Under the pieces are notes generated by a model, which was given only the letters and a program-made list of their open reading frames with translations, searched no databases and was not told the origin of the DNA. From a virus (Duplodnaviria; Caudoviricetes): a DNA stretch of 43,330 nt. Each line of letters starts with the position of its first letter. Within the stretch, counting starts at the first letter, position 1. This document shows positions 1 to 43,330 of the stretch, in pieces. The stretch covers positions 1 to 43,330 of the IMG/VR virus record IMGVR_UViG_3300027754_000178; one strand, 5' to 3'. The position numbers and the translations under genes were made by a program.

Positions 1-2
1 TT

Positions 3-656
3 ATGAGTATTCTTATATCATTACCTTGTTATGGTGGATTGGTGAATGAAAAAACCACCACATCACTTTTCAATCTTGGTAAACTTTTAGTTCGTAATAA
101 CGTAGAACACGGGATTATGACCGTCGCAAATGAGTCACTGATTACTCACGGACGGTCAAGAATTGCTAATTTCTTTATGAATAATACAGAGTTTGAGTAT
201 CTGTTCTGTCTGGATGCTGATGTTGCATTTTCACCAGAAGATATGTTGAAGTTATATTCATATCAAAAACCAATTGTGTCTGCATCTTATCCGATGAAGA
301 CACTGCCTATTAGACACTGTTATGAACTCTATAATCCTGTGAAGTTATGTGGAAATCTGGTGAAGATTGGTGGAGTTGGTATGGGTTTTGTATTAATTCA
401 TAGAAGTGTCTTTGAGAAACTAAATAAACATTATAGTGAATTAAAGTATTTTCCAGGATTGAATAATTCAAACTATCCAATTACTGAAAAAGAATATCAT
501 AATTCATATCACTACTTTGCAGAAATGAATAAAGAAGGAAAATACTTAGGAGAAGATATGAGTTTCTTTCATCGTGTGAGTGATATTGGTTATGATGTTT
601 GGATGGATACAAGTATAGAATTACAGCACATCGGTTCTCACGTATTCGGTAAGTAA
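3..656 (+). CDS. GT-A fold (family 2-like) glycosyltransferase
   Basis: ISLPCYGG N-terminus, SLITHGRSRI, DxD motif (LDADV), GEDMSF and HIG motifs typical of small phage GT2-like proteins. Confidence 0.75.
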   Translation: MSILISLPCYGGLVNEKTTTSLFNLGKLLVRNNVEHGIMTVANESLITHGRSRIANFFMNNTEFEYLFCLDADVAFSPEDMLKLYSYQKPIVSASYPMKTLPIRHCYELYNPVKLCGNLVKIGGVGMGFVLIHRSVFEKLNKHYSELKYFPGLNNSNYPITEKEYHNSYHYFAEMNKEGKYLGEDMSFFHRVSDIGYDVWMDTSIELQHIGSHVFGK

Positions 657-657
657 A

Positions 658-2460
658 ATGGCTATTGGAGTATTTGGTCTACAAGTTGCTTATAAACTAA
701 AAAGACTTGAGGTGATGAGTACTACCAATACTCACGGTTGGTTTGTTGGTGTTGATGGTGCTAATGTTTCACTAACTCGTATTGATTTTTCAAATGATTC
801 GACAAAAACATTATTTACAAGTACTGCTCCTTCAAATTTTGGTGCTTCAACAGGAAACTCTAACTATGGTTGGTTTGGTACTACTTTTCCAGCTCAATCA
901 GCAATAAGCCGTTTAGATTTTTCAAATGATTCTTCAGGATATTCTCCAAGAGCAACACTATCCCAAAAAAGAGATGGTGTACGTGCAACAGGAAACTCTA
1001 ACTATGGTTGGTGGGGAGGAGGACAAGTACCTTTCCCATTTCCGGCAGTATTGCATTCTGTAGTAGACCGTATAGATTTCTCTAATGATTCTGGAACAAC
1101 ATCACCAAGAGGTCCATTAAGTTCGGCAAGATATGGTGTAGCAGCAACAGGAAACTCTAATTATGGTTGGTTTGGTGGTGGTGGTCCTCCAGCAGTAGCA
1201 ACAGTAGACCGTATAGATTTCTCTAATGATTTATCAACAGTATCAGTAAGAGGTTCATTAAGTTTAGCAAGACGTAATTTAGCAGCAACAGGAAATTCTA
1301 ATTATGGTTGGTTTGGTGGTGGTACTCCTGGACCATTATCAACAATAGAGCGTATAGATTTCTCCAATGATTTGGCAGCAGCATCAGTCAGAGGTTCATT
1401 GAGTGTATCCGAAATCCAATCAGCAGCAACAGGAAACTCTAATTACGGATGGTTTTTCAGATCAAACATAGATCGTATAGATTTCTCCAATGATACTGGA
1501 GCAGCATCAGTTAGAGTTTCATCCTCATTGCAAGGATCAACAGCAACATCAGGACAAGCAAAAGGACCAGCAATCAAACTGCAAAAAGCAGGGAATTATG
1601 GTTGGTTTGGTGGTGGTCAAACTGCACCATCAACAAGAGTATCAACAGTAGACCGTATAGATTTCTCAAATGATTTGGCAACAATATCACCGAGAGGTTC
1701 ATTAACTTCACCAGGAATAGGTGGTTTGGCAGTAACAGGAAACTCTAACTATGGTTGGTTTGGTGGTGGACAAACTACACCATCAACAAGAGTATCAACA
1801 GTAGACCGTATAGATTTTTCAAATGATTCTTCAAGAGCATCACCAAGAGGTTCATTAAGTATAGAAAGAACTTCATTAGCAGCAACAGGAAACTCTAACT
1901 ATGGTTGGTTTGCTGGTGGTATTCCTGGACCAATACTAGCAGTAGACCGTATAGATTTTTCTAATGATAATGCAGCAATATCACCAAGAGGTCCATTGAG
2001 TGCCGCAAGATATGCTGCTGCAGCAACAGGAAACTCTAACTATGGTTGGTTTGGTGGTGGATTTACATTACCTTTCGCAGCACTAGCAACAGTAGACCGT
2101 ATAGATTTCTCTAATGATTTAGCAGCAATATCACCAAGAGGTTCATTGGGTTCTGCTAATGGTGATTTAGCAGCAACAGGAAACTCCAACTATGGTTGGT
2201 TTGGTGGAGCCAATTCTATGTTTAGGATAAATTTTTTAAATGATTTAGAAAAAACATTAGACAGAGGTAATTTAAGTATTCAAAGATCAACTCTCGCAGC
2301 AACAGGAAACTCCAACTATGGTTGGTTTGGTGGTGGATTTCCGTATGTTGCGGATGTAGAGAGAATAAATTTCTCTAATGATTTGGTATCAGCATCATCC
2401 AGAAGTCCATTAGGATCTCCAAAAGCTCTTCTAAGAGCAACCTCCAACAGCACCAGATAA
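658..2460 (+). CDS. Kelch-like repeat protein 1 (12 repeats, two putative 6-bladed beta-propellers), likely virion/tail-associated
   Basis: 12 copies of ATGNSNYGWFGGG-(variable)-VDRIDFSND-x-RGxLS; linker ATSGQ...QKAG after repeat 6. Confidence 0.75.
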   Translation: MAIGVFGLQVAYKLKRLEVMSTTNTHGWFVGVDGANVSLTRIDFSNDSTKTLFTSTAPSNFGASTGNSNYGWFGTTFPAQSAISRLDFSNDSSGYSPRATLSQKRDGVRATGNSNYGWWGGGQVPFPFPAVLHSVVDRIDFSNDSGTTSPRGPLSSARYGVAATGNSNYGWFGGGGPPAVATVDRIDFSNDLSTVSVRGSLSLARRNLAATGNSNYGWFGGGTPGPLSTIERIDFSNDLAAASVRGSLSVSEIQSAATGNSNYGWFFRSNIDRIDFSNDTGAASVRVSSSLQGSTATSGQAKGPAIKLQKAGNYGWFGGGQTAPSTRVSTVDRIDFSNDLATISPRGSLTSPGIGGLAVTGNSNYGWFGGGQTTPSTRVSTVDRIDFSNDSSRASPRGSLSIERTSLAATGNSNYGWFAGGIPGPILAVDRIDFSNDNAAISPRGPLSAARYAAAATGNSNYGWFGGGFTLPFAALATVDRIDFSNDLAAISPRGSLGSANGDLAATGNSNYGWFGGANSMFRINFLNDLEKTLDRGNLSIQRSTLAATGNSNYGWFGGGFPYVADVERINFSNDLVSASSRSPLGSPKALLRATSNSTR

Positions 2461-2484
2461 ATAACTCAAACTACATTATTACTG

Positions 2485-3093
2485 ATGAAGCAGAACATTA
2501 TTATTGTTGATAATTTCTATGAGAATCCATATGAAGTTCGTCAATATGCACTAAATCTTGAATATCCACAACCAGAAAATCACACATATCCAGGTAGAAA
2601 CTCAAACGGAACTTTTTATACACAAGAGATTCACGATAAGTTTGAGAACCTCATTGGAAGACATTTAGTTCCTGCTGATTGTGGTAATCACGGAGATTTT
2701 AGATTATCATTAGAAGCAGATACATATCAACAAGATATTCATATTGACCCAATCTGGGAATGGGGTTGTGTTCTTTATATGAATCTACCACATCAGGTTA
2801 TTGATGAGGCAGGAACATCTTTTTGGAAACATAAGAAGTTAGGATGGGAAAAATGTCCTGAAAGAGAAGAAGCATCTTGGTTTGGTTATACTTCTTATGA
2901 TGAAATCCGTGATGGTATTATCTACGGTGATGGACTTGACCGTTCCAAGTGGGAGAGATACTGTCTTGCAAATATGAAGTATAATAGAGCAGTCATCTTT
3001 GACCCAAAACTCTGGCATTCGCACGGAGCAAACTTTGGAGATTGTTTAGAAAATGGTAGATTAGTTCAATTGTTCTTTTTTAATAATGCATAA
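2485..3093 (+). CDS. 2OG-Fe(II) oxygenase (DUF6445-like)
   Basis: IIVDNFYENP start, HxD (IHID), distal His (WHSH) and RLVQLFFF end. Confidence 0.75.
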   Translation: MKQNIIIVDNFYENPYEVRQYALNLEYPQPENHTYPGRNSNGTFYTQEIHDKFENLIGRHLVPADCGNHGDFRLSLEADTYQQDIHIDPIWEWGCVLYMNLPHQVIDEAGTSFWKHKKLGWEKCPEREEASWFGYTSYDEIRDGIIYGDGLDRSKWERYCLANMKYNRAVIFDPKLWHSHGANFGDCLENGRLVQLFFFNNA

Positions 3094-3916
3094 GACTTAT
3101 TTTTTTGAAAGTGGATTACCTCGTTCTGGTTCTACATTACTTTCTGCAATTCTAAATCAAAATCCAGACATTCATTGTGGTGCGATTTCTCCTGTGTTGG
3201 AGATTATGTATTATACAGAGCAATACTTTGAAGGTTCAGAGCAGGCACTTGCATATCCAAAACCAGCACAGCATCATAAGATTATTTCAAGTGTGATTGA
3301 TAATTATTATGATGATATTGATAAACCAATTGTAATAGATAAGTGCCGTGCCTGGCCCAATAATGTTGACCGATTACAAGAATACATTACAAAGACTCCA
3401 AAGATTCTGTGTCCTGTAAGAGATGTGATAGAGATTCTTGCATCGTTTATTCAAATGATTCATCGCAATTCTAATCAAGTATCATTCGTAGATAAGGCAC
3501 TCATAGAGAAGGGATATAAACCTACTGATGATAATCGGTGTGATTATCTAATGTGCCCTGAAGGTATTGTAGACCAGTCTCTGTATGCCTTTGGAGAGGG
3601 GTTTAATAAAGGATGTGAGAAGTATATGCATATGATTGAGTATAATGACTTGGTGAATCGTCCAGAAGAGACTATGCGTAAGATTTATCAGTTTTTAGAG
3701 ATTCCTGAATACAAACACGACTTTGGAAATGTGAGTCATAAATACAGAGAGAGAGATGATGAAGTTTACGGATTGAGTGATATGCACGAAGTTCGTAAGC
3801 AGGTGAAAAGAACTTCTAAAAGACCTGAAGAAGTTTTGAGTGATTATGTATTGAATAAGTATTCTGGTATGGAATTTTGGAGAAAGGCAAAACAACCCAT
3901 CAGTCTTTTCATATAA
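3086..3916 (+). CDS. PAPS-dependent sulfotransferase
   Basis: 5'-PSB loop SGLPRSGSTLL, IDKCRAW, PVRD..EILAS, IEYNDLV..PEET. Confidence 0.85.
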   Translation: MHKTYFFESGLPRSGSTLLSAILNQNPDIHCGAISPVLEIMYYTEQYFEGSEQALAYPKPAQHHKIISSVIDNYYDDIDKPIVIDKCRAWPNNVDRLQEYITKTPKILCPVRDVIEILASFIQMIHRNSNQVSFVDKALIEKGYKPTDDNRCDYLMCPEGIVDQSLYAFGEGFNKGCEKYMHMIEYNDLVNRPEETMRKIYQFLEIPEYKHDFGNVSHKYRERDDEVYGLSDMHEVRKQVKRTSKRPEEVLSDYVLNKYSGMEFWRKAKQPISLFI

Positions 3917-3920
3917 GTAA

Positions 3921-5753
3921 ATGACAATCAATAATAACAATATATTTGGAGCATTTACTCTTAATGAAGCAAGAGGGTCAAGACTGACTGGTGATTGGTT
4001 GAATAAAGAATCCGTTGCGAATTATGGTTGGTTTGGTGGGGGTGCTCTGGGAACACCATCAGCAGTAGCAACAGTAGACCGTATAGATTTCTCTAATGAT
4101 TTAGCAACAGCAACAGCAAGAGGACCGTTAAGTTCCGCAAGAGGATATTTAGCAGCAACAGGAAACTCTAACTATGGTTGGTTTGGTGGGGGTGCTAATG
4201 CAACACCAGCAATACAATCAACAGTAGACCGTATAGATTTCTCAAATGATTCCGCAACAGCATCACAAAGAGGTCCATTAAGTTTAGCAAGACAACAATT
4301 AGCAGCAACAGGAAACTCTAATTATGGTTGGTTTGGTGGTGGTGGTACTCCAGGAGCAGTATCAACAGTAGAACGTATAGATTTCTCTAATGATTCTTCC
4401 ACGGCATCACCAAGAGGTCCATTAAGTTTAGGAAGAACTGGTTTATCAGCAACAGGAAACTCCAATTATGGTTGGTTTAGTGCAACAGTAGACCGTATAG
4501 ATTTCTCAAATGATTCTTCCACGGCATCAGTTAGAGGACCATTAAGTTCATCAAAAAATTTATCAGCAGCAACAGGAAACTCTAACTATGGTTGGTTTGG
4601 TGGTGATAGTATTGGTTCAGTAATATTAGACCGTATAGATTTCTCTAATGATACTAGAACAGCAATAGCAAGAGGTCCATTAAGTTCGTCCAGAGATAGA
4701 TTGGCAGCAACAGGAAACTCTAACTTTGGTTGGTTTGGTGGTGGTGCTCCTGGACCATTAGCAACGGTAGAACGTATAGATTTTTCTAATGATACTCCAA
4801 TACTATCACCAAGAGGTGCATTAAGTCAAGCAAGGATAAGATTAGCAGCAACCTCAGGAGTTCTCAATATTCGCAGACAAAAAGCAGGGAATTATGGTTG
4901 GTTTGGTGGGGGGTTTACTACAGTTGCAGTAGCAACATTAGACCGTATAGATTTCTCTAATGATACTGTTACTGGACCATCATTAATAAGAGGTTCATTA
5001 AGTTCGGCAAGAACTGATTTCACAGCAACAGGAAATTCTAATTATGGTTGGTTTGGTGGTGGTGGTCCTGGACCAGTAGCAAGAGTAGACCGTATAGATT
5101 TCTCTAACGATTCAGCAACAGCATCAATAAGAGGTCCATTAAGTGTAGGAAGGGATTCATTAGCAGCAACAGGAAACTCTAATTATGGTTGGTTTGGTGG
5201 TGGATTTCCTGCAGTAGCAACAGTAGACCGTATAGATTTCTCTAATGATTTAGCAACAGCATCACCAAGAGGTTTATTAAGTTCTTCGAGATATAGAGGA
5301 GCAGCAACAGGAAACTCTAACTATGGTTGGTTTGGTGGTGGACAACCTGGACCAGTAGCAACAGTAGACCGTATAGATTTCTCTAATGATACTGTTACTG
5401 GACCATCATTAATAAGAGGTTCATTAAGTTCGGCAAGAAGGCATTTAGCAGCAACAGGAAACTCTAATTATGGTTGGTTTGGTGGTGGATTTCCTGCAGT
5501 AGCAACAGTAGACCGTATAGATTTCTCTAATGATTCCGCAACAGCATTACAAAGAGGTCCATTAAGTTCACCAAGAGGTAGATTGTCAGCAACAGGAAAC
5601 TCTAATTATGGTTGGTTTGGTGGTGGATTTCCTGCAGTAGCAACAGTAGACCGTATAAATTTCTCTAATGATTCCGCAACAGCATCACCAAGAGGTCCAT
5701 TAAGTTCAGCAAGAGGATATTTGGCAGCAACCTCCAACACACCAATAGGATAA
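3921..5753 (+). CDS. Kelch-like repeat protein 2 (12 repeats, 6+6)
   Basis: Same repeat unit; linker ATSGVLNIRRQKAG; C-terminus ATSNTPIG. Confidence 0.75.
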   Translation: MTINNNNIFGAFTLNEARGSRLTGDWLNKESVANYGWFGGGALGTPSAVATVDRIDFSNDLATATARGPLSSARGYLAATGNSNYGWFGGGANATPAIQSTVDRIDFSNDSATASQRGPLSLARQQLAATGNSNYGWFGGGGTPGAVSTVERIDFSNDSSTASPRGPLSLGRTGLSATGNSNYGWFSATVDRIDFSNDSSTASVRGPLSSSKNLSAATGNSNYGWFGGDSIGSVILDRIDFSNDTRTAIARGPLSSSRDRLAATGNSNFGWFGGGAPGPLATVERIDFSNDTPILSPRGALSQARIRLAATSGVLNIRRQKAGNYGWFGGGFTTVAVATLDRIDFSNDTVTGPSLIRGSLSSARTDFTATGNSNYGWFGGGGPGPVARVDRIDFSNDSATASIRGPLSVGRDSLAATGNSNYGWFGGGFPAVATVDRIDFSNDLATASPRGLLSSSRYRGAATGNSNYGWFGGGQPGPVATVDRIDFSNDTVTGPSLIRGSLSSARRHLAATGNSNYGWFGGGFPAVATVDRIDFSNDSATALQRGPLSSPRGRLSATGNSNYGWFGGGFPAVATVDRINFSNDSATASPRGPLSSARGYLAATSNTPIG

Positions 5754-5756
5754 ATT

Positions 5757-7490
5757 ATGAAATCAGGAGCAAGTGAAAGTTCTTATTTTTTTCTTGAAGA
5801 ATATTATAAGTTTCCAGAAAACATTATAGTTTCTCATTTACCACAAGAACTTCAACAATCAAATAAACCAGTCAAAGTATTATGGTCGCAACATTCTTAC
5901 GACCAACCAGTATATCTTAACTTTGATTTTTCAATTTGTGATTTAATTGTCTCTCCATCTAACTGGTGTAGAGAACAGTTTATTAAGTATCATCATATTC
6001 CAGAAGATAAAATCGTCACAATTCCAACAGGAGTATCAAAGCAATTCACATACTCATCAAGAAAATCAAAAACATTCATCTATACTTCTATTCCATATAA
6101 AGGTCTTGAAGTATTAGCACAAATCATTCCTCATATTCCAGAGGCAACCTTTAAGATTTTCTCTGCGATGAATCTTTATGATATAAAAGAAGACCCATAT
6201 ACAGAACTTTATGAGTATCTCAAATCACTTCCAAATGTCATCTACTCACCAGCAGTAGACCAGGCAGAACTGATAGAGCACTTACAAGATGCAGCATTCT
6301 TCATTCATCCTAATATCTGGGAAGAAACATTCTGTGTTTCATTGGCAGAAGCAATGTCTTGTGGATGCTTTCCAATTCTTACAGATATTGGAGCACTCCC
6401 AGAAGTATCAAATGAGATTGCAAATATTGTTCCTATGGAAGGAACAAGAACTTCCACTGGATATCAAGTCACAGATAACTTCCTAAATAACTTTATAGAT
6501 GCCTGTAAATCTGCATTATATTTCTTTGATAATGACAGGCAATACTACGACCAAATTTCACAATCTGTTTCACATTATGCTACTGAAACTTATGATTGGA
6601 AAAAAATTGCAAACGTTTGGAAACAAACATTAGAACCATTTAATAAACAAACTATGACTGAAAATTGTAACCAACTGCAAATTATTTCCCCAGAGGAAGC
6701 AGTAAATAACGAAGAATATCTAAAACAAGCATTTGAAGAAGTGCTTCGTTGGGAAGAAGCAGATAAAGAACTCGCACAAGGAAGAACAAACTTCCAGATT
6801 GAGAAGTTCTTTCTGTTAGAGCAATATACAGTTCCAGCAGCATTTCAGGCAGCAATCAAGAATCGTCGTATTCTTGCCGAAGGTTATATGCAGAAACTGA
6901 TTGAGATGAAAGAGAAGGTTCGTGAGTTTGAGTATCGTTGGAAAGATAAGAATACCGATGAACCTGTAGAGTGGCATACTTCTGGACCGAATGGTGGTTC
7001 AAAAAAACTCTACTGGCACGATTTGGATTCAATCTCAACTCAAAACTATCTAAAGTCTTGTGAGTTGGAGATTCGTGACCGCATTCAACAGATGAATTTC
7101 TTTGATAAGATTATTAATCGTTTGATTGAACTGAATGGTGGTAAGACAGTCACCAGAGAACAGTTTGAGAATGAGGACCACGTTTATTGGGAACGTCGTT
7201 TTGCAGAGCAATCTCTGGATGAAATGGTGAGTTCCAAGACTGGTATTAGTATCGGTAATCTTCACTCAATGAGAAGAGGAACTGCTCCTACATTGGTCAG
7301 TGATGATGCAAACAGAATCAAGAATGGTTATGGTTCACTTGCTGATGCAATTGATAATCCAGAAAGATTTTTGAATACTCTGCAAGAGAAAGTTCTTCGT
7401 GGTATTGAAGAAGTGACGAATACTGATTTAGGTTTGCTTGCACCTGGAGCAGAACAGCATCAACAACTTTTAGAATCCAGAAACTCATAA
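5757..7490 (+). CDS. GT-B (family 4-like) glycosyltransferase fused to a helical C-terminal domain
   Basis: YTSIPYKGL and HPNIWEETFCVSLAEAMSCG (ExxxxxxxE) motifs; about 280 aa charged helical tail from MTENCNQ (6654). Confidence 0.8.
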   Translation: MKSGASESSYFFLEEYYKFPENIIVSHLPQELQQSNKPVKVLWSQHSYDQPVYLNFDFSICDLIVSPSNWCREQFIKYHHIPEDKIVTIPTGVSKQFTYSSRKSKTFIYTSIPYKGLEVLAQIIPHIPEATFKIFSAMNLYDIKEDPYTELYEYLKSLPNVIYSPAVDQAELIEHLQDAAFFIHPNIWEETFCVSLAEAMSCGCFPILTDIGALPEVSNEIANIVPMEGTRTSTGYQVTDNFLNNFIDACKSALYFFDNDRQYYDQISQSVSHYATETYDWKKIANVWKQTLEPFNKQTMTENCNQLQIISPEEAVNNEEYLKQAFEEVLRWEEADKELAQGRTNFQIEKFFLLEQYTVPAAFQAAIKNRRILAEGYMQKLIEMKEKVREFEYRWKDKNTDEPVEWHTSGPNGGSKKLYWHDLDSISTQNYLKSCELEIRDRIQQMNFFDKIINRLIELNGGKTVTREQFENEDHVYWERRFAEQSLDEMVSSKTGISIGNLHSMRRGTAPTLVSDDANRIKNGYGSLADAIDNPERFLNTLQEKVLRGIEEVTNTDLGLLAPGAEQHQQLLESRNS

Positions 7491-7501
7491 GGAGAAAGTA
7501 G

Positions 7502-9766
7502 ATGCCAGCAGGAGATGTATTTGGGCTAGATGGTATTTTTCTTACCAAATCAAATCCTGTTGTTGTTTCTACAATAGGTATCAATTCCACTGCTGCTGGT
7601 GCTGGTATTACTGTTGTGAGTGGAGTTTTAAATACTACTGCTGGTATTGCAACTCTCACTCTTTCAACTGCTGCTGGTCTTTCTACAACACCTTTTTATA
7701 CGGGCACCAAGATCGCAGTTTCTGGTCTTTCCAGTTCTACTGGTGTAGCATTTACTGGATATAATGGAACTTTTGTAGTCACAGGATTTGCAGGAACAAC
7801 AACAGTTTCTTATGCAACTACTGGTTATGTTGGTTCTGTAACTGCTGGTATTACCACAACTGGTAGAGTGATTTTAGTAAGTGATACTCAAGTTACTAAT
7901 ACCATTTGGAGTAGTGCTCAAACTCACGGTTGGTTTGGTGGTGGTGAAAGTCCAGGATTTGGCATCTCAACAGTAGACCGTATAGATTTTTCAAATGATA
8001 CTAGAACTGCAAATATTAGAGGTTTTCTAAGTTCAGGAAGACGACAATTTGCAGCAACAGGAAACTCCAACTATGGTTGGTTTGGTGGTGGTGTAACTTC
8101 CGCGCCTGCAATTACATCAACAGTAGACCGTATAGATTTCACAAATGATTCTTCCACAACATCAATAAGAGGTTCATTAAATTCTGCTAGATATTTTCTT
8201 GCAGCAACAGGAAACTCTAATTATGGTTGGTTTAGTGGTGGTATAAATCCAGCACTTCCAGTATTTTCAACAGTAAACCGTATAAATTTCTCTAATGATT
8301 CTTCTACGGCATCACCAAGAAGTCCATTAAGTTCAGCAAGATATAGTTTAGCAGCAACAGGAAACTCTAATTACGGTTGGTTTGGTGGTGGTGGATCTCC
8401 AGTAGTATCAACAGTAGACCGTATAGATTTCTCTAATGATTCTTCCACGGCATCACCAAGAAGTCCATTAAGTTTAGCAAGACGACATCTTGCAGCAACG
8501 GGAAACTCCAACTTTGGTTGGTTTGGTGGTGGTGGTATTCTTCCAGCAATATCATCAACAGTACAACGTATAGATTTCTCTAATGATTTAGCAACAGCAA
8601 CAGTAAGAGGTCCATTAAGTTTAGCAAGACTTAGACTAGCAGCAACAGGAAATTCCAATTATGGTTGGTTTGGTGGTGGTGCTCCTGCTCCTGGTGTATC
8701 AGCATCAACAGTAGACCGTATAGATTTCTCTAATGATTCTGCAACAGCATCACCAAGAGGTCTATTAAGTTCCGCAAAATATAATTCGGCAGCAACATCA
8801 GGACAAGCAAGGTCTTCAAGTATTCGTCTACAAAAAGCAGGGAATTATGGTTGGTTTGGTGGTGGATCACCTTCACCTTCTCCACCACCATTTCCTTTAT
8901 CAATTACAACAATAGAACGTATAGATTTTTCTAACGACTTATCGGCAATATCACCAAGAGGTGGATTTTTAACAGGAAGACGACAATTTGCAGCAACAGG
9001 AAACTCTAACTTTGGTTGGTTTGGTGGTGGGGTTATAACACTATCAAATTTTCCTCTATTTTCATCAGTAGAACGTATAGATTTTTCTAATGATAATGCA
9101 ACAGCATCAGTAAGAGGTCCATTAAGTTCAGAAAGATGGTTGTTTGCAGCAACAGGAAACTCTAACTATGGTTGGTTTTGTTCTGCTTCTCCACTACCAT
9201 CAGCACCAGTAGACCGTATAGATTTCTCTAATGATTCTGCAAAAGCATTAGTTAGAGGTTCATTAAATATTTCGGCAGTACCAAGTTCAAGCAAAGAAGA
9301 ATTAGCAGCAACAGGAAACTCTAACTATGGTTGGTTTGGTGGAGGTACTAGCCCTAATGGTACTATTGAAACAATCTCAAGAGTAGACCGTATAGATTTC
9401 TCTAATGATTTAGCAACAGCATCACCAAGAGGTCCATTAAGTTTAGCAAGATATAATTTAGCAGCAACAGGAAACTCTAACTATGGTTGGTTTGGTGGTG
9501 GACAACCTGGACCATCAGCAAGAGTAGATCGTATAGATTTCTCTAATGATTCTGCAACAGCATCAATAAGAGGTCCACTAAGTTCACCAACAGATGGATT
9601 AACAGCAACAGGGAACTCTAATTATGGTTGGTTTGGTGGTGGTTTTGCAACAGCAAAAGTAGACCGTATAGATTTCTCTAATGATTCTGCAACAGCATCA
9701 CCAAGAGGTCCATTAAGTGCTGCAAGAGCATATTTAGCAGCAACCTCCAACACACCAGTAGGATAA
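7502..9766 (+). CDS. Kelch-like repeat protein 3 (12 repeats, 6+6) with an extra Thr/Gly-rich N-terminal beta domain
   Basis: Same repeats; N-terminal ATLTLSTAAGL...VSG...YNGTFVVTG segment resembles beta-sandwich modules of phage tail proteins; GGAG RBS. Confidence 0.75.
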   Translation: MPAGDVFGLDGIFLTKSNPVVVSTIGINSTAAGAGITVVSGVLNTTAGIATLTLSTAAGLSTTPFYTGTKIAVSGLSSSTGVAFTGYNGTFVVTGFAGTTTVSYATTGYVGSVTAGITTTGRVILVSDTQVTNTIWSSAQTHGWFGGGESPGFGISTVDRIDFSNDTRTANIRGFLSSGRRQFAATGNSNYGWFGGGVTSAPAITSTVDRIDFTNDSSTTSIRGSLNSARYFLAATGNSNYGWFSGGINPALPVFSTVNRINFSNDSSTASPRSPLSSARYSLAATGNSNYGWFGGGGSPVVSTVDRIDFSNDSSTASPRSPLSLARRHLAATGNSNFGWFGGGGILPAISSTVQRIDFSNDLATATVRGPLSLARLRLAATGNSNYGWFGGGAPAPGVSASTVDRIDFSNDSATASPRGLLSSAKYNSAATSGQARSSSIRLQKAGNYGWFGGGSPSPSPPPFPLSITTIERIDFSNDLSAISPRGGFLTGRRQFAATGNSNFGWFGGGVITLSNFPLFSSVERIDFSNDNATASVRGPLSSERWLFAATGNSNYGWFCSASPLPSAPVDRIDFSNDSAKALVRGSLNISAVPSSSKEELAATGNSNYGWFGGGTSPNGTIETISRVDRIDFSNDLATASPRGPLSLARYNLAATGNSNYGWFGGGQPGPSARVDRIDFSNDSATASIRGPLSSPTDGLTATGNSNYGWFGGGFATAKVDRIDFSNDSATASPRGPLSAARAYLAATSNTPVG

Positions 9767-9790
9767 ATAACTCAAACTACATTATTACTA

Positions 9791-10441
9791 ATGAATTTAT
9801 TATCCAAAGTTTTGATTGCACCAAAGGTCATCAGTCAAGAAGGTATTGATGCTCTGGTAAATCATATGAAAACTTCAAAGACAGAAGACCTTTCAGTATT
9901 TGACCCAGACAAATCCAATCAGACACGAGGAACTGAATGGATTACTGATAAGAGAACAAGAGATACTCAAATCGCACCAATTGAACCTGTATTTCCACAG
10001 GTCAATGAGTTGATGCATCATGTTGTAAAGCAAGTTATCAATCCTTTCTATCAGTTTGAAGTTGATAGTAGTGAAGTTCCACAACTGCTTTGTTATGATG
10101 TAGGAGGACACTACCAACCTCATATTGATGGTGAAGGTATATGGACTGCACCAGACCAAACTCAAATTTGGAGAAAGACAGTAGACCGTGATTTGTCTAT
10201 GGTCTTATATTTGAATGATGGTTTTGAAGGTGGAGATTTTGTATTTCCTGACCTTCATATTCGCATTCGTCCTGAGCCTGGAATGTTGGTATGTTTCCCT
10301 TCCAATCGTTATTATATGCACGGTGTAGAACCAGTCACCAAAGGAAACAGATATTCTATGGTGACCTGGATGACGGTAAAAGGATTTGAGAGTATGGAGA
10401 CACAATCTAATAATCTTAAAGCAAAGTATGGTGTTTGTTAA
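9791..10441 (+). CDS. 2OG-Fe(II) oxygenase, prolyl 4-hydroxylase-like
   Basis: YDVGGHYQPHID, LSMVLYLNDGFEGGDFVF, FPS..YMHGVEPVTKGNRYS. Confidence 0.88.
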   Translation: MNLLSKVLIAPKVISQEGIDALVNHMKTSKTEDLSVFDPDKSNQTRGTEWITDKRTRDTQIAPIEPVFPQVNELMHHVVKQVINPFYQFEVDSSEVPQLLCYDVGGHYQPHIDGEGIWTAPDQTQIWRKTVDRDLSMVLYLNDGFEGGDFVFPDLHIRIRPEPGMLVCFPSNRYYMHGVEPVTKGNRYSMVTWMTVKGFESMETQSNNLKAKYGVC

Positions 10442-10470
10442 TTGACATATGTATAATTTAGATGTATAGT
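10442..10470 (+). promoter_or_regulatory. sigma70-type promoter
   Basis: TTGACA-17 nt-TATAGT with TG extension. Confidence 0.6.
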
Positions 10471-10491
10471 TCATTTACTAATGAAAGTATT

Positions 10492-11427
10492 ATGGTAAAA
10501 TCCGGTTTCTTTTCAGAATCAAATACTGCTTCCAACCAATTGAAGAGTAAGAGATTCTATTTTATGGCAGGTCTTCCCAGAGCAGGAAGTACTTTACTTT
10601 CATCAATCTTGAATCAGAATCCAATATTTTATTCTGGTCCATCAAGTCCCGTCCTTTCTACAATGTATGCCGTAGAAAATCATCTGGCAAATGATGAACT
10701 CTATCACGGATATCCAAAACCAGAACAAGTATCTTTGATTATTTCTAATATCATTCGTCAGTTTTATGCTGATGTTGAACAAGAGGTAGTCATTGATAAG
10801 AATCGTGCCTGGACTGCACGAGTACCTTATATTGAAGGATACATTGGTCAGCAGGCAAAGATTATTGTTCCGGTTCGTGATATTGATGAGATTTTAACAT
10901 CAATGATTACAATGATTCGTAGAAATCCTTATAAAGAAGGTAATCCCAGAATCAATTTTATTGACGAGCAACTTGTTAAATTAAATATTCCTTTGAATGA
11001 CGATAATCGTTGTGAATATATTGCAGGACCAGAAGGAATTCTGGGACAATCACTAAATGCAATTGTGGAAGGATTTAATCAGGAATTTGGTGATAGAATG
11101 CACTTTGTGGAATATCAAGACCTTGTTAAAAAACCAGAAGAAACACTCAAGAAATTGTATGAGTTTCTCGGGGAAGAGTATTATGAACACGACTTTAATA
11201 ACTTAGAAAATCAAAATCGTGAGCAAGATGTGAATACTTATGGACTTGCAGATATACACGAAGTTCGTCCAGAACTTAAATCAACTGCTCCCAATCCATC
11301 AGAAGTTCTTTCTTCTTATGTACTAGAAAAATGTAATGGAATGGATATTTGGAGACCCCAAATGACTGAAGTTTCTATTCCTAAATACATCAACACAAAT
11401 TCAAATCAACTCAAAATTATAAATTAA
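10492..11427 (+). CDS. PAPS-dependent sulfotransferase (paralog of 3086..3916)
   Basis: MAGLPRAGSTLL, IDKNRAW, PVRDIDEILTS; start moved from 10462 because that ATG lies inside the promoter. Confidence 0.85.
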   Translation: MVKSGFFSESNTASNQLKSKRFYFMAGLPRAGSTLLSSILNQNPIFYSGPSSPVLSTMYAVENHLANDELYHGYPKPEQVSLIISNIIRQFYADVEQEVVIDKNRAWTARVPYIEGYIGQQAKIIVPVRDIDEILTSMITMIRRNPYKEGNPRINFIDEQLVKLNIPLNDDNRCEYIAGPEGILGQSLNAIVEGFNQEFGDRMHFVEYQDLVKKPEETLKKLYEFLGEEYYEHDFNNLENQNREQDVNTYGLADIHEVRPELKSTAPNPSEVLSSYVLEKCNGMDIWRPQMTEVSIPKYINTNSNQLKIIN

Positions 11428-11447
11428 AAAATAATTGAGACTTTATA

Positions 11448-12359
11448 ATGAAAGAAACATATAGTATTTTCCACGTTCAAGGTGGATTGGGAAAGCATAT
11501 TGCAGCATCTGCAGTAGCAAAGTGCATTAAAAATAATTATCCAAGCAGAAAACTCATTGTAGTTGCTGTTTATACTGATGTTTTTATGAATCTACCATTC
11601 GTGGATAGAGTCTATCAATTGAATAATACCAATTATTTTTATCAAAATTATATTGAAAATCAAGATTCATTAATTTTTCATAATGAACCTTATTTTACAA
11701 CGGATCATATTCATAAGAAACTTCCACTGATTCAAACTTGGTGTAAGATGTATGGATTGGATTATAATGGTGAAACACCAGAATTAATTTTCAATCCACT
11801 ACAAAAGAAGCTTTCTAAAGAAGTTTGGGTAAAAAATAAGAAACCAACAATGGTGATTCATACCAATGGTGGATTGATTACTCCTGATTCAAAATCTTAT
11901 ATGTGGGCACGAGATATGCCCTTTGATATTGCACAACAGATTGTAGATAAGTATCATAAGAAATATACAATTTATCAGGCAACGAAGATGAATTCTCCGA
12001 AACTGATAAATGCAACTCCAATTCAATTTGATGAGCAGACACAACTTTCTACATTGGAATTTTTGAGTTTAATTCTTCATAGTGATAAAAGAGTATTGAT
12101 TGATAGTTGTTTGCAACACGCAGCCACAGCACTTAAACTTCCTTCTGTTGTTCTGTGGAATGGTACAAGTCCAAAAGTATTTGGATATGATATGCACACA
12201 AATATTGAAACAGTAAAACCTCATAACTTTAAGTTGCCTGGATCTTATTTGTTTGATTTTGATTTCAATGGATCAGAGCACGAATATCCATTTAATGAGA
12301 ATGAAGATTTATTTGATATTGATAAAATCTTTGAGGCGATTGAGACCACAAAATCTTAG
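11448..12359 (+). CDS. GT-B glycosyltransferase (GT9/heptosyltransferase-like)
   Basis: QGGLGKHI, IDSCLQHAATAL..PSVVLW.GTSP..FGY. Confidence 0.7.
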   Translation: MKETYSIFHVQGGLGKHIAASAVAKCIKNNYPSRKLIVVAVYTDVFMNLPFVDRVYQLNNTNYFYQNYIENQDSLIFHNEPYFTTDHIHKKLPLIQTWCKMYGLDYNGETPELIFNPLQKKLSKEVWVKNKKPTMVIHTNGGLITPDSKSYMWARDMPFDIAQQIVDKYHKKYTIYQATKMNSPKLINATPIQFDEQTQLSTLEFLSLILHSDKRVLIDSCLQHAATALKLPSVVLWNGTSPKVFGYDMHTNIETVKPHNFKLPGSYLFDFDFNGSEHEYPFNENEDLFDIDKIFEAIETTKS

Positions 12360-12417
12360 GGACACTTTGGGAACTGGTCCAAGACCCCACCAGAACCCAG
12401 CAAAGACCTGCTATACT
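12360..12417 (+). promoter_or_regulatory. Early promoter of the vWA/peptidase gene
   Basis: GGACACT..GAACTGGTCC...TGCTATACT. Confidence 0.7.
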
Positions 12418-12440
12418 ACTAAGATACACATAGGACAAGT

Positions 12441-14585
12441 ATGGCGGTCAACAAAGAAGTCAAGGGAATGCTTGCTAAATGTCTAGCAACAGAAAATCTG
12501 ATTATTGAACATAAGAATACTGAAACTGCGATGTTTGATGTAGAACGTCGTGTTCTAACTCTTCCTAACTGGGAAAAGGCAAGTGGTACTGTATATGACC
12601 TTTTAGTTGCTCACGAAGTAGGACACGCACTTTTTACAGATAATATTGATTGGACTCTTGATTATCCAAAAGTACCAAAAGATGTAGTAAATGTATTAGA
12701 AGATGCTCGTATAGAACGTCTGATGAAGAAGAAGTATGCTGGACTTTCTAAGACATTCTATATTGGTTATAATGAACTGAATGCTGATGATTTTTTCTGT
12801 ACTAATGGCGAAAATCTTGATGAGATGAGTTTGATTGACCGTATCAATCTTTACTTCAAGATTGGTGCGTTTCATAATATTCAGTTCAATGATGTAGAAG
12901 AAGAGTTTCTAACTCGTATTAGCCTTGCTGAAACTTTTCAGGATGTACTTGAGATTTCACAAGATTTGGTAGATTATGTAAAAGAGAAGAAGAAAGAAGA
13001 AACTCAAAGTATGCCTGAACTTGGAAATCAACAATCTGGTTCTGGTAATCAACAACAGGGTGATAATAACCAAAGCGAAGAGGGTGTAGGTGAGAATGAA
13101 GAACCTAACGATGACAATGAGAATGCCGAAGATAAATCTGGTCAATCACAATCAACACCAACTCAATCTAATGCGAGTGGTGGAGCAAAACCAGATGAAG
13201 TTGGTGGTAGAGATAGTGTCAATGAACTGGAGTCAAAAACATCAAGGTCTTTTGACGAAAAATCAAAGCAACTGAATGAAAACAAATATACTGATGATTA
13301 TACTGCTTATGTTGAACTTCCAGAGTTTGATTTGAGCAAACTTGTTCTTCCGAATGAGTATGTTCATCGTCTTGCTCGTAGGTATTATGAGCAATCTATT
13401 CATAAATCTTATTATGAAAGTCAAGTAGTTTTTTATAATGAGTTCAAGAAATCAGCAGAACGTGAAGTTTCTTATCTGGTAAAGGAGTTTGAGTGTAAGA
13501 AATCAGCAGATGCTTATGCTCGTTCTACAACTGCTCGTACTGGTATTTTAAATACATCTCTTCTTCATACCTATAAGTATAATGAAGATTTGTTCAAGAA
13601 AGTATCAGTAATACCTGATGGTAAAAATCACGGATTGATTTTTATTCTTGATTGGTCTGGGTCAATGGCTGATTATATGTTGGATACTTATAAGCAACTA
13701 TTGAGTTTGATTTGGTTCTGCCGTAAAGTAAATATTCCTTTTGAGGTTTATGCCTTTACACAAGATACAAATGCTTATTTGGAATTTGACCCAACGCATA
13801 CTCCAACTACTGAAAGAAAAGCAAATGTATTATGCCCAGAACCATCATTTCGTTTGATGAATCTATTCACCAGTAAAGTGAATAATCAGGAACTGGAAAA
13901 GCAACTCAAAACTGTTTGGGCAATCTGTACTGCTTATCAAACCAGGTATGGTTATGTTCCAAGTCATATGAACCTTTCAGGTACTCCTTTGGGTGAAACT
14001 ATGATTGCTCTCAATCAACTCATTCCACAGTTCATTTCTTTGAATAAAGTACAAAAGGTAAATGTAGTATTTTTGACTGATGGTGAAGGAAGAGTATGTC
14101 CTCACGGAGTAATCAAAAAACAACACAGTGGAGAAGAGTTTGTTACTTATAGACATTCAAACGAAACAATTATTCGTAATCGTAAGAATGGTCGTATGTA
14201 TCCAGCATATAATTATTGCTCTTTTCCCGATTTTGTGAAAGTTCTAATGACTTACACCAAGGATATGTTCCCGAATGTAAATCTAATCAACTTTCGTGTT
14301 GCTCCTACCAAAGAACTTAGTAATTGTTATAACTGGTTTGGTGATAAAAGTGTTTCTTATGATGCCATCAAAGAACAGTTTCGTAAGAATAAGTTTGTGT
14401 CTTTCAGTAATTCTGGGTTTGATAAGTTCTTTGTACTATCTTCTACCAGTATGAGTTCTGATGCAGACCTGAATGTAGATAGTGGTGCTTCTAAAACTGC
14501 TATCAAATCTGCATTTACCAAGATGCTAAAGAACAAAAAGACCAACAAGAAAGTTCTTTCTTCCTTTGTGGAACTGGTCGCCTAG
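12441..14585 (+). CDS. CobT-like protein: HExxH metallopeptidase domain, acidic linker and vWA domain
   Basis: AHEVGH, NVLEDARIE, Q/E/N-rich linker, MIDAS DWSGS, SGTPL, LTDGE. Confidence 0.85.
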   Translation: MAVNKEVKGMLAKCLATENLIIEHKNTETAMFDVERRVLTLPNWEKASGTVYDLLVAHEVGHALFTDNIDWTLDYPKVPKDVVNVLEDARIERLMKKKYAGLSKTFYIGYNELNADDFFCTNGENLDEMSLIDRINLYFKIGAFHNIQFNDVEEEFLTRISLAETFQDVLEISQDLVDYVKEKKKEETQSMPELGNQQSGSGNQQQGDNNQSEEGVGENEEPNDDNENAEDKSGQSQSTPTQSNASGGAKPDEVGGRDSVNELESKTSRSFDEKSKQLNENKYTDDYTAYVELPEFDLSKLVLPNEYVHRLARRYYEQSIHKSYYESQVVFYNEFKKSAEREVSYLVKEFECKKSADAYARSTTARTGILNTSLLHTYKYNEDLFKKVSVIPDGKNHGLIFILDWSGSMADYMLDTYKQLLSLIWFCRKVNIPFEVYAFTQDTNAYLEFDPTHTPTTERKANVLCPEPSFRLMNLFTSKVNNQELEKQLKTVWAICTAYQTRYGYVPSHMNLSGTPLGETMIALNQLIPQFISLNKVQKVNVVFLTDGEGRVCPHGVIKKQHSGEEFVTYRHSNETIIRNRKNGRMYPAYNYCSFPDFVKVLMTYTKDMFPNVNLINFRVAPTKELSNCYNWFGDKSVSYDAIKEQFRKNKFVSFSNSGFDKFFVLSSTSMSSDADLNVDSGASKTAIKSAFTKMLKNKKTNKKVLSSFVELVA

Positions 14586-14683
14586 ACCACTTTTGGGAGT
14601 GTCCACAAGGCACTCCTAAACCCTTCAATCCGTGCTATACTTACAAAGTAATCAGCACTTCACCTTCCCTTACATTATTCATT

Positions 14684-15790
14684 ATGGAAACCGCAATTCA
14701 ACTTCTTCAAGAACAATTTGGTGCTGAATTTGGTGCTGATGCTGTTCGTTCTGTAGCTTCACAAATCAATACATCTTATGCTACACTCTCTAAGAAACTG
14801 TCTCAATACAAAGTATCTCGTGGTAAGTGGAACCTTGAAGTGACTAAAGAAAAGATTGACGAACTAGAAGATACTTATTCTGCTTCTACTGCAGAACCGA
14901 TTGCTATGATTGAAGCAGTCAAGCAAAACCTTATCCCCGACAAAGATGATACATTCGTTAGCTTCGGTAATTTTGCGGATATTAAGAAGATTATTCAATC
15001 TCGTCTATTCTATCCTGCTTTCATCACTGGTCTTTCTGGCAACGGAAAAACTTTTGGTGTGGAACAAGCTTGTGCTCAGCTTGGTAGGGAACTAATTCGT
15101 GTCAATATCACGATTGAAACTGATGCTGATGATTTGATTGGTGGTTTTCGTCTTGTAGATGGTGAAACTGTATGGCACAATGGTCCTGTGATTGAGGCAC
15201 TTCAACGTGGTGCTATTCTATTGCTGGATGAGATTGACCTTGCTTCCAATAAGATTTTGTGTCTTCAATCTATTCTAGAAGGTAAGGGTATTTTCTTGAA
15301 GAAGATTGGTAAGTTCGTAAAACCTTCTGCTGGTTTCAATATCTTTGCAACTGCAAATACCAAGGGTAAGGGTAGTGATGATGGACGTTTCATCGGTACA
15401 AATGTGTTGAATGAAGCATTTCTAGAACGTTTTCCTGTGACCTTTGAGCAAGAATATCCTTCTCTGACTGTAGAGAAGAAAATTTTGACAAATGTAGCAC
15501 AATCACTTAGTATTCCTATGGTGAAGGAACACGAAGATTTCATCAATCACCTATGTACTTGGTCTGAAATTATTCGTAAGACCTTTGTAGATGGTGGAAT
15601 TGATGAAGTAATCAGCACTCGTCGTTTGGTTCACGTTCTTCGTGCATATTCTATCTTCGGTAAGAAGGAGAAGGCAATCAAGGTATGTCTCAATCGTTTT
15701 GATGATGAGACCAAGACTACCTTTGTTGAACTTTACGATAAGATTGATGCAGAGTTTGTGAATAATTCTGATAAATCAGAAGGGGAGTAA
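14684..15790 (+). CDS. cobS: CobS-like MoxR AAA+ ATPase
   Basis: Walker A GLSGNGKT, DLIGGF, Walker B LLLDEID, ATANTKG, NEAFLERF, ISTRRL; typical of T4-like cyanophages. Confidence 0.92.
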   Translation: METAIQLLQEQFGAEFGADAVRSVASQINTSYATLSKKLSQYKVSRGKWNLEVTKEKIDELEDTYSASTAEPIAMIEAVKQNLIPDKDDTFVSFGNFADIKKIIQSRLFYPAFITGLSGNGKTFGVEQACAQLGRELIRVNITIETDADDLIGGFRLVDGETVWHNGPVIEALQRGAILLLDEIDLASNKILCLQSILEGKGIFLKKIGKFVKPSAGFNIFATANTKGKGSDDGRFIGTNVLNEAFLERFPVTFEQEYPSLTVEKKILTNVAQSLSIPMVKEHEDFINHLCTWSEIIRKTFVDGGIDEVISTRRLVHVLRAYSIFGKKEKAIKVCLNRFDDETKTTFVELYDKIDAEFVNNSDKSEGE

Positions 15791-15811
15791 TCCTCCCCCC
15801 TTTATTTTTTA
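15779..15811 (+). terminator. Intrinsic terminator
   Basis: GGGGAG-TAATC-CTCCCC followed by a T-rich run. Confidence 0.65.
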
Positions 15812-15823
15812 TAGGAGAACTTT

Positions 15824-16072
15824 GTGGAAATTGAAGAAATTATAGTAGACGAAAAAACTGGAGAAGTTACCATAACCGCATTGATTGAAGATAAAGTTTT
15901 GATTCGGTCTCAAACTTGGTATGAACCTCCTGAATATGGACCAGCTCGGTGTACTACATCTTTTTATAAAGAAGATATAGATTTTGACCTGAATGAAAGG
16001 GAAGAACTTGAAAATTATCTTGAGAATGTTGAATGGGAAATTATAGATATAAGTGACGACTATTACGGTTAA
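15824..16072 (+). CDS. hypothetical acidic phage protein
   Basis: GTG start with GGAG RBS; EPPEYGPARC. Confidence 0.7.
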   Translation: MEIEEIIVDEKTGEVTITALIEDKVLIRSQTWYEPPEYGPARCTTSFYKEDIDFDLNEREELENYLENVEWEIIDISDDYYG

Positions 16073-16075
16073 GAA

Positions 16076-16315
16076 ATGAGTTCTTATTATCTTTGGTTCA
16101 TATCATTTGCGATTATCTTTTATATAATGCTTGTAGATAAGAATGTTGCAGAATACATACTTCTTATCTTCAAGATTATTCAGGTAAACTTTGAAAGATC
16201 ACTGTGGATGATTCGGTTTCATCCATTCTGGATAAGAAATCCCATAGGTAAGTGGTGGGCAATGAGAAAGTATGAGAAGATGATAAAGGAGATGACTAAA
16301 CAGACACCTGAATAA
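16076..16315 (+). CDS. hypothetical membrane protein
   Basis: Hydrophobic N-terminus; compact gene packing. Confidence 0.65.
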   Translation: MSSYYLWFISFAIIFYIMLVDKNVAEYILLIFKIIQVNFERSLWMIRFHPFWIRNPIGKWWAMRKYEKMIKEMTKQTPE

Positions 16316-16325
16316 CTGGCACACT

Positions 16326-16349
16326 GACCCCTTTGCAGGGGTCTTTTTT
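16326..16349 (+). terminator. Intrinsic terminator embedded in an early promoter spacer
   Basis: GACCCC-TTTGCA-GGGGTC-TTTTTT. Confidence 0.75.
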
Positions 16350-16383
16350 ATGCTATAATACACTCATATAAAACACCTTCGCA

Positions 16384-17223
16384 ATGTCTTACAACGCAAC
16401 TATCAAGTTTTCCTACATCAACGACACCGAAACATCTTACAACAAGTATTTTCCTGAAACCGTAGATAAGCAGACGATTACTATTGAAGCACCTGCACAA
16501 GACTTGACTACTCATCAGTATTTTGAACTTTTCAAGAGTTTTCTTCGTGCTGTTGGATTTGATGAGTATGGCATTATGGATGCTGCTTGTCGTGTTGCAT
16601 TTAATGATTGCAACAGGGAAGATGATATGAAAAAGTTGATGGGAGAATATGAACTGCAAGATAAGCAATTTTATAGTGTTGATGATTATCATGCTCTTTT
16701 AAAAGAAGTTGAAGAACTGAAAGAAAAACTTGCAAGGGTTCTTCCAGAGCAATATGTTGAAGAATATGTTGATCCAGATTATCCAAAGGATGATGGAACA
16801 TCTTGGAATAAACCTTGGAATGATTTAGTTCCTGGTTCTCCTGAGGCATATGCTAATTCGTGCAAGTGCCCAATTTTAGATAATCAGGAGATGCCTGATG
16901 ACAAAAAATGGGTAAATGCCGATTGTCCTCTACACGGCACAGGAAAAAAGACACCTGAAGAAGAATATAAATTAAAACTTGAAGAAATGCCTTCCAGTAT
17001 TAAAATTACAAGTGCTATTTTTCTCAATCTTCCACATCATCCAGAAAATTGCAATCATCCAGAAACTGGAAGACAACATTTCTATTCTGGACTTGCCTAT
17101 GAAACTAATCAGTTACAAAAATGTGCTTCTGCCGTAATTCAAGAACTTATTAATGAGTTTGCTAATGATGATGTGATAAAAGTAGAAGACCTTTTGAAAC
17201 TTATTGAAGAACTGGCACAATGA
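16384..17223 (+). CDS. hypothetical early protein (mosaic, CxCP..CPLHG motif)
   Basis: ORF directly downstream of an early promoter. Confidence 0.75.
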   Translation: MSYNATIKFSYINDTETSYNKYFPETVDKQTITIEAPAQDLTTHQYFELFKSFLRAVGFDEYGIMDAACRVAFNDCNREDDMKKLMGEYELQDKQFYSVDDYHALLKEVEELKEKLARVLPEQYVEEYVDPDYPKDDGTSWNKPWNDLVPGSPEAYANSCKCPILDNQEMPDDKKWVNADCPLHGTGKKTPEEEYKLKLEEMPSSIKITSAIFLNLPHHPENCNHPETGRQHFYSGLAYETNQLQKCASAVIQELINEFANDDVIKVEDLLKLIEELAQ

Positions 17224-17282
17224 CTTCCCAAAGTTCCACAGAATACCTTATAATACTCCTATACGCAATTCCCGAATAGCAA

Positions 17283-17507
17283 ATGAAAATCCCTATGAAA
17301 GAATTCTTTAAGATGGTTGCGAAAACTATTGCGGAACCTAATACTACAATCACAGAACAAGATAAACGAAAAGCAATTCGTGTATTTCTTTATCTTGATG
17401 AATTTATGATGGAGAATGTGCCCGAGTATTGTGGTGATACAGAGTTAGGTGAGATTGACTTTGGTGCTTATGCTGCGGGTATTCTTGATGAACTGGAGGG
17501 AAAATGA
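17283..17507 (+). CDS. hypothetical early protein (paralog of 18776..19072)
   Basis: Shared P..TITE.D...AI...E.DF pattern. Confidence 0.7.
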   Translation: MKIPMKEFFKMVAKTIAEPNTTITEQDKRKAIRVFLYLDEFMMENVPEYCGDTELGEIDFGAYAAGILDELEGK

Positions 17508-17695
17508 AAATTAAAAGTGTTTCTAAACCACATATCATTTATTATGTGGAAACTGATGCCCCAGATTTTCCAGAATATAGAACTAATGGAACTGGAACAC
17601 ATTGGGAAAATGCTATGGGTGAAAGTTGGGAACAAGTTTATAATGACGAAGAACTTAAAAAATTGTTTGAAGAATTTATGGAGGGTAAAAAATGA
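17504..17695 (+). CDS. hypothetical protein
   Basis: ATGA overlap with the upstream gene. Confidence 0.65.
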   Translation: MKIKSVSKPHIIYYVETDAPDFPEYRTNGTGTHWENAMGESWEQVYNDEELKKLFEEFMEGKK

Positions 17696-17773
17696 GTGGT
17701 GGGCATTTTACTGACTGTGGTTACGATTATTACAAGGTATCTCAGTTTGCTGATGAACTGGAGGCATTGCCCA

Positions 17774-17950
17774 ATGACTGACTTCCCGAATCTCAAGATT
17801 TCTCAGAAACAAATTGTGTGTCCTAAACACGGCACCCACAATCAGATCATCAGCAGCACCGTCGAAGGACACGAAGGCCACTGGTGCATGTTGTGCTGGC
17901 TTGAAAGCCTTGGTCCCTCACTTCCCACTGTTGATCAACCCAATGACTGA
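17774..17950 (+). CDS. small putative Zn-binding protein (CPKH...CMLC)
   Basis: Start reassigned to ATG 17774; lies in a GC-rich segment. Confidence 0.6.
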   Translation: MTDFPNLKISQKQIVCPKHGTHNQIISSTVEGHEGHWCMLCWLESLGPSLPTVDQPND

Positions 17951-18128
17951 ACTTTCCCCTGCGGCTCAGTCCGTGCTGGATGCAGCAACAGTTCCCACTG
18001 GAGACTTCTGCCTAGAGAATGTTAATGAAATTGCCGCTGCCGCCCTTCGCGCTGCTGCAGATATAGTCGATGATCGTGAAGCGTCCCGGCAACTTGATGC
18101 TATTGCCTACGAACTGGAGGCACAATGA
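17943..18128 (+). CDS. hypothetical Ala-rich protein
   Basis: MTELSPAAQSVLDAA...ELEAQ; GC-rich codons. Confidence 0.6.
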   Translation: MTELSPAAQSVLDAATVPTGDFCLENVNEIAAAALRAAADIVDDREASRQLDAIAYELEAQ

Positions 18129-18328
18129 ACTTTCCAGTGTTTCTAAACAAATGGGTAATCGGATTTTCTCCGATTAAGCACACAAATCTGTGGTATTGGT
18201 ATCGTCTCATCAATCATTCTGGTTTTAGAATGGATGATAATATAAGGTATCGTGACTTCTGGACAAATCTGAATATGGGATGGTATAATATGACTCATAC
18301 TTATGAAATGAAAAAGAAGTGGGGATGA
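18125..18328 (+). CDS. hypothetical protein
   Basis: ATGA-coupled ORF. Confidence 0.6.
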   Translation: MNFPVFLNKWVIGFSPIKHTNLWYWYRLINHSGFRMDDNIRYRDFWTNLNMGWYNMTHTYEMKKKWG

Positions 18329-18567
18329 AAATGAAACTCTTTGATTACCGATACCGTGATGATTATGGAAAGGACTACTATTTCTTCTTTCTAAAAACCA
18401 AGACATACACAGCACTTCAAATGTCTTTTAGCACCTGCGAGTATCCTGGTTGGCCTCACCTACAGATTACATTGGGGAGTGGCAGGCTCTTTGGTATGTT
18501 TGCCTATGCTTGGAAGTTTGGATTTGATATAGACTTATTCTCACATACTTGGAGGTGGGAGGGATGA
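18325..18567 (+). CDS. hypothetical protein
   Basis: ATGA-coupled ORF; resembles 21401..21658 (MKLF.Y). Confidence 0.6.
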   Translation: MKMKLFDYRYRDDYGKDYYFFFLKTKTYTALQMSFSTCEYPGWPHLQITLGSGRLFGMFAYAWKFGFDIDLFSHTWRWEG

Positions 18568-18779
18568 AAGAATGGTTTGAAGATGCTTGGTGGTCTTGGA
18601 AATGCTGTATTCATTCCAGATTTGATTATAATGATAGAATTGATGTTGCAGCATTTTGGGAAGAACTCAACTATGGATGGTATCAAATGGAAAGTGATTA
18701 TACTATGTCTCAACCAGGATTTGACCCTTATAATTTGATGAGTAGAAGTAATTATTATCCTTATGGAGTTTTCAAATGA
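18564..18779 (+). CDS. hypothetical protein
   Basis: ATGA-coupled ORF. Confidence 0.6.
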   Translation: MKEWFEDAWWSWKCCIHSRFDYNDRIDVAAFWEELNYGWYQMESDYTMSQPGFDPYNLMSRSNYYPYGVFK

Positions 18780-19072
18780 CTTACAAACTCAACCCAGAAG
18801 CAAAAGCATTCTCATATACTCGTGAAAATTTGTTTGAATGTATTACCAAAATCGTAGCACATCCTCATAATACCATCACAGAACACGACCAATCCCGTGC
18901 TATTGCCATTATGTTAGTGTTTGAGGACTACGTTGCTAATTTCACTCATAGAGATGATGATGGAGAATACTATATTCCAGAGTGTGATGAATTGGACTTT
19001 CAAGATTTTGTAATTCAAAAACTTGGACTTGAGTATTATCATTATGTTGATGTTGATGAGGTATTGAAATGA
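18776..19072 (+). CDS. hypothetical protein
   Basis: ATGA-coupled ORF; paralog of 17283..17507. Confidence 0.7.
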   Translation: MTYKLNPEAKAFSYTRENLFECITKIVAHPHNTITEHDQSRAIAIMLVFEDYVANFTHRDDDGEYYIPECDELDFQDFVIQKLGLEYYHYVDVDEVLK

Positions 19073-19293
19073 CTGAACAACCAAAACTGTTTGGAATGTG
19101 CGAAGAGCAACTAAATGCTTATCTAAAAGCAATGTCACAACCAAATCTTAATGATATGAGTGTGGAAGAACTGAAAGAGTATCTAAAAACTCAATCAAAA
19201 CCACAAAGTTCTTATCAACCAGAAACAAAAAAGAAACCAGAAGAACCACCTCAATATTTTTACGACATTTCTACAAATCTTTTTATAGGATAA
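19069..19293 (+). CDS. hypothetical protein
   Basis: ATGA-coupled ORF. Confidence 0.6.
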   Translation: MTEQPKLFGMCEEQLNAYLKAMSQPNLNDMSVEELKEYLKTQSKPQSSYQPETKKKPEEPPQYFYDISTNLFIG

Positions 19294-19532
19294 TGACTGA
19301 TTATCAAAGAATATCTACATTATTTGTTGGTGCTTTTATAGGTGTCGCACTTAGCATTCTTGGATTTTATGTATATAAGGTTTCACCAAATCCACCTATT
19401 TCAACAAATGCTGAAAATCACAGAAACTTTGAAATAGTGGATACTTATTCTTATGAGAATAGAACTTGTTATGTGATTAGATATACCACTCCCTCAACGA
19501 GTTGGGAGTATTTCCTTGATTGTAGATGGTGA
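19293..19532 (+). CDS. hypothetical membrane-anchored protein
   Basis: N-terminal TM helix; TAATG overlap. Confidence 0.65.
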   Translation: MTDYQRISTLFVGAFIGVALSILGFYVYKVSPNPPISTNAENHRNFEIVDTYSYENRTCYVIRYTTPSTSWEYFLDCRW

Positions 19533-19538
19533 AGAAAG

Positions 19539-19685
19539 ATGACTTATGAAGTTCAAACTTGGGATGACGCAGACAACACTGTGTATTATGAAACCGTAAA
19601 GAATGCTATTGATTATGAGAGTGCTCGTGATATAATTGTAGAGAAGTATCCAAATCGTAAAGTAATTGCTGTGATTAGAAAATGA
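19539..19685 (+). CDS. small hypothetical protein (48 aa, not in ORF track)
   Basis: MTYEVQTWDDADNTVYY...VIAVIRK fills the gap between genes. Confidence 0.55.
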   Translation: MTYEVQTWDDADNTVYYETVKNAIDYESARDIIVEKYPNRKVIAVIRK

Positions 19686-19715
19686 CTGAACTACTAAATC
19701 GTAAAACACCTTGGG

Positions 19716-19910
19716 ATGATTGAAATGAGAATTGAAATCACTTACACACCACATCCAACAAAAGGATATACTGCTACTATCTGGGATGGTCCTGATGGAA
19801 TAGATGAAGATAGTTTTGTTTGTAGATCTCTTGGAGAATGTTTTGAGCAGATTGTAATGTGGAGAACATTAAATGCTTTGAATTATAGGGAAGCAACTGA
19901 AAATGACTGA
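19716..19910 (+). CDS. hypothetical protein
   Basis: ORF in a coupled gene string. Confidence 0.6.
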   Translation: MIEMRIEITYTPHPTKGYTATIWDGPDGIDEDSFVCRSLGECFEQIVMWRTLNALNYREATEND

Positions 19911-20313
19911 ACTTAATCCTGATACAAATGGAATAAAAAAATATTCTTCCAATGACCCAGAATATAGGGCACTTGTGGAAAGAATGGAAAGAGAAAAGAA
20001 GGAAGAAGAAGAAAGGCTGAAGAACTCAAAAGATGCCTTCTTTGTTTATTATGTGATTGATTATTTTGCAACTGGTGAAGGTAGAACCATTTTTCTTTTC
20101 ATAGAAAGAAACTATGGTGATAGAGAAAGAATTCTTGAGAGTATCAAGGAAGATGTTGGTTCATTCTATTTCTGTGGAATAGAAGAGTTCAGTGAAGAAA
20201 GGTTCTTGAATGATTATTCAAATCTCCTTTCTGATAATATCAAGAGAATGATTGAGAAGAAGGATGTGCCGTTTATGTCTTTCAGTCAAATGTATCACTT
20301 CAACTATTCGTAA
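19903..20313 (+). CDS. hypothetical protein
   Basis: DYFATGEGRT...YHFNYS; coupled start. Confidence 0.7.
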   Translation: MTELNPDTNGIKKYSSNDPEYRALVERMEREKKEEEERLKNSKDAFFVYYVIDYFATGEGRTIFLFIERNYGDRERILESIKEDVGSFYFCGIEEFSEERFLNDYSNLLSDNIKRMIEKKDVPFMSFSQMYHFNYS

Positions 20314-20317
20314 GATT

Positions 20318-20515
20318 ATGCCTATTTTCCCTGATTGCTATGATGAATGGTCTCTCGTAAAGTATGTTTATGATGGAGACCATAAGACTTATTTTGATAT
20401 ACTCTTTGAGGGCACAGAAGAAGAGTGTCGTCAGTATGCTTACGATAACTATACTGATAAAGAACAAGGTGATATGTGCCTGATGGATTGGGAAGCAAGG
20501 GAGTGGGATGTATAG
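20318..20515 (+). CDS. hypothetical protein
   Basis: Start reassigned to ATG 20318. Confidence 0.6.
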   Translation: MPIFPDCYDEWSLVKYVYDGDHKTYFDILFEGTEEECRQYAYDNYTDKEQGDMCLMDWEAREWDV

Positions 20516-20594
20516 GACACTTGACGAACTGGCACAAGGACTTCCCAAATCCCCACCAGATGCCCTATAATACTCTCATAACCACAAAGGAATT

Positions 20595-20948
20595 ATGTTC
20601 TCCATCAAATTATCAGACTGTGATGTATGGGCAGGTAAAAGGGACATCTCTTATTTTGTAATGGATGATTCTTATTTTACCCTTACGAAAAAAGACATAA
20701 ACATCGTATTGAACTTTGGAGTTACTTCAAAACGGAAAAGAGTATTTTCATCTACTGACCAAATACGTCGTTCTCTCCGTAGTTGCAAGAAGGAAACAGT
20801 AAGTAATTCTGTTGTTTTATCACCCAAATTTAAGTGTGAAGTTTTGACGCAGGGGAATTCTTTGGGGAAGTTTAGTAACTATGTTGTTGTTGATTTGACA
20901 AACGATAATGAATATTCTCTTGATGATGTTCTAAATGGTCTTGTCTGA
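20595..20948 (+). CDS. hypothetical early protein
   Basis: AAGGA RBS after an early promoter. Confidence 0.7.
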   Translation: MFSIKLSDCDVWAGKRDISYFVMDDSYFTLTKKDINIVLNFGVTSKRKRVFSSTDQIRRSLRSCKKETVSNSVVLSPKFKCEVLTQGNSLGKFSNYVVVDLTNDNEYSLDDVLNGLV

Positions 20949-20958
20949 GGACACTTGA

Positions 20959-21387
20959 ATGGGATTGTATGATACATCTTGGGAAAATGACGAGGGAGAT
21001 AAAATTACCCTTATAGAGTTATTAAACTCAACAGAAAATATTCCAGTTTTAACAATATCTGTAAATAAATTAAAAAAATATTTACTAACTTGGAATGGGA
21101 ATAATGAAGAATTGGAAAAAATTGAAAAATCTGATTTACAATACCCAATATTAATATTTGTTGAAGATGATGGTTCTTATATTACAATAATAGACGGACA
21201 TCATAGAGTACATAAAGCAATTAAAAATAAGTTAGAGACAATTAAAGCAAAACTAATACCAATTAACTCACTTCCAAAAAATATGAGAAAGGTGTTTGGT
21301 GATATGGAAACAAACTTAAAAGACACTTTAAGAACTGGCACAAGAGCACTCCAATCCCCCTGTGGATGCCCTATAATACTCTCATAG
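20959..21387 (+). CDS. ParB/Srx-like nuclease domain protein
   Basis: YPILI...IIDGHHRVHKA; 3' end runs into the next promoter. Confidence 0.7.
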   Translation: MGLYDTSWENDEGDKITLIELLNSTENIPVLTISVNKLKKYLLTWNGNNEELEKIEKSDLQYPILIFVEDDGSYITIIDGHHRVHKAIKNKLETIKAKLIPINSLPKNMRKVFGDMETNLKDTLRTGTRALQSPCGCPIILS

Positions 21388-21400
21388 ACACAGACACCTG

Positions 21401-21658
21401 ATGAAACTCTTCCAATACGATAAAAAAGTTTGGGGTTATGAAACCTCTCATACTTGGCAGTTTGGTATTGTCAAGAATACTTCACTGCTTTGGGTGAATT
21501 ATGAAACTCCTGGTGGTATAGTTCATTCTGCTGGTGGTATTAACGTCTTGTTTTCTTTCTTCGGTAGTTCTCTTTTTGGTGTAAACCTTCAACAACAAAC
21601 ATTTAATTTTGGATTTCATTTTTTTACTGAATACTTTGAGGGATGGGGTGAAGAATGA
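21401..21658 (+). CDS. hypothetical early protein
   Basis: Follows an early promoter. Confidence 0.65.
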   Translation: MKLFQYDKKVWGYETSHTWQFGIVKNTSLLWVNYETPGGIVHSAGGINVLFSFFGSSLFGVNLQQQTFNFGFHFFTEYFEGWGEE

Positions 21659-21846
21659 CTTGTCATATTTCGTGTTATAATAATAAAACCAGAGAACTGG
21701 AACACTTTGTAGTTCCTGAACCAGTTTTTGTTTATATTCGTCAGTTAGAATGTGAAATCAATTATGGTCGGGGTGGTGTTCAAAAACTTTATCCTTTTAG
21801 ATTTGGTGGAAAGTTTGATGTGGAAGATTGGAAGGTAGAAAAATGA
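21655..21846 (+). CDS. hypothetical protein
   Basis: ATGA-coupled. Confidence 0.6.
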   Translation: MTCHISCYNNKTRELEHFVVPEPVFVYIRQLECEINYGRGGVQKLYPFRFGGKFDVEDWKVEK

Positions 21847-22022
21847 CTAACAATTTACCAGAACCTGATGATGCTCCGTGGCTCAATCTATCACAAGAAG
21901 AAGTGAATGATTTGAGAAAATCAAAGAAAGAATTAACAGAGTATGGTAGGGAGAAAATCCGAGCACTTGCAAAAAAGGGTATTTTGAAGTATGATGATGC
22001 ACTACGGAAACTTGCAGAATGA
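21843..22022 (+). CDS. hypothetical protein
   Basis: ATGA-coupled; start reassigned. Confidence 0.6.
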   Translation: MTNNLPEPDDAPWLNLSQEEVNDLRKSKKELTEYGREKIRALAKKGILKYDDALRKLAE

Positions 22023-22154
22023 CTGAACAAAACATCTATCTATCAAAAACACTAAAAGACCTTGAAAATATTTTGGTTTATTATAAATCCAATATGAGAC
22101 AAACTGAAAAAACTATTTCACTTATTGAAGAAGCAATTGAGGTAAAAAAACATT

Positions 22155-22706
22155 ATGACTGAACAACAACCTCTTGATATTATTGAAATCGGTGGTGTAA
22201 AATATCAACGAATAGAAGAACGGGTTCCCTTCCAGAAAGGTTATGAAGAAGCACAGAAAGATTATAAGGTAGGAGAGTTTCAACCAATTCTACAAGAACC
22301 AGAAGATAGTGAATGGAAATCTGTTGCTCTTCGTTTTGGTAGAAAACTTCCAGTAATTCTTCCATATTCTTATGATGAACTTTCTCCTGATGCTTGGTTT
22401 AGGTGGGCAGTATTTACTTATGATGAGTATAAATGCTATGGGGGCAAAATGACTAAAATGAAAACCAAAGCACAAGAAGTTCTCTATGCTTATATGGATG
22501 TGGAGAAATATAAATCTCAAAAACTCTGCAATATGGTAAGAGATAAACTTGGATATTCTATTGATTGTTGTGATGAGATTGTGGATTTGGTAGAGAAATG
22601 GTTGCCGAAAGAACAATCAGCAGAAGGAAGTCAAAATGTAAATACTGAATTGCTTGTAGATGGTTTCAACGATTGTGTGCGTAAAATGAAGGAGATGTTG
22701 CGATGA
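22155..22706 (+). CDS. hypothetical protein
   Basis: 183 aa ORF with GAGG RBS. Confidence 0.7.
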   Translation: MTEQQPLDIIEIGGVKYQRIEERVPFQKGYEEAQKDYKVGEFQPILQEPEDSEWKSVALRFGRKLPVILPYSYDELSPDAWFRWAVFTYDEYKCYGGKMTKMKTKAQEVLYAYMDVEKYKSQKLCNMVRDKLGYSIDCCDEIVDLVEKWLPKEQSAEGSQNVNTELLVDGFNDCVRKMKEMLR

Positions 22707-22930
22707 CTATTAGAGCAGAAAAAATCGTGAATGCTACTCTTGAACTTACTCTCCGTCCTCAAAGTGAAGACAGAAAAAAAGTTGTTGCCTGTGTTCTTCG
22801 TGAGGTAGTTGATTTACTCCAATACTATCAGTTTTGTGAAGAAGAAGGTGTAGAAGATATGGTACTTGATGCTCGTGCTATACTTGATGTTGCCGATGAG
22901 GTAGAAGCACTTCAAGAACTGGAACAATGA
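22703..22930 (+). CDS. hypothetical protein
   Basis: ATGA-coupled; ends inside a promoter palindrome. Confidence 0.65.
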   Translation: MTIRAEKIVNATLELTLRPQSEDRKKVVACVLREVVDLLQYYQFCEEEGVEDMVLDARAILDVADEVEALQELEQ

Positions 22931-22983
22931 CTTCCCAAAACCCCTCAATCCCTGTTATACTTACAAAGTAATCAACAAATCAA

Positions 22984-23217
22984 ATGTCTCCAAAAATTTC
23001 TATTGGTAAAGAAAAAGCAATTGAACTTTCTCTTACCGAATGGTGGAAAGAAAAGTCCTATCGTGAAATTGCAGAGTTTCAACTATTCACTACCGAACTT
23101 AGTTGCCCCTTTGTTGTATTTCACGAGGCAGTTGAGAAATCACTTGGTCGTCCAGTTTTCACTCACGAATTTGGACTGAATTATGATGGAATTTGTAAAG
23201 AGTTTCTGGGTGAATGA
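22984..23217 (+). CDS. hypothetical early protein
   Basis: FHEAVEKSLGRPVFTHEFG motif; follows an early promoter. Confidence 0.7.
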   Translation: MSPKISIGKEKAIELSLTEWWKEKSYREIAEFQLFTTELSCPFVVFHEAVEKSLGRPVFTHEFGLNYDGICKEFLGE

Positions 23218-23257
23218 ACCTACGAATGATTACCCTGATTACTAATGGAGAATCCAA

Positions 23258-23464
23258 ATGACTGACAATAAAATTTATGTTGCTCTACTGATTTTTGTTC
23301 TTGTTCTCTGCACTTTTGCGGGAATAGAGGAAGTAGGCACACGACAACAAAAAATGATTAACTATCAACGAGCACTTACTATCACAACTGAGTGTAGAGT
23401 TCAGACAAAACTAAATCCTGATGAGATTTGTGGTAAAATTCCTACTTGGGAGCAATACAAATGA
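23258..23464 (+). CDS. hypothetical membrane-anchored protein
   Basis: GGAG RBS; TM helix. Confidence 0.65.
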   Translation: MTDNKIYVALLIFVLVLCTFAGIEEVGTRQQKMINYQRALTITTECRVQTKLNPDEICGKIPTWEQYK

Positions 23465-23835
23465 TTAACTCAACCCCCATATTAGCAACTGATACTGAAA
23501 ATATCAAAATGAACTGGTGGCAGTATTTGTTTGGACACTGCTGGATGACAGGATGGCAGAGTATTCGTTCTAACTTTCGTATGTGGCAGGATTTGATGTC
23601 AGGAAACTGTGAGGTTTATGCACTACCCAGAACAGCAGAAGACCCAGAAGCAGAATGTATTGATTGGTTCTGGGCTTCACTGAATGAGGATGATGTTTAT
23701 CCCAAAGAGTTTCTTGAATACCTGATGCAGATGTCGCACGATGTAATGACAGGGAAGGTGGAAACTGTTCCACTTGATGATGATTTCTTTGATAGATTGA
23801 AAGACCTTACTGATGATGTGGAGTTGGATGATTAG
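23461..23835 (+). CDS. hypothetical protein
   Basis: ATGA-coupled. Confidence 0.65.
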   Translation: MINSTPILATDTENIKMNWWQYLFGHCWMTGWQSIRSNFRMWQDLMSGNCEVYALPRTAEDPEAECIDWFWASLNEDDVYPKEFLEYLMQMSHDVMTGKVETVPLDDDFFDRLKDLTDDVELDD

Positions 23836-23969
23836 AAAACCTGGATTTGAAGAGGCATCAAGAATGTTTCCTGGATGGAGTCCATCTATAATGAGGAGAA
23901 TGTTAGAAACTCCAGAAAAATGGGATGATAGAGACATTGCTAATATAAAAGAGTATATGAGGATTACCA

Positions 23970-24248
23970 ATGAATATAAATAAAAATCCAGAGTTTCCTT
24001 ACTCATTATTTCCATTTCGTTTGGAACATATGGAAGGAAAAGAATTGAAGGATAAGAAGACTTGCTACTTTGATAGTGAAGTCAATATGAAAAAATATAT
24101 CACTCGTAGTAATCTAAAAAAATCAGAATATCAATTTTATGTTAAAGAAGGATGTGGAAAATCTGGTGTAATGCCCTTGGCGAAAAAGCGTCAAACCACG
24201 ACAAGGAAGCAGACAAAATCGCAATCGTCAGAACCATCATCTTCTTGA
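23970..24248 (+). CDS. hypothetical protein
   Basis: FPY..FPFRLEH...KTCYF motif. Confidence 0.6.
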   Translation: MNINKNPEFPYSLFPFRLEHMEGKELKDKKTCYFDSEVNMKKYITRSNLKKSEYQFYVKEGCGKSGVMPLAKKRQTTTRKQTKSQSSEPSSS

Positions 24249-24358
24249 CGTATTTGATTACCAACTTATTCATTTGTGCAGGAGTAGTAAGACATTGGAA
24301 TGACACACCCAACACTAGACCCAACAACTCCGTGGTACAATCATCTAAGCTATTGTGA
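24152..24358 (+). CDS. hypothetical membrane protein
   Basis: MWKIWCNALGEKAS..D.EAD..A..R...VVRHW; AAGG RBS; overlaps the tail of the previous gene. Confidence 0.6.
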   Translation: MWKIWCNALGEKASNHDKEADKIAIVRTIIFLTYLITNLFICAGVVRHWNDTPNTRPNNSVVQSSKLL

Positions 24359-24447
24359 AACTACAAGAAGTTTGGGAATTGAATATTCACTTAATAAGTT
24401 TATACGTTATAATAACTATTACAAATCAGTATTAGAGGAGAAAAGTA

Positions 24448-24669
24448 ATGACAAGAACTCACAGAAATCTTGAAGGAATGCATAGGGGTGCGCTTAGATT
24501 TCCACACACAACAAAGGAAATCAGACAACTTGATGCGATTGTAAATGACCCAGAACTGAAAGATTACCCAGTATCAGGTCTAAATCATATGAAGTCACGG
24601 GAACACAATCTACCAACACGTTGGGATGACCTAGTAGTATCTGGATATGAGCAAATGGATTATAAGTAA
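24448..24669 (+). CDS. hypothetical phage protein
   Basis: GAGGAG RBS; R.P.TT.E...LPT.WDD motif. Confidence 0.7.
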   Translation: MTRTHRNLEGMHRGALRFPHTTKEIRQLDAIVNDPELKDYPVSGLNHMKSREHNLPTRWDDLVVSGYEQMDYK

Positions 24670-24906
24670 TGATATACAAAAAAACCATAGAAGAACGACT
24701 TTCTATCTTAGAAGAAGAAAATATAGCAAATACTAATGAAATCTATCGTCTTGCAAATATTATAGATTTTTTAGAAAGAAGAATTAAACAACTTGAAGAC
24801 CTTGTGGTGGGAGACGGTAAATAAACTGGCACAAGGGCAATGCTTTTGTCTAAAAATTATGCTATAATATACACACACTGAAATCAAAAACCTTATAATG
24901 TAAAAT

Positions 24907-25077
24907 ATGGAAAATCAAAAAGATTCGTTATCAATCACTGAAAATTCTGATGGCACATTCCTGATAGAATGGGATAAGAACGACCAGAAGTGGAACTGGT
25001 TGAATGGTAAGACATCAGAAGAAATTTCTGCTATGATGACAGAAGCAATCCAACTCGCACTGAAGGAAAATGACTGA
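24907..25077 (+). CDS. small hypothetical protein (56 aa, not in ORF track)
   Basis: MENQKDSLSITENSDGTFLIEWD... after an early promoter. Confidence 0.6.
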   Translation: MENQKDSLSITENSDGTFLIEWDKNDQKWNWLNGKTSEEISAMMTEAIQLALKEND

Positions 25078-25549
25078 TTATAAAAAATATTCACTAAAAC
25101 AACTTGAGAACTTTCTGTACGACGCAATGGGTGCCGCAGAAGCATCACCACAAGAAATCTATGATGTGATTAAAGGTGTTGTTGAGGACAACTATTATAC
25201 CTATAAACAGCAGACAGCAAATGCTTATGAACTTCTTGCATTGCTGAATGGTAATGGTAAGGGACATATCAAGGCGTATGATGATTGTATGCGTCCTTGG
25301 GGTCATAGTGATATGGAAGCACTTAGATATACGGAAGAAGAAATGAATGCAATGTGTGATGCTGCCAAAGCAAAAGATAAAGTCAAGAAGTGGGTTCTGC
25401 CGGTTGAAGTCAGTGATGACTTGGAAGATTATGTTGTTACTTTTCCCGATGATTTATTGGAAGCAGCAAATCTAAAAGAAGGCGATCAAATTGAATGGCA
25501 CGATCAAGGTGATGGTTCTTATCTACTCAAAAAGAAGGAGACAAAATGA
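25070..25549 (+). CDS. protein with a C-terminal AbrB/MazE/SpoVT-like DNA-binding domain
   Basis: VVTFPDDLLEAANLKEGDQIEW..QGDGSYLLKK. Confidence 0.7.
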   Translation: MTDYKKYSLKQLENFLYDAMGAAEASPQEIYDVIKGVVEDNYYTYKQQTANAYELLALLNGNGKGHIKAYDDCMRPWGHSDMEALRYTEEEMNAMCDAAKAKDKVKKWVLPVEVSDDLEDYVVTFPDDLLEAANLKEGDQIEWHDQGDGSYLLKKKETK

Positions 25550-25724
25550 TCAAAGTATCTTACCAGTATCCTGGGCATCCACAGACAAATCTGTTTGTGT
25601 TTCTGAAGACACAAGAACAAGTTGATGCCTTCAAGCAAAAGTATTCAAATTATATCTTTGTGTAATGGAGTTTCTAATACACTTACTGAAATGTGGAAAC
25701 TTTATTGATTGTCACGCTCGTGAA

Positions 25725-25753
25725 TTGACAAAATCACAAAGACCCACTACAAT
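25725..25753 (+). promoter_or_regulatory. sigma70-type promoter
   Basis: TTGACA-17 nt-TACAAT. Confidence 0.55.
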
Positions 25754-25837
25754 GTTGTGTAGATATTTCATAGAAAATCGTGTTAAACTTCCAGATTATT
25801 GTCTGGAACCCCCTGTACTTTATGATGACGCACCCTA

Positions 25838-26059
25838 ATGTCACTCTCTCAATCTGTTACTGAAAGTTTACAAGAAGCAGAATCTCATATGAGAAATGCA
25901 CTTGCATTTGCAGCTCGTCAAGAATCCCCTTATGTTTCTTGTGTGATTGCAGATATGATTTCCAAGTTAGATCAACTTATTCAAACTGATAAGTTTCTGG
26001 ATAAGGTTGAAGATATGATGAAAAAATATGAAGGAGGGGAAAATCCTTATGGAAAATGA
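25838..26059 (+). CDS. hypothetical protein
   Basis: MSLSQSV.ESL.EA...RNALAFAAR.E motif. Confidence 0.7.
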   Translation: MSLSQSVTESLQEAESHMRNALAFAARQESPYVSCVIADMISKLDQLIQTDKFLDKVEDMMKKYEGGENPYGK

Positions 26060-26462
26060 AATGAGCACTGGAGAACTGATTGATAGTTCTAAGTTTCAAG
26101 AAGAACTATCAAAGAAGAATACTCTGCTAGAAAGTCTCAACTCACCAGAAATGATAAAGATGCGAGAAGAACTTGCACAAGCACATAAAGATAGTATTGA
26201 TAAGTCTGTTGGATGGTATTACAATCTATCAGAAGAGGATAAGTATAAGGCAGTAGAAGCACTTTGCCATATTATATGTAAGGCAGAGCGTGAAGGAACT
26301 TCTCATCGGGGACTTCAATCTACTCTTGGTTTATATCCACAGGCATTTTGGATTGATGATTTGATGACCGTACATAATGCACTCTACACAGAGTTTCAAG
26401 AAAGAGAATCAAAAGAATGGAAACAAGATGTAGAAAACCTTAAGAATTCTTCATTATTATAG
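26049..26462 (+). CDS. hypothetical protein
   Basis: Start reassigned to ATG 26049. Confidence 0.65.
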   Translation: MENEMSTGELIDSSKFQEELSKKNTLLESLNSPEMIKMREELAQAHKDSIDKSVGWYYNLSEEDKYKAVEALCHIICKAEREGTSHRGLQSTLGLYPQAFWIDDLMTVHNALYTEFQERESKEWKQDVENLKNSSLL

Positions 26463-26499
26463 ATATTGTGTTAGAATGCTAACACATCATCAAGGAACT

Positions 26500-26676
26500 A
26501 TGACAATCTCCAGAACAAGCACAGAAGAACTCACAACAGAAGAATGGAATGAACTAAATGCACTTCGTGAGGCAATCACAGAATATCCACAATCAGTACA
26601 TCCAGAAAAACAAGCAAGATTTACTCAATTATTTGTAAAATCATTAGAAGGAAAGGCAGATAAGGCTTTGGTATAA
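26500..26676 (+). CDS. hypothetical protein
   Basis: AAGGA RBS before ATG 26500. Confidence 0.6.
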   Translation: MTISRTSTEELTTEEWNELNALREAITEYPQSVHPEKQARFTQLFVKSLEGKADKALV

Positions 26677-26679
26677 ATA
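26672..26679 (+). promoter_or_regulatory. T4-type late promoter
   Basis: TATAAATA. Confidence 0.7.
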
Positions 26680-26700
26680 TACCAGGGTCTTTTTTCTTTT

Positions 26701-27252
26701 ATGAAAACATTTCAAGAGTTTATTTCTGAAGCATCTAAAATATATCCAAGTTCTGTAAATCAGGTTGCTGTACGCGAGAAAGAAAAGAATAGAAGAACAG
26801 CTAGGGATGATATGTATTCACCACCAATGCGCACTCATGCCTCGGCACCAGCACCTGGTGGACCTGAACCTAGAAGAACTCCAGAGAGTAGGGCAGCAGC
26901 AGAAAGAGAAAGAAATCTACCAAATTCAACAAAACTACAAAGAACTAAAGAAGATATAGCACGTCAAGCAGAACTAGAAAATCAAGCACTTCATAATATT
27001 ACGGGTAATACTCCTCCACCTACCGAAGGAGAATCATCAGAAGATACAAATGAAAAACTTAGAAAAGAAAGAATACGCCGATATGGTTCTCTAAATCCTA
27101 TGAGACATAAGGATGAACCAGAAAAATATGCTCACGAGTTGCCACAACAAATACCAGCACGAAAACCACCTTCATCAACACCAAGACCAGCACCAGCAGC
27201 ACCAAGAAAAGTTAACAGAACTCCACCTGATGCTCCTATCAAAAAAGGTTGA
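26701..27252 (+). CDS. putative internal head protein (capsid-targeting N-terminus), disordered and Pro/Arg-rich
   Basis: MKTFQEFISE resembles the T4 IPII/IPIII targeting sequence MKTYQEFIAE; late promoter upstream. Confidence 0.65.
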   Translation: MKTFQEFISEASKIYPSSVNQVAVREKEKNRRTARDDMYSPPMRTHASAPAPGGPEPRRTPESRAAAERERNLPNSTKLQRTKEDIARQAELENQALHNITGNTPPPTEGESSEDTNEKLRKERIRRYGSLNPMRHKDEPEKYAHELPQQIPARKPPSSTPRPAPAAPRKVNRTPPDAPIKKG

Positions 27253-27258
27253 TTGAAA

Positions 27259-28059
27259 ATGATAAACGAAGCAAGAAAGAGAGATCATTTAGCAAATGCT
27301 GTTTTGGCATTATCATTTGCTGCGAATGCTGCACAATCCAAAGAACATTTAGTTCAAAGTGGTAAGATTGAATCTACTGGTATGGCAGCTATGTCCAGGA
27401 CTATGGAAACTAGACGTAAAGCTAATAAAAATCTAGATAGTCCAAGAGTATCTGAACCAGCAAGAAATCGTAAGAAGAAAACTTTTGAAGAGTTTGTTAC
27501 TGAAGCATATTTGATTGAAAAAACTTTTTCAAGTAGAGCAGAACTTGAAACACATTATGGAGGAGTTCCAGCAGGGATGGTTGCTAATAATGCAGCAAGT
27601 AGTGAAAATCCAAAATGGAGACTTGTAACAGCAGCAAATAGAAAAGCACAAGCACAAAGAAGAGCAGATGCTATCAAATCATTAAACACAGACGATGAAC
27701 GTGAGGCAGCAAAACGCAAATCGCAACGTGCAACAAGAAGAGGATATGAAGCACATCATATTACTCCAATACATCATTCTGCTAAACTCAAATCATCTAT
27801 GAGTGATGCGGAGTGGGAACAAAGAAAAGCAGAAGATGCTAAAGATGGAATATATCACGGACATCATCCCAAAAATATAATGCACACAAAAGGAAAAAAT
27901 ACTCCTGAGAATGCTCCTGGTGTTCCTCATAGAGCAGGTGGAGCACACGAAATTGAAGGTAAAGTAAAAGATATTGTAACTAATTCAAAAATTAGTTATA
28001 GAGATTTACTTGCCGCAGCAATTAAAAAGAAAAGGCAAGCAGCAAGAAAAAATAAATAA
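27259..28059 (+). CDS. putative internal head protein with an HNH-like C-terminal domain
   Basis: Internal KTFEEFVTE; YEAHHITPI...GHHPKNI...H...H. Confidence 0.55.
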   Translation: MINEARKRDHLANAVLALSFAANAAQSKEHLVQSGKIESTGMAAMSRTMETRRKANKNLDSPRVSEPARNRKKKTFEEFVTEAYLIEKTFSSRAELETHYGGVPAGMVANNAASSENPKWRLVTAANRKAQAQRRADAIKSLNTDDEREAAKRKSQRATRRGYEAHHITPIHHSAKLKSSMSDAEWEQRKAEDAKDGIYHGHHPKNIMHTKGKNTPENAPGVPHRAGGAHEIEGKVKDIVTNSKISYRDLLAAAIKKKRQAARKNK

Positions 28060-28072
28060 TCAAAAAAGATAT

Positions 28073-28534
28073 ATGAAAACCTTTCAAGAGTTTATTTTAG
28101 AATGTTATGAAATTTCTGAAGGAAGTGCAATCGCAGGGAGACTTGCTGATTTAGCACAAAGCAAAGTAAATAAATTATTTCAAGGAAATAGGCAGTGGGA
28201 TCCAAATAGAGCAAAAATACAAACATTAACAAGAATTGCTGATCTTGCTCGTGCAAGAAGTCTTGATAAACCAGAACCAAAGTATGCGGGAATGACTCTA
28301 CCACCACCTGGAGGTGGAGGAAAACCTGCTGATTTACCTCCAAGAAGGCCAATTAATAGCAGAGGTGGTTCTGGATTGGATACTGACCCAGAAAGAGATA
28401 GAGGAAATAAAGATCAAAGACTTTTAGATTTTGTTAATGTTAAAAGAGATAGTCCAAATATGAATCCTAAAGAACAAGAACAAAGAAATAAAATCAGAGA
28501 AATAGAATCAAATAAAAAAAGAAGAAATAAATAA
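28073..28534 (+). CDS. putative internal head protein
   Basis: MKTFQEFILE..EISE; ATAAATA upstream; start reassigned to 28073. Confidence 0.65.
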   Translation: MKTFQEFILECYEISEGSAIAGRLADLAQSKVNKLFQGNRQWDPNRAKIQTLTRIADLARARSLDKPEPKYAGMTLPPPGGGGKPADLPPRRPINSRGGSGLDTDPERDRGNKDQRLLDFVNVKRDSPNMNPKEQEQRNKIREIESNKKRRNK

Positions 28535-28552
28535 TCAAAAAATACAGGTATG

Positions 28553-28560
28553 TATAAATA
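28553..28560 (+). promoter_or_regulatory. T4-type late promoter
   Basis: TATAAATA. Confidence 0.7.
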
Positions 28561-28579
28561 ACTAAAAAGTAGTTGTAAG

Positions 28580-29425
28580 ATGAACTCACAAGACTTCCGC
28601 AATCTTCAAGAATCATATATGGCAGTATATGATAATGGTATTAGAGAAAAATTTGAATTTAAGTCTTGGGTAAATAATCTTCTTGAAGAAGGATATGACC
28701 TGAGTGATTATACTTGGGATGAGTTGTATGAGCACTATAATCAACTTGATGAAGGTAAACTTCCATTAGATAAACAAAGAAGAACTAAAATTGGCAATCA
28801 AATTGGAAAAAGGCTTCAAAGTTCTGGATCAGAAATTATTGGTTCTGGAAGTGCATTTATGCCAAAAGGTATTCGTAATAACTTAAGACAAAGTGCTGCA
28901 AAAAAAGTTGGGGAAGTGAAAAAAATGATGGGTGCATTGAAATCAGCACAAAAAGAATCTTATGACCTCTACGACATCATTCTCTCACATCTTTTAGATG
29001 AAGGTTATGCTGATACTCAAGAACAAGCAGAAGTTATTATGGTGAATATGAGTGAAGATTGGAGAGATAGTATTTGTGAAGGGTATGTTCCTCTTCGTAC
29101 ATCAGATGATCGTTATGATGATGAAGGTTTCCCAACAACAACTAGAAGTTGGTCTAACAAAATGACAGATGCTAGAATTAGGGTTGGAAAAGTAAATGAT
29201 AGATCAAGAAAAAATAGTGGTGACCCAATTAAAAATTTAACCCAAGGAGTTTCTGCTAAAAAAAGACTTGATGCTATGAAAGAAGTTGATGATGAACCAG
29301 AAAGTGTAAGAGCAAACAGAAGTCAAGAAAAAGCAGCAGCAAATAGACAACTTGGGGCAAATAGAAGAAGTCTTCAAACATCTTTGGATAGAGAACATCT
29401 CACCAAAAGTTTGAAGTCTAGTTAA
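28580..29425 (+). CDS. late protein of alternating acidic 'LLxEGY' modules and basic segments
   Basis: LQESY, LLEEGYDLSDYTWDEL, SHLLDEGYADT..A..IM.NMSE.W modules each ending in [LI]xE before a K/R-rich stretch. Confidence 0.65.
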   Translation: MNSQDFRNLQESYMAVYDNGIREKFEFKSWVNNLLEEGYDLSDYTWDELYEHYNQLDEGKLPLDKQRRTKIGNQIGKRLQSSGSEIIGSGSAFMPKGIRNNLRQSAAKKVGEVKKMMGALKSAQKESYDLYDIILSHLLDEGYADTQEQAEVIMVNMSEDWRDSICEGYVPLRTSDDRYDDEGFPTTTRSWSNKMTDARIRVGKVNDRSRKNSGDPIKNLTQGVSAKKRLDAMKEVDDEPESVRANRSQEKAAANRQLGANRRSLQTSLDREHLTKSLKSS

Positions 29426-29426
29426 A

Positions 29427-29484
29427 GACCACTTCCCAAACTGGCACAAGACCCCTCCCAAGGGGTCTTTTTTTGTGCTATAAT
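29427..29484 (+). promoter_or_regulatory. Early promoter with an embedded terminator (29450-29474)
   Basis: GACCACT..ACTGGCACA, GACCCCT-CCCA-AGGGGTC-T7, TGCTATAAT. Confidence 0.75.
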
Positions 29485-29508
29485 TACAGAGTAATCAAAG
29501 CACACACT

Positions 29509-29727
29509 ATGGAAGTTCTTGAAATCACAAACTCTTCTGCTATTTCAAAGATTTCATTCAATGATGAAACCAGTGAAGTGGGTATTGCTTACACTTACAA
29601 ACCCGAAACTTTTTATCTCTTCAAGTGTGATGAGATAGAAGTTGTAAAGGATAAAGTTCAAACTGCTGAGAGTATCGGCAAACTCATTTCACAACTCAAA
29701 AAAGAAGGGACTTTACAATCTGTCTAA
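29509..29727 (+). CDS. KTSC-domain protein
   Basis: NSSAISKISF...V.I.Y...Y.F...AESIGKLI matches the KTSC pattern; start reassigned to 29509. Confidence 0.6.
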   Translation: MEVLEITNSSAISKISFNDETSEVGIAYTYKPETFYLFKCDEIEVVKDKVQTAESIGKLISQLKKEGTLQSV

Positions 29728-29734
29728 CTTCTGT

Positions 29735-29742
29735 TATAAATA
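29735..29742 (+). promoter_or_regulatory. T4-type late promoter of the leader/tRNA transcript
   Basis: TATAAATA 22 nt before the leader ATG; unstructured A/C-rich 5' UTR. Confidence 0.7.
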
Positions 29743-29764
29743 AACACATACACAACAACAAACA

Positions 29765-29869
29765 ATGACCTGCCCCTGTTCACAACTCAAGAGTGATTAT
29801 CGTCCGATGAACCATAAATGGTTTATTGGAGAGACCCTCTTGTTTGTAAATATGGTAAGTCAAAGTTAG
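29765..29869 (+). CDS. putative attenuator leader peptide (34 aa) MTCPCSQLKSDYRPMNHKWFIGETLLFVNMVSQS
   Basis: ATG 29765 to TAG 29867-29869; 3' part overlaps the antiterminator arm. Confidence 0.7.
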   Translation: MTCPCSQLKSDYRPMNHKWFIGETLLFVNMVSQS

Positions 29870-29899
29870 AAGACATAACCATAAAAACAAACAAGAGGG
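29835..29899 (+). promoter_or_regulatory. Antiterminator hairpin
   Basis: CCCTCTTGTTTGT (29835-29847) is the perfect reverse complement of ACAAACAAGAGGG (29887-29899); inner TATGGT/ACCATA and GTC/GAC pairs. Confidence 0.75.
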
Positions 29900-29931
29900 A
29901 TAGAAACCAAAAGTTTCTTCCCTCTTTTTTT
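29893..29931 (+). terminator. Intrinsic terminator (attenuator)
   Basis: AAGAGGGA-T-AGAAAC-CAAAA-GTTTCT-TCCCTCTT then a T run. Confidence 0.85.
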
Positions 29932-30015
29932 ATGCCTTTTATGCCTTGTGCCAGTTGTGCGAGTGTCCCTAATGTTCCCCACAGACCTCAAATCGTGGTA
30001 TTCTAAGGGAGTGGT

Positions 30016-30045
30016 GAGGGAAGCAGTCCTCTTGAACCTTGAAAA
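30016..30045 (+). promoter_or_regulatory. boxB hairpin plus boxA-like antitermination signal
   Basis: GAGGG-AAGCAG-TCCTC hairpin then GAACCTTGAAAA, the boxA form of cyanobacterial rrn spacers. Confidence 0.55.
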
Positions 30046-30059
30046 TTTAAACCTTTTAT

Positions 30060-30134
30060 GGGACATTAACTCAGTCCGGTCAGAGTATCCGACTTTTAAT
30101 CGGTTAGTCCTGGGTTCAAATCCCAGATGTCCCA
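30060..30134 (+). tRNA. trnK: tRNA-Lys(TTT)
   Basis: Cloverleaf: GGGACAT/ATGTCCC, CCGA-CTTTTAA-TCGG, TTCAAAT. Confidence 0.93.
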
Positions 30135-30166
30135 CTTGACCTAGAAAGTCATTAAACTTATCTATT

Positions 30167-30255
30167 GGGAGAAAGGCTACTATTAGATATGTGTGGCGGC
30201 AGTCTGTAAAACTGTTACATAAGAACCGTTGGGGGTGCAATTCCCTCTTCTCCCA
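30167..30255 (+). tRNA. trnY: tRNA-Tyr(GTA), atypical D and T loops
   Basis: GGGAGAA/TTCTCCC, GCAGT-CTGTAAA-ACTGT, long variable arm, T loop TGCAATT. Confidence 0.75.
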
Positions 30256-30259
30256 CCTT

Positions 30260-30331
30260 GACCCTATGATGAAGTGGTTATCATACTTCTCTGTCTAAGA
30301 AGAATCACGAGTTCGAATCTCGTTAGGGTCG
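30260..30331 (+). tRNA. trnD: tRNA-Asp(GTC)
   Basis: GACCCTA/TAGGGTC, CTTCT-CTGTCTA-AGAAG. Confidence 0.92.
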
Positions 30332-30378
30332 TTGCTGATTTGCGCTGGAAAGATAAACCAGAATGCCGTCAGCATTAT

Positions 30379-30450
30379 GCTCCATTCGTCTAGTGGTTAG
30401 GACATCTGGTTTTCATCCAGGCAACAGCAGTTCAATTCTGCTATGGAGTA
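30379..30450 (+). tRNA. trnE: tRNA-Glu(TTC)
   Basis: GCTCCAT/ATGGAGT, TCTGG-TTTTCAT-CCAGG. Confidence 0.92.
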
Positions 30451-30453
30451 TTT

Positions 30454-30526
30454 GGGAACTTAGCTCATCTGGTAGAGCAAAGGTTTGAAGAACCTTGTGT
30501 GGGTGGTTCAAGTCCACCAGTTCCCA
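30454..30526 (+). tRNA. trnF: tRNA-Phe(GAA)
   Basis: GGGAACT/AGTTCCC, AAGGT-TTGAAGA-ACCTT. Confidence 0.92.
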
Positions 30527-30530
30527 CCTT

Positions 30531-30602
30531 AGGAATATAGCTCAATGGTTAGAGCAATCGGTTGATAACCGATAGATTCCAGTTCAAATCTGGGTATTCC
30601 TA
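30531..30602 (+). tRNA. trnI: tRNA-Ile(GAT)
   Basis: AGGAATA/TATTCCT, ATCGG-TTGATAA-CCGAT. Confidence 0.9.
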
Positions 30603-30654
30603 TTGTTGCCTTCGGGCAACATAAAACCCTTATGGGTTGCTTCAAGACAACATT

Positions 30655-30743
30655 GGAAGTGTGGCAGAGAGGCTTATTGCAGAATCCTGCTAAGATTCCG
30701 TATCAAGTAATTGATACCGTTGGTTCAAATCCAACCACTTCCG
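30655..30743 (+). tRNA. trnS: tRNA-Ser(GCT)
   Basis: GGAAGTG/CACTTCC, GAATC-CTGCTAA-GATTC, long variable arm. Confidence 0.92.
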
Positions 30744-30781
30744 TTGTTTCAACTACCGAGTAATCCTCGGTAGTTTAATAT

Positions 30782-30852
30782 GTGTCTGTCGCCAAGTGGT
30801 AAGGCAAGAGTCTGCAAAACTTTTATCGTCAGTTCGATTCTGACTAGACACT
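30782..30852 (+). tRNA. trnC: tRNA-Cys(GCA)
   Basis: GTGTCTG/TAGACAC, AGAGT-CTGCAAA-ACTTT, U73. Confidence 0.92.
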
Positions 30853-30890
30853 TTTAATCCCGTTGATTTCCACGGGATTAAGTTAATCCT

Positions 30891-30946
30891 GCCCGATTGA
30901 TGGAATTGGTATACATACTTGTATTTCGATTCTCTGTGCCCTACCA
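30891..30946 (+). pseudogene. Chimeric tRNA remnant (Leu-type 5' half joined to the 3' end of another tRNA)
   Basis: GCCCGAT-TG-ATG-GAATTGGTATA-CAT-A-CTTGT then TTCGATT-CTCTG-TGCCCTACCA; no anticodon; the ends do not pair. Confidence 0.65.
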
Positions 30947-30967
30947 AGAATTGTAATACTTATTTTC

Positions 30968-30975
30968 TATAAATA
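30968..30975 (+). promoter_or_regulatory. T4-type late promoter of the HNH gene
   Basis: TATAAATA. Confidence 0.65.
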
Positions 30976-31004
30976 TATTATGTATACTAATTTTAGGGAT
31001 TAAT

Positions 31005-31451
31005 ATGAGAAAAGATATTATTGATAGAAGACAAGAAATTTTAAATTGGATTGACGAAAATCAGTCTAAGTCTTTTATGTGTAGAGAGTTGAAATGTAAA
31101 CCTGAAACTTTAGAGAGTTATTTGAAAAAGTTTGGAATTACATATAATGGAAATAAAGGATTAAAGGGCAAAAAAATAAATACAAAATATGTTCAAGCTT
31201 TGGACTATATCAAAGGTTCATTTGTTTCTGCACACAAATTAAAATTAAAAATGATTCGTGATGGTATGAAAGAACATAAATGTGAATTGTGTAATATTAC
31301 TGAATGGATGGGACAAAAGGTTCCAATAGAACTTGACCATATTGACGGTAATCATTACAATAATGAATTAAGCAATCTTAGAATTGTTTGTCCAAATTGT
31401 CACGCACAAACGGACACCAATTCTGGGAAAAATAATAAAAAGCCCCGGTGA
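31005..31451 (+). CDS. HNH (homing) endonuclease
   Basis: CELC...ELDHIDGNHYNNELSNLRIVCPNCH; N-terminal HTH-like segment; stop codon inside tRNA-Leu. Confidence 0.9.
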   Translation: MRKDIIDRRQEILNWIDENQSKSFMCRELKCKPETLESYLKKFGITYNGNKGLKGKKINTKYVQALDYIKGSFVSAHKLKLKMIRDGMKEHKCELCNITEWMGQKVPIELDHIDGNHYNNELSNLRIVCPNCHAQTDTNSGKNNKKPR

Positions 31452-31515
31452 CGTAATTGGTAACCGTGTTTGCCTTAGAAGCAAAATTCTGGGAGTTCGA
31501 GTCTCCCCTGGGGCA
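31442..31515 (+). tRNA. trnL: tRNA-Leu(TAG), short variable loop
   Basis: GCCCCGG/CTGGGGC, TTTGC-CTTAGAA-GCAAA, variable ATTCT. Confidence 0.88.
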
Positions 31516-31536
31516 TTGGATTTTATATCCAAACTT

Positions 31537-31608
31537 GTCGGATTAGTGTAATTGGTAGCACGATGGTCTCCAAAACCATTAGTGAAAGTTCAAATCTTTC
31601 ATCCTTCG
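31537..31608 (+). tRNA. trnW: tRNA-Trp(CCA)
   Basis: ATGGT-CTCCAAA-ACCAT; acceptor GTCGGAT/ATCCTTC has two mismatches. Confidence 0.85.
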
Positions 31609-31612
31609 CCTT

Positions 31613-31686
31613 ACCTTCTTAGCTCAACTGGATAGAGCAAATTCCTACGAAGAATGAGGTTGCAAGTTCGAATCTTGCAGAAGGTG
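31613..31686 (+). tRNA. trnR: tRNA-Arg(ACG)
   Basis: ACCTTCT/AGAAGGT, ATTC-CTACGAA-GAAT. Confidence 0.92.
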
Positions 31687-31723
31687 TTGACTATCTTCTA
31701 TAGATAGTCTATACTTGATACAT

Positions 31724-31814
31724 GGAAGTGTGGTCGAGTCAGGTTTATGGCAGACGCCTTGAAAGCGTCCGAGGTTAATAGCCTCCGTGGGTTCAAATCC
31801 TACCACTTCCGCCA
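31724..31814 (+). tRNA. trnS: tRNA-Ser(TGA)
   Basis: GGAAGTG/CACTTCC, GACGC-CTTGAAA-GCGTC, long arm, encoded CCA. Confidence 0.93.
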
Positions 31815-31886
31815 GGGAGCATAACTCAGTGGCAGAGTATCTGCTTTACACGCAGAGAGTCCTTGGTTCAAATCCAAGTGTTCCCA
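31815..31886 (+). tRNA. trnV: tRNA-Val(TAC)
   Basis: GGGAGCA/TGTTCCC, TCTGC-TTTACAC-GCAGA. Confidence 0.93.
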
Positions 31887-31915
31887 TTAGCAATCATAAG
31901 GTTGCTAAAAAATAA

Positions 31916-31989
31916 CCGGGATTAGCGCAGCTTGGTAGCGCATCTGCTTTGGGAGCAGAGGGTCGCAGGTTCGAATCCTGCATCTCGGA
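31916..31989 (+). tRNA. trnP: tRNA-Pro(TGG)
   Basis: CCGGGAT/ATCTCGG, TCTGC-TTTGGGA-GCAGA. Confidence 0.93.
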
Positions 31990-32031
31990 TTGAAGATAAT
32001 AAATATCTTCAAGTATTAAACTCTATGTTTT

Positions 32032-32187
32032 ATGTCACTTATTTCACAACAAGACCGAGAACTTGCTATTGAAGCATTAGATTTCTACCTTTTCAATAAA
32101 GGTAATGATTTCACTGAAACAAAGAGAGCAGAAGTCAATGCTCTTCTTAATTGGATTAAATTAGAAAAAACTAAAAATGAACATTAA
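32032..32187 (+). CDS. small hypothetical protein (51 aa) inside the tRNA array
   Basis: MSLISQQDRELAIEALDFY...LLNWIKLE. Confidence 0.65.
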   Translation: MSLISQQDRELAIEALDFYLFNKGNDFTETKRAEVNALLNWIKLEKTKNEH

Positions 32188-32344
32188 ACTCTGGTATTGT
32201 GAGTGTATGAAGCAATGGCGTTGGACATTGACTGATGATTCCAATTTAATCATCAAGCAAGAGTCAGGACAACAACCAGATTTGCGTGTTGCTATGAATG
32301 ATGTAGCAACTACTGTAGAGTATATTCTAGAACATAGAGTTTAA
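32177..32344 (+). CDS. small hypothetical protein (55 aa) inside the tRNA array
   Basis: MNIKLWYCECMKQWRWTL...QESGQQPDLRVAMNDVATTVEY. Confidence 0.7.
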   Translation: MNIKLWYCECMKQWRWTLTDDSNLIIKQESGQQPDLRVAMNDVATTVEYILEHRV

Positions 32345-32354
32345 ACTTTTTCAT

Positions 32355-32426
32355 TCCGAGTAGCCCGCAAGGTGCGGGAGCAAACTGTTAATTTGTTATA
32401 GGTCAGTTCGATTCTGACACTCGGAG
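32355..32426 (+). tRNA. trnN: tRNA-Asn(GTT)
   Basis: TCCGAGT/ACTCGGA, GCAAA-CTGTTAA-TTTGT; unusual 5-bp D stem CCCGC/GCGGG. Confidence 0.85.
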
Positions 32427-32450
32427 TTGAAGTCATAAGACTTCATTCAA

Positions 32451-32524
32451 CGCAGACGAGTGTAAAGGTAGCACAATAGGCTCATAACCTATGGGACGGA
32501 GTTCAATTCTTCGGTCTGCCACCA
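32451..32524 (+). tRNA. trnM: tRNA-Met(CAT), initiator-like
   Basis: C1 unpaired with C72, ATAGG-CTCATAA-CCTAT, encoded CCA. Confidence 0.85.
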
Positions 32525-32529
32525 AATAA

Positions 32530-32603
32530 GGGGGATTAGCTCAGTTGGTAGTAGCGCATCCTTTGCAAGGATGAAGTCATCGGTTCGAGTCCGATATCTT
32601 CCA
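32530..32603 (+). tRNA. trnA: tRNA-Ala(TGC)
   Basis: GGGGGAT/ATCTTCC with G3:U70, CATCC-TTTGCAA-GGATG. Confidence 0.92.
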
Positions 32604-32605
32604 TT

Positions 32606-32800
32606 GTCCAAGAGGATAAAAATTCTAATGTTTCGGACGGGGTTTCAATTACCCCCATCTCCATTACTTGGGGATGCTAGGTTTCGACGGGGCATAAAGG
32701 TTTTATCTGTTGACGGGACAAGAAAACAAACGCAAACAACATTGTTGCATTTTCGAGGACTTCTGCACCTTCTTTGGTGTAGAACTCTGACGAATTAAAA
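32606..32800 (+). ncRNA. ssrA: Circularly permuted (two-piece) tmRNA
   Basis: Acceptor piece ends GGAC-GGGGT-TTCAATT-ACCCC-CATCTCC-A (32663); 6-nt spacer; coding piece starts GGGGATG-CTAGGTTTCGAC (32670; G3:U70); tag 32732-32782 ANNIVAFSRTSAPSLV*; outer ends approximate. Confidence 0.9.
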
Positions 32801-32804
32801 ATAC

Positions 32805-32829
32805 AGAGGGTTTTATACCCTCTTTTTTT
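32805..32829 (+). terminator. Intrinsic terminator ending the tRNA/tmRNA array
   Basis: AGAGGG-TTTTATA-CCCTCT-TTTTTT. Confidence 0.8.
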
Positions 32830-32916
32830 GTGCCTTGTGCCACTTGAAGAACTGGTACAAGGACTCTACGAATCTGATTTGAGTGTGCTATGATTACGGA
32901 GTAATAAAAAAATTTT

Positions 32917-33519
32917 ATGCGACCTAATCTTGAAAAAGTTGTAAATCTTTTTCAACCAGATTCTGATGGTTATTCTAATTGGATAACTATTGATGATGTA
33001 ATAAATGCGGGTTTATCTTGGTCAAATAATGGAAATGTTCGCAGAGGTATAGCATTTGGTGTTAATGAATACAATTGGGAATTTAAAAGAATTAATAATC
33101 GTCATAATGGAACTATTTTAGAAATGAGACTTACTGGATATAATAATAGTATTATTTTTAATCAACGTATTCGCAAAGACATTGTTGATGAACTTCGCAA
33201 ACAAACTAAATCCAATTTTTCTTCAGATTGTATTATTCCTCTTGTAGAGAAAGACAAAGAAATAGACCATCGTTGGGGTAGAAAGGATTCTCCTAAATAC
33301 GAATATATTAGTAATATTGTTAAACAATCTATTGATGATTTTCAACTTCTTTCGCATAGTCATAATCAATATAAAAGAGAACAATGTGTAAAATGTAAAG
33401 ATACTAATCTTCGGTATTCTCCACCAAATAATCAATCATTTAAAATTGGATGCAAAGAATGGAATTTTGAGATAGGATGTGAAGGATGTCCACTTGCTCA
33501 ACCAGAACTTTATCGGTAA
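32917..33519 (+). CDS. IceA1/NlaIII-like HNH-type restriction endonuclease
   Basis: QPD..G.S.W, RL.GYN...FNQ.I..DI, EIDH..GRKD, DDFQ.L....N..KR..C.KCK, GC.GC....P..YR, as I recall the H. pylori IceA1/NlaIII family. Confidence 0.75.
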   Translation: MRPNLEKVVNLFQPDSDGYSNWITIDDVINAGLSWSNNGNVRRGIAFGVNEYNWEFKRINNRHNGTILEMRLTGYNNSIIFNQRIRKDIVDELRKQTKSNFSSDCIIPLVEKDKEIDHRWGRKDSPKYEYISNIVKQSIDDFQLLSHSHNQYKREQCVKCKDTNLRYSPPNNQSFKIGCKEWNFEIGCEGCPLAQPELYR

Positions 33520-33523
33520 ATCT

Positions 33524-34102
33524 ATGTATTTAGATAGTGCAAAATTGATGTATTCGTCTGGAAATAATGATGAATGTTATACTCCAAAATATGGTGTAAC
33601 TCCTATTTTGGAGTTTATTCCTGATGATGTAGTTGTCTGGTGTCCTTTCGATACTGAAGAGAGTCAGTTTGTAAAACAAATTTCTAAAAAGAATAAAGTA
33701 GTTTATTCTCACATTAGTTTGGGGCAAGATTTCTTTAATTATGAACCATTTCATTGGGATGTAATTGTATCCAATCCACCATTCACAAATAAACGCAAAT
33801 ATTTTGAAAAAGCATTGTCTTTTAATAAACCATTTGCATTGATTATGACTAACACTTGGTTGAATGATAGTGCCCCAAAACAATTATTTAAAAATAAAGA
33901 TTTGCAGTTATTGATGTTTGATAAGAGAATGAAATTTACAAGTCCAGATGGCAGAGCAAATGATAAAATTACTTTTTCGAGTAGTTATTATTGTTGGAAT
34001 TTTCTTCCAAAACAAATCATAATGAGGCAATTATTAATAGATACTGTGCCACTTACCGAACTGGCACACAACACCTCCAATGCCCTTGCAGACCTGCTAT
34101 AA
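33524..34102 (+). CDS. N6-adenine DNA methyltransferase
   Basis: DECYTP, VWCPFD, QDFF, IVSNPPF; start reassigned to 33524. Confidence 0.8.
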   Translation: MYLDSAKLMYSSGNNDECYTPKYGVTPILEFIPDDVVVWCPFDTEESQFVKQISKKNKVVYSHISLGQDFFNYEPFHWDVIVSNPPFTNKRKYFEKALSFNKPFALIMTNTWLNDSAPKQLFKNKDLQLLMFDKRMKFTSPDGRANDKITFSSSYYCWNFLPKQIIMRQLLIDTVPLTELAHNTSNALADLL

Positions 34103-34126
34103 TTACGGAGTAATCAAACAAAGAAA

Positions 34127-34507
34127 ATGAGCACTCGTTCTCGCATCGGTATTGAACTTTCTGATGGTTCTATTCTGTCTGCTTATCACCATTGGGATGG
34201 ATATACTTCTTGGTTAGGTCGTATTCTACAAACTCATTACAATTCATATAAGAAAGCATCAGAATTGATTGATGGTGGTGATATGAGTACTTGTTGGAAT
34301 GAGAATAACGAACCTGAGTATTATTCTGCTCGTGGTGAAGATTGTCCTCCTCGTTTGGATAATGATATGGATGAGTTTTTCACTGATGGTGAAGAATACT
34401 CTTACATCTTTCGTAATGGCAACTGGTATGCTTATGATATGCACCAGTTTGAGGATAAGGTAGCACCTGAACCTGTTGAAATCCCTTCTGGAGCACTTGC
34501 AGCATAA
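34127..34507 (+). CDS. conserved hypothetical phage protein
   Basis: MSTRSRIG...YHHWDGY...G..L...GDMS...EEYSY. Confidence 0.75.
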   Translation: MSTRSRIGIELSDGSILSAYHHWDGYTSWLGRILQTHYNSYKKASELIDGGDMSTCWNENNEPEYYSARGEDCPPRLDNDMDEFFTDGEEYSYIFRNGNWYAYDMHQFEDKVAPEPVEIPSGALAA

Positions 34508-34716
34508 TGACTAAAAACAAAAGAAAGTTTGTGAATGTTGAACCTATTTCTTCCAAAGCAAAGAATAGGTTCGCAAACATTATGGATAAACTACATGCTT
34601 GTGTAGTAGAACAAGAAAAGGACAATATGTTTTTTCTTGCTTCTATCAATAAGTGTTATTTCTTTTGGTTACCTAAAGATGGCAATGAGCACTGGAAGAT
34701 TGTAAATGTAAAGTGA
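34507..34716 (+). CDS. hypothetical protein
   Basis: V.PISSKAKNRFANIMD.LH.C.VEQ; TAATG overlap. Confidence 0.7.
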   Translation: MTKNKRKFVNVEPISSKAKNRFANIMDKLHACVVEQEKDNMFFLASINKCYFFWLPKDGNEHWKIVNVK

Positions 34717-34738
34717 CCACTTTTTGAACTGGCACACT

Positions 34739-34760
34739 GACCCCCGCAAGGGGGTTTTTT
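34739..34760 (+). terminator. Terminator embedded in an early promoter spacer
   Basis: GACCCCC-GCAA-GGGGGTT-TTTT. Confidence 0.75.
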
Positions 34761-34798
34761 AGTGCTATACTACTAGAGTAGTCAAAAAAACGCTTCAA

Positions 34799-35020
34799 AT
34801 GTTTGAGAAAACTATTTCTGTTCAATTGACAAATCAGGAACTATTTGATATTCGTATTGCCCTGATGGATTATCGTTCCAAATGGTTTGACTTGTATCAC
34901 AAAGGTTTGCAAGGTGAAATGCCTCAAAACTTTGATGTAAAAGGTGCTGAATTAGTTTATCAGGGTATATTGAAACTTCAAGAACGTATTATCTATTTTA
35001 CTGAGAACTTCAATGACTGA
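34799..35020 (+). CDS. hypothetical early protein
   Basis: Follows an early promoter. Confidence 0.65.
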   Translation: MFEKTISVQLTNQELFDIRIALMDYRSKWFDLYHKGLQGEMPQNFDVKGAELVYQGILKLQERIIYFTENFND

Positions 35021-35513
35021 GGATTTTGTGAGACTAACGATTGATGAGATGGAAGTGCTAATGCAATCACTTCAATTGATTGATACTGAAGATGAGGATT
35101 TGATAGATAAATTCACAGGTGTATCACTTCCGGCATTGTATAATAAACTTTACAGTTCTATTGAGCAAATCAAAACACAATGACACAAACACAAATTCAA
35201 TGTATGATTGATGATATTGAAGATGTTTTGAAGAAAGGTGAGATTTCACTTAAGAATAAGGATTTAGGCTATCCTTATGTTGCTGGTTATTATGGTAGTG
35301 TATTGCAAACTTTGTCCTTTATGTTGAAGCAGGAACTCAAATGATTTATGCTTATGGTGAGATTGAACGTATCTATAAGGAACTCAAAGAAGTTATAGAA
35401 CGTGAAAACAAACTTCACGAAATGGATATGACCATTATGACACAACATTTGGATTTGTTGGAGGATGAAGTAATTCCTCTATTGGAAGAAATAGTATATT
35501 TTGACCCTTCACC

Positions 35514-35542
35514 TTGACTTTTAATTAAAACTAATTTATAAT
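35514..35542 (+). promoter_or_regulatory. sigma70-type promoter
   Basis: TTGACT-17 nt-TATAAT. Confidence 0.6.
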
Positions 35543-35565
35543 CTTGAGGTAACTTAAAAAGGTAA

Positions 35566-35805
35566 ATGACTCAAAAGTATTTGTATGTAGTTGATCACTT
35601 TTGCAACTTTCCCCGCTCAGAATATGGTGGATTGTGGAATGTAATTGCAGAAAATGATGATGAATGTTTTGATTTAATTCTAGAATATGATAATGAATTT
35701 AATAAAGAATTTTATGTAAATCTTCGTCAAAAAGTGGTAAATGCACAAAAGTTCTCTCTTCTTGAAGATGAAGAATCACGTATTGTAGAATCATTTACAA
35801 CATAA
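35566..35805 (+). CDS. hypothetical protein
   Basis: KYLY.VD....P.SEYGG...VIA.ND.EC. Confidence 0.7.
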   Translation: MTQKYLYVVDHFCNFPRSEYGGLWNVIAENDDECFDLILEYDNEFNKEFYVNLRQKVVNAQKFSLLEDEESRIVESFTT

Positions 35806-35826
35806 ATAGTCAAAAAACTAATAGAG

Positions 35827-36060
35827 ATGAAATCATTCTCAGAATTTAATTTAGATGCTTTGTATGCTTCTATACAAGAACAAATACAACTTAGTAATGA
35901 GGATGTGGCCAGTTTAGAACGAGATTTATATTTGTTAGATAAGAAAAGGTCTGCTGAAAGAAAACTAAAAGATAGAAGAAGAACAGCAACACAAAGACAA
36001 ATAGAACTTCAACGTAAAAATAAAGAAAGAGTTCAAAAATATCGTAATCAAGAAATGTAA
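35827..36060 (+). CDS. putative small internal head protein
   Basis: MKSFSEF N-terminus, ATAAATA upstream, basic C-terminus. Confidence 0.5.
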   Translation: MKSFSEFNLDALYASIQEQIQLSNEDVASLERDLYLLDKKRSAERKLKDRRRTATQRQIELQRKNKERVQKYRNQEM

Positions 36061-36064
36061 TCCC

Positions 36065-36124
36065 TTGTGCCAGTTGTGGAACTGGCACAGTCAACGAGCA
36101 CAGACCCTTAAAGGGTGCTATACT
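36065..36124 (+). promoter_or_regulatory. Early promoter (perfect palindrome copy)
   Basis: TGTGCCAGT-TGTGGA-ACTGGCACA ... TGCTATACT. Confidence 0.8.
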
Positions 36125-36401
36125 TACAGAGTAAGACACAAAAACAGATGACCATTCGGTTCACTTGCGACATTCAAACAAAACAAACTGTTTATGCGAT
36201 TGTTAGCAAAGATGGAACTTGTAAATATCTGACTACTTCTATTACTGATGCAATCAAACTCGTACAAAAATGATGCCTGATTTCTATTCTTTCTCTGGTG
36301 ATGGTGTTACATATCTGGGAGCAGTTGGTATTGTTTCCAGTTTTGTGATTCTTTATACTGCTTTTCGGAGGTATTACAATTCTCCTCTTCGCAAATAAAT
36401 A

Positions 36402-36430
36402 TTGACACCAATGCATTTTTTTGATACAAT
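36402..36430 (+). promoter_or_regulatory. sigma70-type promoter
   Basis: TTGACA-17 nt-TACAAT. Confidence 0.6.
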
Positions 36431-36451
36431 CAAAGAGTAATCTGTAAATCT

Positions 36452-36667
36452 ATGAAATTTACTAAATCAATTCAAGAATACGAACAAGACCTCAAAGAAG
36501 CAAAGAAGAAGTATGAGAAACTTCTCAAGCAAATGAAGAAAGCAAGGTCTGAGTATCATTATTACAATCTCTCAGATGAAGCAGAAGTTTTGTATGAAGA
36601 TATTGCTGAACTTCAAATGACGATTACTGATTTACGAAAGCAAAAGAAACTTGCTGAAGCTATTTGA
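36452..36667 (+). CDS. hypothetical coiled-coil protein
   Basis: ORF after a sigma70 promoter. Confidence 0.65.
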   Translation: MKFTKSIQEYEQDLKEAKKKYEKLLKQMKKARSEYHYYNLSDEAEVLYEDIAELQMTITDLRKQKKLAEAI

Positions 36668-36668
36668 A

Positions 36669-36902
36669 ATGACTGACCTTTATTCTGAAATTCTTGAATT
36701 TGAAAAAATGAAAAACATTGACCGTGACCAGTTGATTTCTGATTATGCTCAACATATGCTAGATGGAATGGATAACAAAACAATGGAATGTTTTGTTTAT
36801 GATACTCTAGTGGAAAATCTTACTGATTATACTGATGAAGAACTTCTCACAGAGGTTACAGATTACTACCCAGAATTGCTTGAGGATGCTGATACCGTGT
36901 GA
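36669..36902 (+). CDS. hypothetical acidic protein
   Basis: DGMD.KT...YYPELLE; start reassigned. Confidence 0.65.
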   Translation: MTDLYSEILEFEKMKNIDRDQLISDYAQHMLDGMDNKTMECFVYDTLVENLTDYTDEELLTEVTDYYPELLEDADTV

Positions 36903-36980
36903 CACTTGTGCTTCTGGCACATAACACTCCCAAACCCCTTCAATCCGTGCTATAATTACTTCGTAATCAATCAAAAACCG

Positions 36981-37154
36981 ATGCTGACTCTTGATTCTGC
37001 TAGTGTTTATCAAAAGGATTATCAAATTCTTGATATGATTTGTATGTCTTTTATGGAACATTACAACTTTATGTTGGGTCTTCCATTCAATACTGAAGTT
37101 GATAACTTTTTCTTTCAAGAAGAATTTGACCAATACAAACTGTACGATTGTTGA
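36981..37154 (+). CDS. hypothetical early protein
   Basis: ATG after an early promoter. Confidence 0.55.
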   Translation: MLTLDSASVYQKDYQILDMICMSFMEHYNFMLGLPFNTEVDNFFFQEEFDQYKLYDC

Positions 37155-37488
37155 TGTCTTGTGCCAGTAATCCTTCTGGCACATAACACTTCCCAAAGCA
37201 CCTTTTTTCTGCTATACTTGTAGCATACAAGTTCATGAGGTCTCAAATGTCTGTTGATGAATTGGTACGTCACGATGATTATGAGTTTTTCGCATCTTAT
37301 CTGGGTGTGGATTATGATGATTATGTAGAATTGATTGGTGACTTTGAACTCTCTGAAGATGAGATTGAAATTGAATATGCCTTGAGCGTATAGTTTCAAT
37401 TAGGAATGGGTTTGCCTATGGGTTGGAAACCAGATTATCGCAATCCAACCGACAAAGTTACCCACTTATTTCCCTTGCTTTTATTATT

Positions 37489-37659
37489 ATGTCTGCTAAC
37501 CTGATTGCTCTTGCTGCTGAACTCGTTGATACCAACCCTGCTGGTGCTCAACTGATTGTAAATATCACTAACGCAGAAACTGGTGCTGAACTCGTAGAGG
37601 CACTTGATAATTATGATTCTGTGGTTCTGGAAAATGTAACCGAACCTGTTGCTGTCTGA
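37489..37659 (+). CDS. small hypothetical protein
   Basis: MSANLIALAAELVDTNPAG...; followed by a terminator. Confidence 0.65.
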   Translation: MSANLIALAAELVDTNPAGAQLIVNITNAETGAELVEALDNYDSVVLENVTEPVAV

Positions 37660-37668
37660 TATATAATG

Positions 37669-37696
37669 GGAAGAACTTATTAGTTCTTCCTTTTTT
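37669..37696 (+). terminator. Intrinsic terminator
   Basis: GGAAGAACT-TATT-AGTTCTTCC-TTTTTT. Confidence 0.8.
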
Positions 37697-37698
37697 AT

Positions 37699-37770
37699 GG
37701 GCACATAGTTAAATGGACATAACCCGATTCTTCTAAAATTGTGTTCCTGGTTCGATTCCAGGTGTGCCTG
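37699..37770 (+). tRNA. trnR: tRNA-Arg(TCT)
   Basis: GGGCACA/TGTGCCT, CGATT-CTTCTAA-AATTG, CCTGG-TTCGATT-CCAGG. Confidence 0.9.
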
Positions 37771-37867
37771 TTAATAATCCTTGTGCCACTAATCCTTCTG
37801 GCACATAACATCCCCAAAACAATCCTGGATGTGCTATGATTACAAAGTAATCAACCAAAGACAACTG

Positions 37868-38035
37868 ATGTATCTTGTTTTTCAATCCGTCACTGATGAG
37901 AATGATAACATTCAAATCACTAATCTTTATGAAGTGCGTGATGAGAATGTAGCACAAGATGAAGTTGATCGTAATAATCGCAATCTACAACTTGCAGGTA
38001 TTCCTTCTTCCGTATCTTGCTATTTTTACCAATGA
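37868..38035 (+). CDS. hypothetical early protein (paralog of 41057..41392)
   Basis: TNLYE..DE..AQDEV.R.NRNLQLAG.PS.VS shared. Confidence 0.7.
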   Translation: MYLVFQSVTDENDNIQITNLYEVRDENVAQDEVDRNNRNLQLAGIPSSVSCYFYQ

Positions 38036-38153
38036 AAGTTCCAAATTGGCAACACAATTCAAATAAAAACAAGAAAACCAAAGGAACTTGTAAGGGTCAA
38101 CTCCGAGCAAGAAAACAAGCACTTCAATCACTCAAATCTAAACTGAACTTCAA

Positions 38154-38591
38154 ATGACCTTCACTGATTTCAAACAAATGCAACCCACTGCAACTGCACA
38201 ATCAAAAAGTGTTTTGGATTATGTAGAACTCCTTTGTCAAGTTCTTCGCACTAACTATCAAGATTATGCGATTGGATCTCACCGTAAGAGTATAGAAAAT
38301 GGTCAGAATGCAGAATATCATAAACAAAGAATTGATGAGTTATGTGAAGGTGAAGGTGTAGATGAGTTTGTCTATGAGAAAGGTAGAAAGTATGCAAAGA
38401 TATTGCATATTACTAATCCAGGTGGGGTGAAATCAGTTCATATGTTTGTAGATATGAAAACTGGTGATTGTTACAAACCAGCATCATACAAAGCACCTGC
38501 AAAGGGCATTCGTTACAATCTCTTGGATGATAAATCAAGAGAAGAAATGCTGGGTAGGGCAGACTGGAGTGGGGGTTATTTGTACAAGTAA
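38154..38591 (+). CDS. conserved hypothetical phage protein
   Basis: GRKY.KI...SVH.FVD.KTG..YKPAS.KAPAKG.RY...ADWSGGYLY. Confidence 0.75.
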   Translation: MTFTDFKQMQPTATAQSKSVLDYVELLCQVLRTNYQDYAIGSHRKSIENGQNAEYHKQRIDELCEGEGVDEFVYEKGRKYAKILHITNPGGVKSVHMFVDMKTGDCYKPASYKAPAKGIRYNLLDDKSREEMLGRADWSGGYLYK

Positions 38592-38776
38592 TGCAACCAT
38601 TTCATTCAGGTCTAAATGTTTATTATCACGAACAGTTTGGAACAATACGATTTGTTTGTTCTGAATATGTTACTGTTTGCATCAAACAAGGTGAGGATAG
38701 ATTGAATGATATTTGCATTCTTGTATATCCTCATCAGTACAAGGATATAAAGTTAGAAAAGCAGTCACAAAAATGA
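38591..38776 (+). CDS. hypothetical protein
   Basis: TAATG overlap. Confidence 0.6.
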   Translation: MQPFHSGLNVYYHEQFGTIRFVCSEYVTVCIKQGEDRLNDICILVYPHQYKDIKLEKQSQK

Positions 38777-38885
38777 TACCTTGTGCCACAAGTACAAGTG
38801 GCACAATAAAAGAGCACAGACCTCAAAATGTGCTATATTGGTATGGTGGTTGGGAGACCACACAAATCTTTTATTTTTAATAACA

Positions 38886-39146
38886 ATGAATTCTGCTAAC
38901 TTTCCTCCTGTGGATGATGCAATTAAGTTTCTTTCTAATGTTGATTACAAGAAACTGATTTCACAGGTTGTAACTTTTATTGCAACTGTCTGTGCTATTG
39001 TTGTAGGTGTTGTGAGTTATATTTCTTTTAGTGTTCAGTATTGGTATGAAGATGGTGGTAAGCAAAAGATTGTAAATGCTTATGAGTTTGTGAAGACTAA
39101 TGCTAATCGTGTGATTGATTTTGTTAATACTGAATACATTAAGTAA
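38886..39146 (+). CDS. hypothetical membrane protein
   Basis: FPPVDD, TM helix; start reassigned. Confidence 0.6.
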   Translation: MNSANFPPVDDAIKFLSNVDYKKLISQVVTFIATVCAIVVGVVSYISFSVQYWYEDGGKQKIVNAYEFVKTNANRVIDFVNTEYIK

Positions 39147-39241
39147 GTGATACGGTGTGCCAGTAATCCTTCTGGCACATAACATCCCCAAACGACCCTT
39201 TCCCGTGCTATGATTACGGAGTAATCGAAACCAAAGAACGG

Positions 39242-39421
39242 ATGAAGTTTACCAAAGCACAATCTGTTATTCTTGATGAAATTGGAAACACGAACTCTGT
39301 GAATAACTACTCACAACGGATGAGAGCAATTCAACCTTTGCTTGATGCTAATATCATTCAACGCACTGTAATTTTTGATAATTACAATCTTTCAACTGGT
39401 TATCACTGGGAACTGGTTTAA
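39242..39421 (+). CDS. small hypothetical early protein (59 aa, not in ORF track)
   Basis: MKFTKAQ... after an early promoter. Confidence 0.55.
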   Translation: MKFTKAQSVILDEIGNTNSVNNYSQRMRAIQPLLDANIIQRTVIFDNYNLSTGYHWELV

Positions 39422-39460
39422 CTTTATACTAAACACACATCAATCAACCCGACACCTCTC

Positions 39461-39883
39461 ATGTCCTTCACCCAATTTGTTTCCACTACTACTCTGACTG
39501 TGGTGGATGATTTCAATTTGCTATCTTATCTGGATGCACTCTCTGAGCGTTGCGTGAAAGAAGAAAACTTCCTGTTTGAAGAGTATGGTGAAATTGATGG
39601 TAAGGTTGACATAGAGTTCGGTGAGTATGTTCGTCAAGTCGGCAGCAACATTCTGATTGAATGTGACACTGAAGAATCTAATGGTAACAGTGAAGTCTAT
39701 GATTGGTTGATTGACCAATTCCTGCCTGTTATGACTTCGGAGTTTGCTGAAATTAAATCCGCATCGGTTGATAGTCGTTCTGGTGTGGATGTGAACGTAG
39801 AATTTTACACTAAGGATAGAAAGTGTATCAGCACTGATGACATCAGAAACATTCTGAAACAGTATATCAAGATGTCTGCTTGA
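39461..39883 (+). CDS. hypothetical protein
   Basis: 140 aa ORF. Confidence 0.7.
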   Translation: MSFTQFVSTTTLTVVDDFNLLSYLDALSERCVKEENFLFEEYGEIDGKVDIEFGEYVRQVGSNILIECDTEESNGNSEVYDWLIDQFLPVMTSEFAEIKSASVDSRSGVDVNVEFYTKDRKCISTDDIRNILKQYIKMSA

Positions 39884-39961
39884 CCACTTTCTGAACTGGC
39901 ACATAACATCCCCAAACGACCCTTTCCCGTGCTATGATTACGGAGTAATCAACCAAAACAG

Positions 39962-40147
39962 ATGAAGTTCACCCAAACACAAATGACCGAACAATCCTAC
40001 TCTTTCCGTGGTATATTCACGGACAAAAACTACTCTACTCGTCTTGGTTGTATAGCAGTTTCTGCTCAAGATGCTTGGAATACGATTACAGAACAAAATC
40101 CCACTTTTCTTATACAAAACTGGGGATTTGAGGGTCAAGTTGACTGA
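39962..40147 (+). CDS. hypothetical early protein
   Basis: MKFT start after a duplicated promoter. Confidence 0.6.
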   Translation: MKFTQTQMTEQSYSFRGIFTDKNYSTRLGCIAVSAQDAWNTITEQNPTFLIQNWGFEGQVD

Positions 40148-40188
40148 AACTACTTTATCTCCCTATCCACAAACCAACTCAAACACAA

Positions 40189-40425
40189 ATGACTAAATCT
40201 CTTCAACAAACTTACAATGGTTGGGCAAACTACCCAACTTGGAATGTTGCTTTATGGATAGGAAATGACGAGGGTTTATATAATCGTGCCCGTCGTTATG
40301 ATAGTTTCACAAAGTTTGTGAGTTCTATGCCTTACGGTTATGAAACTCCTGATGGTGTTTCTTTTGATTCTATGGCACTTGACCATCAAGAACTTAATGA
40401 TTTCTTTGCTGAACTGTTTAACTAA
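40189..40425 (+). CDS. conserved hypothetical phage protein
   Basis: YNGWANY.TWNVALWI.NDEGLY...TPDGV. Confidence 0.75.
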   Translation: MTKSLQQTYNGWANYPTWNVALWIGNDEGLYNRARRYDSFTKFVSSMPYGYETPDGVSFDSMALDHQELNDFFAELFN

Positions 40426-40426
40426 A

Positions 40427-40663
40427 ATGAACGAAATCTATTCCTACACTACTTCTCGTTGGGATTGGCAGGATGGTAATGTAAATCAAATGTGGATTCA
40501 AGAGATTGAAGAAGCACCTGATGTTTATAGGTACGTTGCTGTTGCTTACAATCCTCGTAAGGATACAAGTATGGTGATGTCTAATCCTCGTGGGTATCTT
40601 GATACTTTACATTGGGTTCAAAAGTTCTGTAATTCTTTCTCCATTCTTCCTCAATATCAATGA
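40427..40663 (+). CDS. hypothetical protein
   Basis: Start reassigned to ATG 40427. Confidence 0.6.
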   Translation: MNEIYSYTTSRWDWQDGNVNQMWIQEIEEAPDVYRYVAVAYNPRKDTSMVMSNPRGYLDTLHWVQKFCNSFSILPQYQ

Positions 40664-40920
40664 CCCGCACACTTCAACAACTCAAACAGAGCGTAGAAAA
40701 ACTGATTGAGCAGCAAGGAGCAGACGCATCTTGTGCTGCTTACATCTTCACTAAAGAGGACGTATTCGTGATGAATGATGATGGTGAAGAGGTCTATTTT
40801 GATGAGGAAATCACCGACCAAGTTCTTGATGACTTGGATGGAACTGATTACCTTATAGAAAAAGCATTTGATTGTATCACTGATTACATTGGTGATTACA
40901 TTAAGGAGAGTGTAAAGTGA
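40660..40920 (+). CDS. hypothetical acidic protein
   Basis: ATGA-coupled; LIEQQG.DA.CAA.IFT.EDV. Confidence 0.7.
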   Translation: MTRTLQQLKQSVEKLIEQQGADASCAAYIFTKEDVFVMNDDGEEVYFDEEITDQVLDDLDGTDYLIEKAFDCITDYIGDYIKESVK

Positions 40921-41056
40921 CACTCACTGACTGGAATGAATTGTATCGCAGAACCTATGATGCATACACTTATTCCTCATTTTGTAATGAACAAGTAAGA
41001 GAGACATTAGGCACATTACTTGATAATCTAATTGACACCAAACCAAAAGAAACAAA

Positions 41057-41392
41057 ATGACACACTTCACTGTTTATCAATCTCGCATCAAAGATAATGG
41101 TGCTGAAGAAGTTACTAATCTTTATGAGTATGAAGATGAAGACCAAGCACAAGATGAAGTAACTCGCATCAATCGTAATCTACAACTTGCTGGTGTTCCT
41201 TCTACTGTTTCTTATGCTTATTATGAAGTAGAACAACTTCAGTTTACAGATAAGCAACTTGATTCTATAAAAGAGATGGTAGAAAGTTATAGGTCACATC
41301 AACTGGACCTTTATGATAATCCTCCATCTGTTACTTTGTTTACAAAAACTCAACGTGAGTTGTTTCAAATTTTAGGTATTGCCTGCGAATGA
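41057..41392 (+). CDS. hypothetical protein
   Basis: Paralog of 37868..38035 with a C-terminal extension. Confidence 0.7.
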   Translation: MTHFTVYQSRIKDNGAEEVTNLYEYEDEDQAQDEVTRINRNLQLAGVPSTVSYAYYEVEQLQFTDKQLDSIKEMVESYRSHQLDLYDNPPSVTLFTKTQRELFQILGIACE

Positions 41393-41704
41393 CTTATTTT
41401 CTGATTTATCTTATGCTTCTAATTGGAGCACTTATCTTCAACTACATTCTCAACTATTATAACTAAAATGAATGATGACGTTCTTGATTTGTTTTGTGAG
41501 CATCCTGATTGTGAGGATGCTACTGTTGAGGAGCTTGCTGCATCTTTTGAAGTAACTGTTGATTGTTATTTCAACCCAGTGGAAACGGTGTAGGTTATGT
41601 TCCTATCAGTGGTTATTGAGAAGGACACTCCCTGAACTGGCACAAGGACTTCCCAAATCCCCACCAGATGCCCTATAATAGTCTCATAAGCAAAGGAACT
41701 CCAA

Positions 41705-41971
41705 ATGTTTGATGCCTACACTGATTATCCTTTTAAGGAACTTGGTGATACTGCTAATGAGGAAGCACCCATTCGCAAATGCACCATTCTAACTTGGGAC
41801 AGAAACAAGTATTGTGATGTTCTTGTTTATTTTGTAGATGGTGATGGTGATTTGCGAGGACATATTAACAGCATCAAACAATTCTATCTTTACAAAAATG
41901 AAGCAAGGATTGATGATGGGGAGCAATTTGGTGATGATGAACTCAAAACTCTTTCTTGGACTTACCGATGA
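41705..41971 (+). CDS. hypothetical early protein
   Basis: AYTDYPF.ELGD....APIR; AAGGA RBS. Confidence 0.7.
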   Translation: MFDAYTDYPFKELGDTANEEAPIRKCTILTWDRNKYCDVLVYFVDGDGDLRGHINSIKQFYLYKNEARIDDGEQFGDDELKTLSWTYR

Positions 41972-42225
41972 CTGACGAACAACAAGAAATTATAGACGCA
42001 TTTATGAGTGACTTTACTGTAAATACTTATGGTGTTGCTCCTCAACCTACTCTTGAACCTATTGCATTCTAATGATGTTTAATTCTACACTTGATTTGTT
42101 CTGCGAACATGAAGATGCAGAGTATGCTGATGAGTTTGCGATGGAACTAGAAGAACTCGCCTCAAAATATGAGGTGACTTGCGACTATATTATCCAAGAG
42201 TTTATTCTTGACTAATAAATAATGA

Positions 42226-42315
42226 TGCCTTAAGTTACTGCAATCTCTAAAGGTGGGAAAAGGAGTAAAAATACTCCTTTTCTTCTATAAATACTAATGC
42301 AGTAACTAAAGAGCA
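42226..42315 (+). promoter_or_regulatory. Structured leader with an internal late promoter upstream of the GIY-YIG gene
   Basis: AGTTACTGCA (42233-42242)/TGCAGTAACT (42298-42307), inner 11-bp hairpin 42257-42282, TATAAATA 42286-42293. Confidence 0.7.
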
Positions 42316-42318
42316 GAT

Positions 42319-42858
42319 ATGAAAGGAGTAATTTATTGCTACCATTGCATTCCCACAGGAAAAAAATACATAGGACAAACAATCCAAGAAGAAATTAGAA
42401 AATACAGACATTCAATTGATAGTAAGAGATTATATTGCAAATTTTATAATGCTGTTAATAAGTATGGGTGGGAAAACTTCATTTATGGTGTAATTGATGA
42501 GTATGACTTGGAATTATTAAATGAAAGGGAAATATATTATATTAATGTATATGACACATATAAGAGTGGATATAATATGACATTGGGTGGAGATGGGAGA
42601 AAAAAATATGATATTTGTTTCAAAACCATAGAAGAATATTACAAATTTTATAGACAAAACAATGTGGAAAGATTAAAGATATATGATGCAGAATATTACC
42701 AAAACAATAAAGAGAAAAAAAGTGAATATGGGAAAAATAATAGAGAAAGGAGGAAGGAATATATGCGGGAGTATCAAAAGAAATGGAGGGAAAATAATAT
42801 AGAAAAAGCAAGGGAATTTTCTAAAAAATCTTATCACAACAAAAAGCAAAAAAATTAG
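42319..42858 (+). CDS. GIY-YIG homing endonuclease
   Basis: GVIYCY....GKKYIGQT, NAVNKYGWENF, RE.YYI, GYNMTLGGDG; K/E/Y-rich helical tail. Confidence 0.88.
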   Translation: MKGVIYCYHCIPTGKKYIGQTIQEEIRKYRHSIDSKRLYCKFYNAVNKYGWENFIYGVIDEYDLELLNEREIYYINVYDTYKSGYNMTLGGDGRKKYDICFKTIEEYYKFYRQNNVERLKIYDAEYYQNNKEKKSEYGKNNRERRKEYMREYQKKWRENNIEKAREFSKKSYHNKKQKN

Positions 42859-42899
42859 ATGGAGTTTATGTAATAAATATATGTAACACATAGTTTTAT

Positions 42900-42984
42900 G
42901 CTGGAGTTAGCGTAGAGGTCGAACGCACCGCACTTGTAATGCGGAACTGAAAAGTCATCGCAGGTTCAAATCCTGTCTCCAGCT
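42900..42984 (+). tRNA. trnT: tRNA-Thr(TGT) with a long variable arm
   Basis: GCTGGAG/CTCCAGC, CCGCA-CTTGTAA-TGCGG, variable AACTGAAAAGTCATC, TTCAAAT. Confidence 0.85.
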
Positions 42985-43080
42985 TTATTCTTATTATCAA
43001 TGTGACAGTTGTAGCACTGTCCATAATGTTTCCCACCAGCACCTGATGGGTGCTATAATGTACTTTCAGTCATTCATCTT

Positions 43081-43330
43081 ATGCAACTTCTTGATTATCA
43101 ACAACGTGCTTTGAGTGAGATTTCAAAGCACTCAAAGGGTAAGGTGTTGATGCCTACTGGCGGTGGTAAAACTGTAGTGATGATGCAAGATGCAAAGAAC
43201 CGAATTGCTGCGTCTGATGTTCCTCTGACGATTGTTGTTGTTGCTCCTCGCATTCTGCTTGCTAATCAACTCTCTGATGAGTTTGAGCAGTATCTAAAGA
43301 GCGAAGAGATTTGTATTGCTCACGTACATA
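43081..43330 (+). CDS. SF2 (DEAD/ResIII-like) helicase, truncated by the window end
   Basis: L.DYQ..A Q-motif, Walker A MPTGGGKT, VVVAPRILLANQL. Confidence 0.85.
   Translation, partial: MQLLDYQQRALSEISKHSKGKVLMPTGGGKTVVMMQDAKNRIAASDVPLTIVVVAPRILLANQLSDEFEQYLKSEEICIAHVH

Follow-up and report, generated by a model that had tools for sequence, protein, structure and literature searches.

The stretch of DNA analyzed here (hereafter, the window) is a 43-kb piece (43,330 nt) of the genome of a T4-like freshwater cyanophage, and upstream of its tRNA/tmRNA array it carries a conserved short open reading frame (ORF) laid over two mutually exclusive RNA folds, which we consider likely to be a ribosome-controlled attenuator that would raise expression of the array when the array's own amino acids are decoded slowly. 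An attenuator had already been proposed in the first-pass annotation of this DNA, and that reading is supported at the sequence level. The window contains CobS-like and peptidase genes of the cyanomyovirus type, near-identical sequence was found in freshwater runs, and the best cultured-phage match of its tRNA array is Synechococcus phage S-CREM1; its host is probably a picocyanobacterium. The element and its surroundings comprise the following features:

29430..29484, + strand: upstream copy of a repeated promoter-like module, before a 72-aa gene (29509-29727); putative promoter function
29712..29740, + strand: sigma-70-like -35 (29712-29717), 17-nt spacer and extended -10, overlapping the late promoter; putative function
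29735..29742, + strand: T4-type late promoter TATAAATA, by consensus match
29743..29764, + strand: A/C-rich 5' leader before the start codon, mostly unpaired, with small indels tolerated among strains
29765..29869, + strand: leader ORF of 34 codons with 19 kinds of amino acid, from sequence and homologues
29768..29824, + strand: predicted sensing stretch, codons 2-20, from folding with a blocked ribosome footprint
29804..29829, + strand: apical hairpin, the top of a longer protector rod (29761-29868); conserved, candidate pause hairpin
29835..29847, + strand: antiterminator 5' arm within codons 24-28, by exact complementarity
29851..29883, + strand: antiterminator inner helix (29851-29856 with 29878-29883), pairing kept in homologues
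29887..29899, + strand: antiterminator 3' arm, by exact complementarity; its last 7 nt are the terminator 5' arm
29893..29931, + strand: intrinsic terminator hairpin and U-tract, by folding
29948..30004, + strand: second promoter-like module (two boxes and extended -10) past the terminator, one of a module family in the window
30016..30045, + strand: short hairpin and a 12-mer that is conserved among relatives
30060..32603, + strand: tRNA array of 17 genes, the first being tRNA-Lys(TTT), by ARAGORN and Rfam
30968..31451, + strand: late promoter and HNH endonuclease gene inserted within the array, by consensus and annotation
32574..32873, + strand: permuted cyanobacterial-type tmRNA, by ARAGORN and Rfam, followed by a terminator at 32805-32830

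All letter-level claims of the first-pass annotation hold: the late promoter TATAAATA is present at 29735-29742, positions 29743-29764 are A/C-rich and mostly unpaired in folding, the 34-codon ORF encodes 18 kinds of amino acid in its first 23 codons and 19 overall (only Ala is absent), repeated residues mostly use different codons, and 29835-29847 is the exact reverse complement of 29887-29899 over 13 bp. The 3' segment of this pairing had also been described as the 5' arm of the terminator; the two folds are indeed exclusive, but only 7 of the 13 nt (29893-29899) lie in the terminator stem, an overlap that suffices for mutual exclusion. Downstream, the 17 tRNAs plus tmRNA originally counted are recovered as 15 tRNAs and the permuted tmRNA called by ARAGORN between 30060 and 32873, plus two Rfam matches, one at 32451-32521 and one weak and tRNA-like at 30167-30254, the site of tRNA-Tyr in relatives. 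New with respect to that annotation are the 5' rod (29761-29868), which is able to hide the antiterminator arm, the sigma-70-like -35/-10, the second module at 29948-30004, and the late promoter at 30968. The terminator itself is absent from a simple terminator scan because its stem is bulged. The hairpin and 12-mer at 30016-30045 resemble the boxB/boxA of rRNA operons, a label that our literature search did not confirm. The late promoter follows the cyanomyovirus consensus given in the available portion of PMC2984593. Across 33 distinct upstream regions of the family, 16 have only the sigma-70-like type of promoter, 10 have both types, six have only the late type and one has neither, and, as no terminator was found between the 72-aa gene and the leader, transcripts of that gene may enter the leader as well.

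For the amino acid diversity of the window peptide, the chance is ~0.02 for at least 19 kinds in 34 random codons and ~0.001 for at least 18 kinds in 23 (the 23-codon cut having been picked post hoc), and 19 kinds are reached by 40 of 5004 real phage protein windows. The leader region folds far better than its shuffled counterparts (z = -7.25, 0/200). Searches of Rfam, Pfam, PHROGs and the ESM Atlas returned no family for the element or its region, blanks that imply neither novelty nor absence, and no Rfam family scored over its cut-off at the element. A CRISPR-repeat mimic RNA was considered and rejected, as CRISPR-DR7 matched at 16.1 bits against a cut-off of 37 (E = 5.5), over a stretch that varies among homologues. 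Contigs from RNA runs cover the element, whole or mostly, in three of four runs, and in run X15 a contig spanning 29698-29981 at depth 334 is followed by one spanning 29952-30050 at depth 44; such contigs show neither ends, strand nor level, and may derive from DNA, and hence are not counted as evidence here.

We folded the element with and without a blocked ribosome footprint, assumed to extend 10 nt beyond the A-site codon. Without a ribosome, the full-length RNA of the window is predicted to form the 5' rod and terminator (-58.7 kcal/mol, compared to -52.1 kcal/mol with the antiterminator forced), a transcript ending before 29920 forms the antiterminator with a probability of 0.999, and the antiterminator beats the terminator when the 5' part is removed. 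With the ribosome included, its position decides in silico which fold forms: in all 10 elements examined in detail, an A site at or before codon 19-22 leaves the terminator 5' arm captured in the nascent RNA, and an A site beyond this point frees it. Codons 19-24 contain the predicted switch in 42 of 47 rows, a tally in which S-CRM01 was taken in the wrong frame (one row of the 47, and the sole source of its two ATA codons). The proposal that stalling at almost any early codon would be sensed is therefore predicted to hold for codons up to about 20, but not for Gly22, Glu23 and Val, which lie past the predicted switch point. In the window, the full-length equilibrium also switches with ribosome position; in S-PM2, S-CREM1, B3 and L055, the full-length RNA favors the terminator at every ribosome position, such that the switch would have to be kinetic. 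The nascent equilibrium without a ribosome favors the antiterminator in 38 of 47 rows, and in the window the rod is predicted to form first, with a refolding barrier of 13.9 kcal/mol compared to 3.0 kcal/mol with a ribosome at codon 10. Read-through upon start-codon knockout, as had been predicted earlier, is doubtful for the window element in these models.

Taking these predictions into account, we propose that a ribosome advancing past codon 20-21 would cover the antiterminator 5' arm, allowing the terminator to form and transcription to stop, and that a ribosome delayed at codons 2-20 would leave this arm free, in which case the antiterminator could capture the terminator 5' arm before the hairpin is completed and the polymerase would read on. 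The delay may arise from uncharged, scarce or cleaved tRNA, and a list in which amino acids occur in single copy would let one leader report on the whole array. In the window phage, the switch would act on top of a basal supply from the second promoter; in some relatives it would be the sole visible entry. We note that single codons would be expected to signal more weakly than the codon runs of trp/his leaders, which counts against this proposal.

The sequence comparison started from the ends of DNA contigs showing diverged copies with start codon and frame kept, and search patterns built from these copies recovered 45 true homologues among 83 loci. A pattern of the two arms and terminator alone, blind to the peptide, found 12 further loci among 69, and a second peptide-region pattern gave 12 loci, all on contigs already found. 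Exact patterns taken from the window returned only the window phage or chance matches, and neither the element nor the peptide had a BLAST match among cultured phages, the S-PM2 and S-CRM01 leaders matching only themselves. Several homologue loci are copies of the window phage itself and hence not independent. Loss of the ORF and of the alternative pairing in relatives had been named at the outset as grounds for abandoning the attenuator; both are conserved, even across poorly aligning peptides. The same ATG is used in all homologues and both internal indels are of 3 nt, and 13 of 36 codon changes are synonymous compared to 19% expected (P = 0.013, 23 distinct ORFs), bearing in mind that these are related sequences and that codon choice is also constrained by the hairpin. 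Three main peptide types were found, one of 34 aa lacking only Ala, one of 32 aa lacking only Cys, and one of 33 aa with all 20 amino acids, the last of which came from the peptide-blind structure pattern; the positions of His and Arg differ between types. A single homologue copy (L120) has a frameshift, located after the antiterminator arm. Retention of start, frame and length suggests that the ORF is under selection for translation. A tRNA-Lys gene lies within 620 nt downstream in 50 of the 51 loci with enough sequence, and the genes upstream vary.

At the RNA level, 95.5% of cells of the 13-pair antiterminator are paired across 34 distinct elements, with two doubly changed pairs (slid controls: 27-50%), and the apical hairpin is paired in 98% of cells, with a G-U to C-G change in 6 of the 34 rows and similar hairpins in S-PM2 and S-CREM1. 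The inner helix occurs in a G-C form in 15 of these elements, an A-U form in 15 and a G-U form in three, and is unmatched in one. Of five covariation measures, three exceeded every one of 500 shuffles; the other two failed to do so (96 and 281 of 500). Conservation of the protector rod across clusters was not supported, with only 18 of 36 elements exceeding their codon-shuffled controls. Our first reading, a stand-alone small RNA with an incidental ORF, drew on the second module, on relatives without the element and on locus L004, and was overturned by these homologues.

We also surveyed the family without regard to the leader, using only the conserved 12-mer and tRNA-Lys as the pattern, which yielded at least 119 viral loci, 86 of them with a tRNA-Lys call. 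Among the listed loci, 33 of 119 are without this call and 11 of the 86 were excluded as too short upstream, leaving 75 testable loci. The detector was blind to peptide sequence, scoring a terminator, an 18-45-codon ORF ending upstream of it, and a duplex between ORF and terminator arm. A search upstream of tRNA arrays in relatives had been suggested as a check on the attenuator reading, and it returned diverse short ORFs with alternative helices: leader, antiterminator and terminator occur together at 68 of the 75 testable loci among the matches listed, and of the seven misses, two are clear leaders by hand and five are without a leader. Counted by distinct terminator among these matches, the arrangement occurs at 48 of 52 array-proximal terminators compared to 5 of 49 elsewhere in the same DNA, with duplex energies of -14 to -28 kcal/mol and -11 to -13 kcal/mol, respectively. 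The 45 distinct peptides among the matches listed average 17.9 kinds of amino acid, compared to 15.1 in matched phage-protein windows; at least 18 kinds are found in 31 of them (69%, 6% expected), and Cys, Trp, His and internal Met are present in 89-93% (36-44% expected). Clustering at 60% identity reduces these peptides to 11 groups, so the 45 cannot be treated as independent samples. At L243 and L256, array and module are present and the leader is absent, which suggests that the leader is dispensable in some lineages.

Cultured phages carry the element as well. Directly before a tRNA-Lys-led array, and with promoter, alternative helix and terminator present, we found a 32-codon ORF in S-CREM1 (SCREM1_59, 17 kinds of amino acid), a 30-codon ORF in B3 (gp50, 14 kinds), and an unannotated 34-codon ORF in S-PM2 (15 kinds), located at ~108824-108928 of record LN828717.1. 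In S-CRM01, an unannotated 26-codon ORF with 18 kinds lies two genes before tRNA-Lys, and its 20-pair helix has the opposite purine/pyrimidine polarity, the G-rich arm being the coding arm. The diversity of the S-PM2, B3 and S-CREM1 peptides is unexceptional on its own, which counts against the attenuator reading. Six relatives that share the preceding 72-aa gene have that gene followed by tRNAs, without the leader element. A candidate longer leader is gp18 of S-CBWM1 (46-57 aa; L331 10804-11035), before the first tRNA of the array of a non-T4-like cyanophage, for which a duplex of -17 kcal/mol is predicted with the terminator arm and the stop codon lies 52 nt from the U-tract. The detector found no leader in the S-SKS1 region, at L002-L007, or at terminators near the Anabaena trn operon.

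Amino acid content was then compared with tRNA content for the 31 elements whose array spans 2 kb or more, with arrays cut at 2.5 kb and Tyr excluded from the permutation test because ARAGORN misses or miscalls it. Whether an amino acid occurs in the sensing stretch matches whether the array has its tRNA in 444 of 589 cells, a value that none of 5000 permutations reached (global mean 379, within-cluster mean 422), and with one member per cluster (11 clusters) P is at most 0.003. Pro is sensed in 19 of 19 elements with an array Pro tRNA, compared to 1 of 12 elements without. The S-PM2 leader includes 11 of the 12 amino acids that its array serves; Phe is missing from this leader, as is a Phe tRNA from the array, and at L239 and L253, where the arrays are reduced to 7-8 tRNAs without His and Trp, the leaders are likewise without His and Trp. 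Leaders of smaller arrays have 14-17 kinds, matching their own array. His, Gln and Thr fall within the sensing stretch of the window leader, yet the window array has no tRNA for them; in L109 an identical leader is accompanied by all three tRNAs, suggesting their recent loss from the window phage. The match is imperfect, in that Glu is in most arrays yet lies past the predicted sensing stretch in 22 of 27 cases, Gly and Val are also usually past the switch point, and the S-CREM1 leader has neither His nor Gln though its array has both. For Arg, 37 of the 42 codons in the sensing stretch are CGT/CGC, compared to 32% in phage genes, which fits the Arg-ACG of the arrays, although this excess is confounded by the hairpin and by common descent. 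The pan-amino-acid sensor originally proposed is therefore apt for near-complete arrays, but the better general rule is that a leader lists its own array, and not all amino acids. On balance, we lean toward the view that, in T4-like cyanophages with large tRNA arrays, the leader is an audit of the host tRNA pool that co-evolves with tRNA gain and loss, and that would release the array if starvation, scarcity or cleavage by host defense were to affect any tRNA on its list.

This correspondence bears on whether the attenuator would instead sense a general slowing of translation or nascent-peptide arrest (under antibiotics or stress) and not specific tRNAs, the leader composition then reflecting an arrest motif and the hairpin. 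The largest peptide clusters do share a D-C/Y-R..W..H-I-like core, which also encodes the apical hairpin, antibiotic-responsive leader attenuators such as tlrB and vmlR are described in the available text of PMC12288461, and an Anabaena tRNA array responds to translation inhibitors according to the accessible part of PMC8421152. We nevertheless regard this alternative as unlikely, as the architecture is kept in leaders without the core (B3, S-CRM01, L255, L263 and L217), and amino acid gain and loss follow tRNA gene gain and loss even within clusters. The two readings overlap, since a codon list would report general slowing too.

The first-pass annotation further held that the terminator gates the array. 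An exclusive terminator is conserved, but the second promoter-like module at 29948-30004 would offer the polymerase another entry, so that in the window phage the switch probably adds to a basal supply. The window has 40 extended -10-like sites, 21 of which have a box 34-36 nt upstream (34 nt in the 29948-30004 copy). Between 12350 and 43060, the two-box and extended -10 module occurs 21 times with fixed spacing, always on the + strand, and some copies have a terminator hairpin between box and -10. At L004, a terminator, the same module and tRNA-Lys follow an ordinary gene, without a leader. An extended -10 lies between U-tract and 12-mer in 34 of the 45 distinct leaders among the matches listed, the window included, with variant modules recognized by eye in five more; six distinct leaders among these matches have only 33-42 nt to the box before tRNA-Lys, without a promoter module. 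At L089, L091, L103, L104 and L119, and likewise in many relatives, the promoter-like module is tandemly duplicated before tRNA-Lys, and at L299, 300 nt upstream of tRNA-Lys, a window-type downstream module stands with a different terminator-ended element in the leader's place. We suggest that most of these phages would have two inputs to the array, one basal or early and one conditional, and that six would have a single gated input.

The second module past the terminator, together with arrays that have no leader, would also suit a small protein gene with a function of its own and an ordinary terminator, with the second promoter driving the array and the alternative helix being incidental. The ORF is annotated simply as a hypothetical protein in S-CREM1 and B3, and short Cys/His-rich peptides could bind metal. 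Against this, the strong coding-terminator helix is concentrated at array-proximal terminators in the counts given above (48/52 compared to 5/49 among the matches listed), its arms show compensatory changes and, in S-CRM01, opposite polarity, tRNA arrays are the sole setting in which the gene is found, most codon changes (23 of 36) are nonsynonymous, and six leaders among the matches listed have no second promoter, all of which make this explanation quite improbable. Finally, an RNA switch or small RNA under protein, antisense RNA or ligand control, with the ORF as a by-product, would be in keeping with the very stable fold (z = -7.25), with two conformations near in energy, and with the invariance of the element in close strains whose preceding gene carries many changes, but is very improbable given that unrelated sequences retain the start codon, the reading frame, the ORF length and the site of the stop, that synonymous changes are in excess and composition follows the array, that no Rfam family scores over its cut-off, and that little primary sequence is common across clusters for a factor to bind.

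The ribosome-controlled attenuator that we favor resembles hisL, trpL and pheL in having a short leader ORF with the antiterminator arm inside it, an exclusive terminator, and ribosome position as the input. Multivalent attenuator leaders are known in thrL and ilvL. As in trp/his-type systems, the short ORF lies between a promoter (by consensus) and the genes, the exclusive folds are conserved by pairing, and the control codons are cognate to what the array supplies, imperfectly so for Glu, Gly, Val and S-CREM1. In contrast to amino acid operon attenuators, the target is phage tRNA/tmRNA genes and not biosynthetic enzymes, the leader lists ~10-18 amino acids mostly once, and there is often a second promoter past the terminator; as they have no codon runs dedicated to a single amino acid or a small set of them, the cyanophage leaders would be a variant, not a plain member, of the trp/his type. 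T-box riboswitches exert terminator/antiterminator control by tRNA charging, and bind one tRNA directly and independently of translation. The cyanophage element would share control by charging state but differ in needing translation, and no Rfam T-box match was found at the element.

In hisL, the sensing of charged tRNA-His is described in the accessible portion of PMC12360218. In Bacillus tlrB and vmlR, stalling on a short leader relieves termination and polymerase pausing buys time, but the input is a drug-bound ribosome, the output is a resistance gene, and there is no match of codons to tRNA genes (PMC12288461, in the text available). The trn operon of Anabaena PCC 7120 is likewise a long tRNA array in a cyanobacterium, which stays off as long as translation is unimpaired, but it is controlled at initiation by the protein repressor TrcR (PMC8421152 and PMC10272220, from the parts accessible); the terms "attenuat", "leader" and "terminator" are absent from the main text of PMC8421152. 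The PeSL cassettes of the T4-type phages RB49 and phi1 are repeated early promoter modules with adjacent hairpins, comparable to the 21-copy module, and bear only on the second promoter; the portion of PMC2839356 available describes no leader ORF or alternative helix, and the paper mentions neither cyanophages nor tRNA. "Attenuat", "leader", "terminator" and "promoter" are absent from the main text of the S-CREM1 paper, and no leader-peptide attenuator for tRNA genes or a phage array was found in the literature searched. The mechanism class is known; we found no account in that literature of such a target, of the list-the-array logic, or of a phage setting.

Why phages carry tRNAs is debated, and it has been argued that these tRNAs compensate for codon usage, replace host tRNA that has been degraded, or evade defenses that cut tRNA (PMC9964418 and PMC11726456, in the sections available). 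If the attenuator reading is correct, the leader would be a read-out of which shortage the phage was selected to meet, and a reporter would test these hypotheses directly; phage tRNA supply would be an inducible countermeasure, and tRNA genes, a phage and a cyanobacterial host would all be added to the settings of leader-peptide attenuation. The model phage S-PM2 and S-CRM01 both contain the element without annotation.

We also made several observations that are separate from the switch. At ~2430-2600 of L151, L180 and L191, AT-rich viral contigs unlike the window family, a 26-codon leader with 13 kinds of amino acid, an alternative helix and a terminator lies ~600 nt before a small tRNA cluster. 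In the window, three large phrog_19111 proteins made of ~47-residue repeats are encoded at 658-9766, and directly past the array, at 32917-34102, an IceA-family gene (PF05315) overlaps a DNA methyltransferase gene, resembling a restriction-modification pair. Before the HNH gene, 30891-30945 is a short remnant like two tRNA gene ends fused, at the position of which the sister strain L109 has Gln and Leu tRNAs in an array without a gap. tRNA-Thr genes with an AGT anticodon occur in many arrays (L109, L125 and other family arrays), and codon 2 of the family leaders is ACT or ACC. Most tmRNA tags end in Ala-Ala. The tag of the window tmRNA (ARAGORN, 32574-32873) ends in Ser-Leu-Val, which may alter the fate of tagged proteins.
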